Source of the DNA: a virus | Length of the DNA stretch: 64,000 bases | Virus record (IMG/VR): IMGVR_UViG_3300013306_000001 | Span: 26,096 to 90,095 of that record | Direction: 5' to 3' (one strand) | Part shown: in pieces, positions 1 to 64,000 of the stretch | How positions within the stretch are numbered: the first letter of the stretch is position 1 | How the letters are laid out: each line of letters begins with the position of its first letter | Notes under the pieces: generated by a model | Seen by the model: the letters and a program-made list of their open reading frames with translations, nothing else | Told to the model about the DNA's origin: nothing | Database searches by the model: none | Position numbers and translations under genes: made by a program

Positions 1-39
1 AGAAGAAGTCTAACTATAAATAATTATTTTCACAAACAC

Positions 40-68
40 TTGACTTTGAGAAATCTATAGAGTAGTAT
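40..68 (+). promoter_or_regulatory. sigma70-like promoter
   Basis: TTGACT(40-45)-17 nt-TAGTAT(63-68); same hexamers and spacing as the promoter at 54930-54958. Confidence 0.75.
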
Positions 69-110
69 GTTTCTTATAGAACTTAAATAACTTTGTGTTG
101 GAGGTGTAAT

Positions 111-302
111 ATCAGATGCCGATGCTGTAATTTACCTCTTTCGTGGAGGAATTTTAAAATGAAACAAGACGATGGAAGTGAAGAAGACTTCTGTACAAAC
201 TGCTTAAACATTGTCTATAACATAGATCAGTACGAACCAAGACAGTATACGTTTGAGCAAGAGTGTGATCCTTTCCATATTCCAGAAACATATATAGAAT
301 AA
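111..302 (+). CDS. small Cys-rich (putative Zn-binding) protein; probable ATC start
   Basis: RCRCCN...FCTNC; SD GGAGGT at 100-105 lies 5 nt before in-frame ATC; ORF track uses TTG at 93. Confidence 0.55.
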   Translation: MRCRCCNLPLSWRNFKMKQDDGSEEDFCTNCLNIVYNIDQYEPRQYTFEQECDPFHIPETYIE

Positions 303-399
303 ATAATGCTTGCTATTGTCATGTAATAATGTTACAATGTTGTATGGATGATATGTTTTATCTGAAAGCAAGCCTTGGTGATATGGCACAACTCTAGCC

Positions 400-785
400 A
401 TTTCCATATGTTCGTCGGTAGGGTGAGAGTAAGGCTAAAAAGATTTATGAGAAGCCAGATAACCCTTCATTTGGTTATTGAAAGGTCAGACTACCACTGA
501 CGGCAGCTACTGGGATACTTTGATATTCTGGTCTGACGCTGACACAGCTTCTCACTTAACACATTCAATCTTGACGGAGATTGTCTAATTCCCTTTAAGG
601 GGCTTGAAGAATTCTGACGAGAGTTTAAAGTCTTCCATTGTGTAACTGGGAGCAATGAATCAGCTGAAAGGCAAAAAGAGCATGCAGTTCAATTCTGCTC
701 GGTAGCTGAGGGTTGGTACGCAACCGTTCGATTCGGTTCTGGTCTATCTGGTGATAGAAGCTTGACTGATGGAAAGACATCACAA
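400..785 (+). ncRNA. structured non-coding region with multiple hairpins, including two T-loop-like arms
   Basis: No credible ORF; TGAGAAGC/GCTTCTCA and GTCAGAC/GTCTGAC pairings; GCAG-TTCAATT-CTGC (684-698) and AACCG-TTCGATT-CGGTT (722-738). Confidence 0.5.
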
Positions 786-790
786 ATTTC

Positions 791-873
791 GGATGAGTAG
801 TCCCAGGATTCTTCTAAAGTCCTACGGGTAATTGGAACTGTAAATGTGGGATCGTACCCCATCTCATCCTCCA
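791..873 (+). tRNA. aberrant tRNA-like RNA (Arg TCT-type anticodon hairpin, no normal D-arm)
   Basis: Acceptor GGATGAG/CTCATCC-T-CCA; T arm GTGGG-ATCGTAC-CCCAT; hairpin AGGATT-CTTCTAA-AGTCCT. Confidence 0.6.
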
Positions 874-882
874 AAGTTTCAC

Positions 883-1126
883 CCACAATCACTAAGATTA
901 AGTCTAAAAAGATTGTGGTATTCACGCTGTCATCTCCTCTCCTAAGACAGCACTTAAAGATATTTCAAGTCTCCTCTCACTCCTCATTCTTGAAATATCT
1001 TTGGCCTTGGATAGATTATAAGAGTTCTCTCCTTCTCGTATAATCTTCGCTAACAGGGCCATTTCTTAAGCGTTCTTCTTCATTATGAATACTACAGGGC
1101 ATAGCCGGTAAGTTCGCTTAAGAAAT
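883..1126 (+). ncRNA. multi-hairpin small RNA candidate with anti-Shine-Dalgarno loops
   Basis: Five consecutive inverted repeats; three have loops containing CTCCT. Confidence 0.6.
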
Positions 1127-1150
1127 CACTTATTCATAGGAATATACATT

Positions 1151-1549
1151 ATGACTACCAAGAATAAAAACCCTAGTCTGGCAACAAGATTTGACGGTCC
1201 AAAGTCAAATCGTAAAACCACTGGCGGAAATAGCAAACGAATCACTAAAAGCAAGCTTCGCATCCTAGAAGAACAGTTGCTTGAGATGAAAGATAAAGCT
1301 CTTGAGAACATCAAGAAGAGTATCAACGGCGAGCAGATTGATACTGAACAGCTTGGCTCAAGTAAGTGGTTGGTTAACAGCATCGTAACAGTCAGTAAAT
1401 CGGCTAATGCTGAAGAAATCTCTTACAACAAGCTTAAGTTTGAAGTGAAGGATTCTCTGGAAGCTGGTGAACAGACTCCTTCTGAAATCAAAGCAGAATT
1501 GAAACCTCGTTTGAGTCTAGTTTATACAGAACCTGATCAAGACGAGTAA
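1151..1549 (+). CDS. hypothetical protein, possible terminase small subunit
   Basis: 132 aa, basic N-terminus then helical region; upstream of the terminase region; function inferred only. Confidence 0.45.
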   Translation: MTTKNKNPSLATRFDGPKSNRKTTGGNSKRITKSKLRILEEQLLEMKDKALENIKKSINGEQIDTEQLGSSKWLVNSIVTVSKSANAEEISYNKLKFEVKDSLEAGEQTPSEIKAELKPRLSLVYTEPDQDE

Positions 1550-1694
1550 CTAACACGGCCACGGCCTGTGTATCGGACTGCCTAGTCTAAACCCGTACTT
1601 CTGGCGAAGTACATCTGTTAGTGAAAGGGATGGCCGTCCTTGTCTTGCCACATCAAGACTAGCTAGCACTTATTTAATCTATGTGGAGATATAT

Positions 1695-1784
1695 GGAACA
1701 GACGCCAGTATTAGTTTGCTGGCATCCACCTCATAAGTGGAAGTCTTTTGACCGTTGCGAGTGCAATTCTCGCCTGTTCCCCCA
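1695..1784 (+). tRNA. atypical tRNA with CAT anticodon (Met/Ile2-like)
   Basis: Acceptor GGAACAG/CTGTTCC-C-CCA; anticodon arm TCCAC-CTCATAA-GTGGA; T arm GCGAG-TGCAATT-CTCGC; 7-bp D stem; long variable arm. Confidence 0.75.
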
Positions 1785-1790
1785 AATTCT

Positions 1791-2519
1791 ATGAAATACA
1801 CTAAAGAAATACTTAAACAGAAACTGCTGGATTTTGTTGAAATATATAATAGGAATCCCACTGGCAGAGACTGTAAAAAGTACCCAGAAATATTAGTCGG
1901 TAAAAATACTTTCGTCAGATATTTTGGCTCATTTAATTCAGCCATTTTATATGCAGGACTAATTCCCTATACGAGAGATTTAAGAGACTATAAAACTATT
2001 TCTTGTGAATTCTGCAATATTGAGTTTATAGATAAAACTTGTGAAGCTAAGTTTTGTTCGAAGTCTTGTTATAATTCTTCAAGGAAAGATCAAGCTAAAA
2101 ATAGCAAACCCGACATAGTTATAAAGGTTTGCTTAGAGTGTAATTGTTCATTTGAATCTGACAAAAAGAGCAGAAAGGGAAATTTCTGTAATTTTATTTG
2201 TAGGTCTACCAATCAGATGAAGAACACTTCAATTGGTGAGATGTCTAGATATACTGAACAAAATAAATACCGAGCTATTAGAGATAAAGCACATAATTTC
2301 TATAACACTTTTGGTAAAAGTTGTTCTTGTGCAAATTGCGGTTACTCAAAGCATGTTGAGCTTTGTCATATAAAGGCAATTACTGATTTTGATAAATCAG
2401 AAAGTGTTTGGGAATGCAATAAACCCGAAAACATTATATTCTTATGTCCTAACTGTCACTGGGAGCTAGACTATGGCGACCTTTCAGTAGAAGATATAAG
2501 GGTTTGTAATTTGTCGTAA
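1791..2519 (+). CDS. HNH homing endonuclease with Zn-finger repeats
   Basis: RYFGSFNSAILYAGL repeat, CxxC..FCSxxC motifs, C-terminal CxxC..CHIK..N..LCPNCH; ATG at 1791 just after the tRNA. Confidence 0.8.
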   Translation: MKYTKEILKQKLLDFVEIYNRNPTGRDCKKYPEILVGKNTFVRYFGSFNSAILYAGLIPYTRDLRDYKTISCEFCNIEFIDKTCEAKFCSKSCYNSSRKDQAKNSKPDIVIKVCLECNCSFESDKKSRKGNFCNFICRSTNQMKNTSIGEMSRYTEQNKYRAIRDKAHNFYNTFGKSCSCANCGYSKHVELCHIKAITDFDKSESVWECNKPENIIFLCPNCHWELDYGDLSVEDIRVCNLS

Positions 2520-2542
2520 GTTCAAGTCTTACTGGACCCACC
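2500..2542 (+). pseudogene. tRNA remnant (T arm and 3' acceptor strand)
   Basis: GTAAG-TTCAAGT-CTTAC-TGGACCC-ACC overlapping the HNH stop codon. Confidence 0.55.
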
Positions 2543-2691
2543 CTACATTATAGTCAATTATATTCTTTGGTATAATTGATTCATGTGAAAGCAGACAAGG
2601 GCTGTCCAACTAAAAGCCTATGTTGTCTGTCTATAGGCTATAATACCCTTAAAACAAGACACCTAAAATAAATACAATATAAGGTGTTGCA

Positions 2692-2955
2692 ATGTCAGAT
2701 ACGATTGCAGATGTTATCTTAGATAACGTTAATTATCAGAATGTGAATGCTCTTTCAGGAATTCCTGTAGGAACTAAAGTTCTTCTCCAGTTCAAGGGTA
2801 GCGGTAACGTAAGGGTACAACTTAAACCATTTCAACCAGCCAGCTCTTCTGCCGACGGTCTTCAGTTGATCTCCTTTGAGATGTACATGATTGATCAAGG
2901 AGAGTCAATCATTTGGGCAAAGGGCACAGGCCGCCTTTGCGTACAGGTGGCTTGA
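2692..2955 (+). CDS. hypothetical protein (probably virion-associated)
   Basis: 87 aa, AAGGTG SD, coupled to the downstream fibre gene. Confidence 0.6.
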   Translation: MSDTIADVILDNVNYQNVNALSGIPVGTKVLLQFKGSGNVRVQLKPFQPASSSADGLQLISFEMYMIDQGESIIWAKGTGRLCVQVA

Positions 2956-2956
2956 T

Positions 2957-4294
2957 ATGCCAGTACGTCCAGTTTTTCCCGGAGAGGGTGGTGGTAATGG
3001 TACAGGTGCTGTAAATTCTGTGAATGGTGAGCAAGGTGATGTGATAATCACTGCTCAAGATTTGAATGCACAGCCCGCGTCTACAGTGCTTACAGATATT
3101 GCTGCTATTACAATGCCAGACAATAGTTTCCTACATACAGATGGTTCAGGAAGTTTTACACCATCCTTATGTATGCCTGCTGGTGTTGCTTGGTTGTCCT
3201 ATACAACTGTAGATCAGCAAAAAGAACACCTCGCATTGGCTGAAGTAGCAAGCTCTGGTGACTATAATGATTTAATCAACAAACCTACTTTGTTTGATGG
3301 AACTTACGCATCACTTATAGGTAAACCGACAAGCTTCACACCAGCAGCCCACACACATAGTATAAGTGACGTGACGGGTTTGCAAACAAACCTTGACTCA
3401 AAGCTCGGTATTGGCTCCAGTATTCCTTACAGTAGTTTGACAGGAACTCCTAGTATACCTGCCGCTCAAGTTAACAGTGACTGGACAGCAGTTAGCGGTA
3501 TTTCTCAGGTCTTAAACAAGCCTAACCTAGCAACCGTGGCTACCAGTGGAAGTTATGCTGATCTAACGAATAAGCCTGTAATTCCTTCGGTCAATTATCC
3601 AGTTACATCGGTAAATACTAAAACTGGTGTAGTAGTATTGACCAACGCTGATGTTGGAGCAGCAGCTTCTGTTCACACTCATACAATCAGTGACGTTACT
3701 GGTCTACAAAGTTCTCTTGACAGTAAAGCTAGTACAGCCTCTCTGTCAGTGTATGTGACCACGGGTTCGTTGAGTACAAGTCTAAGTGGTTATGCAACAA
3801 CATCTGCATTGACTTCAGGTCTTTCTTCAAAGTTTAATGCCCCAACAGGAACCGCATTACAATATGTACGTGGAGATGGTACACTAGCTCCTACTCCTAT
3901 AATACCTACAATTGTGAGTGCATTTAGCAATGATGCTGGATATCTTACAAATGCTGTTTTGCCAGTTTATAGGAGAGTTGATAACTCTATTGTAACTGCT
4001 CCTATAAAGGTAAAGTATTACACAGTGACAAGTGATAGCAGCTCTGTTTGGACTGTAGCTTTAGGAACTGATTTTACTGAAGTTTTGGATGTTCAAGTAC
4101 AACCAGTAAGCGTTTCTAATACGATTGCTGGAGTAAGGACTGCCAGTTTAAATGCTTACACAACTACAGCAACATCTATCTCTGGTATAACTTATGGTAA
4201 TAATGTATTGACAACTGTATTAGTTGGAGTAGGAGCTAACACCCTTGCACTGCTACCTTCTACGGTTGTTAGGGTTAGGGTTGAAGGAAAGTAG
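2957..4294 (+). CDS. fibre-like virion protein
   Basis: Repeats VNSVNG/VTSVNTKTG, VA(S/T)SGxYxDLxNKP, HTHxISDVTGLQ; Ser/Thr-rich; ATG at 2957. Confidence 0.7.
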   Translation: MPVRPVFPGEGGGNGTGAVNSVNGEQGDVIITAQDLNAQPASTVLTDIAAITMPDNSFLHTDGSGSFTPSLCMPAGVAWLSYTTVDQQKEHLALAEVASSGDYNDLINKPTLFDGTYASLIGKPTSFTPAAHTHSISDVTGLQTNLDSKLGIGSSIPYSSLTGTPSIPAAQVNSDWTAVSGISQVLNKPNLATVATSGSYADLTNKPVIPSVNYPVTSVNTKTGVVVLTNADVGAAASVHTHTISDVTGLQSSLDSKASTASLSVYVTTGSLSTSLSGYATTSALTSGLSSKFNAPTGTALQYVRGDGTLAPTPIIPTIVSAFSNDAGYLTNAVLPVYRRVDNSIVTAPIKVKYYTVTSDSSSVWTVALGTDFTEVLDVQVQPVSVSNTIAGVRTASLNAYTTTATSISGITYGNNVLTTVLVGVGANTLALLPSTVVRVRVEGK

Positions 4295-4370
4295 TTTTAC
4301 AAAGCTGTCTTGAAATATAGACAGCTTCAATAAGGCTATTGAAAATAGTTAAAATAAATTAGAGAAATAC

Positions 4371-4400
4371 TTGACAAACACTCTATCTATCATGTAATAT
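4371..4400 (+). promoter_or_regulatory. sigma70-like promoter
   Basis: TTGACA at 4371-4376, TGTAATAT -10 region, AT-rich upstream element. Confidence 0.65.
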
Positions 4401-4434
4401 CTCTTTTATGAATTGAACATAACGGAGAAACTAA

Positions 4435-4818
4435 ATGGCAACTCAACAAATTGTAGTGAGTTCAGCAAATCCTGTAGAATTTATTAAGCGTGTCATTGAG
4501 CTTAGTAAACAAGGCGCTGTCCTTAAAGATAATACTTGTCCTCGACTTCGTACACTTCCTTTTATTGCTGAGTTTACTTTCGAGCTTAGTGGCACAGAAG
4601 AGTTGAAGACTAGCCCTGGTGTGAATGCTATCCCTGTAGCGCTTAGTGACAAGGTTTACACTAAAGAGCAGCTTGAAGCTATGCCTATCGAGGATATGCG
4701 CCCTGTTGTAGCTAGTCGGGGTGTTAAGGGCAGGGACAAGCTTAAAATGATTAAGCAATATCTTGCTGCTGTAGAAAGTGGTAAGGATGCAGATGAGTCT
4801 TCGGGAGAAGACGAATAA
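4435..4818 (+). CDS. hypothetical protein with possible C-terminal helix-extended-helix nucleic-acid-binding motif
   Basis: YTKEQLEAMPIEDMR...RGVKGRDKLKMIKQYL; good SD. Confidence 0.6.
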   Translation: MATQQIVVSSANPVEFIKRVIELSKQGAVLKDNTCPRLRTLPFIAEFTFELSGTEELKTSPGVNAIPVALSDKVYTKEQLEAMPIEDMRPVVASRGVKGRDKLKMIKQYLAAVESGKDADESSGEDE

Positions 4819-4954
4819 AGAGTTTGCTGTTTGCAGCAACATGAGGCCCGTCGGGATGACGCCCTCACCTATTCAGGACACGTTGTGAAACGCTCCTATA
4901 CTCATGTCTTGCCGAGAGGCACACAGTTATCTTAGTTTGATAAGAGGCTAATAC

Positions 4955-5542
4955 ATGAATGAAGTATTACTTACCCACGAGTATTTAAAAGAAGCTTTAA
5001 CTTATAATCCAGAAACTGGAAAGTTTACTTGGAGGTTGGATAGACCAGATTCACACTTCAAAGATTGGAGAGGTAAGAATGGCTTCTATAGTAATATTAG
5101 TCCTTCCTTAGAGGCGGGATCAGTATCAAGAGTGACCAAGAGAAATCCTTCATCATATATTGTAATCGGCCTTTGTGGAAAGCTTTATAAAGCCCACCGC
5201 CTTGCCTGGTTTTATGTAAACGGTGAATGGCCGTCCGAAGATATTGATCATATTGATTTAAATACTCAAAATAACGCAATATCTAATTTACAACTTAGTA
5301 TTGATAAACTTAACCACAGAAACCGTTCCAAATACAGTAATAATTCTTCTGGAGTTGTTGGTGTATCTTTCCATAAAAAGACTGGTAAATGGCAAGCTGA
5401 AGGTCAAGAAATTGTTGACGGTAAGAGAGTCAGACACTATTTAGGTCTATTTAAAAATCTAGAAGATGCAGCAAATGCTCGAAGAGATTGGGAAGTCGCG
5501 TACGGATATTCTGAAAATCATGGTAAAGAAATTTCCAGATGA
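4955..5542 (+). CDS. free-standing HNH homing endonuclease (HNH plus AP2-like domain)
   Basis: YNPETGKFTW, AHRLAWFY, IDHIDLNTQNNAISNL, SGVVGVS..KWQA..YLGLF. Confidence 0.85.
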   Translation: MNEVLLTHEYLKEALTYNPETGKFTWRLDRPDSHFKDWRGKNGFYSNISPSLEAGSVSRVTKRNPSSYIVIGLCGKLYKAHRLAWFYVNGEWPSEDIDHIDLNTQNNAISNLQLSIDKLNHRNRSKYSNNSSGVVGVSFHKKTGKWQAEGQEIVDGKRVRHYLGLFKNLEDAANARRDWEVAYGYSENHGKEISR

Positions 5543-7251
5543 CAGATATGGATTATAGTTTCCAGCCAGCTTCGCGAAAGCAAAGCTGGTTCTTGGCTAG
5601 CAATAGTAATATCATTGTATATGGTGGTGAACTTAGCGCCTCCATTTAAAACCCCTCTAATTCGGTGAAACCCAAACGTAAAGACGTGGGTAATACCGAG
5701 CGAAGACTTATTTATAAGTAACGTGTAGAGACTAACGCTGATGAATGTAAGCGAGTAGGTTGCAAGTGCAATCGAAACGGGGGGCTACGAAAGTAGAAGA
5801 TATAGTCCGATCCTTTGCGAAAGCGAAGAGAGTTTAACGAACTCTATAACTAAAAGGCTATGGGTGGTGGCAAGTCCTATTGTGGTTTGCTACGACATCT
5901 CCGCTGGGTTGACGATCCTCAGTATCGTGGATTCATTATCCGTAAAAACCAAACAACTTTGATGAAAGCTTCTGGTTTGTTTGACGAAGCTACCAGCTTA
6001 TATAAAGCGTTTGATCCTAAAGTAAAAATTAACAAAAAGGCTATGACCTTTACGTTCCCAAGTGGTGCCATTATTGCCATGTCTCACTTGGAAACTGACG
6101 AAGATGCAGAGAAATTTCGTGGCCTCCAAATTTCCGGGGCGATGATAGATGAAGCCACTCAGATAACCGAAGACCATACTCTGGTTGTATTATCTCGGCT
6201 GCGTTCTAAAGCAAAGATGGTTCCCAATCTTTTCCTGACTTGTAACCCTTCACCTGATTCTTTTTTGAGACGTTGGATTGATTGGTGGATTATTCCAAAA
6301 GGAGAAGAAAACGAAGGTCGGCCCGACCCCGAACGGGATGGTAAAGTTCGTTGGTTTATTCGAATCGCTGGTGACATGATTTGGGCAGACACAAAAGAGG
6401 AACTCCTGGAGATATACGGCAACAGAGACGGTGAAGGTAATATTTTACCGGACACAGATGAAAAACAACATTGTCGTCCACTGTCCCTACAGTTTATTTC
6501 AGCCACAATCTACGATAATCCGCCACTTATTAAATCCAACCCCGGATATCTTGCAAACCTTCAAGGTCTCAAGCGCGTAAAAAAGGAGCGCGACCTTTAC
6601 GGGAACTGGGATATTCGTGAGGATGCCGCAGGATTTTGGAAAGCGGAGTGGCTGGGTGAGCCCGTAAATGAATATGATTTAAATATTGTTCAATATTGTC
6701 GTGCATGGGATATTGCCGGAAGTTTACCTTGTGAAGCGTTGCCAAATCCTGATTGGACTGCTGGCGTTTTAATGGGTAAAACAAAAGAAGGTCTATATAT
6801 CATTCTAGATGTTGTTCGATTTAGGGCAAGATTTGGAGAGGTGATGCAGCGCATTGTAGAGACGGGCTTAGATGACCCCGATGGTACTCAAATCATTATT
6901 CCACAAGAGCCGGGCCAGGCAGGTAAAGCTGCTGGACAAATGATGATTAAAGAACTTATTTCTGAAGGTCTTTTCGCAAGAATGCGCCCGTCTAATAAGT
7001 CTAAGGTTGTACGGTTTCAACCAGTAGTTTCGGCATCGGAAGCGGGTCTTGTTCGTTATGTTCGCGGTGCATGGAATGATGCTTATTTCTCAGAGATGGA
7101 AGGCTTCGATGGAACCCGCGCTGTGAAGGATGACCAAGTTGATGCAACTAGTGACTCATTCATTACATTAGCACAGAAAATCCATATTGGTAATTTTCTT
7201 GGTGGTTTAGTAACTGCTGACCTCTCAACTAAAAATCCATTTAATCGCTAA
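5539..7251 (+). CDS. terL: terminase large subunit, join(5539..5628,5857..7251), 494 aa spliced
   Basis: Splicing restores Walker A IVYGG|AMGGGKS; Walker B MIDEA; TCNP; nuclease residues RAWD and DDQVDA. Confidence 0.92.
5629..5856 (+). mobile_element. ORF-less group I intron (IA2-like), 228 nt
   Basis: 5' exon ends in T and intron ends in G; IGS GCCTCCAT pairs with the 5' exon; P10 TAGC/GCTA; core AATTCGGTGAAA, AATACCGAG, GTAGAGACTA, AAGATATAGTCC; P7.1/P7.2, P8 and P9 hairpins. Confidence 0.93.
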
Positions 7252-7260
7252 GGAGCCTTC

Positions 7261-8745
7261 ATGGCTGAAGAAAATACAGAAACCCTTAGTATGGGTGAAA
7301 ATACACCCATTAGATTGAAGTTGGGGGAGACAGGTTACAACGCACTCAAAGTTGCCGGAGGCGTCCTGTTTGAAGAGTGCGCATGGGAACTGCGATGGCC
7401 TCATGCCGTACAAACGTTTAAGAAAATGTCAAAAGATGGCACTATCTCTCCAGCATTAAATCTAGTTGAGATGATGATTGCTCGTGTCCCTTGGACTGTA
7501 AAAATCCCCGAAGGTTATGAGGAAGAATTAAAATCAAAAGCAAATTTCCTCTCCCAATGTAAAGAGGACATGGACCATTCTTGGAATCAGTTTATAAAGG
7601 AAGTTGTAAGCTTTAATAGATATGGTTTTGATATTCAAGAAAAAGTCTACCGCCGCAGATTTAAATCAAACGGATCTAAGTATGATGATGGTTTAATTGG
7701 TATCAAAAAGCTTCCTCAACGTTCTCAAGATTCCGTAGTTGGATGGGAATGGGAAAATGATGGCCGTGATCTTTCTGCTGTCTGGCAAGCAGTTGTAAAA
7801 CCAACAGGACTTGAACAATCAACTTATTTTGGCCAAGACTCTATTTATGGAGACAAGGTAAAAATTCCTCGCAAGAAGTTTTTATTGTTTCGTGCGGGCA
7901 GTCAGAAAGATGATCCAACAGGCCAAAGCCCCTTAGTAGGTGCATGGGAGTCTTGGAAGTATAAGAAGGCTTTTGAAGAGTCTGAGGCGATTGGTGTATC
8001 ACAAGATATGCAAGGTTTCAAGGTATTGTACCTACCTCCTCGTTATATGGACCCTAACGCTTCTCCTGAAGACAAGGCTGTATACGAATACTACAAGAAA
8101 ATGATGCGAAATGCTGCTGTAGCGGAGCAATCAGGTTTTATTCTCCCGATGGTACAGAATGCAGACGGTAATAAAGAGTTTTCGTTTGAGATTGTTTCTG
8201 TCACAGGACAAAAAGCTTTTGACACCAGTGCAATAATTTCCCGGTATGCACAAGAGATTTTGACATGTTTGTTTGCTGATTTCTTGAGTCTAGGTAATAA
8301 CGGATCAGGCTCGTTCTCTCTTGCAGAGAGCAAAGTTTCTGTTGCAGAGATGGCTATTGAAGCAAAGCTAATTGAGATTAAAGATCAATTGAACCACGAT
8401 CTAATTCCTCAGTTGTTTTCTTTAAACGGCTGGGACACAACAGTTACTCCATACTTTGACTTTGGTAAGTTAGCTCAACAAGATCTAGATGTTCTTTCCA
8501 AGTTCATCCAACGCGTAGCCTCTGTTGGTCTAATGTCTCAAGACGCTGACACTATCAACTGGATTGCTGATCAGGCTGGGATGCCAACACCATTCTATGG
8601 AACAGAGGATATGGAAGAAGTAAGAGAAAAACTTACAACGTATTCTTCTGGTGCTGGAGAAGGAATGACAACAGCCGGTGAAGGGACATCAACTAGCCCA
8701 ATAGGAGGAGATGATGCCTCTGTTGGTAATAATGAAAATACATAG
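7261..8745 (+). CDS. portal protein
   Basis: 494 aa after terL; GSFSLAESK and LIPQLFSLNG motifs typical of this portal family. Confidence 0.85.
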   Translation: MAEENTETLSMGENTPIRLKLGETGYNALKVAGGVLFEECAWELRWPHAVQTFKKMSKDGTISPALNLVEMMIARVPWTVKIPEGYEEELKSKANFLSQCKEDMDHSWNQFIKEVVSFNRYGFDIQEKVYRRRFKSNGSKYDDGLIGIKKLPQRSQDSVVGWEWENDGRDLSAVWQAVVKPTGLEQSTYFGQDSIYGDKVKIPRKKFLLFRAGSQKDDPTGQSPLVGAWESWKYKKAFEESEAIGVSQDMQGFKVLYLPPRYMDPNASPEDKAVYEYYKKMMRNAAVAEQSGFILPMVQNADGNKEFSFEIVSVTGQKAFDTSAIISRYAQEILTCLFADFLSLGNNGSGSFSLAESKVSVAEMAIEAKLIEIKDQLNHDLIPQLFSLNGWDTTVTPYFDFGKLAQQDLDVLSKFIQRVASVGLMSQDADTINWIADQAGMPTPFYGTEDMEEVREKLTTYSSGAGEGMTTAGEGTSTSPIGGDDASVGNNENT

Positions 8746-8756
8746 GGAGTCCGTTA

Positions 8757-9473
8757 ATGGCTGAAGTTTATTGGCTGAGACTCCCGGAACATACAGATAT
8801 GTTTTCTGAAGGTTATGTTGGAATTACCAGAAAGACTACTCAAATTAGGTTCGATCACCATTGTAGGGCTGTGAATTCTAAAAAAGCTAAAAATTCAATT
8901 ATCTCACGAGCTATTAAGAAGTATGGCAAAGATGGTCTAGTAGCTGAAACTTTAGTAATCTGTGAAATAGATTATGCAGTAGATATTGAAAAGAAGCTCA
9001 GACCTTCAGACGGCATAGGCTGGAACATCACAAAAGGTGGTGGTCTTCCTCCCCTTGCTAATAGGCTAGGTCACAAGATGCCTGACTATGTCAAAGAAAA
9101 ACTTATAGAAGCTAATACAGGTAAGAAGGATTCTGAAGAGACTAGATTGAAGAAATCTAGATCAGGAATTGGTCGTAAGCATTCAGAAGAATCTATTAAT
9201 CTAATGAAAGCCAGTAAAGCAATGGTTAAACTTTGGGAAAGACCTTTTGTTAGATTAGACATTTGGAAAGACGCTGATTTTTATTATAGTCGTTTTCTTG
9301 ATGGCATGAGTTCTTACCACACCGAGAAGAAATTTGAACTTGTTAGAGGATCTTTAACTAGTCTTTATAAGCACTTCAAAAGCGGTTGGAATCCTTTACA
9401 AGACCTTTTGTGGCTAGAAGATTTTAAACAACAGGAGGCCATGAATGGCTCACAATCTATTCCGTCTCCGTGA
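8757..9473 (+). CDS. GIY-YIG homing endonuclease with NUMOD3-like repeats
   Basis: VYW...YVGIT...RFxxH, WNITKGG, HSEE repeats. Confidence 0.8.
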   Translation: MAEVYWLRLPEHTDMFSEGYVGITRKTTQIRFDHHCRAVNSKKAKNSIISRAIKKYGKDGLVAETLVICEIDYAVDIEKKLRPSDGIGWNITKGGGLPPLANRLGHKMPDYVKEKLIEANTGKKDSEETRLKKSRSGIGRKHSEESINLMKASKAMVKLWERPFVRLDIWKDADFYYSRFLDGMSSYHTEKKFELVRGSLTSLYKHFKSGWNPLQDLLWLEDFKQQEAMNGSQSIPSP

Positions 9474-10788
9474 GAAGACTTTAAATACTCCGCAACTCAT
9501 GTCCATTCAAGGTTTTGATGCAATTGCTAAATACCTTGATGATCGTTGTTCACAAGACTTTAAACTTGAAGTTGGTGAAGACTTTAGAAATGAAGCTAAT
9601 GAGCGTTATTCATTTAATGCTGACCTTGGCGTAGCAACACTTTCTATTGATGGTCCTCTTAGCTACCGTCCTATCACCATGTTTGGTATGGATTGTGGGG
9701 GTACAAGTTACCAACAACTCAAAGAAGATTTCACATATCTTGTAGAGAGTGGTGCAAAGACTGTTGCTCTTACCGTAGACTCACCCGGCGGTGAAGCACA
9801 CGGTTTGTTCCCAACCGCACAATATATGCGTGATCTTGCTAATGAGAACGGTGTAAAGATTTTGGCGTTCGTAGACGGTATGTCCGCGAGCGCTGGATAT
9901 GGTCTTACTTCTATTGCTGATGAAATTATTATTTCTCCCGGCTCTGAGGTTGGATCGATTGGTGTAGTTGTTCGTTTAATGAATGACTCGAAAGCTCTGG
10001 AAAAAGAAGGGTATGAACGTTCCTTTGTGTATGCAGGTGGCTCTAAGGTGCCATATGCAGAAGATGGTTCTTTTCGCCCTGACTTTATCAATGATATTCA
10101 ATCGAAGGTTGATTCCTTGTATGTAGAGTTCACAGAGTTTGTTGCAAATCAACGTAACCTTTCTGTTGATAGTGTCAAGTCAACCGAAGCTCGTACTTTC
10201 CTTTCAAAAGAAGCTGCTGAACTCGGTTTGATCGACCAAGTAATGACTGTCGAGTCATTTTACAATTACCTTGCCGATACGGCTCAGAAACCCCAAGAGA
10301 ATGGAATGATTAAAAGTCGTCTATTTAATATGAAAAACAATACTGAGGAAACTCTTGAAATGACCCAACTTGCTGAATTGCAATCGCAACTCACTGCTGC
10401 AAATGAGCAACTTGCAGAGTTCTCCTCTGTAAAACAAGCTCTCGCTACGTTGCAAACTAACTTCACCGATCAGACTACAAAATTGAGCGAAGCTCTTGAA
10501 AAAGTAGCTCAGATGGAATCTGAAAAAGTTGAAGCTAAACTATCAGCCCGGAAAGAAAAATTGTCTGCTGTTAAACAAGAAGCTTTGCTGACATCGTTGT
10601 CTGCTTTGGATGATGCATCATTTGAAGCTGTTGTAGCTGGCTTTAAAGCACAAGCTGAAGTAATCGACCACTCCGCTTTGATGTCAGAAGTTGGTGGTCA
10701 GGGTAAAGAAGTAGTGCCAGAAAAACCTCAAGGTGAAAACCTCACCGCTCAACTCCTGAAAAATCAATTCCAAAAAGGTGCTAAATAA
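9445..10788 (+). CDS. prohead protease (S49 family) with C-terminal scaffold-like coiled coil
   Basis: DSPGG, SASAGY, GSIGV motifs. Confidence 0.88.
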   Translation: MAHNLFRLREKTLNTPQLMSIQGFDAIAKYLDDRCSQDFKLEVGEDFRNEANERYSFNADLGVATLSIDGPLSYRPITMFGMDCGGTSYQQLKEDFTYLVESGAKTVALTVDSPGGEAHGLFPTAQYMRDLANENGVKILAFVDGMSASAGYGLTSIADEIIISPGSEVGSIGVVVRLMNDSKALEKEGYERSFVYAGGSKVPYAEDGSFRPDFINDIQSKVDSLYVEFTEFVANQRNLSVDSVKSTEARTFLSKEAAELGLIDQVMTVESFYNYLADTAQKPQENGMIKSRLFNMKNNTEETLEMTQLAELQSQLTAANEQLAEFSSVKQALATLQTNFTDQTTKLSEALEKVAQMESEKVEAKLSARKEKLSAVKQEALLTSLSALDDASFEAVVAGFKAQAEVIDHSALMSEVGGQGKEVVPEKPQGENLTAQLLKNQFQKGAK

Positions 10789-11222
10789 TGCCCATCGTAG
10801 TTCGTGGTTTTACCCAACTGTCCGACCTTGTAGTTCACGAACGTGATCCTAGTGTTGGTTATGCCCGGGAAGTTGTCTTTGTTGACGTAGCTGCTGATAC
10901 TCCTGTTGTAATGGGTATGGTTGCTTATCGTGCAAAAGCCGCAACTGACACTGCTTACACTCTTCTGTCTGCTGCTGCACAGCTTGTTGCTACTAACGAA
11001 TTCATCGTTCTGTTTGGTGACGAATATTGCGCTAAGCCACAAGGCTTCACTTTGCTGGCTGCTGAAACTACCGACAACGCTGTTGGTTATGTCCGTGACA
11101 ACGTAATCCTGAAAGATTACCCAGTACGTCAGGCCACTTCCGGTTTCCTGAACGCCACTCAATTCGAAGGTCTGCGTCACTTGCTCAAAGAGCAGGGCGT
11201 CATTCTTGAACTTACTGTTTAA
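10788..11222 (+). CDS. head decoration protein
   Basis: 144 aa between protease and capsid genes; highly biased codon usage. Confidence 0.7.
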   Translation: MPIVVRGFTQLSDLVVHERDPSVGYAREVVFVDVAADTPVVMGMVAYRAKAATDTAYTLLSAAAQLVATNEFIVLFGDEYCAKPQGFTLLAAETTDNAVGYVRDNVILKDYPVRQATSGFLNATQFEGLRHLLKEQGVILELTV

Positions 11223-11240
11223 TCTGGAGCTTAAATAACT

Positions 11241-12329
11241 ATGCCACTTTCTTATAATCCTACGGACTTCAACCGCGTAGTAGACCTGTCCGAAGATATC
11301 ATGATCGTCCCCAACTCTTGGGGTCTGTTCAATCAATTAGGTATCTTCGACGTAGAACGTAAAACCCAAAAGACTGTTCTGGTTCCTCGCACTACTTGGA
11401 ACGAAGGTTTGATTCCAGACCGTAACTGGGATGAACGTAACAACGCATCCCGTGGTCCAGCTCGTAGCTATCTGACTGCTTCTATTCCTCACTTCCCTTT
11501 GGATGATGCAATTACTCCAAATGATGTTGACGGTGTTGTTGCTTGGGATAACGTTTTCGCCGGTATCCAAACTGAAACTGTTGCCGGTACTCGTGCCCGT
11601 AAAATGCAACAAATGCGTATGAACCACGCTGTGACTCTTGAAGCTGCTCGTGCTCAACTGATCACCACTGGTTCCGTATATGCTCCAAGTGGTACTCTGC
11701 GTCAATCCTACGGTGCTACCATTAACTGGTACAACGAGTTTGGTGTTACCCGTACTGAACTGACCATGCCTTTGAACAGCCTTGCTACTGATCCTCTGGA
11801 AAGTGTTGAGCCTATCATTGCTGGTGTTCAAGATGGTATTCAGTCTGGTCAAGTTGTTGAGGGCATGATTGCTGTTTGCTCACCTTCTTTCTTCAACGCA
11901 CTGATCACCCACCCTTTCGTGGTAGATGCTTACAAATACTACGCTCGTGATCGTGGTGCTGACGTTCTGACTGGTCGTCTAACTGCTAATGCCTATGGTC
12001 TGGATGCTCGTTATCGCACCTTCAGCTATGGTGGTATTCTGTGGATCGAATATCGTGGTAGCTACACCGACCGTGTAACTGGAGCAACTGTTCCTTACAT
12101 CCCAGCCGGTGATGCGTACGTGTTCCCACAAGTGGCTGCTGCTGCACTGTTCAAAACTTACTTTGCTCCGGCAAACCGTTTTGCAACTGTTAACCAAACT
12201 GCCCAAGAAGCATACTGGTTTGAATACATGAACGAGAAAGACGATTTCATCGAAATTATGTCCGAATCTAACTTCATGAACGCCGTACTGCGTCCTCAAG
12301 CTCTGGTTCGCGTAAGTATCGCTGCCTAA
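11241..12329 (+). CDS. major capsid protein
   Basis: 362 aa, lambda E-like features (FKTYFAPAN, ESNF...RPQAL); strong codon bias; followed by a terminator. Confidence 0.9.
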   Translation: MPLSYNPTDFNRVVDLSEDIMIVPNSWGLFNQLGIFDVERKTQKTVLVPRTTWNEGLIPDRNWDERNNASRGPARSYLTASIPHFPLDDAITPNDVDGVVAWDNVFAGIQTETVAGTRARKMQQMRMNHAVTLEAARAQLITTGSVYAPSGTLRQSYGATINWYNEFGVTRTELTMPLNSLATDPLESVEPIIAGVQDGIQSGQVVEGMIAVCSPSFFNALITHPFVVDAYKYYARDRGADVLTGRLTANAYGLDARYRTFSYGGILWIEYRGSYTDRVTGATVPYIPAGDAYVFPQVAAAALFKTYFAPANRFATVNQTAQEAYWFEYMNEKDDFIEIMSESNFMNAVLRPQALVRVSIAA

Positions 12330-12337
12330 ATCTGAAT

Positions 12338-12359
12338 GGGGCTGAAAAGCCCCTTCTTT
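12338..12359 (+). terminator. Rho-independent terminator
   Basis: GGGGCT-GAAA-AGCCCC then TTCTTT. Confidence 0.75.
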
Positions 12360-12371
12360 GGAGATATAAAT

Positions 12372-12596
12372 ATGGCTGTTACCCCAACAGTTGGCGCAGG
12401 TTATATTGAGGCAGTCAATTCTGTTGCTGCTCAAGTGAACTCTGGTGCTGGTGTTCCTGTTGCAACTACTACTGTCAATGGCACTGTAAAGAAAGCTGCA
12501 ACTCAAGCTAACTTCGCAGGTGCAGATACAGCAGCCCTCATCGTTGAGTTGAATGCTTTTCTGGCTAAACTCAAAGCTGCTGGTATTGTCGCTTAA
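12372..12596 (+). CDS. small head-fibre-like protein
   Basis: ATTTVNGTVKKAA...LNAFLAKLKAAGIVA; SD GGAG before ATG 12372. Confidence 0.65.
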   Translation: MAVTPTVGAGYIEAVNSVAAQVNSGAGVPVATTTVNGTVKKAATQANFAGADTAALIVELNAFLAKLKAAGIVA

Positions 12597-12641
12597 AAAT
12601 TGGGCAGCTAGTCTGCCCTCCTTACTTTTAAAGGAGTGGCT

Positions 12642-13097
12642 ATGGCCTTAACGCCCATTCAACAAGTTAGAATTTTGATCGGTGATGTTCCAACATCCCC
12701 TTTCTATCAGCTATTCACTGATGATGAAATACAATTCTTTCTTGATCAGAATAATGGAAATGTTCAACTAGCTGCAAGGATGGCTGCAATTTCTGCAAGC
12801 TTTCAATTGGCTGGTTGGAGTACAAGAGAGCGCACTGGAGACATTGAAGTGTGGTCTTCTCTTTCTACTCAATATTTAAAAGCTCTTGGTAATCTAATTG
12901 ACAACCCAATTGTTAATTTACCTAATGGAATGATGCCTTGGGCTGGCGGGATTAGTTGGGCAGATGTTTGTGACAATAATCATAATCCAGATAATGTTCG
13001 TCCTAAACTTTCACAAATTAAAACTTGTGATTGTGATGATAGATGTAGTTGCGAGTGTTCAGATACTTTTGGTGTTGAATTTATTGTGATTCCTTAA
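12642..13097 (+). CDS. head-tail connector protein
   Basis: VRILIGD...FTDDEIQFFL; synteny. Confidence 0.7.
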   Translation: MALTPIQQVRILIGDVPTSPFYQLFTDDEIQFFLDQNNGNVQLAARMAAISASFQLAGWSTRERTGDIEVWSSLSTQYLKALGNLIDNPIVNLPNGMMPWAGGISWADVCDNNHNPDNVRPKLSQIKTCDCDDRCSCECSDTFGVEFIVIP

Positions 13098-13106
13098 GGA
13101 GTTGAT

Positions 13107-13481
13107 ATGTTAAAACCTCAATTCCTTTTGACCCATAAAATTCCACTAACAATCTTTCGTAAATCTGAAGGGTCTTATGTTAATGGTAGGTGGGTAGAAG
13201 GTACAACTTCTGAAATTGTTCTCCAAGTCAATATTCAGCCCTTAAAGCCTTACGAAATTCTAATGCTTCCAGAAGCTGATAGAACAAGAGCTTGGGTGAA
13301 ATTCTACTCTGCGGATTATGCTCGTACTCTCAAGGAAGGGGTTGGTGGTTGGTCTGCCGATGAATTCATTTGGAAGAATGATCGTTATAAAATCATGAAG
13401 GTTGATGATTGGACGAACGGAATGGGGATATTGGAGCATGTAAAAATTCAGGCTGCAAGAATTGAGCTGACACCAAATTAG
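13107..13481 (+). CDS. head closure/adaptor protein
   Basis: GSYVNGRWV...NIQP; synteny. Confidence 0.65.
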   Translation: MLKPQFLLTHKIPLTIFRKSEGSYVNGRWVEGTTSEIVLQVNIQPLKPYEILMLPEADRTRAWVKFYSADYARTLKEGVGGWSADEFIWKNDRYKIMKVDDWTNGMGILEHVKIQAARIELTPN

Positions 13482-13490
13482 GGAGTATCT

Positions 13491-13958
13491 ATGGCATCAA
13501 AATTAAAAGTAGATACTTCTGTATGGGATAAGATAAAGAGGAATATCTTGGTTGGTAACAACCTTGAGGTTTCTACTGGATTCTTTGAAGATGCTATTTA
13601 TGATGAAGAGAATAACAACGCTCAAGTTGCTCAGATTGCTAGGGACAACGAAGAGGGAACTGTAAAGAATCCAACGCGTCCTTTTATGCGTGTAGGGTTT
13701 GGTGGCAAGGTAGCCAAGCAGCTTCCAGACTTATTCAAAGATAACATGAAACGCATTGCCGAAGGTAAGTCTACCTTTGTTCAAGAATACACAAAGTTAG
13801 GCTCAATTCTCACTGCTGAAATGAAACAATCTATTATCGAATGGTCCACACCACCCAACAGCCCTAGAACGATTGCAGACAAGGGTTTTAATGATCCTTT
13901 GATCAAGACAGGGAAGATGTTGGAGTCTGTAGAATCAAAAGTTGAGGCTAAACCATGA
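13491..13958 (+). CDS. neck/tail completion protein
   Basis: PTRPFMR, PNSPRTIADKG..PLIKTG motifs. Confidence 0.7.
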   Translation: MASKLKVDTSVWDKIKRNILVGNNLEVSTGFFEDAIYDEENNNAQVAQIARDNEEGTVKNPTRPFMRVGFGGKVAKQLPDLFKDNMKRIAEGKSTFVQEYTKLGSILTAEMKQSIIEWSTPPNSPRTIADKGFNDPLIKTGKMLESVESKVEAKP

Positions 13959-14488
13959 GTATTTATTCTCAACTAGAAGATGGGTTGTACAATGTTGCTT
14001 TGGTGGCTCTTTCAAAGTTCACTAACCCACAGGTTATTTTTAGTCATCTTAATGGTACAGAACCTGCTGAAAGTTTTGTGATAATCAATATCCTAAGCAA
14101 CACACAGCAAGGGCATCACACAACTTCCACACTTACAGATACTCAAGAAATATTAGCCACGCAAGCATCTTATGAAGTGTTTGTACAATTTAGTTTCTGT
14201 GGTAGTAAGTCTGGAGAAATGTCTTCAAGCTTCAATCAAAGAATTAATAACAATCACAAAGTGTTTGAAGAATTAGCTAAAAACAATATGGGTGTTATGC
14301 GTAAAAGTCCTATGCGTAGAGCCCCACAGAAAAGAGACACTAAGTGGGTTGAATACCACAATTTAGATGTCACCTTTTCCTATACAGTCGTTACACAAGA
14401 GCTTGTAGATGTTATTGAGGTTGTAATTCTTCAAGATGTTATTACAGGCGATGTATTCACTGTCCCCCCAGATATCGTTACACCATAA
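13955..14488 (+). CDS. tail terminator protein
   Basis: Position immediately before the sheath gene; 177 aa. Confidence 0.6.
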   Translation: MSIYSQLEDGLYNVALVALSKFTNPQVIFSHLNGTEPAESFVIINILSNTQQGHHTTSTLTDTQEILATQASYEVFVQFSFCGSKSGEMSSSFNQRINNNHKVFEELAKNNMGVMRKSPMRRAPQKRDTKWVEYHNLDVTFSYTVVTQELVDVIEVVILQDVITGDVFTVPPDIVTP

Positions 14489-14526
14489 GGCATTCGTATG
14501 CCAAACAACAATTAAAGGATATTCGA

Positions 14527-15819
14527 ATGTCAGAACTCGACCAAATCGTACAGCTCCAGCTGACCCGTGGCTCTACTCCGGTGGAGACGGCTAGCTTCCA
14601 AATCCCCGGTATCTTAGCCACATTTACTAATTTCTCGGAACGTACTCGCACCTACACTGATATTGATGGTGTTGGCGAAGACTTCCGTACAACTGATCTA
14701 GTTTATATGATCGCAAGTAAACTGTTTGGTCAGTCTACTGTTGGCGCTGTTCCTCCAAGTATTGTAGTAGGTCGTCGTCAAGTTAACACTGTAAACGGCT
14801 CTGTAACCGTACAGAACTCTACTCCTTACACAGTAACTATCAACGGCACCACTTACAGCTTTACTAGTGATGCTTCAGCCACTGCAATTGAAATCATTGC
14901 AGGTTTGGACACAGCAGTAGGTACAAGCCCAGTAGGTGTAACTTTCACCGATAACTTGGATGGTACTTTCACTGTAGGTCCAACTGTCGCAGGTACTCCA
15001 TGGTCTTTCCGTGCATCTACTAACATTACTCTTGCAAATGCTACACCTACCGAGAGTTATGCAGATGCTGAAGTAGCCATGAACGAGGACAACGGTACTT
15101 GGTATGCTCTGTTTACCGATACCCATGTTCAAGCTGATGTAGTTGCTCTAAGTAATGTCATTGTAGCACAACGTAAGATCTTCGGTACTTCCTCACAAGA
15201 TGCTGCTGTAATCACCACCGGTACTACTGACGTGGCTGCTGTGCTGAGTGCTGCAAGTGCTGGCCGTACTTATGGTGTATATCTTCCTACTGCTGATACC
15301 GAGTACCCAGAAGCAGCTTGGGCTGGTAGTCAGCTGGCTTATACCCCAGGCTCTAATGATTGGGACTTCAAGCGTGCTGTAGGTGTTACTGTCAGCAAAC
15401 TTAGTGATACTGCCCGTGTTAACCTTCGCAATAAGAACATGAACATGTACACTCGTGTTGGTGGCGTTAACATTTTCCAAGATGGTAATATGTTTGATGC
15501 TTCTCCGATTGATGAGGTTATCGGCATTGACTGGCTGTATGCTCGTTTGCAAGAAGGTATCTACTTCCGTCTGATCAACTCTCTGAAAATCCCTATGACC
15601 AACCCAGGTCTGGTTATTGTAGAGAACGAAATCCGTTCTGTACTTTCTCAAGCAGAAGCTAACGGCTTGATTGATCGCGGATGGTCATGCACCACCCCTG
15701 ATGTACTCGACATCCCTGAAAACATGAGGGCTGCCCGCACCGCTGGGGTGTTTAAATTCAATGCCCGCCTCGCCGGGTCAATCAGAAAGATCCAGATCAC
15801 CGGATTCCTTAGCGTATAA
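14527..15819 (+). CDS. contractile tail sheath protein (DUF3383-like)
   Basis: WDFKRAVGV, IDEVIGIDWL, KIPMTNPG, ARLAGSI. Confidence 0.85.
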   Translation: MSELDQIVQLQLTRGSTPVETASFQIPGILATFTNFSERTRTYTDIDGVGEDFRTTDLVYMIASKLFGQSTVGAVPPSIVVGRRQVNTVNGSVTVQNSTPYTVTINGTTYSFTSDASATAIEIIAGLDTAVGTSPVGVTFTDNLDGTFTVGPTVAGTPWSFRASTNITLANATPTESYADAEVAMNEDNGTWYALFTDTHVQADVVALSNVIVAQRKIFGTSSQDAAVITTGTTDVAAVLSAASAGRTYGVYLPTADTEYPEAAWAGSQLAYTPGSNDWDFKRAVGVTVSKLSDTARVNLRNKNMNMYTRVGGVNIFQDGNMFDASPIDEVIGIDWLYARLQEGIYFRLINSLKIPMTNPGLVIVENEIRSVLSQAEANGLIDRGWSCTTPDVLDIPENMRAARTAGVFKFNARLAGSIRKIQITGFLSV

Positions 15820-15887
15820 TTCTAAAAGTCTTCAATTCTCTTTTGAGACGTGGTATAATATCCACTAATTTTAAATGGAGGTTTATA

Positions 15888-16775
15888 TTGAAGTCTTATT
15901 ATCTTTACAAAATAGTAAATACGGTAAATGAAAAAGTATACATTGGTATAACTTATAGGCCGAAAGATCGTCTAAGAGAACATTTTTCTAAGTCTTCTAC
16001 TTGTAGGAAGCTTAACCGCGCGATTAAAAAGTACGGCAAAGATAAATTTTCTATGATTATTCTTTGTGAAGGTTTAGAAGATTATATTATTGATTTAGAA
16101 GAAAAAGCAATTTCTATTTATGACTCTATAGAAAATGGATACAACCTAATGAGTGGGCACCCCAATAAAAATGGGGCCTCTCACTCAACAGAGTCTAAGT
16201 TAAGAATTTCTGAAGCATTATTTAAATATTATTCACAAAATGTTTGTGTTAATCTTGGGGCAACTCGCCTTAGTAAGCGTGATCTTCAACCTTACTATGT
16301 CAAAGGTTTTTGGTTTCCTACGAAAGTAGTTGCCTTAAAATCTCTTAATATGAACGAAAAAAGTTTTTATAAATGGAGAAAAGAGGGGACATTAGGCGAA
16401 GTTTGTCACCCTGCCAGCAACTCTAAGTCTCATACTCCTGTTTATTTACTTGGCTTTTGGTTCAATGACTTACTTGAAGCAAGTGTTACCTTACAGAAAG
16501 ATAAAGATTTTCTGTTGCTTCTTTTAAGGTCAGACCAGTTTGAAGAAGACCTTGGTAAAATTGGAACAAAACCAAGGAAGAAACCTAAGAACATAAACAT
16601 AGGTGTGAATCAGAGGGACAACGGAACATACAGAGCAATTTTAACAGTAAATAAACACAAGGTTCTAAATAAAACTTTCAGTAATTTGCAAGCTGCTCTC
16701 TTAGCTTACGACGATGCATCAGAAGAACATTATGGTGATCGACCGAACAAAACTCAAAAGGGAGCGATCCCATAA
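15888..16775 (+). CDS. GIY-YIG homing endonuclease
   Basis: YLYKIVNTVNEKVYIGIT...RLREH...NGYN; TTG start after GGAGG. Confidence 0.85.
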   Translation: MKSYYLYKIVNTVNEKVYIGITYRPKDRLREHFSKSSTCRKLNRAIKKYGKDKFSMIILCEGLEDYIIDLEEKAISIYDSIENGYNLMSGHPNKNGASHSTESKLRISEALFKYYSQNVCVNLGATRLSKRDLQPYYVKGFWFPTKVVALKSLNMNEKSFYKWRKEGTLGEVCHPASNSKSHTPVYLLGFWFNDLLEASVTLQKDKDFLLLLLRSDQFEEDLGKIGTKPRKKPKNINIGVNQRDNGTYRAILTVNKHKVLNKTFSNLQAALLAYDDASEEHYGDRPNKTQKGAIP

Positions 16776-16792
16776 TTAAAAGGTATATTTAA

Positions 16793-17314
16793 ATGGCCGA
16801 TGGCGTATTGGGCTCATACAGCCCTGAAGCAATGGTTGTAATCATTAGTAAGGGTGACTTTGTTCATCGTATTGGTGGTTACGCCGATGGTACTTTTCTA
16901 AATATTTCGCGTATCACTCCAGCATCAGAACTGTATGTAGCTTCTGATCTACAAGCTGGCCGTGTTAAGCGTCGTAATAAAGCAAGCACTATCACCCTAA
17001 CCCTGTTCCAACAAAGTTCAAGCAATGCTATTTTGCAAGAGCTGCAACGTGCTGACGAAGAAGACGATAGAAACTCTTGGGTTTTCTCTATCACCATCAA
17101 GGATACTTCTGGTACTAGCGTATTCTCATCTAACCAAGCATTTATCTCCACTGTTCCAGATATTGGTTATTCAAATACCACTGAAACTCGTGATTGGATG
17201 ATCAGTGCAGTTAGTGTTGATTCTCACGTTGGCAGCAACATGGAATTTGATGCTGCTGAAGTTGCAGCAATGGCAGCGGTTGGGGTTCAAGTTCCAGCCC
17301 GGTGGCAGCTCTAA
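16793..17314 (+). CDS. tail tube protein
   Basis: YSPE...TITLTLFQQSSSNAIL...IKDTSG; follows the sheath gene. Confidence 0.75.
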   Translation: MADGVLGSYSPEAMVVIISKGDFVHRIGGYADGTFLNISRITPASELYVASDLQAGRVKRRNKASTITLTLFQQSSSNAILQELQRADEEDDRNSWVFSITIKDTSGTSVFSSNQAFISTVPDIGYSNTTETRDWMISAVSVDSHVGSNMEFDAAEVAAMAAVGVQVPARWQL

Positions 17315-17330
17315 TAGGTAAGGAAGTATA

Positions 17331-17831
17331 ATGGCCCAATTAGCTACTTATATGCCAGAGGAAGTAACCATCCTTCTTGCTGGTATTCCAGTCTCAGGCT
17401 TTATCCAAGGGTCATTTATTTCTGTTGACAAGGATGTCAAACCTTTTACATCTAAACGTACTGCTGATGGAACAGTTAGTCGGATGTATAATAATGACCA
17501 AACCTATACAATTAATTTGACTCTTTACAGTGGTAGTGATTCTAACCAACTTCTAACTAGACTTTGGCAACTAGATGAAATTACACAAAGAGGTAAATTT
17601 CCTCTGATGATCAAGGATGGTAGTGGATCAGATTTATTCTTCTCCACAACTACTTGGATTGAGGGTATTCCTTCTTTAGTGAAGAGTAACCAATATGAAC
17701 CTCGTGCATGGACATTACGTTCAAGCTCAGCAATAATAAACATTGGTGGTAATGGTGATGCTGAATCTATCTTAAATGATATTGTCAGTATTGCTACCTC
17801 TGCTCTCCCTGCTCTAAAAGGATTAATTTAA
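17331..17831 (+). CDS. tail tube-like protein (paralog)
   Basis: Shares YxPE...LTL..S.SN..L...IKD.SG pattern with 16793..17314. Confidence 0.7.
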   Translation: MAQLATYMPEEVTILLAGIPVSGFIQGSFISVDKDVKPFTSKRTADGTVSRMYNNDQTYTINLTLYSGSDSNQLLTRLWQLDEITQRGKFPLMIKDGSGSDLFFSTTTWIEGIPSLVKSNQYEPRAWTLRSSSAIINIGGNGDAESILNDIVSIATSALPALKGLI

Positions 17832-18329
17832 ATGACTAATTCTTTTAGTGTAGAGACATATTCAGCTTCAGATGTTAAGTTATCTATCGGTGGCTATATT
17901 ATTACTGGTTGGGATAACTTAACAATTAACAGACGTGTTAAAGCTTTCACTCCAGTTTATGGCATTCGTGGTAAGAATACTAGGGTTAAGAATGTTGACA
18001 CGTCAGCTACAATTATCATTACTCTGATTCAAACTTCTCAGAGTAATGATGTACTTTCCTACATACATGAATTAGATATTGACGAAGGTACTGCTAGGAT
18101 AACACTAACTCTTAAGGATAACTCAGGAAGAAGTGTTTTCTCTAGCAACGAAGCTTATATCTCATCCTATCCTACAAAATCTTTCTCAGGTGATTTTACC
18201 TATAATACTTGGGAGATTATTTTACAATCAACACAATCATACACTGTTGGTGGCAATGGCAGGCCAAGCACTGGCCTCCTAGACAATATCATCAGTGATG
18301 CAACTGACTTTGTTAGTGATTTATTTTAA
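17832..18329 (+). CDS. tail tube-like protein (paralog)
   Basis: TYSAS...TLIQTSQSNDVL...LKDNSGRSVFSS. Confidence 0.7.
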   Translation: MTNSFSVETYSASDVKLSIGGYIITGWDNLTINRRVKAFTPVYGIRGKNTRVKNVDTSATIIITLIQTSQSNDVLSYIHELDIDEGTARITLTLKDNSGRSVFSSNEAYISSYPTKSFSGDFTYNTWEIILQSTQSYTVGGNGRPSTGLLDNIISDATDFVSDLF

Positions 18330-18356
18330 AGCTAACTACAATCTGAGATAAAATAA

Positions 18357-18677
18357 ATGGCAGCTCCACAAATTAAAGCCCTCCCCCAAGAAACCATTGA
18401 AGTTGGTGGAGAGGAATACGTAGTAACAGCTATGTCAGCTACTGACGGTCTCGCTTTCATGGAAAAGTATCAAGCTGACATGGATACGGGCAAGAGCGAT
18501 CTTAAAGTTATGAAGGGTGTTATTAAAGCCTATGTAACTAAAGATAATAAAATTATCGACGATAAAACTTTTGATATTATCTTTGCTCGTAAATATATGC
18601 ACCTACAACAACTCTATGCAGAAGTTATCAAGTATAATTTCTCTGATGTTTTTCAAGCGCCCGGTACAGAAGAATAA
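18357..18677 (+). CDS. tail assembly chaperone (G-like)
   Basis: 106 aa, upstream of the tape measure gene. Confidence 0.75.
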   Translation: MAAPQIKALPQETIEVGGEEYVVTAMSATDGLAFMEKYQADMDTGKSDLKVMKGVIKAYVTKDNKIIDDKTFDIIFARKYMHLQQLYAEVIKYNFSDVFQAPGTEE

Positions 18678-18916
18678 GCAACAATCCTTCTGTATCCGGG
18701 CCTATAGAAAAAGAGATTGAAAGCAAATACTCTCAGAGATGGGAGATTTACAGAATAGCAACTCATGAGAAAGGTGGGTTGGATATAGCTGCTGATATGA
18801 GTACAAAGTATAGTACTAAGCAGCTTTATGAAATGCTAGAAACGCTAGATGTCTATGACACACTTAAGAAGCTAGCTCATGATAGGGCAATAGCTGAATC
18901 TAAGCCTAAGAAATAA
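18647..18916 (+). CDS. -1 frame extension of the tail assembly chaperone (GT-like)
   Basis: Open -1 frame filling the gap to the tape measure gene; GTTTTTC at 18648-18654. Confidence 0.7.
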   Translation, partial: CFSSARYRRISNNPSVSGPIEKEIESKYSQRWEIYRIATHEKGGLDIAADMSTKYSTKQLYEMLETLDVYDTLKKLAHDRAIAESKPKK

Positions 18917-18927
18917 GGAGCTTCCTG

Positions 18928-20775
18928 TTGGAGATTGCAAAGTATACGATAGGAACTTCAATTGTCTTTCCTAAGTCTGAGATGACAAGGTTTGATGCTC
19001 AACTTAAGATTTTAGAAAATAAAATGAAAGCATCTGGTGAACGGATGCGGCAATTTTTCAATCTTAATTTAACTAGGTTTAGTGTAAACCAGACTGCAAT
19101 GAACAGGGTGATTGGTGGGGCATTAGATGTAGCCAGTCAGGCAACAGTATTCCGAATTGAAAGGTTTGTTGTAGACCAATCTCGTTTAAATGCTGCACTT
19201 GGCAGTGCTATGGCTAAAACCAATGCTGTTACTAATGTTCGTCAAAATGGTTCCCCAGTTGGAACCAGACGGGCAGCCGCAGCAGGGGGTTTAATCGGTG
19301 GAGGTTTGTCTAGGTTCTATGGTCCAGCACTTGCCCTGGGCTTAGGTGGTTACGGTCTTGGAGCCTTAAACAAGAGAAACCAAGAAGTTGTATCTGCTCA
19401 ACTTCAGTCTTCCGCTGTGGTTCAACAAGCTGGTGGTACAGCCGCACAGGGCTCAGAGTCTTTCCAATACTTAAGAAGTGAAGGTCAAAGAATTGGTTTT
19501 AACTACCTTGATGCATCTGGTGATTACAATAAGTTAATCTCTGGTCTAACTGGTTCAGGTATTGGACTTAAGGAAAGTCAAAAAGTATTTTCTGGATTTG
19601 CTGAGCTTGCCCGTGTTAACAAACTAGACAAAACAACTCAGAACAGACTTTTCCGGGCGCTTTCACAAGTAGCTGGTAAAGGTAAGCTGATGAGTGAAGA
19701 ACTTACAGGGCAGATAGCCGAAGCTCTTCCAGGAGGCACAGCTCTTTTTGCCCAAGCTTATCAGGCTAAGCTTGGCGGTAACAAAACTGGTGCCGATGCA
19801 ATACAACAACTTCTTGCTGATATGAAGAAGGGTAAAGTTACAAGCGATATCCTGACTTATGCTGGCGCTGCTGCGTCACAAAGGGCAAACCAAGGGGGTG
19901 CATTAGGAACTGCATCTCAGGCATCGCAGGCCGAACAAGCTAGATATCAAAACTCTGTAAATGATATGGCTGTCTTGGCTTCAAACTCAGGCGTAGAAGA
20001 AGGTTTTGCGCGTATTTTCCGCACCCTTAACGCTGGTTTGAGTGAGAGTGGTGGGCTAGTGAGGAGTCTATCAGAAGGCTTCAATGAGGCTACTAAATGG
20101 GCCGATGATTTACTTCTTTTCCCTCAATCTTTTGTAAGAGCCCTTGAAGGCAAGGATAGTCTTGTAGCAGATTGGCTAGGTATTGATAAGTCTGCTCAAC
20201 TGTTGAAAGATTGGCAAGATATCAAAACCCTTTGGGAACAAATGTCAGCCTTAAATCCAACTAAGCTATTTGGGGATTTCCTTCCAACGCTTGAAGCAAC
20301 TACAAGAGAACTTGCTGCGATCTTGAATGCGATAGGGGAGTTTCAGAGATGGAAAAGTGGAAATCTGCCAACTGAGAATAGCAATAGAAGTGATACAGAA
20401 AAAGTTAATCTCTTTGGTCTAGAATACACCAGCCCAGCTGCTGTTGTAGGGGATCTTATAAACAACACTATGGCAGGCTTTGCAAGAGCTAGGGATAGAG
20501 GTCGTTCTGTTTATGATGATCCGAACTCTTTCTATTATCAAAACCCAGCCCTATATGATGAAAACCAAAAGAACATGGCTATGGATCAAGCAGCAGCAGC
20601 CAACGACTACCAGCTAACCGGTTCAGGTGCAGTCACAAATCAATTTGATATCAGTATCAGTATAGACCCAGCAACTATGGGCGCCGTTGATATTAAAGCT
20701 CAGGCAGAAAATCTGATGGACGCTTTCAGAATTGAACTATCCAACGCTTCCGTTAATTTTCCGGTTAAAGAGTAA
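18928..20775 (+). CDS. tape measure protein
   Basis: ALSQVAGKGKLMSEELTGQIAEALPG tape-measure domain; Ala/Gly-rich. Confidence 0.88.
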   Translation: MEIAKYTIGTSIVFPKSEMTRFDAQLKILENKMKASGERMRQFFNLNLTRFSVNQTAMNRVIGGALDVASQATVFRIERFVVDQSRLNAALGSAMAKTNAVTNVRQNGSPVGTRRAAAAGGLIGGGLSRFYGPALALGLGGYGLGALNKRNQEVVSAQLQSSAVVQQAGGTAAQGSESFQYLRSEGQRIGFNYLDASGDYNKLISGLTGSGIGLKESQKVFSGFAELARVNKLDKTTQNRLFRALSQVAGKGKLMSEELTGQIAEALPGGTALFAQAYQAKLGGNKTGADAIQQLLADMKKGKVTSDILTYAGAAASQRANQGGALGTASQASQAEQARYQNSVNDMAVLASNSGVEEGFARIFRTLNAGLSESGGLVRSLSEGFNEATKWADDLLLFPQSFVRALEGKDSLVADWLGIDKSAQLLKDWQDIKTLWEQMSALNPTKLFGDFLPTLEATTRELAAILNAIGEFQRWKSGNLPTENSNRSDTEKVNLFGLEYTSPAAVVGDLINNTMAGFARARDRGRSVYDDPNSFYYQNPALYDENQKNMAMDQAAAANDYQLTGSGAVTNQFDISISIDPATMGAVDIKAQAENLMDAFRIELSNASVNFPVKE

Positions 20776-20787
20776 GGAGCTACACTT

Positions 20788-21573
20788 ATGACGCTAGCCG
20801 TTAGATGGGGTGAAGACCTTACAGATGACCTTGGTGGGTTTATTTACTTTGACTGCGTTACTGCATACACTCAAAACTTTAAAGGTCAGGTTACAAAGCA
20901 TCCCATTGCTAATGGTGGGAACGTCTCTGACCACTTCATTAGGGATAATCCTGTAATAACATTATCGGGTGTTATTACAGGAGTTGATATTTCTACTGGT
21001 GTCTACCTAATCCAAGACACAAATGGGATTGAACCTTCCAATACATTTCCAGCACCAAGTGCTGTATCTGTAAACTCAACTGACCAAAGCGTGTTGCAAA
21101 AGTTTATACCAGACAGCATCGGTCAGTTCTTGGCAGATGGAACACCAGAAGTTACAGTAGATGCAAGACGTGCTGATCTTATTGAACAGATCAGACAAGC
21201 ATTGATGAATCTTGCAACTGGTGATGTTTATAATTCAAATACAGGTCAATTTAGGCCCCAAATTCAATTGGTAAGACTGTTTGAGTTTGATAAGAATCTT
21301 ATCAGAAGAATTATAAACAGACTAGTCATTACAAATGTCACTTTTAAAGAAGATTCAAACTCTGGTTACGCACTGTATTGTGATATAACTTTTGAGCAGG
21401 TTACTTTCGCAAATCTTAAGAAGACGACTATTCCAAAAGATGTTGTTAATTCACTTAAGAAGAAAGGATCAACAAAAGCTGACAAAGGTAAACAAGACAG
21501 CACACCACAAGATGTAGGCGCTAGTGAAGGACCAAAAGATACAGATCCTCTAAGAAAAGCTAGGGAGAACTAA
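20788..21573 (+). CDS. baseplate/tail tube initiator protein
   Basis: VTKHPIANGGNVSDH motif; after the tape measure gene. Confidence 0.7.
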   Translation: MTLAVRWGEDLTDDLGGFIYFDCVTAYTQNFKGQVTKHPIANGGNVSDHFIRDNPVITLSGVITGVDISTGVYLIQDTNGIEPSNTFPAPSAVSVNSTDQSVLQKFIPDSIGQFLADGTPEVTVDARRADLIEQIRQALMNLATGDVYNSNTGQFRPQIQLVRLFEFDKNLIRRIINRLVITNVTFKEDSNSGYALYCDITFEQVTFANLKKTTIPKDVVNSLKKKGSTKADKGKQDSTPQDVGASEGPKDTDPLRKAREN

Positions 21574-21577
21574 TGTA

Positions 21578-21910
21578 ATGGCTACTAAATATATTTCACT
21601 CCCTCTTTACTCTGATGCTTACTATACCTATGCCGTGGCTTTACAAGATGTTTCTTACAATCTTGAGTTCATCTACAATGAACGTACACAGCTTTATTCA
21701 TTATCTTTGTACGACCAAGATAATAACGCTATTGTGTTAGACGAAGCTTTAGTACCTAATTACCCGATATTCAAAGACTATGCAATCTTCCCACTTACTG
21801 GATTCTTTTGGATGGAAGAGAAAGCTGATATTATCTCTGAGCCATACAAGGTTTACCCTGACTCCATTGATCAGTATTACTCATTGTATTATATTTATGA
21901 TGAGGTGTAG
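21578..21910 (+). CDS. baseplate protein
   Basis: Synteny; 110 aa. Confidence 0.6.
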   Translation: MATKYISLPLYSDAYYTYAVALQDVSYNLEFIYNERTQLYSLSLYDQDNNAIVLDEALVPNYPIFKDYAIFPLTGFFWMEEKADIISEPYKVYPDSIDQYYSLYYIYDEV

Positions 21911-21912
21911 TC

Positions 21913-22800
21913 ATGGATTTGATTCAAAAGAATCGTGAATATAAGTTAATTATTGGTAACTATCAAACTACAAATGCTTTAGAGATTGATGCTCTTCAAA
22001 TTACATTTGATATTTCAAAGTCAATGAACAATAAGAAGAAAACAAACTCCGCATCTATTGAGGTTTATAATCTTACTGACGACCAACTTAAGATATTGGA
22101 TACAGATTATCCAGCAGCGGTATTTTCAGCAGGGTATGAAGATACGGGTGGAGCTAAGAGATTATTTTCTGGTCAAGTTAACAACGTCACCACTCGTAAA
22201 TCTGGTGCGGATAGAGTCACACAGATACAGATGGGTAGCGGCTATGTTGAACTAAACCATGAAGTTTTGAGTCAAGTTGTACCTCCGGGAAAGAATGTAC
22301 AAGATGCTATTGAAGAGTTACGTAAGGCTATTGGCGCCAACCGTGGAGTCTATAATGGAACCAATCTTAGTAACCAGATTATATATGGATATCCTCTTTC
22401 CGGTACTCCTAAAGAAATGCTGGATGAGCTGGCTGAAAAGTATAACTTAAACTGGCAGCTTGATGGTGAAGTTCTTTATGTGAATAACAATGATAGGGCC
22501 AACACTGAGAATTTCAATCAAGCTTACATTATATCTGAGTTTACAGGAATGGTGGATATCCCTTATCGCACTACCTTGAACAAAGGTAGATCCAAAAAAG
22601 ATAAAGTTAAGAAGCCTGGTGTTCAGTTTAAGATTCTACTTAACCCAGCTATTACTGCTGGAGATATTATTAGACTTGAAGATACTCTTATCACAGGTTG
22701 GTATAAAGTCGAAGACATCAGGCATACTGGCAGTTGGCGCGGGAATCCGTGGTACACAGAAATCAAGGCAACAACACTAGAGAAAGTAGACAGGAAGTAG
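21913..22800 (+). CDS. baseplate hub protein
   Basis: IEVYNL, AGY, LLNPAI..G, HTGSWRGNPWYT. Confidence 0.75.
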   Translation: MDLIQKNREYKLIIGNYQTTNALEIDALQITFDISKSMNNKKKTNSASIEVYNLTDDQLKILDTDYPAAVFSAGYEDTGGAKRLFSGQVNNVTTRKSGADRVTQIQMGSGYVELNHEVLSQVVPPGKNVQDAIEELRKAIGANRGVYNGTNLSNQIIYGYPLSGTPKEMLDELAEKYNLNWQLDGEVLYVNNNDRANTENFNQAYIISEFTGMVDIPYRTTLNKGRSKKDKVKKPGVQFKILLNPAITAGDIIRLEDTLITGWYKVEDIRHTGSWRGNPWYTEIKATTLEKVDRK

Positions 22801-22803
22801 ATT

Positions 22804-23562
22804 ATGGTTCCAGAATTACAAGAATTTGTTATGAGTGCAATCGAATCAGAGAACAATAACAAATACACTTGTATTCCTTGTATTGTTGTTGCTGTCAGAG
22901 ATGATTTGAACACTCAGATGGTGGATATTCAACCAAGTGTGAACCAGATGTTCAAGGATGGCACTGTTAAAGAACGTCCTGTAATTCAAGGTGTTCCTGT
23001 CTCTTTTCAAGTGTCTAAGACTTCTGGGTTCACCTTTCCCATTAATGTAGGCGATACTGGCACAGCTATTTTCTCTATGCGTAGTATTGAAGCATGGAAA
23101 GGTGGTAATGGTAGACCATCAGCACCCACTAACTTCTCTAAGATGGATAAGAGTGATGCTATCTTCATTCCCGGTATCCAGCCTCCGGGTAATGCTGTAA
23201 ACAACCCAGCAAAGCATGTACTTACTCATAGTACTAAAGATGTCGTCATTTTTGGCAACATTGGTGCTGCCGAGGCTGAAGTTAGGATTCGTGCTGATGG
23301 TAGTATTGGAATTACAACTAGCAATATGCCCATCATTGTTGAAGGTAGTGATGTTACAATTAATGCAGCTTCAAGTATTAATCTCAACTCCCCTACAATG
23401 ATTGTTGATGTTCCAACTACAACTTGGATTGGTAATATCACACATCAGGGTGACTATGCCCAAACTGGTAATTATACTCTTGTTGGTGGGCAAGCTACGT
23501 TCAACGGCGTAATTTTCAATACCCACAGACATGCACCATCCACAGTACCACCAAGTAATTAA
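22804..23562 (+). CDS. baseplate central spike protein
   Basis: VDIQP...VPV...FPINVGDTG; C-terminal HxH (THRH) metal-binding tip. Confidence 0.8.
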   Translation: MVPELQEFVMSAIESENNNKYTCIPCIVVAVRDDLNTQMVDIQPSVNQMFKDGTVKERPVIQGVPVSFQVSKTSGFTFPINVGDTGTAIFSMRSIEAWKGGNGRPSAPTNFSKMDKSDAIFIPGIQPPGNAVNNPAKHVLTHSTKDVVIFGNIGAAEAEVRIRADGSIGITTSNMPIIVEGSDVTINAASSINLNSPTMIVDVPTTTWIGNITHQGDYAQTGNYTLVGGQATFNGVIFNTHRHAPSTVPPSN

Positions 23563-23573
23563 GGAGGTGTGTC

Positions 23574-23930
23574 ATAGATTTTCTACTGAATGAGCAACAC
23601 GATATCGTTTGGCACAACGGGCCTCTTTTGAAGTCTGACACTACACAGCCTCTAATTGATACTGTTAGACAGAGATTACTTATCCTCTTGAAGACATTCC
23701 AAGGCGAGTGGTTCCTCGATACCACATATGGTATTCCGTATTATCAAAGTATCCTTGGGCGTAAGACCACAAAAGATGGTGTAGATCTAATCTTCCAAAC
23801 AGCTATCTTATCAGAAAATGGAGTTAAGGAAATTACATCCTTCTCATCCACATTTGTTAAAAGACAATATTCCATGACTTTTTCTGTGAGAGTCAATGAT
23901 GGTCAGATTACAGATCCCATCACTATTTAA
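23574..23930 (+). CDS. baseplate wedge/sheath initiator protein; probable ATA start
   Basis: QRLLILLKTFQGEWFLDTTYGIPY; AAGGAGGT SD 5 nt before in-frame ATA. Confidence 0.7.
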   Translation: MDFLLNEQHDIVWHNGPLLKSDTTQPLIDTVRQRLLILLKTFQGEWFLDTTYGIPYYQSILGRKTTKDGVDLIFQTAILSENGVKEITSFSSTFVKRQYSMTFSVRVNDGQITDPITI

Positions 23931-23948
23931 TTAAATTAAGGAAATAAA

Positions 23949-25394
23949 ATGGCGGGTATTTCTGACCAAGGCTTTACAATTAAAAGAATGACAGAGATAC
24001 TTTCAGACTTACGAGCTGAAGCTACCTCTTTATTTCAAGATTTAGTGGAACCTGGTGATCAGGTCGATACATCTGATAGTTCAGCTTTAGGTAGATTGAT
24101 ATCCCTTGTTAGCCCAAGCTTAGCAGATTTATGGGAAGTAGCACAAGCTGATTATCAAGCATTTGATCCTAATTCTGCAACTGGTATTGCTCTAGATAAC
24201 CTTGTAGCTCTTGGTGGTATCACTAGACAGGAGCAGACATTTACAACAGCATCTATCCTAGTTTCTGGTGATAATGGTACATTGATCCCTATTGGTAATA
24301 CAGTCTCAAGTACTACAAGCGCTAATCAATTTAAGACTACTTCACCAATAGCATTATCACCTAGTTCGGCTAGTGGTATAACGTTATCCGTGATCGCTGT
24401 ACAAAACTCAAGCCTATATTCAATAAGCTATTCAAATACCACAACTACTAATACTGTTAACTTCACATCAGATGCTTCAGCAACACTTGCTGAAATCCTC
24501 ACAGGATTGCTTACTATAATTAACAGTGCACACCCAAGCTTGGATGCTTCAGTTGTTGGTAATAATTTAGTAATAGACAGGGATGATATTTTTCAAACCG
24601 TTTCATTTTCTGTTAGTGCTAACTTATCCTTCACCAAAATTAGGACAGTTAGTGAAGTTGTATCGGACACCCCTGGGATATCTGAACAAGAGGTTGGAAC
24701 TATCAATACTATTCTAACTCCTGTATTGGGGTGGGATAGCGTAACTAATCCTCTACCTGCAATATCGGGGCAAGAAAGAGAAACTGATGAGCAGCTTAGG
24801 CTTAGGTTTAGAAACGGTAAATTTGAAAAAGCTACCAATACAATTGATTCTATCTACTCCGCATTAATTAATCTAACCGGAGTTACAGAAGTAACTATTT
24901 ACGAGAATGATAATGGTACAGTAGACGCTAATGGCGTTCCTGGGCACAGCTTTTTGCCAATTGTAGTAGGTGGATTATCAACAGATATTGCTAACGCAAT
25001 TTGGCAAAACAAGCCTATAGGTATTCTAAGTTATGGCAACACTACCGTAACTATAAATGACAACCAAAGCCCCCCTTTTCCTCACGCAGTTAGCTTTTCT
25101 CGACCGACACCCATTGTAATTTACATTACAATGAATATCACGACAGATGGTAATTTCCCAGCTAACGGAGAGGATCAAATAAGGACAGCTTTAATTGATT
25201 ATTTCTCTCAGAATTTTGGTACCGGAGATGATGTAATTTATAGCAGGTTGTATACAGCTATTAACTCGGTGCCAGGACACTATGTTGAAAGTTTATCAGT
25301 TGGTACTTCACCCTCTCCAACCGGCACAACAAATATACCTATTGCTTTTGATTCTGTAGCAAGTCTGAGTTCTATAAATATAGTCATAACGTAA
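23949..25394 (+). CDS. baseplate J-like wedge protein
   Basis: ATGIALDNL, GWDSVTNP, ETDEQLRLR. Confidence 0.85.
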   Translation: MAGISDQGFTIKRMTEILSDLRAEATSLFQDLVEPGDQVDTSDSSALGRLISLVSPSLADLWEVAQADYQAFDPNSATGIALDNLVALGGITRQEQTFTTASILVSGDNGTLIPIGNTVSSTTSANQFKTTSPIALSPSSASGITLSVIAVQNSSLYSISYSNTTTTNTVNFTSDASATLAEILTGLLTIINSAHPSLDASVVGNNLVIDRDDIFQTVSFSVSANLSFTKIRTVSEVVSDTPGISEQEVGTINTILTPVLGWDSVTNPLPAISGQERETDEQLRLRFRNGKFEKATNTIDSIYSALINLTGVTEVTIYENDNGTVDANGVPGHSFLPIVVGGLSTDIANAIWQNKPIGILSYGNTTVTINDNQSPPFPHAVSFSRPTPIVIYITMNITTDGNFPANGEDQIRTALIDYFSQNFGTGDDVIYSRLYTAINSVPGHYVESLSVGTSPSPTGTTNIPIAFDSVASLSSINIVIT

Positions 25395-25405
25395 GGAGTA
25401 TAAAA

Positions 25406-26149
25406 ATGGCTGAAACAAACCCGTTTCAAATTGCTCCTTATTTAGAAGAAGCTAGATCAAGAGTTACTGAGCAATTTAAAGATAAAGAAATCTTCGATAA
25501 ATATCTACAACTACTTTTAAATGGAATGGTAGATATTCAGGAAGTATTTCGTCAGCTCATGCAATTAAGATCTGTTGACACAGCTACAGGTGCTCAATTA
25601 GATATTATTGGAAATATTGTAGGTCAGCCCAGAGAGCTTATTGATACAGATCTTCTTACATTCTTTGCTTTTCAGGGATATCCTGAAGCACAGTCCTATG
25701 GGGATCTTAGCAATCCATCTGTAGGGGGTTACTATTATGATATTAAAAACCCTTTAGCTGGTAATACATTACTTACAGATGAACAATATAGGTTGTTCAT
25801 TAAAGCGAAGATTATAAAAAATAATACATCCGCCACACCAAATCAAGTCATAGACTTCGTTAAATTTGTATTTGGTGTAGAGTTAAGTCTTGTGGTTGGA
25901 GAGGGTAACGCTGAATTTACCCTAATGTTAGGTAAGAATCTGTCCTCCTTTGAAAGAGTTCTTCTTACTTATATTTCTAATTCCTCTGGTTACCCCTCCA
26001 ATTTTATACCAAAACCTATCGGGGTGAAGATGAATTTTGGTCAATTTAATTCAGCCAATTATTTTGGTTTCCAAGGTGCACCTAATGCTAAAGGTTATGG
26101 TGATCTTAACAATCTTTCACTTGGCGGTATTTATGGTCAACTTCTTTAA
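25406..26149 (+). CDS. baseplate wedge protein (DUF2612-like)
   Basis: DTATGAQLDIIGNIVGQPR, LTDEQYRLFIKAKIIKN. Confidence 0.8.
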   Translation: MAETNPFQIAPYLEEARSRVTEQFKDKEIFDKYLQLLLNGMVDIQEVFRQLMQLRSVDTATGAQLDIIGNIVGQPRELIDTDLLTFFAFQGYPEAQSYGDLSNPSVGGYYYDIKNPLAGNTLLTDEQYRLFIKAKIIKNNTSATPNQVIDFVKFVFGVELSLVVGEGNAEFTLMLGKNLSSFERVLLTYISNSSGYPSNFIPKPIGVKMNFGQFNSANYFGFQGAPNAKGYGDLNNLSLGGIYGQLL

Positions 26150-26163
26150 AGGAAATAATTAAG

Positions 26164-27408
26164 ATGGTAGCTGAAGTTACTAAGCCGGACTTTTCATATG
26201 TCTGGTCCTCTGGTGGTGCAAATGTGCTACCAAGTGCTGTAAAGATTCAAACTGGGTGGGTAGCAGAAGTACCCCCTTTCCAGTGGGAAAATGCCATTCA
26301 GAATAGGCAAGATAATGCTATTGTACATTTATTTCAAAAAGGTATTAGTGAGTGGGATGCTACCTCTAATTATTATTTTACAACAAGTGGTACTAGATCG
26401 TATGTCCAAGGTTCTGATGGTTTAATATATGTTGCTGTCCAAGACAGCGTTGGACAGAACCCTACAACCGACCTATCCGATACTTATTGGAAAGTCGCAT
26501 GGGCGGCGGCTGACAGCGGATATTTAACCCAGACAACAGCTGATGCTAGATATCTACAAAGATCTAGCAATCTATCTGATTTAACTAATACCGCAACAGC
26601 AAGAACAAATCTTTCTGTATACTCAAAAGTTGAAACTGATGCTTTACTTCCTACGGGATATTTTTACGGCTTTGCTTTAAGTAATAATGTAACCTCGCCT
26701 AATACAACTTTGGACGTTGGTGCAGGCCAAGCTAAAACTTCTGATAATCTATTCTCAGTATCATTGTTATCGAGTTTGACTGGGGTTATCCAGTCGAGCG
26801 GCTCATGGGTGGCAGGTAACAATCAAAATAAACTTGATACAGGGGTGCGTGGGAATAACACCACCTACCACGTATTTGTTATTAGAAAAACGAGCGATGG
26901 TTCTGGAGATATCCTGTTCAGCCTGTCGGCCACTTCACCAACAATGCCAACTGGTTACTCAGGCTCTCGTTGGATTCATGCTATCAGGACAGACTCTTCT
27001 GGCAACATTATTGGATTCCTGAGCCGGGGTGATAGAATGTATTACAAATCGCCAATCCGAGATATTAATCTGTCGGGCCAGACCCCTGGCAGTGTAAGCA
27101 CTTTCAGTATCAGTACCCCTTCTGGGATTGTAGTAGAGGCATCCCTCTATGCTGAAATTGGTGGGGATAATACTGCTATGTATGTCTCTAGCCCCGATGC
27201 TACAGATCTTACTCCTATAGGGTTTGGCTCTACATATGTAGGTGGTTTATCACTAAGTGCTGGTGGCGGGTCATCTTTAGAGTACACCGGGCAACAACTT
27301 AACGTTCTAACAAATACTAGTAATCAGGTACGTACTAGGTACACAGGTCAAAATGCTGTTGCAAATGAGATTCGTATTGTAGTTAATGGGTGGAGGGTAT
27401 TTCGATGA
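26164..27408 (+). CDS. tail fibre protein
   Basis: N-terminal KIQTGW..EVPPFQWEN; NLSDL..ATARTNL repeat; follows the baseplate genes. Confidence 0.8.
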   Translation: MVAEVTKPDFSYVWSSGGANVLPSAVKIQTGWVAEVPPFQWENAIQNRQDNAIVHLFQKGISEWDATSNYYFTTSGTRSYVQGSDGLIYVAVQDSVGQNPTTDLSDTYWKVAWAAADSGYLTQTTADARYLQRSSNLSDLTNTATARTNLSVYSKVETDALLPTGYFYGFALSNNVTSPNTTLDVGAGQAKTSDNLFSVSLLSSLTGVIQSSGSWVAGNNQNKLDTGVRGNNTTYHVFVIRKTSDGSGDILFSLSATSPTMPTGYSGSRWIHAIRTDSSGNIIGFLSRGDRMYYKSPIRDINLSGQTPGSVSTFSISTPSGIVVEASLYAEIGGDNTAMYVSSPDATDLTPIGFGSTYVGGLSLSAGGGSSLEYTGQQLNVLTNTSNQVRTRYTGQNAVANEIRIVVNGWRVFR

Positions 27409-27548
27409 TGCATGTTATGCGCAATGACGAAGGCGATATAGTTGGTGTTTTTGTTTTAAGGCAAGAGGGGTTTGCAGAAGAACAGGTTGATGATGAAGAT
27501 CCAGAGCTTATTGATTTTTTGACTCCCATAAATGAGGGAATCAACTAG
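27405..27548 (+). CDS. small acidic protein, possible fibre chaperone (47 aa, absent from ORF track)
   Basis: MMHVMRNDEGDIVGVF...EEQVDDEDPELIDFL; overlaps both neighbours (ATGA, TAGTG). Confidence 0.6.
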   Translation: MMHVMRNDEGDIVGVFVLRQEGFAEEQVDDEDPELIDFLTPINEGIN

Positions 27549-28423
27549 TGAGTATTATTGCTAGGTATTTTAATGGTACAAACGTGTCAGATGTGTCACA
27601 ACCCACCGGAACCTTCCCCGCAATGTCCAATCTAAACGTACCTTTCGGCCAACCGGGTATATACAATTTGGACGGGCATAACGTTGACTGTACATCGCCA
27701 GGCTTGTATAGGTTTAAATGTCCCTCTCGGCCTTACTGGATTAACAGGTTTATTGGTAAGAGTTTAAATGGTACAACTGACTTATATGCCTTAATGAGTG
27801 CAATAAGTTGGAACCAAGTGTATGGTTCTGCCCATGAATTATCTCCAGATCCAGTTAACATGACTGATACACAGTGCCAAACTATTAGTAATTCGGGGCA
27901 TTATGGCAAATGGAGATTTCGTTGTGGTTATGTTGTACGGTTTCTTCTATGGCTTCTACCACAATATGGGGTAATTTGTCGTAGAGTTCAGTTTAACACC
28001 GGAGAGGCATTTAATGGGTACAGCGACGGGCACGTTGCTATTGAAACTTATACAAGTGGTAGGTGGGTTTTGTGGGACATGAGCAATGGCTTATATTTCA
28101 CCAACGATTATGGTGAGCATTTAAGTACAAAGGCAGTCATGGAGATGTTTCGTTTAAGGGTTCCACCTGGTGTAGTTAGAATGGATGCCACAGACAAATG
28201 GTCCAGTGACGCCCCAGCTTATTTTGATATGAGCGTGTGGCGTGATGCAGAAGTGCTAACTCCTGATGAACTTATTGCGTGGCATAAGCGAGTCATGCAG
28301 ATTCCTGAAATTTCAAATGTTGCATGGCTCCCCCCCGGAACCGAAAGTAAAGCTACTTGGCTAGCAAGTCGTGGGGTTCAGGTGGTATCTGAGGCAACTT
28401 TCAATGCTCAATTCTATCCATAA
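27548..28423 (+). CDS. transglutaminase-like (Cys-His-Asp) domain protein
   Basis: RCG...RRVQF...GHVAIE...WVLWD. Confidence 0.65.
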   Translation: MSIIARYFNGTNVSDVSQPTGTFPAMSNLNVPFGQPGIYNLDGHNVDCTSPGLYRFKCPSRPYWINRFIGKSLNGTTDLYALMSAISWNQVYGSAHELSPDPVNMTDTQCQTISNSGHYGKWRFRCGYVVRFLLWLLPQYGVICRRVQFNTGEAFNGYSDGHVAIETYTSGRWVLWDMSNGLYFTNDYGEHLSTKAVMEMFRLRVPPGVVRMDATDKWSSDAPAYFDMSVWRDAEVLTPDELIAWHKRVMQIPEISNVAWLPPGTESKATWLASRGVQVVSEATFNAQFYP

Positions 28424-28499
28424 CTTGTAGAAATTTAGGCAGCATAGGATGTGCATAAGATAAGAGAGTTTTTAAATCTATTTTTAGAATTTTACTAAT

Positions 28500-28574
28500 A
28501 TGACAAACTATTCAGAAGCTGGAAAGCTCTTGGGTGTAGAGGAGGCAGCCGTAAAGGCTGTCGCTTCTTTTTAG
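28500..28574 (+). pseudogene. N-terminal remnant of a DUF3380-type muramidase endolysin
   Basis: MTNYSEAGKLLGVEEAAVKAVASF*, directly before the present endolysin. Confidence 0.55.
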
Positions 28575-28587
28575 TAAAGAGGTTTAT

Positions 28588-29016
28588 ATGAACATCAGTC
28601 AAAAAGGTATTAGTCTTATTAAGAGTTTTGAGGGATTATCTCTTAAAGCTTACAAAGACTCTGTTGGTGTAACCACAATTGGGTATGGCTCAACTGGCCC
28701 AGATGTTTCAATGGGACAAACCATCACAGAAGCTCAAGCGGAATCTTTGTTGAAGAGTGACCTTTCAAGGTTTGAGAAAGGGGTCAGTGATCTAGTTACT
28801 GCTCCACTTAATCAAAACCAATTTGATGCTTTAGTTAGCTTTAGCTTCAACCTTGGCTTAGGTAATCTCAAATCCTCGACTCTACTGCGAAAACTGAACT
28901 CTCTGGATTATTCAGGTGCAGCTAGGGAGTTTGAAAGATGGAACAAAGCTGGCGGTAAAGTTCTTGCTGGACTAACTCGTAGACGCATTGCAGAGAGAGA
29001 TTTGTTTCTTTCATAG
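28588..29016 (+). CDS. endolysin, GH24 phage lysozyme
   Basis: FEG..L.AY.D..GV.TIGYG (E-D-T triad), NQFDALVSF.FNLG, GL.RRR..E. Confidence 0.95.
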   Translation: MNISQKGISLIKSFEGLSLKAYKDSVGVTTIGYGSTGPDVSMGQTITEAQAESLLKSDLSRFEKGVSDLVTAPLNQNQFDALVSFSFNLGLGNLKSSTLLRKLNSLDYSGAAREFERWNKAGGKVLAGLTRRRIAERDLFLS

Positions 29017-29025
29017 GCATACATA

Positions 29026-29364
29026 ATGACAGACGTAAAGAATGAAACAGTTCCACTAACAGTAGATACACAAACAGAAGCTACGATCACTTCTACAGTA
29101 TCCTCAACCCCTAAGAAACTGGAGATAGTAAGTAACTGGCGTAAGGTTTTACTTACTTGGAGCTTTTGGCTTCATATGGGCTCTGTGATCTTAACCTTCG
29201 TTGATCAACTCTTGCCGTTTTTGGGTCTATTAGAACCAACGATGACAACTCAAACCTACGCCTTACTAATGTTCACGTTCAACGGACTAGGCTTGTTTGC
29301 AAGGTTTATCAAGCAACGTAAGTTGTGGGAATACAAACCAGAGGATAAGGACAATGTTCAGTAA
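29026..29364 (+). CDS. holin candidate
   Basis: Two hydrophobic segments, NWRK..WS, ARFIKQ; between endolysin and spanins. Confidence 0.65.
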   Translation: MTDVKNETVPLTVDTQTEATITSTVSSTPKKLEIVSNWRKVLLTWSFWLHMGSVILTFVDQLLPFLGLLEPTMTTQTYALLMFTFNGLGLFARFIKQRKLWEYKPEDKDNVQ

Positions 29365-29839
29365 CCTATTCTCTGGTGCTACTCTGTATATCATACTAGC
29401 TCTGTTGGCTTCGACAGCAGGATTTGGCTACCTTTCTTATAGTTTGAGCAACGATAAGGCTGTAGCAGTAGCTCAGCTTAAAGATGCTAATAAAGCGATT
29501 CTAGGCTATCAAAAGGCCGCTGAATTAAAGGATTCTTCTTGTAAATTAGACGACCAAGCAGTTGTTGAATCTTTAACAGAAAGAAAAGAAGTTAGGAATA
29601 AGATTGATAATTTAGTTGTTAAAATAAATAAACTCAAGACAGGAGTTGCAATAGCACCTTCCAATATAGAGACAAATAAAAATGCGAAAACTACTACAAT
29701 TTATGGCTCTGAGTTGCTTTCTCTTGATTTGCGTCTCTTGCTCGACTCAGCCTATTGCATTGCAAGCCCCGAAGACAGTATATGTGGGACCACCGGACAG
29801 CCTTCTAGTGTACCCTTGCAAAGCAAGCCCATCAGGTGA
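29354..29839 (+). CDS. inner-membrane spanin (Rz-like)
   Basis: N-terminal TM helix then coiled coil; ATG at 29354. Confidence 0.75.
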   Translation: MFSNLFSGATLYIILALLASTAGFGYLSYSLSNDKAVAVAQLKDANKAILGYQKAAELKDSSCKLDDQAVVESLTERKEVRNKIDNLVVKINKLKTGVAIAPSNIETNKNAKTTTIYGSELLSLDLRLLLDSAYCIASPEDSICGTTGQPSSVPLQSKPIR

Positions 29840-29969
29840 AAGTGTAATGGATTTGGCTGTAGCATACAGCAAGAATACCGGCTGTATTGCTATGTGGCAA
29901 AAGCAAATGGACAAGATTAAACAGAACAAGAAAGCGCAGGAGGCTCTTTATAATGTCAAGCCCAAGTGA
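29682..29969 (+). CDS. outer-membrane spanin lipoprotein (Rz1-like)
   Basis: Signal peptide with lipobox (CVSC), Pro-rich, overlaps the Rz-like gene in another frame. Confidence 0.8.
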   Translation: MRKLLQFMALSCFLLICVSCSTQPIALQAPKTVYVGPPDSLLVYPCKASPSGESVMDLAVAYSKNTGCIAMWQKQMDKIKQNKKAQEALYNVKPK

Positions 29970-30270
29970 TGCTAATACAAGGATGAACAACCTGATTGAG
30001 CGTGCATGTATTGCTCTGTTAGGTATTTGTGTCTCAGTGATGTTCATTAGCTATCAAAGTGTGACCAAGGACGTTAAGGACGCTAATGATAAGATCATCC
30101 TCTTGCAAATGGATAAGGTTGGAAAGTCTGACATGCGTGAATTTGAGGTTAGAACTAACTCTCGTATGGATGCGGGCTTTTCAAGTTTAGCACAGAGAGT
30201 TGATAGTAATCAGCAGGATATTCTCAGACAATTCCAGTTTTACTTTGATAAGGCTAAGAGTGGTCGATAG
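29953..30270 (+). CDS. membrane-anchored coiled-coil protein
   Basis: One TM helix; ATG at 29953. Confidence 0.55.
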   Translation: MSSPSDANTRMNNLIERACIALLGICVSVMFISYQSVTKDVKDANDKIILLQMDKVGKSDMREFEVRTNSRMDAGFSSLAQRVDSNQQDILRQFQFYFDKAKSGR

Positions 30271-30281
30271 GGAGATTGCAC

Positions 30282-30635
30282 ATGGTCTGGGTGATTATAG
30301 AAAGATTTGTTCATCTCATGACCTTAGTTCTTTTGATATTGATGATTAGTATCATCTTCAATAATAATAAAACTGGGGATGAAAGGAATACTTTTAGCTT
30401 AAAACTAGAAGAGTTCAGGCAGGAAAGTAAGAAGGTTACGGCAAGTAATGTAACTTATATTGAAGGTAGGATTAATACTCTAGCTGAGATTCAAGATAGT
30501 TATCAGGTAAGTACAAGTAATAAAATGTATATCCTTGAGAAGCGTATGGATAAACTTGAACAGCAGAATAAGTTAGCACCTAAGATCATCAACAATAATA
30601 ACTCTAATGCAGTGATAAACACCATGCTGCCTTGA
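30282..30635 (+). CDS. membrane-anchored coiled-coil protein
   Basis: N-terminal TM helix. Confidence 0.55.
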   Translation: MVWVIIERFVHLMTLVLLILMISIIFNNNKTGDERNTFSLKLEEFRQESKKVTASNVTYIEGRINTLAEIQDSYQVSTSNKMYILEKRMDKLEQQNKLAPKIINNNNSNAVINTMLP

Positions 30636-30708
30636 GAGAAAGAATAAAAATAAGTACTGCCCTAGCAGACATTTGAGGTTACGCCATTAACCCTATCTTA
30701 GATAATTA

Positions 30709-30748
30709 AAAAGCTCCCTATCCAATCACGGAAGGGAGCTTTCTTTTT
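30709..30748. terminator. bidirectional terminator between convergent gene blocks
   Basis: AAAAGCTCCCT...AGGGAGCTTTCTTTTT. Confidence 0.8.
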
Positions 30749-30757
30749 GCCTAAATT

Positions 30758-31494
30758 TTACCAACTACTGTAGTTAGTTACATCTTTATTGATAAACAGT
30801 TCTTCACAAACAAATGAAGTCTTTGTACCAAGACCAGTAGGAACTACTTTAAAATAGAATTCATACTCTTTTTCATTTAGTTCCTCAAGAGCTTTAATTT
30901 TCTTCCTAAGTTCGTCTACATTCTTATTTTCTACAATGTCCAAGCTTAGCCAGATATTCATATCATTCCTCCAAATTAGTCGTCTTAACGCTACTCTCGA
31001 AAGACTTTTCCAAATCCTTCAGACTCTTATTAATCACTTGTTGCTTCTGTTCAACTACACTCACACCATCTTCAATCTGAGACTTCTTCCAGTCAAGCCA
31101 GAGATAGCCGCCTAGTAGCACTGTGGCTAAGAGGAAGAGTGTAGCAGCAATGTCGATCAATGGTCCTTTCATATTATTCTCCTTATGGATAACGAATGAT
31201 CTTAACTTTCTTCGATTTCTCTACAAGCTTTTGACGAAGTTTTTCTTGTTTATTATCTTCTTCAATTTTTAGAACAATGTCAATAATTTTCTTAGCCCTC
31301 TCTAGAGAGCCGTATGGTCCAAATTCTTTTGCAAAAGCTTCTTTGCTCATGCTGCTTGTGTAACCCATCCAATCAAGTTTAAGTCTTGCTGGATACCAAG
31401 ACAAGGAGTCCTGCCATACGTGGACCTCTGCCAGATATTCTGTAACATCAACACCATCGTAGGTTTTGGTTGTCTGTTTAATGCGTGTTCTCAT
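30758..31494 (-). other. three small hypothetical CDS (30758-30961, 30963-31172, 31183-31494)
   Basis: Tightly packed ORFs with SD sequences. Confidence 0.6.
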
Positions 31495-31516
31495 AATTCT
31501 TTCCTCAAGTCCACAA

Positions 31517-32193
31517 TTAGTTTCCGAAATTTTCACCATAGTAGTGAAGTTCTGCTTGTTTCCTGATGGCAACAGCTTCGTCGTAATCTTTATATGCACC
31601 TAAACATAATCTCTTACCATTGGTGCTTATCCTTACCCTCCAGTTACTATTTGCAGCTTCCCAAGAGACCCCTGTTGTACCAGAAGTATTGGTTATGGGG
31701 GTGTTCTTGTTGATAGCTTGTAAATAGGTATCCACCCAACGGCAATTTTCTTTTGTATAGTTGCCGTTTGGATCAATCCTGTCCAGTGTAAGATTATCAG
31801 AGTATCCTTTGCTCATGTCCTCCCAAAACCCTTCAAAATTTTCCCACGCAGGATCGTATGAAACACCTCTCCCTCCATAACTTAGGTACGAATCATTTTT
31901 CTGGTTGTTACATCTAGCCTTCATCCCACTCCACGTTTGGTATTGCCGTGTTCCATGAAAACCATGTGTTGTGTTATTCTTACCGACCCTAACACTTGAC
32001 TCTCTAAGAAGACAACCGCACGATTTTACATTTCCTTTTATAATTTGCCTTGTAAGTAACACAACGCTATTACCACAATCACAAAGACAATTCCAATAAT
32101 CTGCTTGATAATGACTTTTATCCGATAAGGTCAAAGCAGTTAATCTATTAAATTTTGATTTTGAATATCTAACCCTTTATATTTTGCACTCAT
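31517..32193 (-). pseudogene. HNH/AP2 homing endonuclease with a frameshift near its 5' end
   Basis: WNCLCDCGN, SCGC, YGGRG, TLDRIDPNGNYTKENCRW; natural N-terminus (ATG 32193) is out of frame. Confidence 0.7.
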
Positions 32194-32194
32194 A

Positions 32195-32794
32195 TTAACT
32201 CCACAAACTCCTATGAATTTTAATCAACCGAATAAGCATTTCTTCTTCTTGTTTAAGATAGTCTTCTTTGTTCTCAAAGTCAACATTTTTTCTGTCTTTA
32301 TTGGCTTTCCACCAATTATAAATCTCGTTCTGTTCAATTGCTGCAAGAGCTTGTGGTGTGAGAGTGCCATATTTAGGACTGTCAGACTCAACTCCCCAAT
32401 CCTCATCATAGGTGAGCTTCATTTCCCACTGATGTGTCTCAAGACCTTTCTCTTGCTCGATAAACTTTTCAAGCTCATAGAACAAGCAGACAGGGATACG
32501 ATACACAAGGTCGTACCATTCACCTTTCTTCAAACCACCATCAAGGACGTGAGAGTTACCTTTAGAGTTCTTCAGATAAATCTTGACAGAATAGATCAAG
32601 TCTGAAGGGAACAGGATAATGTCTTGAAGTTTGTCAATGACGTGTTCAAGCTTAGGTGTCTTGTCTACACCAGTTGAAATACGTTCTGTAAGCATATCAA
32701 AAGTAAGCGGTTTCTTAGAATCCTCTGAAAGCATCCAAGAGAATACTTTTGAGTCAGACCAGTAAGACTTTCGGTATTGTTTATAGAATTTCAT
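32195..32794 (-). CDS. hypothetical protein
   Basis: ATG 32794 with GGAG SD; own promoter upstream. Confidence 0.65.
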   Translation of the reverse strand: MKFYKQYRKSYWSDSKVFSWMLSEDSKKPLTFDMLTERISTGVDKTPKLEHVIDKLQDIILFPSDLIYSVKIYLKNSKGNSHVLDGGLKKGEWYDLVYRIPVCLFYELEKFIEQEKGLETHQWEMKLTYDEDWGVESDSPKYGTLTPQALAAIEQNEIYNWWKANKDRKNVDFENKEDYLKQEEEMLIRLIKIHRSLWS

Positions 32795-32845
32795 TTTATT
32801 TCTCCATAAAGAAAAAGGCTCACATCCCCGAAGAGACATGAGCCA

Positions 32846-32873
32846 AGGATAGCACATCAGATTATTGTGTCAA
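32846..32873 (-). promoter_or_regulatory. sigma70-like promoter
   Basis: TTGACA-16 nt-TATCCT on the minus strand. Confidence 0.5.
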
Positions 32874-33061
32874 GTTTTTGTTAGGCAATTTTTACACATA
32901 CAAACGTCATTCATTTCTAATCCTTTGCTCTGTACACTGAAACACCAGCAGACGTTCTTACCTAACATAATATCGCATCGAACTGGCATTTCACATCGAG
33001 GACAAGAGTGAGTCACGTTAGATTGTGTACCAACCTTTTCCATTAGTTCTACGTAGTCCAT
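32870..33061 (-). CDS. cysteine-rich CWC family protein
   Basis: CPRC...C...CWC...CMCKNCL. Confidence 0.7.
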   Translation of the reverse strand: MDYVELMEKVGTQSNVTHSCPRCEMPVRCDIMLGKNVCWCFSVQSKGLEMNDVCMCKNCLTKT

Positions 33062-33068
33062 CTATACC

Positions 33069-35291
33069 TCAGTTGAAGACAATTTCACACACGCCACCAC
33101 TACAGCCGACAGCTCCCATAGTATCTACATCTGTGTAGCTCTGTTGAGACAAGTCTTTAGAAAAATCTACATCAACAAAGTTTGTATTGATACTGACCCA
33201 TTTATGAAGGTTATGACAATCCTTCAACATAAAAGTAAGTTTCATAACATCTCCGTCAAAGTTCTTTTCTGCAAACTTCTTAACTCGACGTACCCAATCC
33301 CGTTTCAGCAAATCACTAGAATCTTCTGGATCAAGCTTCAATCCAAACCCAAGCGCTGTATCACATGCCATCCACAAGTTGTTACCAAATGCTTGCAATG
33401 CACCAACAATCAAGCCAGATGCAAACATTGAGCTATCACCATACATATCCAGAATCTGCTGTGCTGTAAACACTTCAGTGAACGGAGCTTGAGCATATGC
33501 ACGATCACCCATAGAGCTGAGAAGGGAAATACCAGCAAACCACTTACGGTTGTTGTAGATATATTCCTCAACCTCATCCCAATCATCAACTGTAATAGTA
33601 TTACTTACATTGTGACGAAGATCAGGGTCAACACACAGTTCATAGTTTGTACCATGTTCAATCCAATATTGCTGAGCAGTCTTAACATAATCAAGCTGTT
33701 TCACGCCCATCAAATCTGATTTGTAGATACTTCCTTCTTTACTCTCAACAGGGAAGCTAACTACAACATCTGTCCCGTTACTACTCCAAACACTTGACTC
33801 AACCATTTTAGGGTTAGTCTTAGTAATGATGCGAGTAACCTCATCTCCAACATTCATCTGTACATTTCGTAGATATTTAGGGCTGTGTTCCCCATGAATA
33901 CCTGAAGCCGTACCCAACACAACAGAGGCATTGCCACTTGGTTTTACTGCTGTAGTTCGTGCTGCTTGATTAATACCAAGAAGAATAGCAACAACAGAGT
34001 TGATATCTTTAACAACTGTTGCACCATCAATCATGTTTTGTGGATCAAACAGAACATCAGGATTATTCATCCAACCTGTAATACTCACACCAAGTAGAGC
34101 TTCTTTTTCTGTGATTCGACGTGTAGCATCAGACAGATATTTGAAATTAGAGTAACCAGCTTGCAGAGTACCAAGGATTGCACCAGCTTTACAAGCTCGG
34201 AAGAATGACTCTTTATCTACGCATCGACCGCCATTAATCTCCGTCAGATTACAAAATTGAAAGCCCGATTCACCATTCTCCGCAACTGGCAACATGCCAA
34301 TTTCTACACAAGGGTTGAAACAGAACTCTTTATTCTCAGTAAAGATGAAACCGGGTTCACCAAAGTCTTTAACAGATTTCATAATATTAGCCCATTCTTC
34401 ACGACTAAGTTCATCACGAACAAGCATTACAGAGTTATTGCTACGACCACGTTGAGGGTTATCAACAAACCAGTCACCAGTTTTGGCCTTCAACATCAAC
34501 TCATCATCTTTATCAAACATACAGATGGTTGCTGATCGGCGAACACCACCACTTAAAACAGCGTCAGACATATGCATAACAAAGTCATAGGCTGTGATTG
34601 TAGGAACGCTAACACCCTCTGTTTTACCCTCAACTAATGCCTCTAGCAACGCTTCACACTTGACCAACGCACTACGCAACCCGTCTGGGCCAGGAGCTTT
34701 AAAACCGCCGCTAATCAAAGCTCCTTTAGGTCGAATCTTATTGAAATCAAAGTGTACTTGACAGCCTTTATAATCAGGGAATGTACCGCCATCTACAAAA
34801 TAGCTGCTGAACAATACGCCAAAAGCATCTGCCCAACCTTCAATTGTGTCTGGAACCTGAAAAACTTTTACTTTCTTTTCATAACGCTTATGTACTTTTG
34901 GTAGCTTAGCAATGTGATGAGATTGTACAGAGAACCCAACACCACAACCACACAACAGAAGGTACATACACTCTTGGAAGAATGCTGCGCGGTCACAATG
35001 AGATACGGAGCAATTATACATACGAGCTTCGTGTTTAAACAGTTGCTCACCACCAAACTGTAATGCTCGTTGTGCCCCTAGCACAACTTTATCTTTATAG
35101 GCTTGTTCTGCAAAAGAGATATATTCTTCAAGCTCTGGTGTCATAACAGCAGCATATTTCTGCCGATGCATATTCATTACACGAGAGACTGATTCATCCC
35201 AAGTTTCATATCCACCCTTTACTTCGTCCCAACGAGAGTAGCCCATGTAAAACTTTGATTGACTCATCATATTTTTGCCAGCGGTATTCAT
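33069..35291 (-). CDS. nrdJ: ribonucleotide reductase, class II (B12-dependent, monomeric RTPR-like)
   Basis: YNCS, GGVRRSA, NPCVEI, CNLTEIN, VKPSGNAS, C-terminal CSGGVC; no beta subunit adjacent. Confidence 0.8.
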   Translation of the reverse strand: MNTAGKNMMSQSKFYMGYSRWDEVKGGYETWDESVSRVMNMHRQKYAAVMTPELEEYISFAEQAYKDKVVLGAQRALQFGGEQLFKHEARMYNCSVSHCDRAAFFQECMYLLLCGCGVGFSVQSHHIAKLPKVHKRYEKKVKVFQVPDTIEGWADAFGVLFSSYFVDGGTFPDYKGCQVHFDFNKIRPKGALISGGFKAPGPDGLRSALVKCEALLEALVEGKTEGVSVPTITAYDFVMHMSDAVLSGGVRRSATICMFDKDDELMLKAKTGDWFVDNPQRGRSNNSVMLVRDELSREEWANIMKSVKDFGEPGFIFTENKEFCFNPCVEIGMLPVAENGESGFQFCNLTEINGGRCVDKESFFRACKAGAILGTLQAGYSNFKYLSDATRRITEKEALLGVSITGWMNNPDVLFDPQNMIDGATVVKDINSVVAILLGINQAARTTAVKPSGNASVVLGTASGIHGEHSPKYLRNVQMNVGDEVTRIITKTNPKMVESSVWSSNGTDVVVSFPVESKEGSIYKSDLMGVKQLDYVKTAQQYWIEHGTNYELCVDPDLRHNVSNTITVDDWDEVEEYIYNNRKWFAGISLLSSMGDRAYAQAPFTEVFTAQQILDMYGDSSMFASGLIVGALQAFGNNLWMACDTALGFGLKLDPEDSSDLLKRDWVRRVKKFAEKNFDGDVMKLTFMLKDCHNLHKWVSINTNFVDVDFSKDLSQQSYTDVDTMGAVGCSGGVCEIVFN

Positions 35292-35303
35292 ACAACTCCT
35301 TAT

Positions 35304-35969
35304 TTATAAATATTTAGTTTCTTTGTTCGTAGAGTGATATAACCTAAGATTCCAAACTCTAGATGTTAAAGCTTCAGCTACATCGCTTCTAAAACAGGGC
35401 TGTAATGCATACCAACTTACAGCTTTTTCAATTTGTATTGACTTCTCCCATTGCCAAGCCTTGTGAGCTACGAACGGATCAGATGTCATACCCAGATGTT
35501 TATACCCTCCACCAAAACAGTTGACTCTAGCAAAGAAAGGGTTAATCAAGTTCTTTCCTTTATACCTCCTTTTGTCATAAGCAACACCCACAGGTGTAGT
35601 TGTGTTTGTTGTAACTAGCCTAAGTAAGGTATTTATCTCGTGCGGTACAAAGACACAACTATCTTCGCAATAGTGCTTGTTACCCGGCGATAATATGTCT
35701 TTATCTAGATCCATTCCTTCCCATATGAATGTCTTCATCGATAACTTAAAACTTGAGAAGTATTTCCAGTTGTCTGTTACTGTGGCCTGTTTATAAGTAG
35801 GGAATTTCAACTTAAACTCTTCTGATTTTGTTCTCCGTAAAACATCTTTCCAACTTGCATATATGGGGCACATTGTCTGTTTACCATTGTCATCTGTAAC
35901 GATCACATTATAGTCAGCATCATTGATACCCCAACCCCAAACTAACTTATTCCTTTTCCTAAGCTGCAC
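35304..35969 (-). CDS. HNH-like homing endonuclease (GIND family paralog)
   Basis: GWGINDAD, W..FS.F, LDKDIL..GNKHY....CVFVP. Confidence 0.75.
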   Translation of the reverse strand: MQLRKRNKLVWGWGINDADYNVIVTDDNGKQTMCPIYASWKDVLRRTKSEEFKLKFPTYKQATVTDNWKYFSSFKLSMKTFIWEGMDLDKDILSPGNKHYCEDSCVFVPHEINTLLRLVTTNTTTPVGVAYDKRRYKGKNLINPFFARVNCFGGGYKHLGMTSDPFVAHKAWQWEKSIQIEKAVSWYALQPCFRSDVAEALTSRVWNLRLYHSTNKETKYL

Positions 35970-36696
35970 CCTTGTGTTTCTCCATCTGCTCTAGAATCAT
36001 CCCAGTGTTATTACTTTGTGCTCCCATGTTCAACAAGTCAATACGTAGGTTAAGCTCACAACTCTCTACAATAGCTTCCCAGCTCGCAGCCCCTTGAGTT
36101 AGCCATTCACCAGTACGCTCATGACCCTGATACATCAGACAGTCTACGATATTCCCACGAAGATTACGATGTTTGCAAACTACTTCATCTACTCCCATGG
36201 CCACATCCAATCCGTTATTAAAAAGAAATTTATTAATCTCTTCTTTATTGTCTTCCCCAAATGCTTGGGCGAACCCTTCACAGAGAAGTAAATCTGACAA
36301 ACTCAAATTAAATCCTACGGCCATTTTATTCTTCCCCAACCAAAATACTACGAGCAGCTTCCATTACAGCATCGGAAACATCATTGAATGAATCTTTACT
36401 ATCAATAGCATTCCTAAGCTTGTTTCGATCAACACCAGCTTCTTCAAAAACTGTAAGGAAAGCACCCCAAGCTTTATCTTCAAGGTAGCAAAGTTGTTCG
36501 TAATTCATTCTGTGTACTCCTCAAAAGCTTCTTGTGGTGAACTACCACCTTCATACAGCTCAATAAACTCTACAATGTTCTCTTGTACAACCAACCAAGC
36601 ATCTTCTTTCTTCATCAGGAATCCACGCTTCTTTAGGATGTTGATCAAGTCTGCAATCCAAGATGATACGTTATAGTCATCACGTTCAATAATCAT
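35959..36696 (-). other. three small hypothetical CDS (35959-36339, 36326-36508, 36505-36696)
   Basis: Overlapping start/stop packing. Confidence 0.6.
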
Positions 36697-36697
36697 T

Positions 36698-37357
36698 TTA
36701 TTTCTCCATAACTTCTTTAAGGAACGGGAAGTATTTTACCACTTCTTCTTTACATTTGATAGCTACATCTTGATGTTCTAGTTGTGTACCGTTGGCTTCT
36801 CGTAGGGAACAATAGTGTAGCCAACTACGAACAGTACCATTCATGTACATCTTACTCATTGTCAAACCTTCTGGAAGAATAACACGAGCAACTTCTTTAG
36901 CGATGCCTTTATCTAAAGCACTTTGATAAATATCTTTTGTACGAGCTAATAGGATTTCTTGTACTTCTTCCCACCACCCGATTGTTTCATCGTCCCAACA
37001 CGCCAAGCTATTTTGTCGGTTCTTTGTATCTTGCAAACGGCATTCACGAGTAATAAAGTCTGTACTTTCTGCATAACGTTGGCTGAACTCTTGAAAGCTA
37101 AAACTACGGTGACGAAGAATCTGCCGTGCAATATCCCGTGGAGCCTCAATCTCCATTGTAATGTTACAGGTTTCAAACACTGAATAGTGGTGATGTTCTA
37201 CGAAATATTTAAGAAGCTTTGCTGCTGTGTCGAAGTTACTTTGATTCTGTGGTGCTGAGACCCGTGCGGCGAACGAAATTATACCCTCGCTATCTGGGAT
37301 GTCCTCCACTACTGGTTGGGTAACTCCAATCACACGACATTTAATGAAATCAAACAT
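36698..37357 (-). CDS. thyX: flavin-dependent thymidylate synthase
   Basis: RHRSFSFQEFSQRY motif; AKEVARVILP. Confidence 0.95.
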   Translation of the reverse strand: MFDFIKCRVIGVTQPVVEDIPDSEGIISFAARVSAPQNQSNFDTAAKLLKYFVEHHHYSVFETCNITMEIEAPRDIARQILRHRSFSFQEFSQRYAESTDFITRECRLQDTKNRQNSLACWDDETIGWWEEVQEILLARTKDIYQSALDKGIAKEVARVILPEGLTMSKMYMNGTVRSWLHYCSLREANGTQLEHQDVAIKCKEEVVKYFPFLKEVMEK

Positions 37358-37955
37358 TTACCTCTCCTACTACCAGTTTATAAATATCTTTAAAGTTTGT
37401 ACCTAAACAGATAGACTGGACCGTTACACGGTTGAAATCATACTTTTCTGCGATTCCTTTTACTAAACCCTTAGGTGCCCGAGGGCTATCTCCTTTCCCA
37501 TCAAGGTATTCTATAAGAATATTCTTAGCAACCTCATCAGAAATCATTTGGTTAAAAGGTCTTAGTCCTTGAGCTTGTCTAGCCTTCACAGCAGCATTGG
37601 ATCTAACTTTAGGATTCTTATCAAACTGATTATCCTGAGAAGTACCAAGAACAATATTCTCTTTGGATAAGTTTAAAGGATTATCATCTAAATGTCTAAC
37701 ATTAATACCGGGCTGAAAAGATTCTTCTCCGTACAATACATATCCAACAAATTTATGAAACGGGAAACTGCCGCGTGTCTTATCTCCCTTACGCAAACTT
37801 ATACTAAAAGACGGGTATCTTTGCTTACCGTATAGCTGAGGTTTAATTCTGTTACCAAAAGGTGTTACGAATTCCTGCGTATCAAAATCAAACCAGTACC
37901 CCCTCTCAATTGCTAATTTAATGTAGCCGTGATAAGCCGCTAAATCCTCACTCAA
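37350..37955 (-). CDS. HNH homing endonuclease
   Basis: FHKFV...VRHLDDNPLNLSKENIVLGTSQDN. Confidence 0.8.
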   Translation of the reverse strand: MSEDLAAYHGYIKLAIERGYWFDFDTQEFVTPFGNRIKPQLYGKQRYPSFSISLRKGDKTRGSFPFHKFVGYVLYGEESFQPGINVRHLDDNPLNLSKENIVLGTSQDNQFDKNPKVRSNAAVKARQAQGLRPFNQMISDEVAKNILIEYLDGKGDSPRAPKGLVKGIAEKYDFNRVTVQSICLGTNFKDIYKLVVGEVNV

Positions 37956-38117
37956 CTTGCTTCTCCTTATTCAAATACTCTTCAACTTCTTTCCAAGAAA
38001 TATCTGGAAAGTACACATACATCGTGCCAGATTTAGCTAAGTTTGTATAGTCTTCTTTTGATTTAATAATGTCTTGCCATACAAGCTTTGGTCGTTGTGT
38101 TGGTACATGTGCGTGAA

Positions 38118-38549
38118 TCATTTGCCGCTACTCCCAAACCCACCTTCTCCCCGAATAGTCTCACTCAAACTATCCACCTCTTCAAACATCACTTTCTTGT
38201 AAGGAATAACCATCCCCTGTGCAATCCTATCACCTGCATTAACTTCAAGTCCCCACCCTTGTTTGTCACAAGACAACTTGACTTTAAGCTCTCCACGGTA
38301 ATCCGAATCAATCACACCAACACAGTTACTAAGCCGCACATCATTCTTAAATCCATGACCACTACGACTAAAGATTAGCATTACATGATCTTCTGGGATT
38401 TCAAATGCAAGACCAGTGGAATAAGTATGGGGTGCATTATAGTCTGTATCACCATTGAGCATTGTGTAGATATCAAAACAACCGCTGCCTTCTGTTGCGT
38501 AGGTTGGAAGCTTAGCGGATTCGTACAGACGTTTTACTTTGACTTTCAA
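38118..38549 (-). CDS. dut: dUTPase (trimeric)
   Basis: SRSGHG, GVIDSDYRGE, RIAQG, RGEGGFGSSG. Confidence 0.95.
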   Translation of the reverse strand: MKVKVKRLYESAKLPTYATEGSGCFDIYTMLNGDTDYNAPHTYSTGLAFEIPEDHVMLIFSRSGHGFKNDVRLSNCVGVIDSDYRGELKVKLSCDKQGWGLEVNAGDRIAQGMVIPYKKVMFEEVDSLSETIRGEGGFGSSGK

Positions 38550-38718
38550 GATTTACTCCTCGATTAATGTTTCAATAATACTTTTAATTTGCAGCAGCAT
38601 TGCTTCCTCATAACTGAAATCAGAAGCAAATGAAATACCTTCTTGATATTGGTCTAATACTTCTTCAAGGCGACCGTCTAAATAGTCTTGTATTAGGTGA
38701 AGGCCATCCTTATTAAAT

Positions 38719-38943
38719 TTATTCATAAACAGTTTCCCCTTGTAGCTTACTATTAAAGTGACGCCTTACAACATAACCCCTGCCCAAACTCCAAACAGTA
38801 CAGAGAATAGTTGTGGAAGTGGCAATCCCAACAGGGGTTGTAAAGAACATCAAACAACCCATCGTAATTAACCAACTCCCTACCATGCCTATGGTAGTGT
38901 TTGTACAGGTTTCAATCAAGGATTGTTTCTTAGTTTGTTTCAT
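38719..38943 (-). CDS. small membrane protein
   Basis: QTKKQSLIET.TN...GYVVRRHFN; two hydrophobic helices. Confidence 0.65.
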   Translation of the reverse strand: MKQTKKQSLIETCTNTTIGMVGSWLITMGCLMFFTTPVGIATSTTILCTVWSLGRGYVVRRHFNSKLQGETVYE

Positions 38944-39449
38944 TTAATCTTCCCTGTCAACACAAGCTCAAGCTCAGCCAATACGTTGAAAGCTGTATGA
39001 GCCAGATGAACAATATTACTTTCCTCATCAGTCCGCTCAATAGCCGGTACACCTTGAGCTTTCTGAATAAACCCCTTCACTCGATGGCGACTAGCAGCAG
39101 CAGAGAATTCAGTTTCAGCATTAGGGAGGTTCTTGAAGTCATTAGGTTTATAGCCTTTATTTTCTTCAGCCCAACCCATCACTTTAGCAATCTCTAGAAT
39201 TGCATTAGGGAAACCTTCATCAAATAGTTGCATTTTTACCTTACCAACTTTACGTTCTTCTAGGGCAGGGCGTTGGATACTTGATTCTACTAAAGTTAGA
39301 TCATCATAACCAAATTGGAACTCTTGACCAGTTTCATCTATAACTAAAGCATAATCACGGCTTAAATAACTCTTACCTTGATAGATAAACTCTCCTTTAT
39401 AAGGCTCAAATGAACTGTAAACCTTATCCCCTACCTTAAATTTACTCAT
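38940..39449 (-). CDS. dATP/dGTP diphosphohydrolase-domain protein (DUF5664-like)
   Basis: K.GK..MQL...A..EIAKVM...AASRH...DEES...HLAH. Confidence 0.7.
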   Translation of the reverse strand: MSKFKVGDKVYSSFEPYKGEFIYQGKSYLSRDYALVIDETGQEFQFGYDDLTLVESSIQRPALEERKVGKVKMQLFDEGFPNAILEIAKVMGWAEENKGYKPNDFKNLPNAETEFSAAASRHRVKGFIQKAQGVPAIERTDEESNIVHLAHTAFNVLAELELVLTGKIK

Positions 39450-39617
39450 CAACCGTCTCCTCATTCTGTTTAGTAATATTCTTCAATTTCTGTATTTGGT
39501 CGAGCATGTTCTCTTGTTGCTGACGGAGATTATGAACCAATTTCATAGTGTTGTCAAGCTCTTGTTCAAGAGTTTTTACTCGGTTGTAAAGTCTGAAATC
39601 TTGGATTTTAATTCTCC

Positions 39618-40181
39618 TTATTTTCCGTGCCTTTCTGTAAAATCTCCTTGAGACTCTTGCCATTTTTCACGAGCAAGTTTAGCATCTTCTAGATTAATAT
39701 ACGAACCTAAATTAGTTTTCTTATATACACCAGCTTCTGTGTAATGGCCTTCGGCAACCCACTTGTTGTTAGCTTTGTTCCAGCATACACCATTTACGCC
39801 TGATTTGTTGTTGCTAGATAAACCACAATTACGCCCATTACTTATCGAGGTGGCTTGTCGTAAATTACTCCATTTGTTATTCAACCCATCACCATCTTCA
39901 TGATCTATAAGCTGATCAGGCCACTCCCCATTCATGTAAAACCAAGCTAATCTATGGGCCAGGAACAATTTACCTTTAATTCGTATCTGAAGGTAGTACA
40001 AGTCTTTTTCACCGTACTTAGATGGATACCCTGCGACCTTACCAGCAAACCTTCCAAGATATGTATTTCTGGCATGTGTGTTCTTGAAATGTTCCAAAGG
40101 TCTGTCAACTTTCCATGTGAACAGACCAGTCTCTTTGTTATAATCTAATGCCTCATGCAAGATTTTATGTGTTAGTTCCAA
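39618..40181 (-). CDS. HNH homing endonuclease (HNH plus AP2-like); paralog of 4955..5542
   Basis: YNKETGLFTW, AHRLAWFYMNGEWP, IDHEDGDGLNNKWSNLR. Confidence 0.85.
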   Translation of the reverse strand: MELTHKILHEALDYNKETGLFTWKVDRPLEHFKNTHARNTYLGRFAGKVAGYPSKYGEKDLYYLQIRIKGKLFLAHRLAWFYMNGEWPDQLIDHEDGDGLNNKWSNLRQATSISNGRNCGLSSNNKSGVNGVCWNKANNKWVAEGHYTEAGVYKKTNLGSYINLEDAKLAREKWQESQGDFTERHGK

Positions 40182-41064
40182 CCCACCGCCCCTCTGAATT
40201 TAACCGCATTGGCTCCAACACGGGCATAGAATCAATAATCAACCCCGTGCCAATGATTGGGCGCTTAATATTCACATTATTGTAGTTGAATGCAAGCTTA
40301 TCATCGTCAATCAGACAACCACACTGCATACCCCAATAAAGTCCGGTGCTATTTCCCCAATAATCAATCTTGAACGTCTCATGATAGTGGCCTTGAGTTG
40401 CATTCATGCCCATCTGCTGGCTCAGTTGAATAATGTTGCTTGTCTTACCGTGGTGCATATAGCACTTCTGACCATTAGGAAGATCAACCGTCAGATCAAA
40501 GCTCCACTTCCAACCACTATCTACGCCCAATACTTCATTGTATGACTTGATATAATGTTTTGGAATACCAAACACCTTAGCCTTACGCCATACCAAGCTA
40601 CCGTGATTACTTTCAAGAATGTCCATTTTAGGGAAAATCTTAAACAGCTCTGAAATCACAGGAAGAGCCTGACGAATTTCATCTCCAGCGCTTGGCAAGT
40701 CTGGGTCACTGTCATGGAAGCTCAAGGCGTGACCATCCACCTCATCACCCAGACAGATAACACGAGTTGGGTTGTATTTCTGTTTCAAATGCAGCAAGAA
40801 AGCAATAGCATCTTGGTGATGATATGGAATATGCAAATCACTGATCAACAAGATACGGCTGTTATCATGCTCCACACCATCATTCTTACGTACAGAGTAA
40901 GTTTCTGACGACTTACGATTATCTACTACAACTTGACTGAATTCTTTACGGAGATAATCAGATACGGTTGAACGTGGTTTGTCCAATAATTCTGAAATCT
41001 TCCTCCAGCTCTTACCTGTTTTTGCTAGCTCAACAGCTTCTTGTTTCCATTCTGCTTCACTCAC
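40165..41064 (-). CDS. metallophosphoesterase with N-terminal HTH
   Basis: SDLHIPY, LGDEVD, SNH, MHHG, QGHYH. Confidence 0.85.
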   Translation of the reverse strand: MSEAEWKQEAVELAKTGKSWRKISELLDKPRSTVSDYLRKEFSQVVVDNRKSSETYSVRKNDGVEHDNSRILLISDLHIPYHHQDAIAFLLHLKQKYNPTRVICLGDEVDGHALSFHDSDPDLPSAGDEIRQALPVISELFKIFPKMDILESNHGSLVWRKAKVFGIPKHYIKSYNEVLGVDSGWKWSFDLTVDLPNGQKCYMHHGKTSNIIQLSQQMGMNATQGHYHETFKIDYWGNSTGLYWGMQCGCLIDDDKLAFNYNNVNIKRPIIGTGLIIDSMPVLEPMRLNSEGRWVGTNT

Positions 41065-42030
41065 TGAAACTTCTCCTCATATTCTTCTTCTGTTAGTTCA
41101 ACGCGACTAACAGTATGTCCTACAAATCTCAAAAGGTTATAGATTGCGTTCTCTGGCTCCGTATCCAAATAGCTGAACACTTTACCATCAATATCACATA
41201 CACAGTCTGTAGAATCTTCTAGTGTAAAGAATGTAATGTTCACTCAAAACCCTCCTTAGTAAAACATTCATGTAATTTGTTTGTATGGATAACCAGACAA
41301 TCTTTAGGCGTACCACACCACTGAGAATACCACTCAACATACTCTGTAGCATCTTCTTCACTAGAAAAGCATTCTAGAATGCAATCCCAACCATGTTCGA
41401 CATGTGTCACTGTATATACATTACTCACCAAGCCTCTCCTTCAATTTAATAACTAATCCGTAAAGCTCCAAGTTCATCTGAAGCACCGTCTCAAGAATCT
41501 CTTGTTTCTCGTAAGCATTGTATTTCATGAACTCATCGCTTATCACTTCATTACGCAATTTCCAATATGTGAGAGGATCTACTTCGATAGTTACAGCAGC
41601 CTGTACAGGCTTCTTAGGAAATAACTCTCTGACGTCTCCCATAGCTAAAACCCGAACACAGAGGTGTCAATACAAGTGAGCCACACATAGAAGAATGTAT
41701 AGTATTGAACCAGAGCATTGATAACCAGATAATGTCCGTCAAAGTTATCAATCTGTGACATTGTGAGAGTAATGTTATCTTTAAGTGACATTATTTAAAC
41801 TCCTCACGAAAGGTTCCATCATCGACAATACCAGTTGTCTGATATGGAGTGCGATTAGAAATGTGTAAATATACCCTTTCCGGATCAAATCCATCACCGA
41901 TACCTACAAAATCATTATTGACAATGTAAGGCTTTTGTTGTTCAAGCAGCACTTGAAGGATTTTATCAACTTTGGCTTCTAATACACCAATTTGAATACT
42001 AAGCTCTGTGTAGACTTCATTCTTTTTCAT
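41061..42030 (-). other. cluster of small hypothetical CDS
   Basis: 41061-41243, 41240-41431, 41421-41642, 41791-42030. Confidence 0.6.
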
Positions 42031-42544
42031 GTCTCATACTCTCCTCGATTTGCTTTCTACGTTTCGCAGCACTGCTTGCAGGGATTATATCATGATCTTT
42101 TAGCCACTGCACGTCTTTTTTAGCTTTACAGATGGCGATAATTTCTTTTTGTATCACCGCATCTTGGAAGCTGATTCCCATACGTTCAGCATAGCTCTTG
42201 ATTTTATGGGCCTCCTTGTTCACCAATGCCATTTCTTCCTTATCACAGCATAGATGAAGAATGAAAGGAAGTACATCTTCCCAGTCAGTAAATTTTACAT
42301 TACCTATGCGGTGGTCCACCTCTAAAGCAGACTTCCCTGTCCACTCTCCAGTAAGCTCACAGTATGCTCCAGACTTAGCACGTCCTGTGTAGCCTTCTGG
42401 TGGTTTTGAACAACCTTCGTTCTTAAACTGCATCTTTGGTGGATAGAATTGCCAAATTGATTTTCTCAACGCACCCCGAAGCCATGTGAAGAAACTAGAC
42501 TTTGTAGGCCAGACATCTGGAGACTGTTTCCATGGCTCTTTCAT
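42017..42544 (-). CDS. HNH-fold endonuclease (possible resolvase) beside the exonuclease
   Basis: WLRGALRK, CELTG, EVDH, HKIKS. Confidence 0.7.
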   Translation of the reverse strand: MKEPWKQSPDVWPTKSSFFTWLRGALRKSIWQFYPPKMQFKNEGCSKPPEGYTGRAKSGAYCELTGEWTGKSALEVDHRIGNVKFTDWEDVLPFILHLCCDKEEMALVNKEAHKIKSYAERMGISFQDAVIQKEIIAICKAKKDVQWLKDHDIIPASSAAKRRKQIEESMRHEKE

Positions 42545-42788
42545 ACATTTTGGTCTTCCATATATTTAACACAAGCTCCAGTCATTATGATTACATGCTT
42601 ATTCAAACATGGCTTATTGGGTTTTACTCTCACCTCTGAACCTAGGTATTCATAACACCAGTTAATATACTGATAAGGTAGGTAGATACACTGGATACTA
42701 CCTTCTGAGCATTCCTTAATCCAGAGTTCACTTGGTTTGATTATATTCTCAATCTTAGGTTCAGGTTTCTTTTTGTTAAAAGGCCACA

Positions 42789-43745
42789 TTAGACAATCCC
42801 CATCTTTTGCATAACTTCACGCACATTCACAAAATCACCTTCAAACCTCAGCATATGAATACCATCCCAATACATTTGTGCAATTCCTAAATAATCCTTT
42901 GTCACTTCAAGTCCACATTGATCTGTGTACGTAACTTCTTCAGGATACCATTTCTTATAAAGATCATGAACAGCTTGCCAACATTCTTGATCTGTCTGTA
43001 AATCTTTTAAGAGTTTATAACCAGACTTCTCACCAAACTTAACACCAGCAAGGTAACAAGGATTAAGGCCATCAATCGTATCACCAACAATCCACTGAAG
43101 ATACTTCCATTTACTTCCGTGACCTCTAACCTTTCCTTTTTCATCTAGAGTAAGCTCACCAAGACCTTTTACAAACATAGGCTCCGACATACGATCCCAG
43201 TTATAGACCCACCCATCGGTGCCCATGCTGTCCTTATCGGTGCTACAACCAATAATTTTAGTCTTAGATCTAATCCCATCATGTTGACGCATGGAAATTT
43301 TATCGTCTGCTTCCCCTTGAACTACAATAGCTCCGTGAACCCCTTTCAAATATTCCATAACTTCCTTAAGTTGCAGGGGTTTTAGTAGTCCAGAACGGTT
43401 TCCTTTATAGCGTTGAGGTAAGGGTAGCTCATCACGAAAGTTGTCCTTTCCACTAAGATAAATCTCGTACTTATCTGTACCACAAGCTTCGCAGATACTT
43501 TGTATCATTCGCTTAACTGTGAATAAAGCATGTGAAATATCTTCTGTCACTTGAGTGTCTGTAATTTCAAAGTCTTCAAATGGAAACCTATCCCCAATAG
43601 TTTCTTTAAGCTCAGTCCTGTGTTTGAAAGCTTTAGTGCGATTGCTAGGTTTGTGTATAGCAACAATACCACGAGTTTCATTAGCTGCTGAAGATTTGAA
43701 GGCTAGAAGGTCTCCGTCAATTACTGCGATTGGTTTTTTAGACAT
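42789..43745 (-). CDS. 5'-3' exonuclease (T7 gp6/RNase H-like)
   Basis: IDGDLLAF, NFR...YKGNR, EADD, DKD, GDTIDG. Confidence 0.88.
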   Translation of the reverse strand: MSKKPIAVIDGDLLAFKSSAANETRGIVAIHKPSNRTKAFKHRTELKETIGDRFPFEDFEITDTQVTEDISHALFTVKRMIQSICEACGTDKYEIYLSGKDNFRDELPLPQRYKGNRSGLLKPLQLKEVMEYLKGVHGAIVVQGEADDKISMRQHDGIRSKTKIIGCSTDKDSMGTDGWVYNWDRMSEPMFVKGLGELTLDEKGKVRGHGSKWKYLQWIVGDTIDGLNPCYLAGVKFGEKSGYKLLKDLQTDQECWQAVHDLYKKWYPEEVTYTDQCGLEVTKDYLGIAQMYWDGIHMLRFEGDFVNVREVMQKMGIV

Positions 43746-43794
43746 TATCACCTCTTAAACAAAAGCCCCGTTACCGAGGCAATGTTATTAAATC

Positions 43795-44064
43795 TTAATT
43801 GTACTGAGTAAGTTGCTTGTACTTATCAAATACAGCTAGAGCATCTTCTTCAACTTCTTCAAACTTGGCTGCTACATATAATTTGGCTGCCTTATCTACC
43901 AACTTGATATCATCCTTTGACAGACCTTTGCTATTTAGGTCGGCATCATATGTAAAGTCTTGCTTCACTTGTTTAATATCTTGTTTTACTGTTTCAAGAT
44001 CAGTCAGCAGCTTAGTCAATCGTTGGAATAGAGCTTCTTCAGTGTAAATCGTTTGTTCGGTCAT
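43795..44064 (-). CDS. small dsDNA-binding protein (T4 DsbA/GapR-like)
   Basis: Helical LE..KQDIKQV...KGL pattern; within the replication module. Confidence 0.5.
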   Translation of the reverse strand: MTEQTIYTEEALFQRLTKLLTDLETVKQDIKQVKQDFTYDADLNSKGLSKDDIKLVDKAAKLYVAAKFEEVEEDALAVFDKYKQLTQYN

Positions 44065-44083
44065 TTGTTTCTCCTAATTTAAA

Positions 44084-44668
44084 TTATAGATAGCGTGTGC
44101 GAAGTGCTTCAGCTACTCGTTGATCAGTTTGTTGGTCAGCGTATAAACAAGAAAATTCATGTTTACGTTTCTTCCAAGCTCTATGTCCATCTTCTGGATT
44201 ATCATAGTAACCAAGACCTTCACGTCTGTGAGTAAAAGGATTTCTAATCTCCGCTTTAAAAGCTTGGTCTCTTTTATTCCAACTAACACCAATAGGCCAC
44301 GGGCCCCTAGTTGCAGCAGTATCCATAATAAATAGATTAAGCTTCTTATCAACAAAGGCACAAGTATCTGGGGAATAAACTTTATTACCGGGTAATATAA
44401 TATCTTTATCCAGTTGTTTGCCTTGCCACTCTTGTGCCAACATCCACTTTTCAAAATCGCTCAAATGAATCCACCCATCTATAACAGAACAATCGATATA
44501 TGAAGGGTGGCGTTTGTGAAATTCTGCATCATAAGAACGACCTAACATGTTTTGCCAAGTTCGGTAGATTGGACAAACAATCCTCTTTCCATCAACTGTC
44601 CAAGTTACATCTCTGTCTAAATCATTAATACCAACCCCGAATACAGGTTTATAATACTTCCCCATCAT
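44084..44668 (-). CDS. HNH-like homing endonuclease (GIND family paralog)
   Basis: FGVGINDLD, W..LS.FE.W, LDKDIILPGNKVYSPDTCAFV. Confidence 0.75.
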   Translation of the reverse strand: MMGKYYKPVFGVGINDLDRDVTWTVDGKRIVCPIYRTWQNMLGRSYDAEFHKRHPSYIDCSVIDGWIHLSDFEKWMLAQEWQGKQLDKDIILPGNKVYSPDTCAFVDKKLNLFIMDTAATRGPWPIGVSWNKRDQAFKAEIRNPFTHRREGLGYYDNPEDGHRAWKKRKHEFSCLYADQQTDQRVAEALRTRYL

Positions 44669-44713
44669 TACCTCTTTGAATGGGAGGGCTTTTACACCCT
44701 CCGTTTTCAATTA

Positions 44714-45397
44714 CTAAAATGGCAGCGAGTCAGAGTCATCAAACTCAGGTTCCGGTTGTGGAGTAGGTGCTTGTTGCTTTGGTTCTTCTACCTTAGCTTC
44801 GACCTTCTTCACTTTGTAGCTACCAAGAATATCGTCATCAACGCTGTCCGATGCAGTACGACCTTCGAATGGAATGTGTTCAACCACTTGGACAGTATCC
44901 AAAGTAATTACAACTTGATTGTCTACGTTCTTATATCCGAACAGTTTCAAGTTGACCACACTGCCGTTGCCGATGTTATCAGTAAAAGCCTCACCTTTAG
45001 TATCAATAACGTTAACAGTCATAGGGTTATTCTTTTTGCTAAACTCTGGCTTAGCAACGTTGAAACCCCACAGACCTTTAACCACATCGTAGTTAACCTT
45101 ACCCTCTTCAGCCTGCTCGGAGGTCATGTACTTGATCTTCCTAGGCGGCTTAGATGTTTTCGTTACACCAACCTCAGCAAAGGTTTTGTTAACCATAACT
45201 TCATCAAGCAGCTTGTCCTTAGCCTCTTCATCCACAAACACTTGAGCACTGAACTCTTTCGACTCACTCTGATACTTTTTCTTGGCCTCATGGACTGCTG
45301 CATAAAATACAACGGCGTTCTTGATGTAGATATTTACAGTTTCAAGGCCACCCGATTTAGGCAAGTCGCGTACAATTACTTCAGTTTTGTTAGTCAT
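44714..45397 (-). CDS. single-stranded DNA-binding protein
   Basis: IGNGSVVNL motif; acidic tail ending DDSDSLPF. Confidence 0.75.
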   Translation of the reverse strand: MTNKTEVIVRDLPKSGGLETVNIYIKNAVVFYAAVHEAKKKYQSESKEFSAQVFVDEEAKDKLLDEVMVNKTFAEVGVTKTSKPPRKIKYMTSEQAEEGKVNYDVVKGLWGFNVAKPEFSKKNNPMTVNVIDTKGEAFTDNIGNGSVVNLKLFGYKNVDNQVVITLDTVQVVEHIPFEGRTASDSVDDDILGSYKVKKVEAKVEEPKQQAPTPQPEPEFDDSDSLPF

Positions 45398-46388
45398 TTA
45401 TTTCTCTCTATTAAGTTGTGTATTTTATATGTTCACAATATTGTGAGATATATTTGCAACATCCTATCACTAGGAATTCTATTTACTTACATCTATACCA
45501 ATGATGCCCAGGATGTATAGCACAAACCCACCACCAAACATCTTAGCCCATACTACAAACCCTGCCCAAGCCAAGCTGCCGGACCAAATGTCAGTCCAAC
45601 AACACCCAGCAAGTATAGACCATAGCCGATACCACTTACAACTGCCAAACCCATCAGAATAGCTCCAATGATTACCAAAGCAGCACATAGACCTGTTTTC
45701 ATAATATTCCCCTTAATTAATGTTTAGTTGGCTCAGCTTTCTTCTTCCCAACAGAGATATCTACAATCTCTGCCTGCTGTTCTCCCTCTGCAACATCGCC
45801 AAATCCACCAAAGACATCCATCAGAGAATCTTTCAGTTGTTTACTTTGATGATCTTTCCAAGCTATGAAATCAGAACACTCCTCAAAGACATATTCTACA
45901 GTGCCGACAGAGCATTCACCAACCTTCTCTACAGTATCACGAATAGTTACTGAGCCCATGATTCAACGAACCTGCTTTTCAGACAGCAACACAAACTCTT
46001 GCTGATAAATCTTAGCAGTTGTTTTACCAAGTTCTTGCTTTACAGTTTTAAGATATGTGCGGGCATCCTTTCGAGTTGATGCGTTAGCGTACACGTTTTG
46101 TTCATCTGCTACTACGTATTGGATTAGTGTGTTCATTTTATTTCTCCTCGGGTTTATTTAAGTTCATTCTTCTTCAATGGTATCAAAAAACCATTCAGAC
46201 TCAGTATTAATTTCTTCAGGATCATCCGGAACTGGTCCATACTCTGACTCACGCTCGACACAACGTTGCGCTTCAGATAGTGTCCTGAACCTACGAACAG
46301 CATTACTACCATCTCCACAGTCAATAATTACTTCATAATAAATCATTACCCTCTCCTTCATTCAGCTTCATATTTAATTTACACGTAT

Positions 46389-46417
46389 ATTATCGCATGA
46401 TAAGGGTGTTGTGTAAA
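46389..46417 (-). promoter_or_regulatory. sigma70-like promoter
   Basis: TTTACA-17 nt-GATAAT on the minus strand. Confidence 0.55.
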
Positions 46418-46436
46418 GGGCTATTTTTGAATTTCT

Positions 46437-48551
46437 TTAGTGGGTTTCCATCCATGATTTCCCCGTCTTTGCTTCCCCTGCCAAAGGTACTTTAAGTTTT
46501 AAATACTGTCCAGCTTTTTCGATTGCTTTCTCAATCATTTGACCAATCTCAGCGGCAACAGGCCCATCACACTCAAATTCTGCTTCGTCGTGCCAGAATC
46601 CGATACGGCGTACAATAAATCCTTTATAGATGTAATACGGTTTACGATCTTTCCAATACATTTGACCAAGCCACAAGTCCATAAAACATAAAGCATAATC
46701 CATGGCGATACCACCACAACTTTGAAAAATTGTATTGAGAAGTGCAGACTTTTTACGAGTACAAAGCATACGACCATCAATAGCTGGCAGGTATTTACTT
46801 CGTCCAGTCGTCTCCCAATACTTCTCAAGGTTCTCTTTCAAAGCTTTGGTCGCAGGATTCGCAGCCCAGAACGCCTCCAGTTTATCGTTCCCCATCTTCA
46901 ATGGAAGACCAAGAGTAGATGCCAACTTTGGACCGGCGCAACCATACATACAGGCATAATATCCGTTTTTACTGCTATCTCGGTAAGGCTTAAATGTTGG
47001 ATCATCCTTACTAAAATCCGTTGAACTAATATCAAACTTGCTAACAGCCGGAATATGATCATAGAAAGCAAAACGTGCATTCTTAGAGTGTACATCACCT
47101 TTCAACAATTCATCGGCTGTAGCTCCATTGTCATATTTATAGCAGTAATGTCCTTGTACACGCCCCTCTAACGCAGCGGCGTCCCCGGCAGCAATAAGCA
47201 TCCCATCTTCTGAAATCCAGAGGGAACGGAATTCCTTACCAAGCAACACTTTTTCCGATGCTTTTGGTACGTTTACAACAGTTTTATGCTTTTGGCGATG
47301 AGTTGAAGCAATCCCTGTGCGCCCGGCGCCAATGCGCCCATCCATCTGTAAACGTTCATTTGTGAGCCAACCTTCCAACACTGATTGACGGTTACGTAGA
47401 CTTAGCCACTTTACAACGAGTTTTACAATATCCCCTTCAAGTTTCATAAGGTTAGGACAAATCTTTCCAGCCTCCTGAATTTTAGGACTTGTCTGGATCA
47501 ATTGACGGGTCTTAGGATCACGCATTGGCTTACCATCAGGTCCACGCTGAAAATTCCAGAGGGTCGGTTGCCAGTTGTTTTCTAAGAACCAATCTTTCAT
47601 CTGGTCTTGGTTAGCCATTTCCATCGGCAACTTAATATTCAGCATAGCTCCTGCAACTACTGGATACTTTTCACCATAGAATTCCCACAAACCTGTGTTT
47701 ATATCTAGAACGCCATTGTGCTTCTCAACAAACTTTTCCCATGCTGAAGAATAGTCACCTGATTTTTTCCAAGGCTTTGCTGGCATGCTGTAATACTTCT
47801 CTTCAGACTTCTTCAAAGCCCTCGGAGGAAGCTTAGGCTCTACCTCTGCGCGAATCTCCTCCATCATCAAACCAATACGTTCTTTGAGCTTCAAGCCACC
47901 TTCAACATCAAACTTGAAGCCTGTAAGCTCCTGGCAAGACATCAGATAGAAAGACTTCTGACCACACTTAAATGCATCAGCGATTGTGAAGTCTTTTCCG
48001 TAAACATCTTTCCATTCTCTTGCAAGATATTGATACAGCAAAACGTTCACGTCAGTATCTCGCTCACAATACACATCCATCTCTGGGTGCCACTGCATAA
48101 ACTCAGCGCCCTTCGGTGCATTACGTTCAATTAATCCTAATTCGATTGCTTTTTCTCGCCAATCAATTTTAGGCAATCCGAGAACTTCACCAAATGCTTC
48201 AACGCTGTGTCCAACACGATCAGGGTTAAGGAACATGCTCAAATATAGGGAATCCACAAATTGTACTGGCTTCCCATCAATCGTGTCTTTGCCAACAGAG
48301 AAATTGATTCCAACAATATTCTGTAGCACGAACATATCGTAGCCAAGGATAAAGTGACCTACGACCACAGGATTAGGCTTTTTAAAGATGAATGAGATTA
48401 GCTGATCTTTGGCAGACTCATCTTTAAAAGGATTTATCTTAATCTTTTCTCCACTTTGGATATTGGTTGCACAAACTGTCCAAACCTTTGTGGACTCAAA
48501 AATAAATCCATCTGCCTCAATATCCAGCACAATCTCATTCTCACCTAACAT
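46437..48551 (-). CDS. DNA polymerase, family A (T7-like) with 3'-5' exonuclease
   Basis: DIEAD, YCERD, motif A DAAALEGR, motif B RxxxKxxxYxxxYG, motif C HDE. Confidence 0.93.
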   Translation of the reverse strand: MLGENEIVLDIEADGFIFESTKVWTVCATNIQSGEKIKINPFKDESAKDQLISFIFKKPNPVVVGHFILGYDMFVLQNIVGINFSVGKDTIDGKPVQFVDSLYLSMFLNPDRVGHSVEAFGEVLGLPKIDWREKAIELGLIERNAPKGAEFMQWHPEMDVYCERDTDVNVLLYQYLAREWKDVYGKDFTIADAFKCGQKSFYLMSCQELTGFKFDVEGGLKLKERIGLMMEEIRAEVEPKLPPRALKKSEEKYYSMPAKPWKKSGDYSSAWEKFVEKHNGVLDINTGLWEFYGEKYPVVAGAMLNIKLPMEMANQDQMKDWFLENNWQPTLWNFQRGPDGKPMRDPKTRQLIQTSPKIQEAGKICPNLMKLEGDIVKLVVKWLSLRNRQSVLEGWLTNERLQMDGRIGAGRTGIASTHRQKHKTVVNVPKASEKVLLGKEFRSLWISEDGMLIAAGDAAALEGRVQGHYCYKYDNGATADELLKGDVHSKNARFAFYDHIPAVSKFDISSTDFSKDDPTFKPYRDSSKNGYYACMYGCAGPKLASTLGLPLKMGNDKLEAFWAANPATKALKENLEKYWETTGRSKYLPAIDGRMLCTRKKSALLNTIFQSCGGIAMDYALCFMDLWLGQMYWKDRKPYYIYKGFIVRRIGFWHDEAEFECDGPVAAEIGQMIEKAIEKAGQYLKLKVPLAGEAKTGKSWMETH

Positions 48552-48565
48552 TTGTTACTCCTAAA

Positions 48566-49468
48566 TTATGTTCCGTGCCTTTCAGTGTATCCAGCATCCA
48601 TCAAGTTTAACAGCTCCATCTGGTGAAGTCTATACTCAGTTGCCAGAAATTCAGCTAATTCTGCTCCATAGACATTCACAGAGAAACATTTTGTTTTCGC
48701 TTTTCCGTCTAGACCTCGCCAACCGGCGACATATCGGTCAACATAATTTCCATTTTTAGTCCTCACAGTCTGGAAACATACACCATGAATCCCGGATGTA
48801 TTACTTTTGAGCATTGGTTTATTACGGGCATTCAAAATAGGGTCAACCAACCTCAGATTTTCGATCTTATTGTTGGAGGGATTTCCATCAATGTGATCAA
48901 TATGTAGGCCGTCTTGATTTTCAAAGTTGTTATTTAAAGCCCAAACAATTTTATGGCCCTTGAGATGTCTACCTAAGGCATGTACGCGCCAATATCCATT
49001 GTCAAGTGACCCAACGATATCTCCAACTTTTGCTGTACTTCCCCGAGTATTGACCCTCTTCCACCTCAAACCACTCGGAGATGTTTCATCATAAATAAAG
49101 AACTCGCCTAAATACTCTCCATATTTATAATCTTTTTTATTTAAAACTATATTCAACTCCAGATTATCAATGTTACAATTCAAAGCATTCCCGTCTTTAT
49201 TCATAACTTGCCTACCCTTGGGAATCTTACCATTGAACAGTTCCCACACAACTTGGTTGATTGAGTAGACTTTCCCTTGGTACGTAATTGCCAAACGGCC
49301 TTCACTTGTAATATTACCAGCTTGGCAATCATTTATTCGGCGTACAGGTTTACCACCACGGCCAATCCGAAATGGCTCTATCCACCTAATAAATGTTGGA
49401 CTTGTTTCATCATATTTAAAAATTTCTGCAAAATTCAAATTAAAACTCCGTAATTTCTGGATGATCAA
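48566..49468 (-). CDS. homing endonuclease with tandem HNH domains and AP2-like tail
   Basis: Two YDETSP..RW...VW.L.N...DGN..N.I.NL units. Confidence 0.8.
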   Translation of the reverse strand: MIIQKLRSFNLNFAEIFKYDETSPTFIRWIEPFRIGRGGKPVRRINDCQAGNITSEGRLAITYQGKVYSINQVVWELFNGKIPKGRQVMNKDGNALNCNIDNLELNIVLNKKDYKYGEYLGEFFIYDETSPSGLRWKRVNTRGSTAKVGDIVGSLDNGYWRVHALGRHLKGHKIVWALNNNFENQDGLHIDHIDGNPSNNKIENLRLVDPILNARNKPMLKSNTSGIHGVCFQTVRTKNGNYVDRYVAGWRGLDGKAKTKCFSVNVYGAELAEFLATEYRLHQMELLNLMDAGYTERHGT

Positions 49469-51182
49469 TCAAATATTGGTCTAGATCATATAGTTTGCCA
49501 GTGTCCTTATCAAAATACACAATCCCAGCAGGGCCGGTCTCTGAGTGGTGACGATTCTTGTGTACAGTAACCTTGGTGCAGTTGCGCTCAAAATCACTGT
49601 CTGAGAGCTTATCGCGTTCTAGACTAAATGTTTGTGCAGCAGACTTCATGATTGTAGAAGTGCCAATAATATCACTTTCAGTTAGCTGTGAATTGTTATC
49701 TGTTTTTCTGGTATGACATACCAACAAGACACTAACTTGAGGATACTCTTTAATCAGCTTCTTAAACCATGCAACCAACTCTTCTTGAGCTTCAAGACTC
49801 AAACCCGCCATCAAGTCAGAATAAACGTCTGCAACAAGGATAGTAACTCCGAGTTGAATAATCATCTCAAGAATCTTTTCTTTCACAACTTCAATGGAAG
49901 CTCCCCGTTCATCACAGACCCAGAAACGAGGTGAACCATCCTCTTTCATTAGGAAGTGTTCAGCCTTGTCACGAATGTCATCACGAGATAGATACTCACG
50001 ACGTGCTGCACCATCCATGTTAATCAGGCGTACGCCCAAATAATTGGAAAGAATGTTTGTAGCCCATTTGTCTTTGGTCGCCTCAAGAGACAACACGCCA
50101 ACAATCTCAGTTGGTTCAGTCAGAACCCAATGCACGACCATGGAATCAACAAACAAGCTCTTACCGACAGAAGTTTTGGCAAAACAACAAGTTAGCTCAT
50201 TCTTGACCAACCCGCCGCCAAACATAGTTTGAGCTTTAGCCATGAAAGGTGGGAGTGTAAGTTTACTCAAGTCAGAGTAGTCAATAGCAGCAGTCAACAA
50301 ACCACTGGATGCGTGAACACCAGCCGGACTATAAGGTTTTGCTTGCCAGAAATCATTAATGAAATCTTGTTCACGACCTTCAGCGATATATTGGTTACAA
50401 TCCTTGAGGCGCATATTCATAATGTAAACACGGCCACGAGGCAAAACTTTAGCAATCTTTTCGGCCGCTTCTTTACCAGCTTTATCACTGTCTGTTGCAA
50501 TTACGATTTTCTTTGCTTGAGAGAAAAAGGCATATTGTTTCTGTACTTGCTTATGAGCCCCACTTTCACCAATTGTTGGACTAACGCAAGCTACAGGATC
50601 ATATTGTTTATTCTTCTGTGCGTCAGACAGCATCTGGAAAGCCGCGAGGGAGTCATGCTCTCCGCCACAAATAACAACAGTGCCTGTCATCGTTTTGAAC
50701 TTAAACTGACCAAAAAGTTCACAATCCTTACCAGTCTCACCTACTGGACTAGTAAAGTCTTTGGGGTGTTTCCTCAGTTTGTACCCTGAAATCTCATAAC
50801 CCTGAGTAGTTGGATAATAAGTTGCTGCAACACTGCCATCAGCTTCATCATAACTATAACGCACACCAAAAGGCCGAGAAATATCACTACGAATCCCCCG
50901 ATAACCCTTACTGTCTGTACCTGTCACTTTCTTAATCTTTTCATTTACTTCTAGATCGAAATAGCTTCCCACTACAAACTCCTCTTCATCATCTTTAATT
51001 TCACCATGTTCCTCAAGCCATTCATCACTAGGAATTGTGAATTCACAAGCCCAACAGAATGCCCCCTTTCCTTCACCATACACATGAAGATTGTTCCTAG
51101 ACTTGTCTTGCCCCTTCCTGATACACCTCGGGCAACCTGTCTTATGCTCATGAGAGGTATCAATGCCATATTTGTTACTCAA
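49440..51182 (-). CDS. DNA primase-helicase (T7 gp4-like)
   Basis: N-terminal CPRC..CWAC Zn finger, TOPRIM GGEHD/DSD, Walker A AKTSVGKS, KNR...TG. Confidence 0.9.
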   Translation of the reverse strand: MSNKYGIDTSHEHKTGCPRCIRKGQDKSRNNLHVYGEGKGAFCWACEFTIPSDEWLEEHGEIKDDEEEFVVGSYFDLEVNEKIKKVTGTDSKGYRGIRSDISRPFGVRYSYDEADGSVAATYYPTTQGYEISGYKLRKHPKDFTSPVGETGKDCELFGQFKFKTMTGTVVICGGEHDSLAAFQMLSDAQKNKQYDPVACVSPTIGESGAHKQVQKQYAFFSQAKKIVIATDSDKAGKEAAEKIAKVLPRGRVYIMNMRLKDCNQYIAEGREQDFINDFWQAKPYSPAGVHASSGLLTAAIDYSDLSKLTLPPFMAKAQTMFGGGLVKNELTCCFAKTSVGKSLFVDSMVVHWVLTEPTEIVGVLSLEATKDKWATNILSNYLGVRLINMDGAARREYLSRDDIRDKAEHFLMKEDGSPRFWVCDERGASIEVVKEKILEMIIQLGVTILVADVYSDLMAGLSLEAQEELVAWFKKLIKEYPQVSVLLVCHTRKTDNNSQLTESDIIGTSTIMKSAAQTFSLERDKLSDSDFERNCTKVTVHKNRHHSETGPAGIVYFDKDTGKLYDLDQYLIDHPEITEF

Positions 51183-51237
51183 ATCATCTCTCCCATAATC
51201 TCTAATCCCACCTTAATTCAAATGCTTTCAAGAGTTA

Positions 51238-53937
51238 CTATTGCTCGTATTCCTTCTCATACTCATCAGGAGCCATATACCAAGTCTGACCATTTTCACC
51301 GATAAATCCAACCAAATCTTTATGGTCATTGTCGTATTCTAAAGGGAAGCGTTTAACAATTTGACCATCCTGAAAATCATGTCCATATATACAAGTCACC
51401 ACCCTTACTTTTGTTCCAATTTTCATTACAGACTCCCTCGCTTAGCTTTCATAAAATCAGAATAGTGTACTAACGAACCATTGAAGAACATTGACTGACC
51501 TTCAAACGTCCACTTCTTGTTATTGTAAAATAAACACTCATACACATTAGTGCGGTAAACAGACCACTCTTGTGGGGACATCTCATGGCCTGCACCAGTA
51601 GTTTTATTTTTCATTACAGATTCTCTCCTAATTCAACTCGGATTCACACTCTGAACACCAGTCAGAGCGCTCTCCACGTACTTCTTCCTCAGAATCCTCA
51701 ACAGCCTTATCCAATTCCTCTTGACTATACATCCCCTTCATAATCTTCTGCACAAACTCAGTCAAATCCGTACCCCCACAAAACAGAATACCAGAATTAG
51801 AGAAACTTAGCAACTCATCTTTGGAATAGATGTTTAGGTTAATCTTTGAGATGTCAATCATCTTCGTTACTCAAAGCATCCCGAATAGCCTCTTCAATAC
51901 TGTCACCATAACCTGACTGACAATAAGTGTCTTCATCACCATAAATATCTGCATGCCAGCCGCCTTCATATTCAGGAGTCAATGCAATACGTCGCTTTTC
52001 AATCAGTTCAATTAGGTTCATTACATCGTTCCTCCAGTTGCTTGAGCATGTCGTGCAGATGCTTCCCATGAAGCATTAATAACACGTTCTTCTAGTTGTT
52101 CAATATAGTCTTCAAGCTCTTTCCAAGAATTACTAATAGCATCTGCATCAGTTGACTTACCAACTGAATCAATTAGGGCTAAGATAAGTTTGTCTGCTTT
52201 TAAAGAAATCATCAATACACCTCATAATATTCTTTCAACGTTTCAAAGTCTTTCATCAACTCTTCATTAACCTTACCATAAAGCACAAAATAGTTGTACT
52301 CACAATCTCGAAAGATTCGCCCATCCTGCTCTTCAGATTCTAGCAATTCCTGAATACAAGTTTCAATCTCTTTATCTTCTTCTGTATCAACAGTGAATTT
52401 GGAGATAGCCCATTCTACAGGACCAAATCCATCATTCCAGTCATTACGTACAGCTTCCATTGAACGTGCAAGATTGAAGTATTTATCTTTACTGTCAAGT
52501 GCTTCAACAACATCTGACCAATCACTGTCTTCGTCCAAACCATATTTAACCTGCAAACGGGCTTTAGCCAATACTTCTTTCTTAGCTTTCTCGGTCTTTT
52601 CAGCCTCTTGTAGCTCTTTACGGATGTTACCCTTAAGAGTGTCAGTGTGGCGGTTGAACAAGTCTTCAGCACTCTTAATCAGTGTTAACATTCGGTCTTT
52701 CTCATCGCTTACGGGGATGTTTCGTTGTAGGTCTCCAATGTAACCGGCAGCATGAGTTGTTGTAGTCTTTGTACGTGAACGCTGAGTCTTAAATTCAGAT
52801 GTGCTGTAATTATTTGGAATACCAATGTCTTTCATAATCTGTGTGATCTTCTCACGTACTTTCTGATTATTTTCGATAGCTGGGATATTCGATTGGTGTT
52901 CTTCCAACACATGAATGCGTTCACACTCAGCTTTTTCAAGGAGCTGGGCCAGACGTGTATCAACCTCCTCAATTGTATTTGGGTCACGTTGATAGTAACT
53001 GCTACCACACTTAAAAGCACTTTGTAGACCAATATTAGCTACAGATGGCATTGTAATTTTATTCAACTTCATCACTGAAGGAATATTACTTTCAGCTTTC
53101 TTTTCCAAAGCTGTCATCAAACCTTTTACAAAATCAAAAGCTTCGTCCGCTGTCTTTACGTATTTCATTGTCCTTCCTCCTCATACCAACTCATAGCCTG
53201 TTCAAACAATTTCTCTGCGTCGAAAAAGATGCTACCCGCTTGATCAACACTATCAATGCTTGAATAATAGCTATCACCATCGTGATTATAATCCCAACCA
53301 AGCTGATAACTGCAAACTTCACCTGTCTTGAAAGCAATATGGGCATTAAAATAACTGACATAACTGTGGCAATCAAAGTGTGGTTGATCCCACATTGTAC
53401 CGTCTCGATTGAATCGTGCAAATGCTGGATGTTTAGGATAGACATAGAGGTATACACACCACTTGTTCTCCCCATCATATCCAATATGTTTAGTTACAGA
53501 CACAAGAAAGTTCTTACCCTCTTTCTTCCATTCAAGCTTTGGTTTCCAGCCTTCTAGATTTGCCATTATTTAATTACCACCCAAGAATTATCGTAACTAA
53601 CCACAACAGATTCATTACCATCATATTCTTCAATGATATAACGATCAGATTCTGTCTCGTAAACTCTTAATTTAGCACACCTACCGTTAGCCTTGTCACC
53701 AAGTATTTCAACAACTTTTACAAGCACTGGATCATGTCGGCTAAAATCACCTGAGTAAAGTGACTCCCGATTATCATCTACTTCTTTGTCTCCTGTTGGA
53801 GGTTCTATCCAGTAGTGAGTACACCAAGAGTTATTTTCAGGATAAATTTTGATTCCATTAATTTCGGCATATAGCTCATATGCTTCATCACTCAAATCAA
53901 ATCCACCAAAACATGCATTATAGACAATCTTGTTCAT
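51238..53937 (-). other. cluster of hypothetical early/middle CDS, including a 318-aa coiled-coil protein (52212-53168)
   Basis: Tightly packed ORFs with AGGAG-type SDs. Confidence 0.65.
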
Positions 53938-53973
53938 CATATCTCTCCTCATCAATTAATTTCAATACGATCA

Positions 53974-54002
53974 ATAATACTCGTAAAATTCTGTGCAGTC
54001 AA
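53974..54002 (-). promoter_or_regulatory. sigma70-like promoter
   Basis: TTGACT-17 nt-TATTAT on the minus strand. Confidence 0.75.
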
Positions 54003-54021
54003 GGGTTGCGTGCAGGCCCGC

Positions 54022-54822
54022 TCACCTTTGGTGCTTCCACTGACGTTTCATCTGTGTTTCTTTCAAATCATGCCAAGGTTTCCATCCGTTAGGTTTCTTG
54101 ACAGGGTTAAATTCTTTAGCGCCTGTGATTGTCGTAAATTCGTCGAACCAGAATGTAGTGTTAGGGTTGTATCTATTCTCATAGGTTTTAAAGGTGTCAA
54201 TAAGCCCTCCTGGGAATATAACACCCTTCTGACGGACCTTAATGTCAATACCTACCAAATTAGACAGTTGGTTAGCTCTGAGAGACGCATGACCTTCATC
54301 ATTTGCATTATCCAGATAACTTGTAAAGGCTTTCTTGATCAACTCTTTACAAGAGTCTGTCATCTGATAACCAAGCCTACGAAAGTATTTGATAGCCCAT
54401 ACCCATGCATTGTATTCACAATCAATCTGCCCATTACATGAGGAAAATCCACCCATAAAACCACCATTAGCTCTAGGAGGTTGCTTACTCTTATTATGAC
54501 CTAGTTCGTGGAAATACACCAACAAATCCTCTATGCTTTCAGGGATTACCGATCTAATGTGAGAGCCTACGTGAGTGGATGCATCAAATTGTCTTTGGAT
54601 AGAAACGAATCCAAGGTTATCCTTAAGCATTCTGTAGGAAAGATACTCCACAAATGAGCGACCAGCTACAGGCATTGCCTTGGAATAGGTGCGTTGCTTA
54701 GGAAGATCCACCTTTACACAGTTCCTGAAAAAGTCACCATCTGCCCAACCAGTGAGCGGAATAGATTTTGAACTAGATCCAGTACCAACAGTTATTTCGA
54801 TAATATCACTAATCTTAGTCAT
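54022..54822 (-). CDS. HExxH zinc metallopeptidase-like protein
   Basis: YFHELGH followed by E.NAW. Confidence 0.6.
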   Translation of the reverse strand: MTKISDIIEITVGTGSSSKSIPLTGWADGDFFRNCVKVDLPKQRTYSKAMPVAGRSFVEYLSYRMLKDNLGFVSIQRQFDASTHVGSHIRSVIPESIEDLLVYFHELGHNKSKQPPRANGGFMGGFSSCNGQIDCEYNAWVWAIKYFRRLGYQMTDSCKELIKKAFTSYLDNANDEGHASLRANQLSNLVGIDIKVRQKGVIFPGGLIDTFKTYENRYNPNTTFWFDEFTTITGAKEFNPVKKPNGWKPWHDLKETQMKRQWKHQR

Positions 54823-54865
54823 CTGAGTTCCTCTAATCTGGTTGGTTTGTGATTAACGTAGACCA

Positions 54866-54958
54866 AGATTACACCCGATCCCCACACCTGTCAACACTCC
54901 TGTGCAAAATAATTTCTCTAAATTTCCTCTTGACTCCTGTGGATTTGTTGGGTAGTAT
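54866..54958. promoter_or_regulatory. divergent pair of sigma70-like promoters at the strand switch
   Basis: Minus: TTGACA(54894-89)-17-TAATCT; plus: TTGACT(54930-35)-17-TAGTAT. Confidence 0.8.
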
Positions 54959-54993
54959 GAGGGCTGTTGGATAAATTAGTGAGGAGAAAGATT

Positions 54994-56528
54994 ATGAACA
55001 AGCAAGAAATTATCAATGAAATCAAGAAGTCTGTTACAACATCTGCTGAGAATGTCCGTATGGATGCTGGTTATGGTGGTCGTATGGATGATGGCGGTGC
55101 GGCTAATATGGAAGAACGTCTTAAATATTGGCTCGATGGTATAGCATTTGCTGAAACTGGTAAGACATTTGTGTATCAGTCAACTCTACAACGTATTGAG
55201 AAAGAATCTGATCCAGAGTTTGCTGAATTCAAGCGTCTTCAAGAAAAATTTGGGAAATGAAGATATTCAATTATATCCCTCACAAATGTTGGTGGAGAGT
55301 AACTGGTAATAACGGCTTGACTCATACACCTTGTGAAAAGACTTGCATTCTGTGTAAAGAATCTATTCACTTACCTTGGGAGGATTTCTTGAAGGATAGC
55401 GTTAAGTGGGTAGATGGTAAATTTCCTTGGAGGGTAAAATGAAACGAGAAATTGAATACTGGTACAACACTGTTGACCAAGGCTGTGGTTGCTGTCACAT
55501 GAGCTTTTCTGAATACTCTATGTGGGAAGATGGCGTGTTGGTCACAGATGACTGTGGTGTTGACGTATGTGAGAATTAACAGGATTTGAGAAAATATCTG
55601 GCTCACCTAGAACCTTTCAGTGTTTCTCCTAATAGTCGGTGGTTTTGATGAACAACCTTAAAGCTTGGTACGTTACACATCTACATTCAGGAAAGAAATA
55701 CTCTTCTATTGTATTGAGTAAATCTCGATACTTAGCCTCTACATACGTTGAAGGTGAAGTGTTGAATGTAGAGGAATCTTGGGGTAAGCCTATCCGAGAA
55801 GGTGGTATCATTAGTAGCAGTGGTTGGGCTATGTATTTCTTTGACAACCACACAAAGAAAGATTATGAAGTTAGTGAAGAGTGGAAACAGTATTTGATTC
55901 GTAGACATTTTGATGATGGGATTGAGGATTAAATTATGAAAAGATATGATTATGCGGAAGGTTGTATGGAGGAGAAGGTGGACGGTGAATATGTACTTTA
56001 TTCAGAGGCTGAAGATTGGCGCAAACGTGCAGGTCGATTGACTAACAATCTTATTCAAATGGGACAAGAAAATCGTGACTTAAAAGATTACATTGAGAAT
56101 ATAAAAGGAGATGTACAGTGATCGAAGCAATCATAGAAGTGTGGTGTTCACCTCTTCTCCAAGAGGATTATTCCGTAAAGATTATCCCTCTGTGTGCTGG
56201 AGATTTATTCAACGTAGAGGATGATATCAGGGATTACCTCAATTGGGATTTCTACCTGAATACATTTGGTGTTGACTATGAAGAAGTTAAAGGTTTGTGG
56301 AAGGTTGTGTTCAAGATTTCTGTAGAATACAGCACATACTACACATATGATGGACCAGATGATGACGTGGATATTGGGCAAGAAGTTTTGTTCAAAGGTC
56401 AATGTCAAGAGTGGTCTGAGATGAAATATATCTGGCTTGAGTTGAATGGGAAGATTGATGAGTATTTTAGTAAGCCTTGGAAGAAGAACTTAGGCTTATA
56501 TCAAGATGATTTGTTAGTTAGTGATTGA
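54994..56528 (+). other. cluster of small hypothetical early CDS
   Basis: 54994-55260, 55257-55442, 55648-55932, 55936-56121, 56118-56528. Confidence 0.65.
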
Positions 56529-56656
56529 CAATCTCGGAAGAGTAGTGTCCGAAAAAATTCCGAAAAGTTTTCTACAGGCCACGATTTACAAGGGCTGTAG
56601 AGATTTGCCCTTAGGACTAGGTACTATCTAAATAACACAGAAAAAGAGAAGAAAAT

Positions 56657-57898
56657 ATGGCAACTAAAATTGAAGTTTTAGATAAGATTATGGGTAGTGG
56701 TAAGACTACAGCTATCTTAAAATGGTGCGAAGAAAACCCCACTACTGCGTTTCTGTATGTGACACCTTTGTTAAGTGAAAGTGAAAAACGTGTAGTTGAT
56801 GCTTGTATAGAAGCTAAATTCATTGCACCTAATACAGAAGAATTTGAAACTAAAGGGGAACATCTTTTAGATTTGTTACAATCTGGTGTTAACATCTCCA
56901 TTACTCATGCGCTTTACTCTAGTTTGAAAGAAACACATTTACAGTGGATCACACTAAATAAATATACTATCATTCTTGATGAAGAAGTTAGTTTTATTGA
57001 ACCATTTACAAGCAGCTATAAAAAACAAGATTTTGATTATCTCCGTTCTTTGAAACAAATTGAAGTTGCAGAAGATGGTAAACTTGTATGGTTGAATGAT
57101 GATATTGATAATGGTGCTAAGTACTCAAAACTTGCTAATATGTGCCGGCTAGGTATGATTTATCAGGCTAAACGTAGTGAGAATATGTTTGTAACCCAAT
57201 TACCTATGGGGTTGATTCATTCTGCTAATCGTGTAATCTTGTTAACTTATTTGTTTAAGGGAAGCATTCTTTCTTCTTTCTTACAACTAAAAGGAATTCA
57301 TGTTGTTGATTTTAAAGGTGTAGAAGTAAAAGAGGTTTCTAAGAAGTCTTTAATTCCTTTGATTGAGTATGTAGGAGAAAAGCAAGTTAAAGACTGGGCT
57401 GGTGAATCACTGTCATCTTCATGGTATTCTAAGAAGAATCAGAAAGATTTAACACAGTTATCCAATTCAATCCGCTATATTGGAGATGCAAATAAAGCTA
57501 AAAGTACAGACTTAGTTTGGTGTGTACCCTCTACACTTGTTAACCCTACAAAGAAGGGAGCTAACAAAATTAGTCCTAAAGGTTACAGTGCAGGTACTGG
57601 CGAGATTGATGAAGGTGGTATTGCTCATGGTTGTTTCTTAGCCTGCACAGCTCGTGCTACTAACGCTTATCGTGATCGTTCTGTATTAGTACACGCTTAT
57701 AACCGTTTCCCTCATGTTTCTGTTTCTTCATTCCTACAAGATTATGGTGTGGATGTTGACAATAATCAATTTGCGTTGTCTGAGCTAGTCCAGTTTGTGT
57801 GGCGATCACAAATCCGTGATGGAAAACCAATTAAGATTTGCATTTTGTCCAAAAGGATGAGAAGCTTGTTTCAGAACTGGTTAACGAGTGAAGACTAA
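56657..57898 (+). CDS. superfamily 2 helicase-like protein
   Basis: MGSGKTT, LYVTPL, IILDEE, QFVWRSQIR. Confidence 0.75.
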   Translation: MATKIEVLDKIMGSGKTTAILKWCEENPTTAFLYVTPLLSESEKRVVDACIEAKFIAPNTEEFETKGEHLLDLLQSGVNISITHALYSSLKETHLQWITLNKYTIILDEEVSFIEPFTSSYKKQDFDYLRSLKQIEVAEDGKLVWLNDDIDNGAKYSKLANMCRLGMIYQAKRSENMFVTQLPMGLIHSANRVILLTYLFKGSILSSFLQLKGIHVVDFKGVEVKEVSKKSLIPLIEYVGEKQVKDWAGESLSSSWYSKKNQKDLTQLSNSIRYIGDANKAKSTDLVWCVPSTLVNPTKKGANKISPKGYSAGTGEIDEGGIAHGCFLACTARATNAYRDRSVLVHAYNRFPHVSVSSFLQDYGVDVDNNQFALSELVQFVWRSQIRDGKPIKICILSKRMRSLFQNWLTSED

Positions 57899-58197
57899 TG
57901 ACAACAGTAGTCAACAAATATAAAGTAAACATGTCTGATTCTGATATAATCTACATAGGCAGAGGAAGCCCTTTTGGTAATCCTTTTGTTATGAAAAACA
58001 AATCAGATGATGAACGTATGAGAGTGATTGAATCCTACAAGAAATATTTGTGGGAAGCTATCTGTAAAGGATTAGTTACAAAAGAAATGCTTTTATCTCT
58101 TGACGGTAAGAGGCTAGCCTGCTATTGTTCACCTAAAGCATGTCATGGTGATGTGTTGGCTAAAGCTATTGAATGGGCTAAAGGGGAGTTTAAATGA
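57898..58197 (+). CDS. DUF4326 family protein
   Basis: YIGRGSPFGNPF...L.GKRLACYCSPKACHGDVL. Confidence 0.85.
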   Translation: MTTVVNKYKVNMSDSDIIYIGRGSPFGNPFVMKNKSDDERMRVIESYKKYLWEAICKGLVTKEMLLSLDGKRLACYCSPKACHGDVLAKAIEWAKGEFK

Positions 58198-61100
58198 TAT
58201 ATAATAAAGAGGAACAAGATGCATGGAGTAGCTGGGCAACAGAACGGCGACTTTCTGGTATTAAACCAAGCACAAATATGGAAGCTTTTATTAGTGGTTA
58301 TCGTATGGGTGGGGACTACTCAATGAAACGACAATGGTTTGAAGAATACATTGGAGCATCTATCACTAATATTCGACAAGGTAAGAATGAACATGTTCTT
58401 ACAACATACGCGGAGATTAGGAATGCTGAAGGTCAACTTCTTTTATCCGCATCGTTTGACCACTGTATTCAGCGTATGTACGAGGTAGCTAAAGCTATAT
58501 CAGGAGTTGAAACTAAAAAATGAACACACAAGAACTAAAACAATTTGACGAATCTTACAAGTGGTGGGGAGATTTCCTTGAAGCTCGTAAGGAAGCACTT
58601 CATGCGATGAAGCGTCTAGGGTTTTCTTATAAAGATATGCACGATCAGCTTAATTTCAATTGGGAAGGACAGGCCGAAATGATCTTGTCTTGTGATAAAT
58701 CTAAATATGAGGAGACTGAATAATGTGGGTTAACATCAGAACAGTTCTTATTGTTCTATTCTTCCCTGTAGCTTTAACAGCCTTATCCGTGTGGCTGTGT
58801 CCTATTCTTTGGGTGCAAGGGAGTAGTGCAGCCTTCAATTTTGGTGGATTTCTTTGTGTAATTACACTTGCTGCATGGTGGTTTGCTATTTGGGCTTTGA
58901 AAGGTTGGTATCAAGAGAATAAAACAAAATGATAAATCAATTCGGACACACAAACGATGTAAAATACTTTGAAGCAGCTAATGCTTTCATCAAAGCTGCT
59001 GTAGATGATGGTTGGGAACTATCTCAGACCTATCCAAGTGAGCCAACTATGCGAGCTTGTCGTCTTACACGAGATGGATTTGTAATCTCTGCAATCACTC
59101 GTAAAGATGTTGGTAAATGGAAGTATGAAGTAAGTCTAAATGCTTGGGCACCAGATGGATTAGCTATTAATCTTCCAACAGTATACAATCCAGAGACACT
59201 CTTAAAAGCAGAAAATACATGCGGTATTTGTAAGAAAGAAGTTGAGAAGACTTTTCGCTATAGTTTCGCAGGTAGGGCTTGTGCAGATTGTATTCCAGAA
59301 GCTCGTAAGAAACATGAGCAACCTGGGTGGTGTGATTAATGCACAACCTAACCAACTTCACAGAATACACCTCCCAAAACATCATTGACAAAATATTGCT
59401 TGTATGGAGTAAAGAATCAGGCTATCATTTCTTACCTTATGATGAATGGCAAGCGAATAAATTTAAACTGAGAATTGTGGGAGTGGAACTATGAACAGCT
59501 GGTATGACAAAGCCTCAGAACAAATTCAACAAGATCGTACTGATGGACTAATTTCTGACAAAGAATACTATCAGCAAATGCGTGACCTTGATGCAGAATA
59601 TCAAGAATATGTACAGCAGGAAGTTGATAGTTATCGTGACAGTTTTTATTGAGGAGAACCAACATGAATGATTATGAAGCTTATCGAGAATCTTATTGCC
59701 ATTTACCTAACTATTGCACATGCTTGCAATGTCAATATTGGGAAGATAATAACTGTGATCTGTCTCGTACACCGGATTGGCAATTACCTAAAGAGGATGA
59801 TGAAGAATGAAAGCACCAGAAAATCTATACGTAGTTGTCTGTGATGAATGGACAGGAAGCCGTTATGCTCGTTCAAACGTAGCAATCTATTCTACTCAAG
59901 ACACAGCTAAAATGGCTGCAAAGAGTATGCAAGGGAGCTACCAGACATGTGATATTGAATATTGGGTTGATGAGGTTGAATTTTGTGAGGTGTGGAAATG
60001 AACATCAAAGCAGAGTGGATTGACAAGTTTCAAGAACGGCTATGGGGACATCACACATGTGACTGGGATGCAGGTAATCGATATCCAAATTACCCTTATC
60101 AACTTGCTGTAGCTTACTTTGATTGGAATGGTGATAAACCTGAATACACAGTTGAAGAAGCTTTTCAACGTTACTTGGACAGCGATAAATGATCACAATC
60201 TTATGGACAATCGGGCTCGTCCTATTCATATTATCACTAATCCTTACACAAATTAGTGATCTACCAAGCTCTTTCAGATCATACCACAAATGGGAAGCTA
60301 GAGCATTGACAAGCATGATTCTTGCTGTATTATGCTTTGGTGTTGCAATGTACTTGACAGGTAGCCCATAAAGCAAAATTATTCTAGGATTTATGCGGTA
60401 AAATGCACCCTAGAAACCTTGTAAAGAAAGCCCGAGAGGGCTACACTGTGTTGGTCAATTAAACGTATTTGGGAGGTGTGAAATGCTGGTTAAAGATTTT
60501 ATCAAATGGCTTGAGACACAAGATCAGGAAGCTATTGTAGAGGTGCTTGTCCATTCTTCTGGAACTGGTTACTATGATCAAGGCGGAACTGTGTCTGTAG
60601 AACAGTTTGATGTATCAAAAGATTTGTACAAAGATTTTGGGAAGCATTGGGACTATACGGACTTTCGTGGCAATCAATATACACCAGAAGATGCTCACTA
60701 CTATAATAAACGATATCTACAAATTGGAAGTAAGGATAATTAATATGTCTTTGTCAATGTGCGAAGGAACATCCTGCCCCGTAAAACACAAATGTCAACG
60801 CTACCTACAAACTCCTCTTGTGAAATATCAGAGTTACTTATGCATGATTGTAGCTTGTAAGGATATGAATGAGAATGGGTGTAAATTCTTTATAGAATCT
60901 GAAGAAAATCTCTTGACACACCCCTAAAAACCACCTAAGCTATCCCTACACACAGAATATTGAGGAGAGATGTTATGAGTACGTTTGGTGATGGCACGTT
61001 CAAGCAAGGCGTGTATGAGGAAATTCAGTGGCGTATGAAGGATGCTAATCTATACACAGGCGTCGCCGTGCAAGAAGTTCTTGAGATTGCTTCCTATATG

Positions 61101-62463
61101 TTAGCCGGTATTGGTCATGATGAACTACATGAACAGATTAGGGAACAAGTGAAAACTGAATTACTGGAGAAACTGAAATGAAACAGCCAAAGAAATCAGC
61201 CACTGTATCCGTCAAAGTATCTCAACAACAAATCCTAGACGCACAGAAATGGCTACAGTTTGTAGCCCATTGCCAAATCGCATGGGAAGAGCTTTCACCA
61301 GATTGGCAAGAGTTTTACTTTGCTATGGGAACGACAGAATGTACTTCTGATGAACTGAACAGCCTTATTACAATTGCTATTGAAGGAGAGGAGGAATGAA
61401 TTTTAATGACTGGTGGCTATCCTTATCAGAAGGTAGACGATCCGTGTTAGTTCAAGACAAATGGATGCTTGCCAACGCAGCTTTTGAGGCAGCCATACAC
61501 TTAGCTAAACCCTTGGCTGAGATTAAATTTGTTGATTACCCCTCTCAAGCTGGAACTAACTACTGGACAGTTTGCAATACAGGAGCTACAGTTATCTTAA
61601 AAACAAAAGAAGAAGCTGTGGAATGGGCTATCAAATCGGGTATGAGGGTTGAATAGATGATCATGTCAAATTCACTTACAGATATGGAAGAAATGGATAT
61701 AGCAGCCCATGCTCTGGAATGTAAAACTAAGAACTGGCAAAAAGCGTTACCTTCTTACAGAGTCAAAAGGATTATCGATGCATTGAGTAATTCAGGAATC
61801 AAAATTGAGTTATATACTGCTGATTTTAACTGTCTTATTGATTATCTTGAGGATTAACCATGAACATCCTACAATTACGTGACACACTCCGCCAAGCAGA
61901 GAAAGCTTACACTAAAGCTAAAACTAGCTTGGACGGGAGTATAGAACTAATCCAAGCAAAGTCAGCTTTGAAAGATGCAAGGTTTAATTATGCGGAGGCT
62001 GCTATGGATTATGTTGAGGAGATGATAGTGATGGGAGAATTGAAATGAGTAAAGCTAAACCTACATCGGTTTATGTGATTCGCCAGCTCTCAACAGGAAC
62101 TCTTGTTAAGTTTGGTACAAAGTGTGGCTCGAGTTCACAAGGTGCCGCTAAAGCAGCATTTTGTCTACATATGAAGTACCTCTACCGAGATGTTATTTAT
62201 GATACTGGAGTTGGTGTGTTTGATGAACAAAATGAATTTGTAATTGAAGAAATCTCCTAGAGAATAAAACCATGAAACTCCTAAAAGATATAACAACAAT
62301 ATTCATTATTCTATTCACATCTATCATAGCCTTGGGAGCAATTGTTGTTCTCTTTAAGGCTATCTTCGTTTCAATAGCTAATTTATTTGTGTGTATTGTG
62401 CTTGTGTTGGTGGTGAGTGTGGTGTATTCTCTTGGAAGGTTGATTGTTAAGGAATATAAATAG
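58194..62463 (+). other. array of about 20 small hypothetical early CDS
   Basis: Overlapping ATGA/TAATG junctions; SD motifs. Confidence 0.65.
60913..60941 (+). promoter_or_regulatory. sigma70-like promoter
   Basis: TTGACA-17 nt-TAAGCT. Confidence 0.65.
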
Positions 62464-62469
62464 GAGTTT

Positions 62470-62826
62470 GTGATGAGCTTAGAATATTGTGTGGAGAAAG
62501 CGTGTGAGATGCCTTTTATTCGTGACCAAAAGAGGTTATTTGCGGCAGTTTTAGATAAGAGAAACCGCGTAGTCTCAGAAGGCAGCAATAGCTACACGAA
62601 AACTTCTAGTCGTCAATACCATGCTGCAAAACGCGTAGGTATGCCTCAGAAGGTTTGTCTTCATGCCGAAGCTGTAGCATTGTTTAAATCAAAAGGTAAG
62701 GGTTGTAAATTAATTGTTGCCAGAGTCGATAGCAAGGGCGTACCATGTATGTCAAAGCCGTGTGATGTCTGTATGGAATTGATTAGGTTGCATGGTGGGA
62801 TCAGGTCTATTGAATTTACAGCTTAA
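62470..62826 (+). CDS. cytidine/dCMP deaminase-fold protein
   Basis: HAE...PCxxC zinc motif. Confidence 0.8.
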   Translation: MMSLEYCVEKACEMPFIRDQKRLFAAVLDKRNRVVSEGSNSYTKTSSRQYHAAKRVGMPQKVCLHAEAVALFKSKGKGCKLIVARVDSKGVPCMSKPCDVCMELIRLHGGIRSIEFTA

Positions 62827-62837
62827 GGAGAGATAGA

Positions 62838-63739
62838 ATGAACACTTGCACAAAAGAATTCTTATTGGAGTTTTCAAAGCTTATGGAAAAGTATTCAGTT
62901 AAAATTCAACTTGAAGGCGATTCCTACTATGGTGGTGAATACATGGACCTATCCGTTGAAAATCCAGTCACTTTTGACGAACATTTTGTGCAATGGGTTA
63001 TCGATAACCCAGAAAAAGAATATCCTTGGGAAGAAAACTTGTATTCTTCGCTTGACCTTATTAATATGGGCTCTTACCTAGACAAAGAAAAAGTAATTGG
63101 GTTAATCAAATGACTCCCCTACAATCCTTAAAACAAATCCTCCAAGAACATCTAGAAGTGTGTCAAGAGAACGACGCTTATAGCGCTGCTATTGAAGATG
63201 CCATGTATGGAACTGATCTTAGTGAGATTGGTATTGTAGAGTGGTGTAGTCACTGGCTAACCGAGGTAAGAACTATTTCAGATACTGATGTTGATTACCT
63301 TCGTGGTGTTCAGTTTGTGAATTATCAGTGGAATATTATTAAGGAGAAAGAAGATGAATACTGAATTGAGTATGATGGTTGATTTGGATAATCTCGCAGT
63401 GGCTCTGTCTCGATTGCCGAATGAAGATATCATCAACCTATTTAAAGCTGTAGACGATATGGTTTGTGATTATGATTTTACAGATCAATTGGCAAAGACA
63501 TTTCAGGCTGTAATTAATAATGAGGATTTACCCCGTTGAAGCACACATTCGCTAGCTCCATCCTATCCAAACTAAAAGACAGCGGCTTCACTGTCCACAA
63601 AGATTTGAAAGAGAATCAGTGGGGAATCTATGATACGAATGTTTGTCAACATTCTCCAGATAGCAATTCTCTATTGATTCGTTCACGTTCATTAGGGGAT
63701 CTTATGCGACAGTCGGCTAAAGAGTTTGGATTAAAGTGA
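62838..63739 (+). other. four small hypothetical CDS
   Basis: 62838-63113, 63110-63364, 63354-63539, 63536-63739. Confidence 0.6.
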
Positions 63740-63758
63740 AAATAAAAAGGTAGGTATT

Positions 63759-64000
63759 ATGGAAAAGAAGCTTATATATGGTTGTTGTATAAACGACTCT
63801 GTTGGTGAGGTTTCTCACAGAGTAAACGGTAAACAAATTACAGACAGGATTTTTGCTACATGGCGTAGTATGATTCAAAGAGCTTACGATCCAAAACTAC
63901 ACGAGAAATTTCCAACTTATGTGGGATGTAGTGTTCATGAACATTGGAGACGCTTCTCAAAATTCAAGCTATGGATGGAAAATCAAAATTATGTAAACCT
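63759..64000 (+). CDS. HNH-like homing endonuclease (GIND family paralog), truncated by the window end
   Basis: KKLIYGCCIND...WRSMIQRAY...FPTYVGCSV...WRRFSKFKLW. Confidence 0.7.
   Translation, partial: MEKKLIYGCCINDSVGEVSHRVNGKQITDRIFATWRSMIQRAYDPKLHEKFPTYVGCSVHEHWRRFSKFKLWMENQNYVN

Follow-up and report, generated by a model that had tools for sequence, protein, structure and literature searches.

The window analysed here is a stretch of 64,000 nucleotides (26096-90095) from an IMG/VR virus record that is 90,095 bp long and carries direct terminal repeats (labelled G000 in the comparisons). On its + strand, positions 874-1126 comprise five successive hairpins, identified both with RNAfold and by reading the sequence, that together make up a predicted RNA of ~250 nt. 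The hairpin positions reported in a preliminary description of this DNA were all confirmed when the sequence was read (preceding CCA 871-873; H2 926-951; H3 956-1002; H4 1013-1046). The minimum-energy structure predicted by RNAfold for 875-1135 (+) consists of five hairpins at -73.2 kcal/mol, compared with -44.0 ± 4.3 kcal/mol for shuffled sequences (z -6.88), and none of the 200 shuffles folded equally well. The non-coding stretch at 340-791 showed no extra folding stability (z -0.16) and no Rfam match.

The element opens with a conserved 5′ motif, AAGUUUCAC(C), at 874-882 (mean identity 0.90 over 9 columns in 10 sequences). In relatives its first base immediately succeeds either the 3′ end of a tRNA or a stop codon, and it is therefore presumed to be the processing site and 5′ end of the RNA. 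Hairpin H1 (883-918) has an 8-bp stem around a small inner hairpin, and all 8 outer pairs have changed on both sides among 10 sequences. Hairpin H2 (926-951) combines a 6-bp stem, GCTGTC/GACAGC, with the loop ATCTCCTCTCCTAA (as RNA AUCUCCUCUCCUAA), and 3 of its 6 pairs show compensatory changes. A conserved linker, ACUU, precedes hairpin H3 (956-1002), whose perfect 14-bp stem (10/14 pairs compensatory) closes a 19-nt loop, UCUCCUCUCACUCCUCAUU. Hairpin H4 (1003-1060) has an outer stem, GGCCUUG/CAGGGCC, and an inner stem at 1013-1046, with compensatory changes in 14 of the 18 pairs of helices 5-7; its loop TTCTCTCCTT (as RNA UUCUCUCCUU) is the most conserved of the loops, CUCUCCU being present in 9/10 H4 loops. 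In the predicted ensemble the three CU-rich loops of H2-H4 are almost entirely open, with mean unpaired probabilities of 0.99-1.0 (0.99 for H2, 1.0 for H3). Hairpin H5 (1061-1126), which was left out of the covariance models, is long and branched with a conserved base, AUUUCUUAAG/CUUAAGAAAU; it is also found in relatives, is followed by no U tract, and is presumed to be the 3′ boundary or a processing site of the element.

Position within the phage tRNA cluster

The element lies within a phage tRNA cluster, on the same strand as the tRNAs and the structural genes. Directly upstream, 792-873 (+) had been described as a tRNA-like gene, and the resemblance is discernible by eye: a 7-bp acceptor stem (GGATGAG/CTCATCC), a T arm (GTGGG-ATCGTAC-CCCAT) and a terminal CCA at 871-873 are present, although neither ARAGORN nor Rfam (RF00005) calls a tRNA there. 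The T arm, with its unusual loop ATCGTAC, matches that of tRNA-Arg(TCT) of relatives, and 792-873 is probably a degenerate tRNA-Arg(TCT) retained as a processing handle. The relatives place the element in similar company: it begins 0-2 nt after a tRNA at two loci (tRNA-Arg(tct) in L050, tRNA-Pro in L055), comes after tRNA-Arg(tct) at a third (L058) and lies 357 nt behind one at a fourth (L048). A tRNA-Met is located 0.8-1.2 kb downstream of the element in four members. Elsewhere the conserved 5′ motif AAGUUUCACC comes directly after the stop codon of an ORF.

A consensus scan found no promoter-like site directly upstream of the element. The scan did return a weak sigma-70-like candidate at 310-338 (+), TTGCTA-17-TACAAT with a TG, in a sequence that gave 11 sites overall compared with 7.3 ± 2.4 in shuffles; this site is a possible start for the transcript bearing the element, and in relatives the sequence directly upstream of the element contains ORFs or tRNAs and not this site. 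No intrinsic terminator was detected in 874-1150, the sole terminator-like site in 1-3000 being at 1725-1741. Having neither a promoter nor a terminator of its own, the RNA would be either excised from a longer transcript or remain part of one. Parts of near relatives are covered by contigs assembled from three RNA libraries (X24, 873-957; X22, 1038-1161; X23, 817-901), and that of X24 continues into an H3 of the L002 type; these contigs carry no information on strand, ends or level and may reflect DNA carry-over, and the stretches they leave uncovered are uninformative.

Immediately downstream, at 1151-1549 (+), lies a conserved ORF of 132 amino acids with a basic N terminus, with which 9 related loci were found. 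It matches no PHROG or Pfam family, and an Atlas search gave a lead, to be read as a lead only, to a DUF5681-bearing cluster (score 0.92, rank 30). The ORF starts 24 nt past H5 and sits directly behind the element in most relatives, whereas the downstream neighbour is different in L007 and L011 and the ORF is farther off in G005. It is described here as a neighbour of the element.

The large terminase of the virus shares ~44% identity with its counterparts in Pseudomonas myoviruses of PAK_P1, PAK_P3 and Otagovirus type. No cultured phage was found to contain the region at the DNA level, and a scan of genome contigs with the portal protein returned no relative and identified no host. The public sequencing run that best covers the record is a rhizosphere metagenome, which may be the source sample.

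Covariation and coding strand of the RNA family

The 132-aa ORF led to 9 related loci and the portal protein to 36. Visual inspection and folding of individual sequences revealed the same hairpin architecture in relatives, with differing stems. Alignments based on sequence only scrambled these stems, with RNAalifold predicting 0 pairs from one such alignment, and a covariance model (R1) was therefore seeded with the fold of the window itself and then iterated. R1 matched 10 of 45 sources, and the subsequent model R2 gave a match in 12 of the 45 related phage records from IMG/VR (13/45 with filters off), including 6 of the 18 records that are at least 90% complete, as well as 2 of 9 metagenome stretches. 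No match was obtained in five cultured Pseudomonas phages, PAK_P3 included. There is one copy of the element per genome, and the family is limited to a close clade with portal identities of ~75-98%, records at 42-50% portal identity having no match. As a specificity control, 80 of the 108 stretches that a loose pattern picked out of viral contigs were tested; among these 80, R2 matched only 2, both of them prior members.

The R1 alignment of 10 sequences contains standard pairs in 96.6% of 415 cells, with compensatory changes on both sides in 36 of 50 pairs. None of 500 column shuffles attained the observed covariation values, and pairing fell to 37-45% when the 3′ partners were slid by 1-3 columns. 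Fitting the R1 alignment to the structure favours such pairing statistics, and sequences held out from training were therefore checked: three sequences outside the R2 training set retain 39/39, 37/40 and 39/42 pairs. The loops are conserved in a different manner. Of the 30 loops that H2-H4 provide in the 10 members, 28 contain UCUCCU and 23 the longer CUCUCCU, with an overall pyrimidine content of 90%, and mean column identity is 0.90 in the H4 loop compared with 0.67 in paired columns. The expectation raised in the preliminary description, that stems would covary while loops stay constant, is thus borne out. The comparative support for an RNA family is strong and unusually clean, and 874-1126 (+) is a member of an uncatalogued family of conserved structured phage RNAs.

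A hairpin descriptor search of our own design was also tried and set aside, as it was too loose (62 single matches in G000 on the + strand) and failed to recover H4 with its bulge. Additional descriptor clusters (L024-, L032- and G003 44.2-44.5 kb) were dropped, being located in or antisense to coding sequence. In G018 (L020, 7470-7560) there is a two-hairpin stretch with CU-rich loops that may be a distant analogue, at which R2 gives no match.

These data bear on two readings in which the + strand RNA would have no role. The hairpins could be a chance cluster, or a packaging or replication signal acting at the DNA level; given that covariation is far above both controls, that held-out members retain their pairs and that G-U pairs are tolerated on one strand only, we regard an array without RNA function as highly improbable. 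It had also been proposed that a minus-strand transcript carries GGA in its loops and sponges CsrA/RsmA, and the reverse complement would indeed show AGGAGAGG, GGA included, in hairpin loops. The stems argue against this proposal. A first count over the stems gave 27 G-U/U-G and 1 A-C/C-A, and a count in the 13-row alignment 36 G-U and 4 A-C. Because a G-U wobble of the + strand turns into a mismatch when the minus strand is read, so that many stem pairs would become C-A, the functional RNA is the CU-rich + strand. The minus-strand fold is also the less stable of the two relative to shuffles (z -3.16 compared with -6.88), and all flanking tRNAs and ORFs are on the + strand. CsrB, RsmY and RsmZ gave no Rfam match in the window (E up to 10) or in relatives (E up to 1), and the GGA that these families carry in loops of the transcribed strand sits here on the minus strand. 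The sponge on the minus strand is accordingly rejected, and the chance we leave to it is close to negligible.

Loop complementarity to ribosome-binding sites

The loops had been reported to complement ribosome-binding sites (RBSs) of the early and middle regions of the phage. Perfect complements of at least 8 nt do exist at window positions 61383, 62825, 51628(-), 53949(-) and 60963, with a called start codon following 2-7 nt later in every case, and the shorter matches at 54980 and 59651 correspond to GAGGAGA-type leaders. These and the following comparisons use gene calls of our own that are crude (189 ORFs), as are the choices of start. Among 54 non-self perfect loop complements of at least 8 nt, 21 sit 1-16 nt before a called start, a location occupied by 1.7% of positions. 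Loops that are ~99% unpaired and complements that fall at called RBSs in 21 of 54 cases constitute the seed expected of an sRNA that masks Shine-Dalgarno sequences. On the + strand of the structural block none of 7 such complement sites is at an RBS, and structural genes do use AAGGAT, AAGGTA and AAGGAA as Shine-Dalgarno sequences, as had been stated.

In G000, mean loop-RBS duplex energies were -9.6 to -10.7 kcal/mol for three non-structural modules compared with -7.3 kcal/mol for the structural one (Mann-Whitney p 4e-6), and a generic anti-Shine-Dalgarno probe did not separate the modules (p 0.09). The difference holds after subtraction of an internal-window baseline (p 0.001); composition accounts for part of it, as internal windows differ too (p 2e-5). 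Leaders containing GGAGA[AG] were found at 33 of 134 non-structural and 2 of 37 structural genes (p 0.01). Perfect complements of at least 8 nt were present at 0/32 structural RBSs compared with 22/157 others (p 0.029), one of the 22 belonging to a spurious ORF antisense to the element itself. A probe made from the 10-nt consensus gave a weak RBS bias in G000 (p 0.034) that was not significant in G003 or G008.

The bias was absent from relatives tested with their own loops (structural versus other genes: 2/26 versus 10/149 in G003 and 1/29 versus 12/138 in G008; not significant), G038 and G017 having been left out of this testing with too few structural homologues (7 and 4, respectively). Moreover, three related phages without a model match have RBSs complementary to the loops of the window at 6/176, 11/157 and 18/174 of their non-structural genes; two of the three resemble element-carrying relatives, and only G038 approaches the 22/157 of G000. 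A preference of the loops for early and middle over late RBSs is thus seen in G000 and is not reproduced in G003 and G008.

A conserved target among phage genes was also sought. An AGGAGAG or GGAGAGG leader precedes 14 G000 genes, for 13 of which an ortholog is missing from G003, a close relative, and such a leader is common to none of the 65 G000-G003 ortholog pairs. For the 48 genes that have orthologs in G003 as well as G008, the motif is found in no G000 or G003 leader. It follows that the invariant loop motif is not explained by co-evolution with one conserved phage gene. The constant partner must be a host RNA, a protein, or a 'purine-rich leader' class of fast-turnover small genes; since no conserved phage gene has a complementary leader, any one phage gene is a less likely partner than host mRNAs, or than the fast-evolving early phage genes taken as a class. 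For the early-to-late switch envisaged in the preliminary description, the conserved structured RNA, the CU-rich strand and the bias in G000 speak in favour, while the lack of reproduction of that bias and of a conserved phage target speak against. The proposal is thus only partly supported, and the switch, its timing and any repression that it would exert are hypothetical.

Relation to known RNAs and proposed action

An Rfam search, which had been suggested as a check of novelty, returned no family that reaches its cut-off in the window. Rfam at E up to 1 gave no hammerhead ribozyme in the loci of 13 relatives either. The only family to recur below threshold was ar14 (RF02344), which scored 17.8 bits for the window and, in the two highest-scoring relatives, 24.9 and 33.6 bits, compared with a gathering cut-off of 58.8 bits. 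RF02344 represents the cuckoo or alpha-r14 sRNAs of Alphaproteobacteria, for example RSs0680/CcsR and SmelC397/NfeR1. Cuckoo RNAs present an anti-Shine-Dalgarno-like loop motif, CCUCCUCCC in each hairpin, on 2-4 variable hairpins (PMC4615179). The phage element shares with them adjacent hairpins of variable stem, here the covarying H2-H4, that display the same anti-Shine-Dalgarno-like pyrimidine motif in their loops. However, CCTCCTCCC is found in 0/10 aligned members, the motif here being CUCUCCU, and the score is below the cut-off. In addition, the cuckoo RNAs belong to alphaproteobacterial replicons, whereas the present replicon is a 90-kb virus with terminal repeats, and the phage RNA is located inside a tRNA cluster and has the extra hairpins H1 and H5 as well as a conserved 5′ motif. 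The likeness is one of design: common descent is not claimed, and the element is not a member of the cuckoo family.

Several Firmicutes sRNAs with C/U-rich loops, such as RsaE/RoxS and LhrC, also mask Shine-Dalgarno sequences. S. aureus RNAIII has UCCC hairpin loops that act on RBSs (PMC4615179). Like the phage element, these RNAs have several open C/U-rich loops per molecule, regarded as the parts that would touch an RBS first; unlike it, they are chromosomal genes, each with a dedicated promoter and terminator. Their sequences show no relation to the element, and no Rfam match was obtained here.

Phage systems provide two further comparisons. T4 RegB inactivates early mRNAs via GGAG(R) leaders (PMC3014915). 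As a phage shut-off device directed at GGAG and purines in the initiation regions of early genes, it is a functional analogue of the early-to-late model; it is, however, a protein nuclease aided by S1, and no cleavage is implied for the element. Regarding genomic position, the T4 tRNA cluster also encodes stable RNAs. A precedent comes from the cultured, distantly related phage PAK_P3 (KC862299.1), whose ncRNA1 and ncRNA2 are likewise encoded beside tRNA genes, upstream of packaging genes, have no start site of their own, are processed and are abundant late (PMC10914365). As candidate homologues they were rejected: their sequence and fold are unrelated, ncRNA2 is tRNA-like, neither has CU-rich loops, and R2 finds no match. 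Within a limited literature search no description of the present RNA was found, and the part of a 2025 phage sRNA review that was used covers mostly prophage sRNAs and names no RNA of this design (PMC12197685). The element thus represents a new family, kin in kind to the known sRNAs with C/U-rich loops.

The computed basis for an interpretation consists of the fold, conservation, covariation, strand, loop motif, tRNA-cluster context and RBS complementarity. From this basis we infer transcription, processing, pairing in vivo, repression and the identity of the mRNA targets. In the model that we propose, the element would be transcribed together with the phage tRNA cluster, and the enzymes that process the adjacent tRNA, in this genome the degenerate tRNA-Arg-like handle, would release its 5′ end. 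The released RNA would fold into five hairpins, of which H2-H4 would hold the invariant (C)UCUCCU in fully open loops, and these loops would pair with AGGAGA(G)-type Shine-Dalgarno sequences of mRNAs and block 30S binding, with several pairing sites per RNA. That the element is such an RNA, released by processing and able to cover AGGAGA(G)-type Shine-Dalgarno sequences with several open CUCUCCU loops, is a reading for which we see the balance as roughly even. A broader version is more tentative and, in our judgement, rather improbable as it stands: phages of this clade may use tRNA-processing enzymes to free a multivalent anti-Shine-Dalgarno RNA that reprograms the translation of an entire class of messages, as a counterpart in RNA form of T4 RegB, its invariant loops being tuned to a constant host-side partner (AGGAGAG-led host mRNAs or a factor that recognises the 16S 3′ tail). 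They would not be tuned to a single phage gene, given that no conserved phage target was found.

Two other explanations accept the + strand RNA and assign it a different role. The array might remain in a long transcript as a cis-acting leader of the downstream 132-aa ORF and structural operon, where it could be a site of processing, stabilise the 5′ end left by cleavage, or work as an antiterminator; RNAs that modify RNA polymerase in this last way are known, namely those of the HK022 put kind. The lack of a promoter-like site directly upstream and of a terminator-like site before the start of the ORF fits such a leader, as do the usual placement of the ORF directly behind the element and the long H5 stem, which with its conserved base resembles a processing hairpin. 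A purely structural stabiliser, however, needs no loops that are more conserved than its stems (0.90 compared with 0.67), the gene behind the element is exchanged in L007 and L011 and displaced in G005, and the RBS of the 132-aa ORF itself, UAGGAAU, is a poor complement of the loops; we consider a cis-acting leader unlikely, though worth weighing. We hold a comparably low expectation that the repeated loops act as a decoy, titrating an RNA-binding protein, of host or phage origin, that recognises pyrimidine-rich loops or the 16S rRNA 3′ tail; candidates would be ribosomal protein S1, Era or another KH-domain protein, or a defence nuclease directed against the anti-Shine-Dalgarno sequence. One invariant 7-mer (CUCUCCU) on unrelated stems is the known architecture of sponge RNAs and also the expected look of a protein-binding site. 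The motif is constant though it matches no conserved phage RBS, and the share of complementary RBSs does not cleanly separate phages that carry the element from those that lack it, both of which a decoy would accommodate. Against it, no protein is co-conserved with the element except the uncharacterised 132-aa ORF, and no protein of bacteria or phages with specificity for CUCUCCU loops is known to us.

Little is known about the regulatory RNAs of virulent phages. For the RNA family described here, the architecture points to one testable action, the masking of RBSs at several places simultaneously, and the position suggests release by tRNA processing. The family also indicates that the cuckoo-like design, with one loop motif on many stems, arose outside the Alphaproteobacteria. 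If the proposed action is true, phages would have arrived, by means of an RNA, at the class-wide shut-off of translation for which T4 relies on a nuclease, and the element would offer a compact module, free of an Hfq tail, for synthetic control of translation.

Sequence upstream of the hairpin RNA

Directly upstream of the hairpin RNA (874-1126, plus strand) lies a tRNA-like element (792-873) with an acceptor stem, a T arm (loop ATCGTAC) and a CCA end but lacking a normal D arm. Neither ARAGORN nor Rfam returned a call for this element. Because its T arm matches that of the tRNA-Arg(tct) located 5′ of the hairpin RNA in relatives, the element looks like a decayed tRNA-Arg retained as a processing handle.

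The preceding ~450 nt (340-791) contained no credible ORF, showed no excess folding stability (z -0.16) and gave no match in Rfam. Within this stretch, 496-576 shares 77-78% identity with sequences in six Pseudomonas phage records, where the counterparts lie under annotated homing or HNH endonuclease genes (three records), at positions lacking an annotated feature (two records) or in a record lacking any annotation (one). Two blocks, 438-510 and 557-660, were found again in contigs of relatives.

Downstream gene and putative mobile elements nearby

The gene at 1151-1549 encodes a conserved protein of 132 aa, which has a basic N terminus, is predicted to be helical over the remainder and is always found close to the hairpin RNA. 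No family was assigned to this protein by PHROG or Pfam; an Atlas search provided a lead only, to a cluster with DUF5681 in 37% of its members (score 0.92).

In the following block (1555-2546), a tRNA-Met(CAT) of 90 nt was called at 1695-1784, and an HNH endonuclease ORF (phrog_1271) occupies 1755/1800-2519. In contigs of relatives ~1554-1595 is joined to ~2509-2547, and the block thus behaves as a mobile insertion. Further downstream, a group I intron (5603-5829; Rfam RF00028, 71.5 bits) sits just before the large-terminase ORF (5860-7251), and an HNH endonuclease gene (4955-5542) is directly upstream of the intron.

A possible analogue and genome-wide turnover

In a related phage (G018; portal identity 47%), locus L020 carries at 7470-7560 a pair of hairpins whose loops read CCUCUCCUCCUC and UUUCCCUCC; the pair lies immediately 3′ of an ORF, with the portal gene ~2.5 kb further downstream. 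The pair was not detected by R2, the covariance model iterated from the fold of the hairpin RNA; it may represent a distant, simpler analogue.

Across the genome, coding strands of the non-structural modules (30.7-64 kb of the window and 1-24 kb of the genome) are markedly G-rich, with a GC skew magnitude of ~0.2, and the skew of the structural module is nearly neutral. Orthologs of only ~65 of the 189 ORFs in our own crude gene calls were found in the close relative G003, and the small-gene modules therefore turn over quickly.
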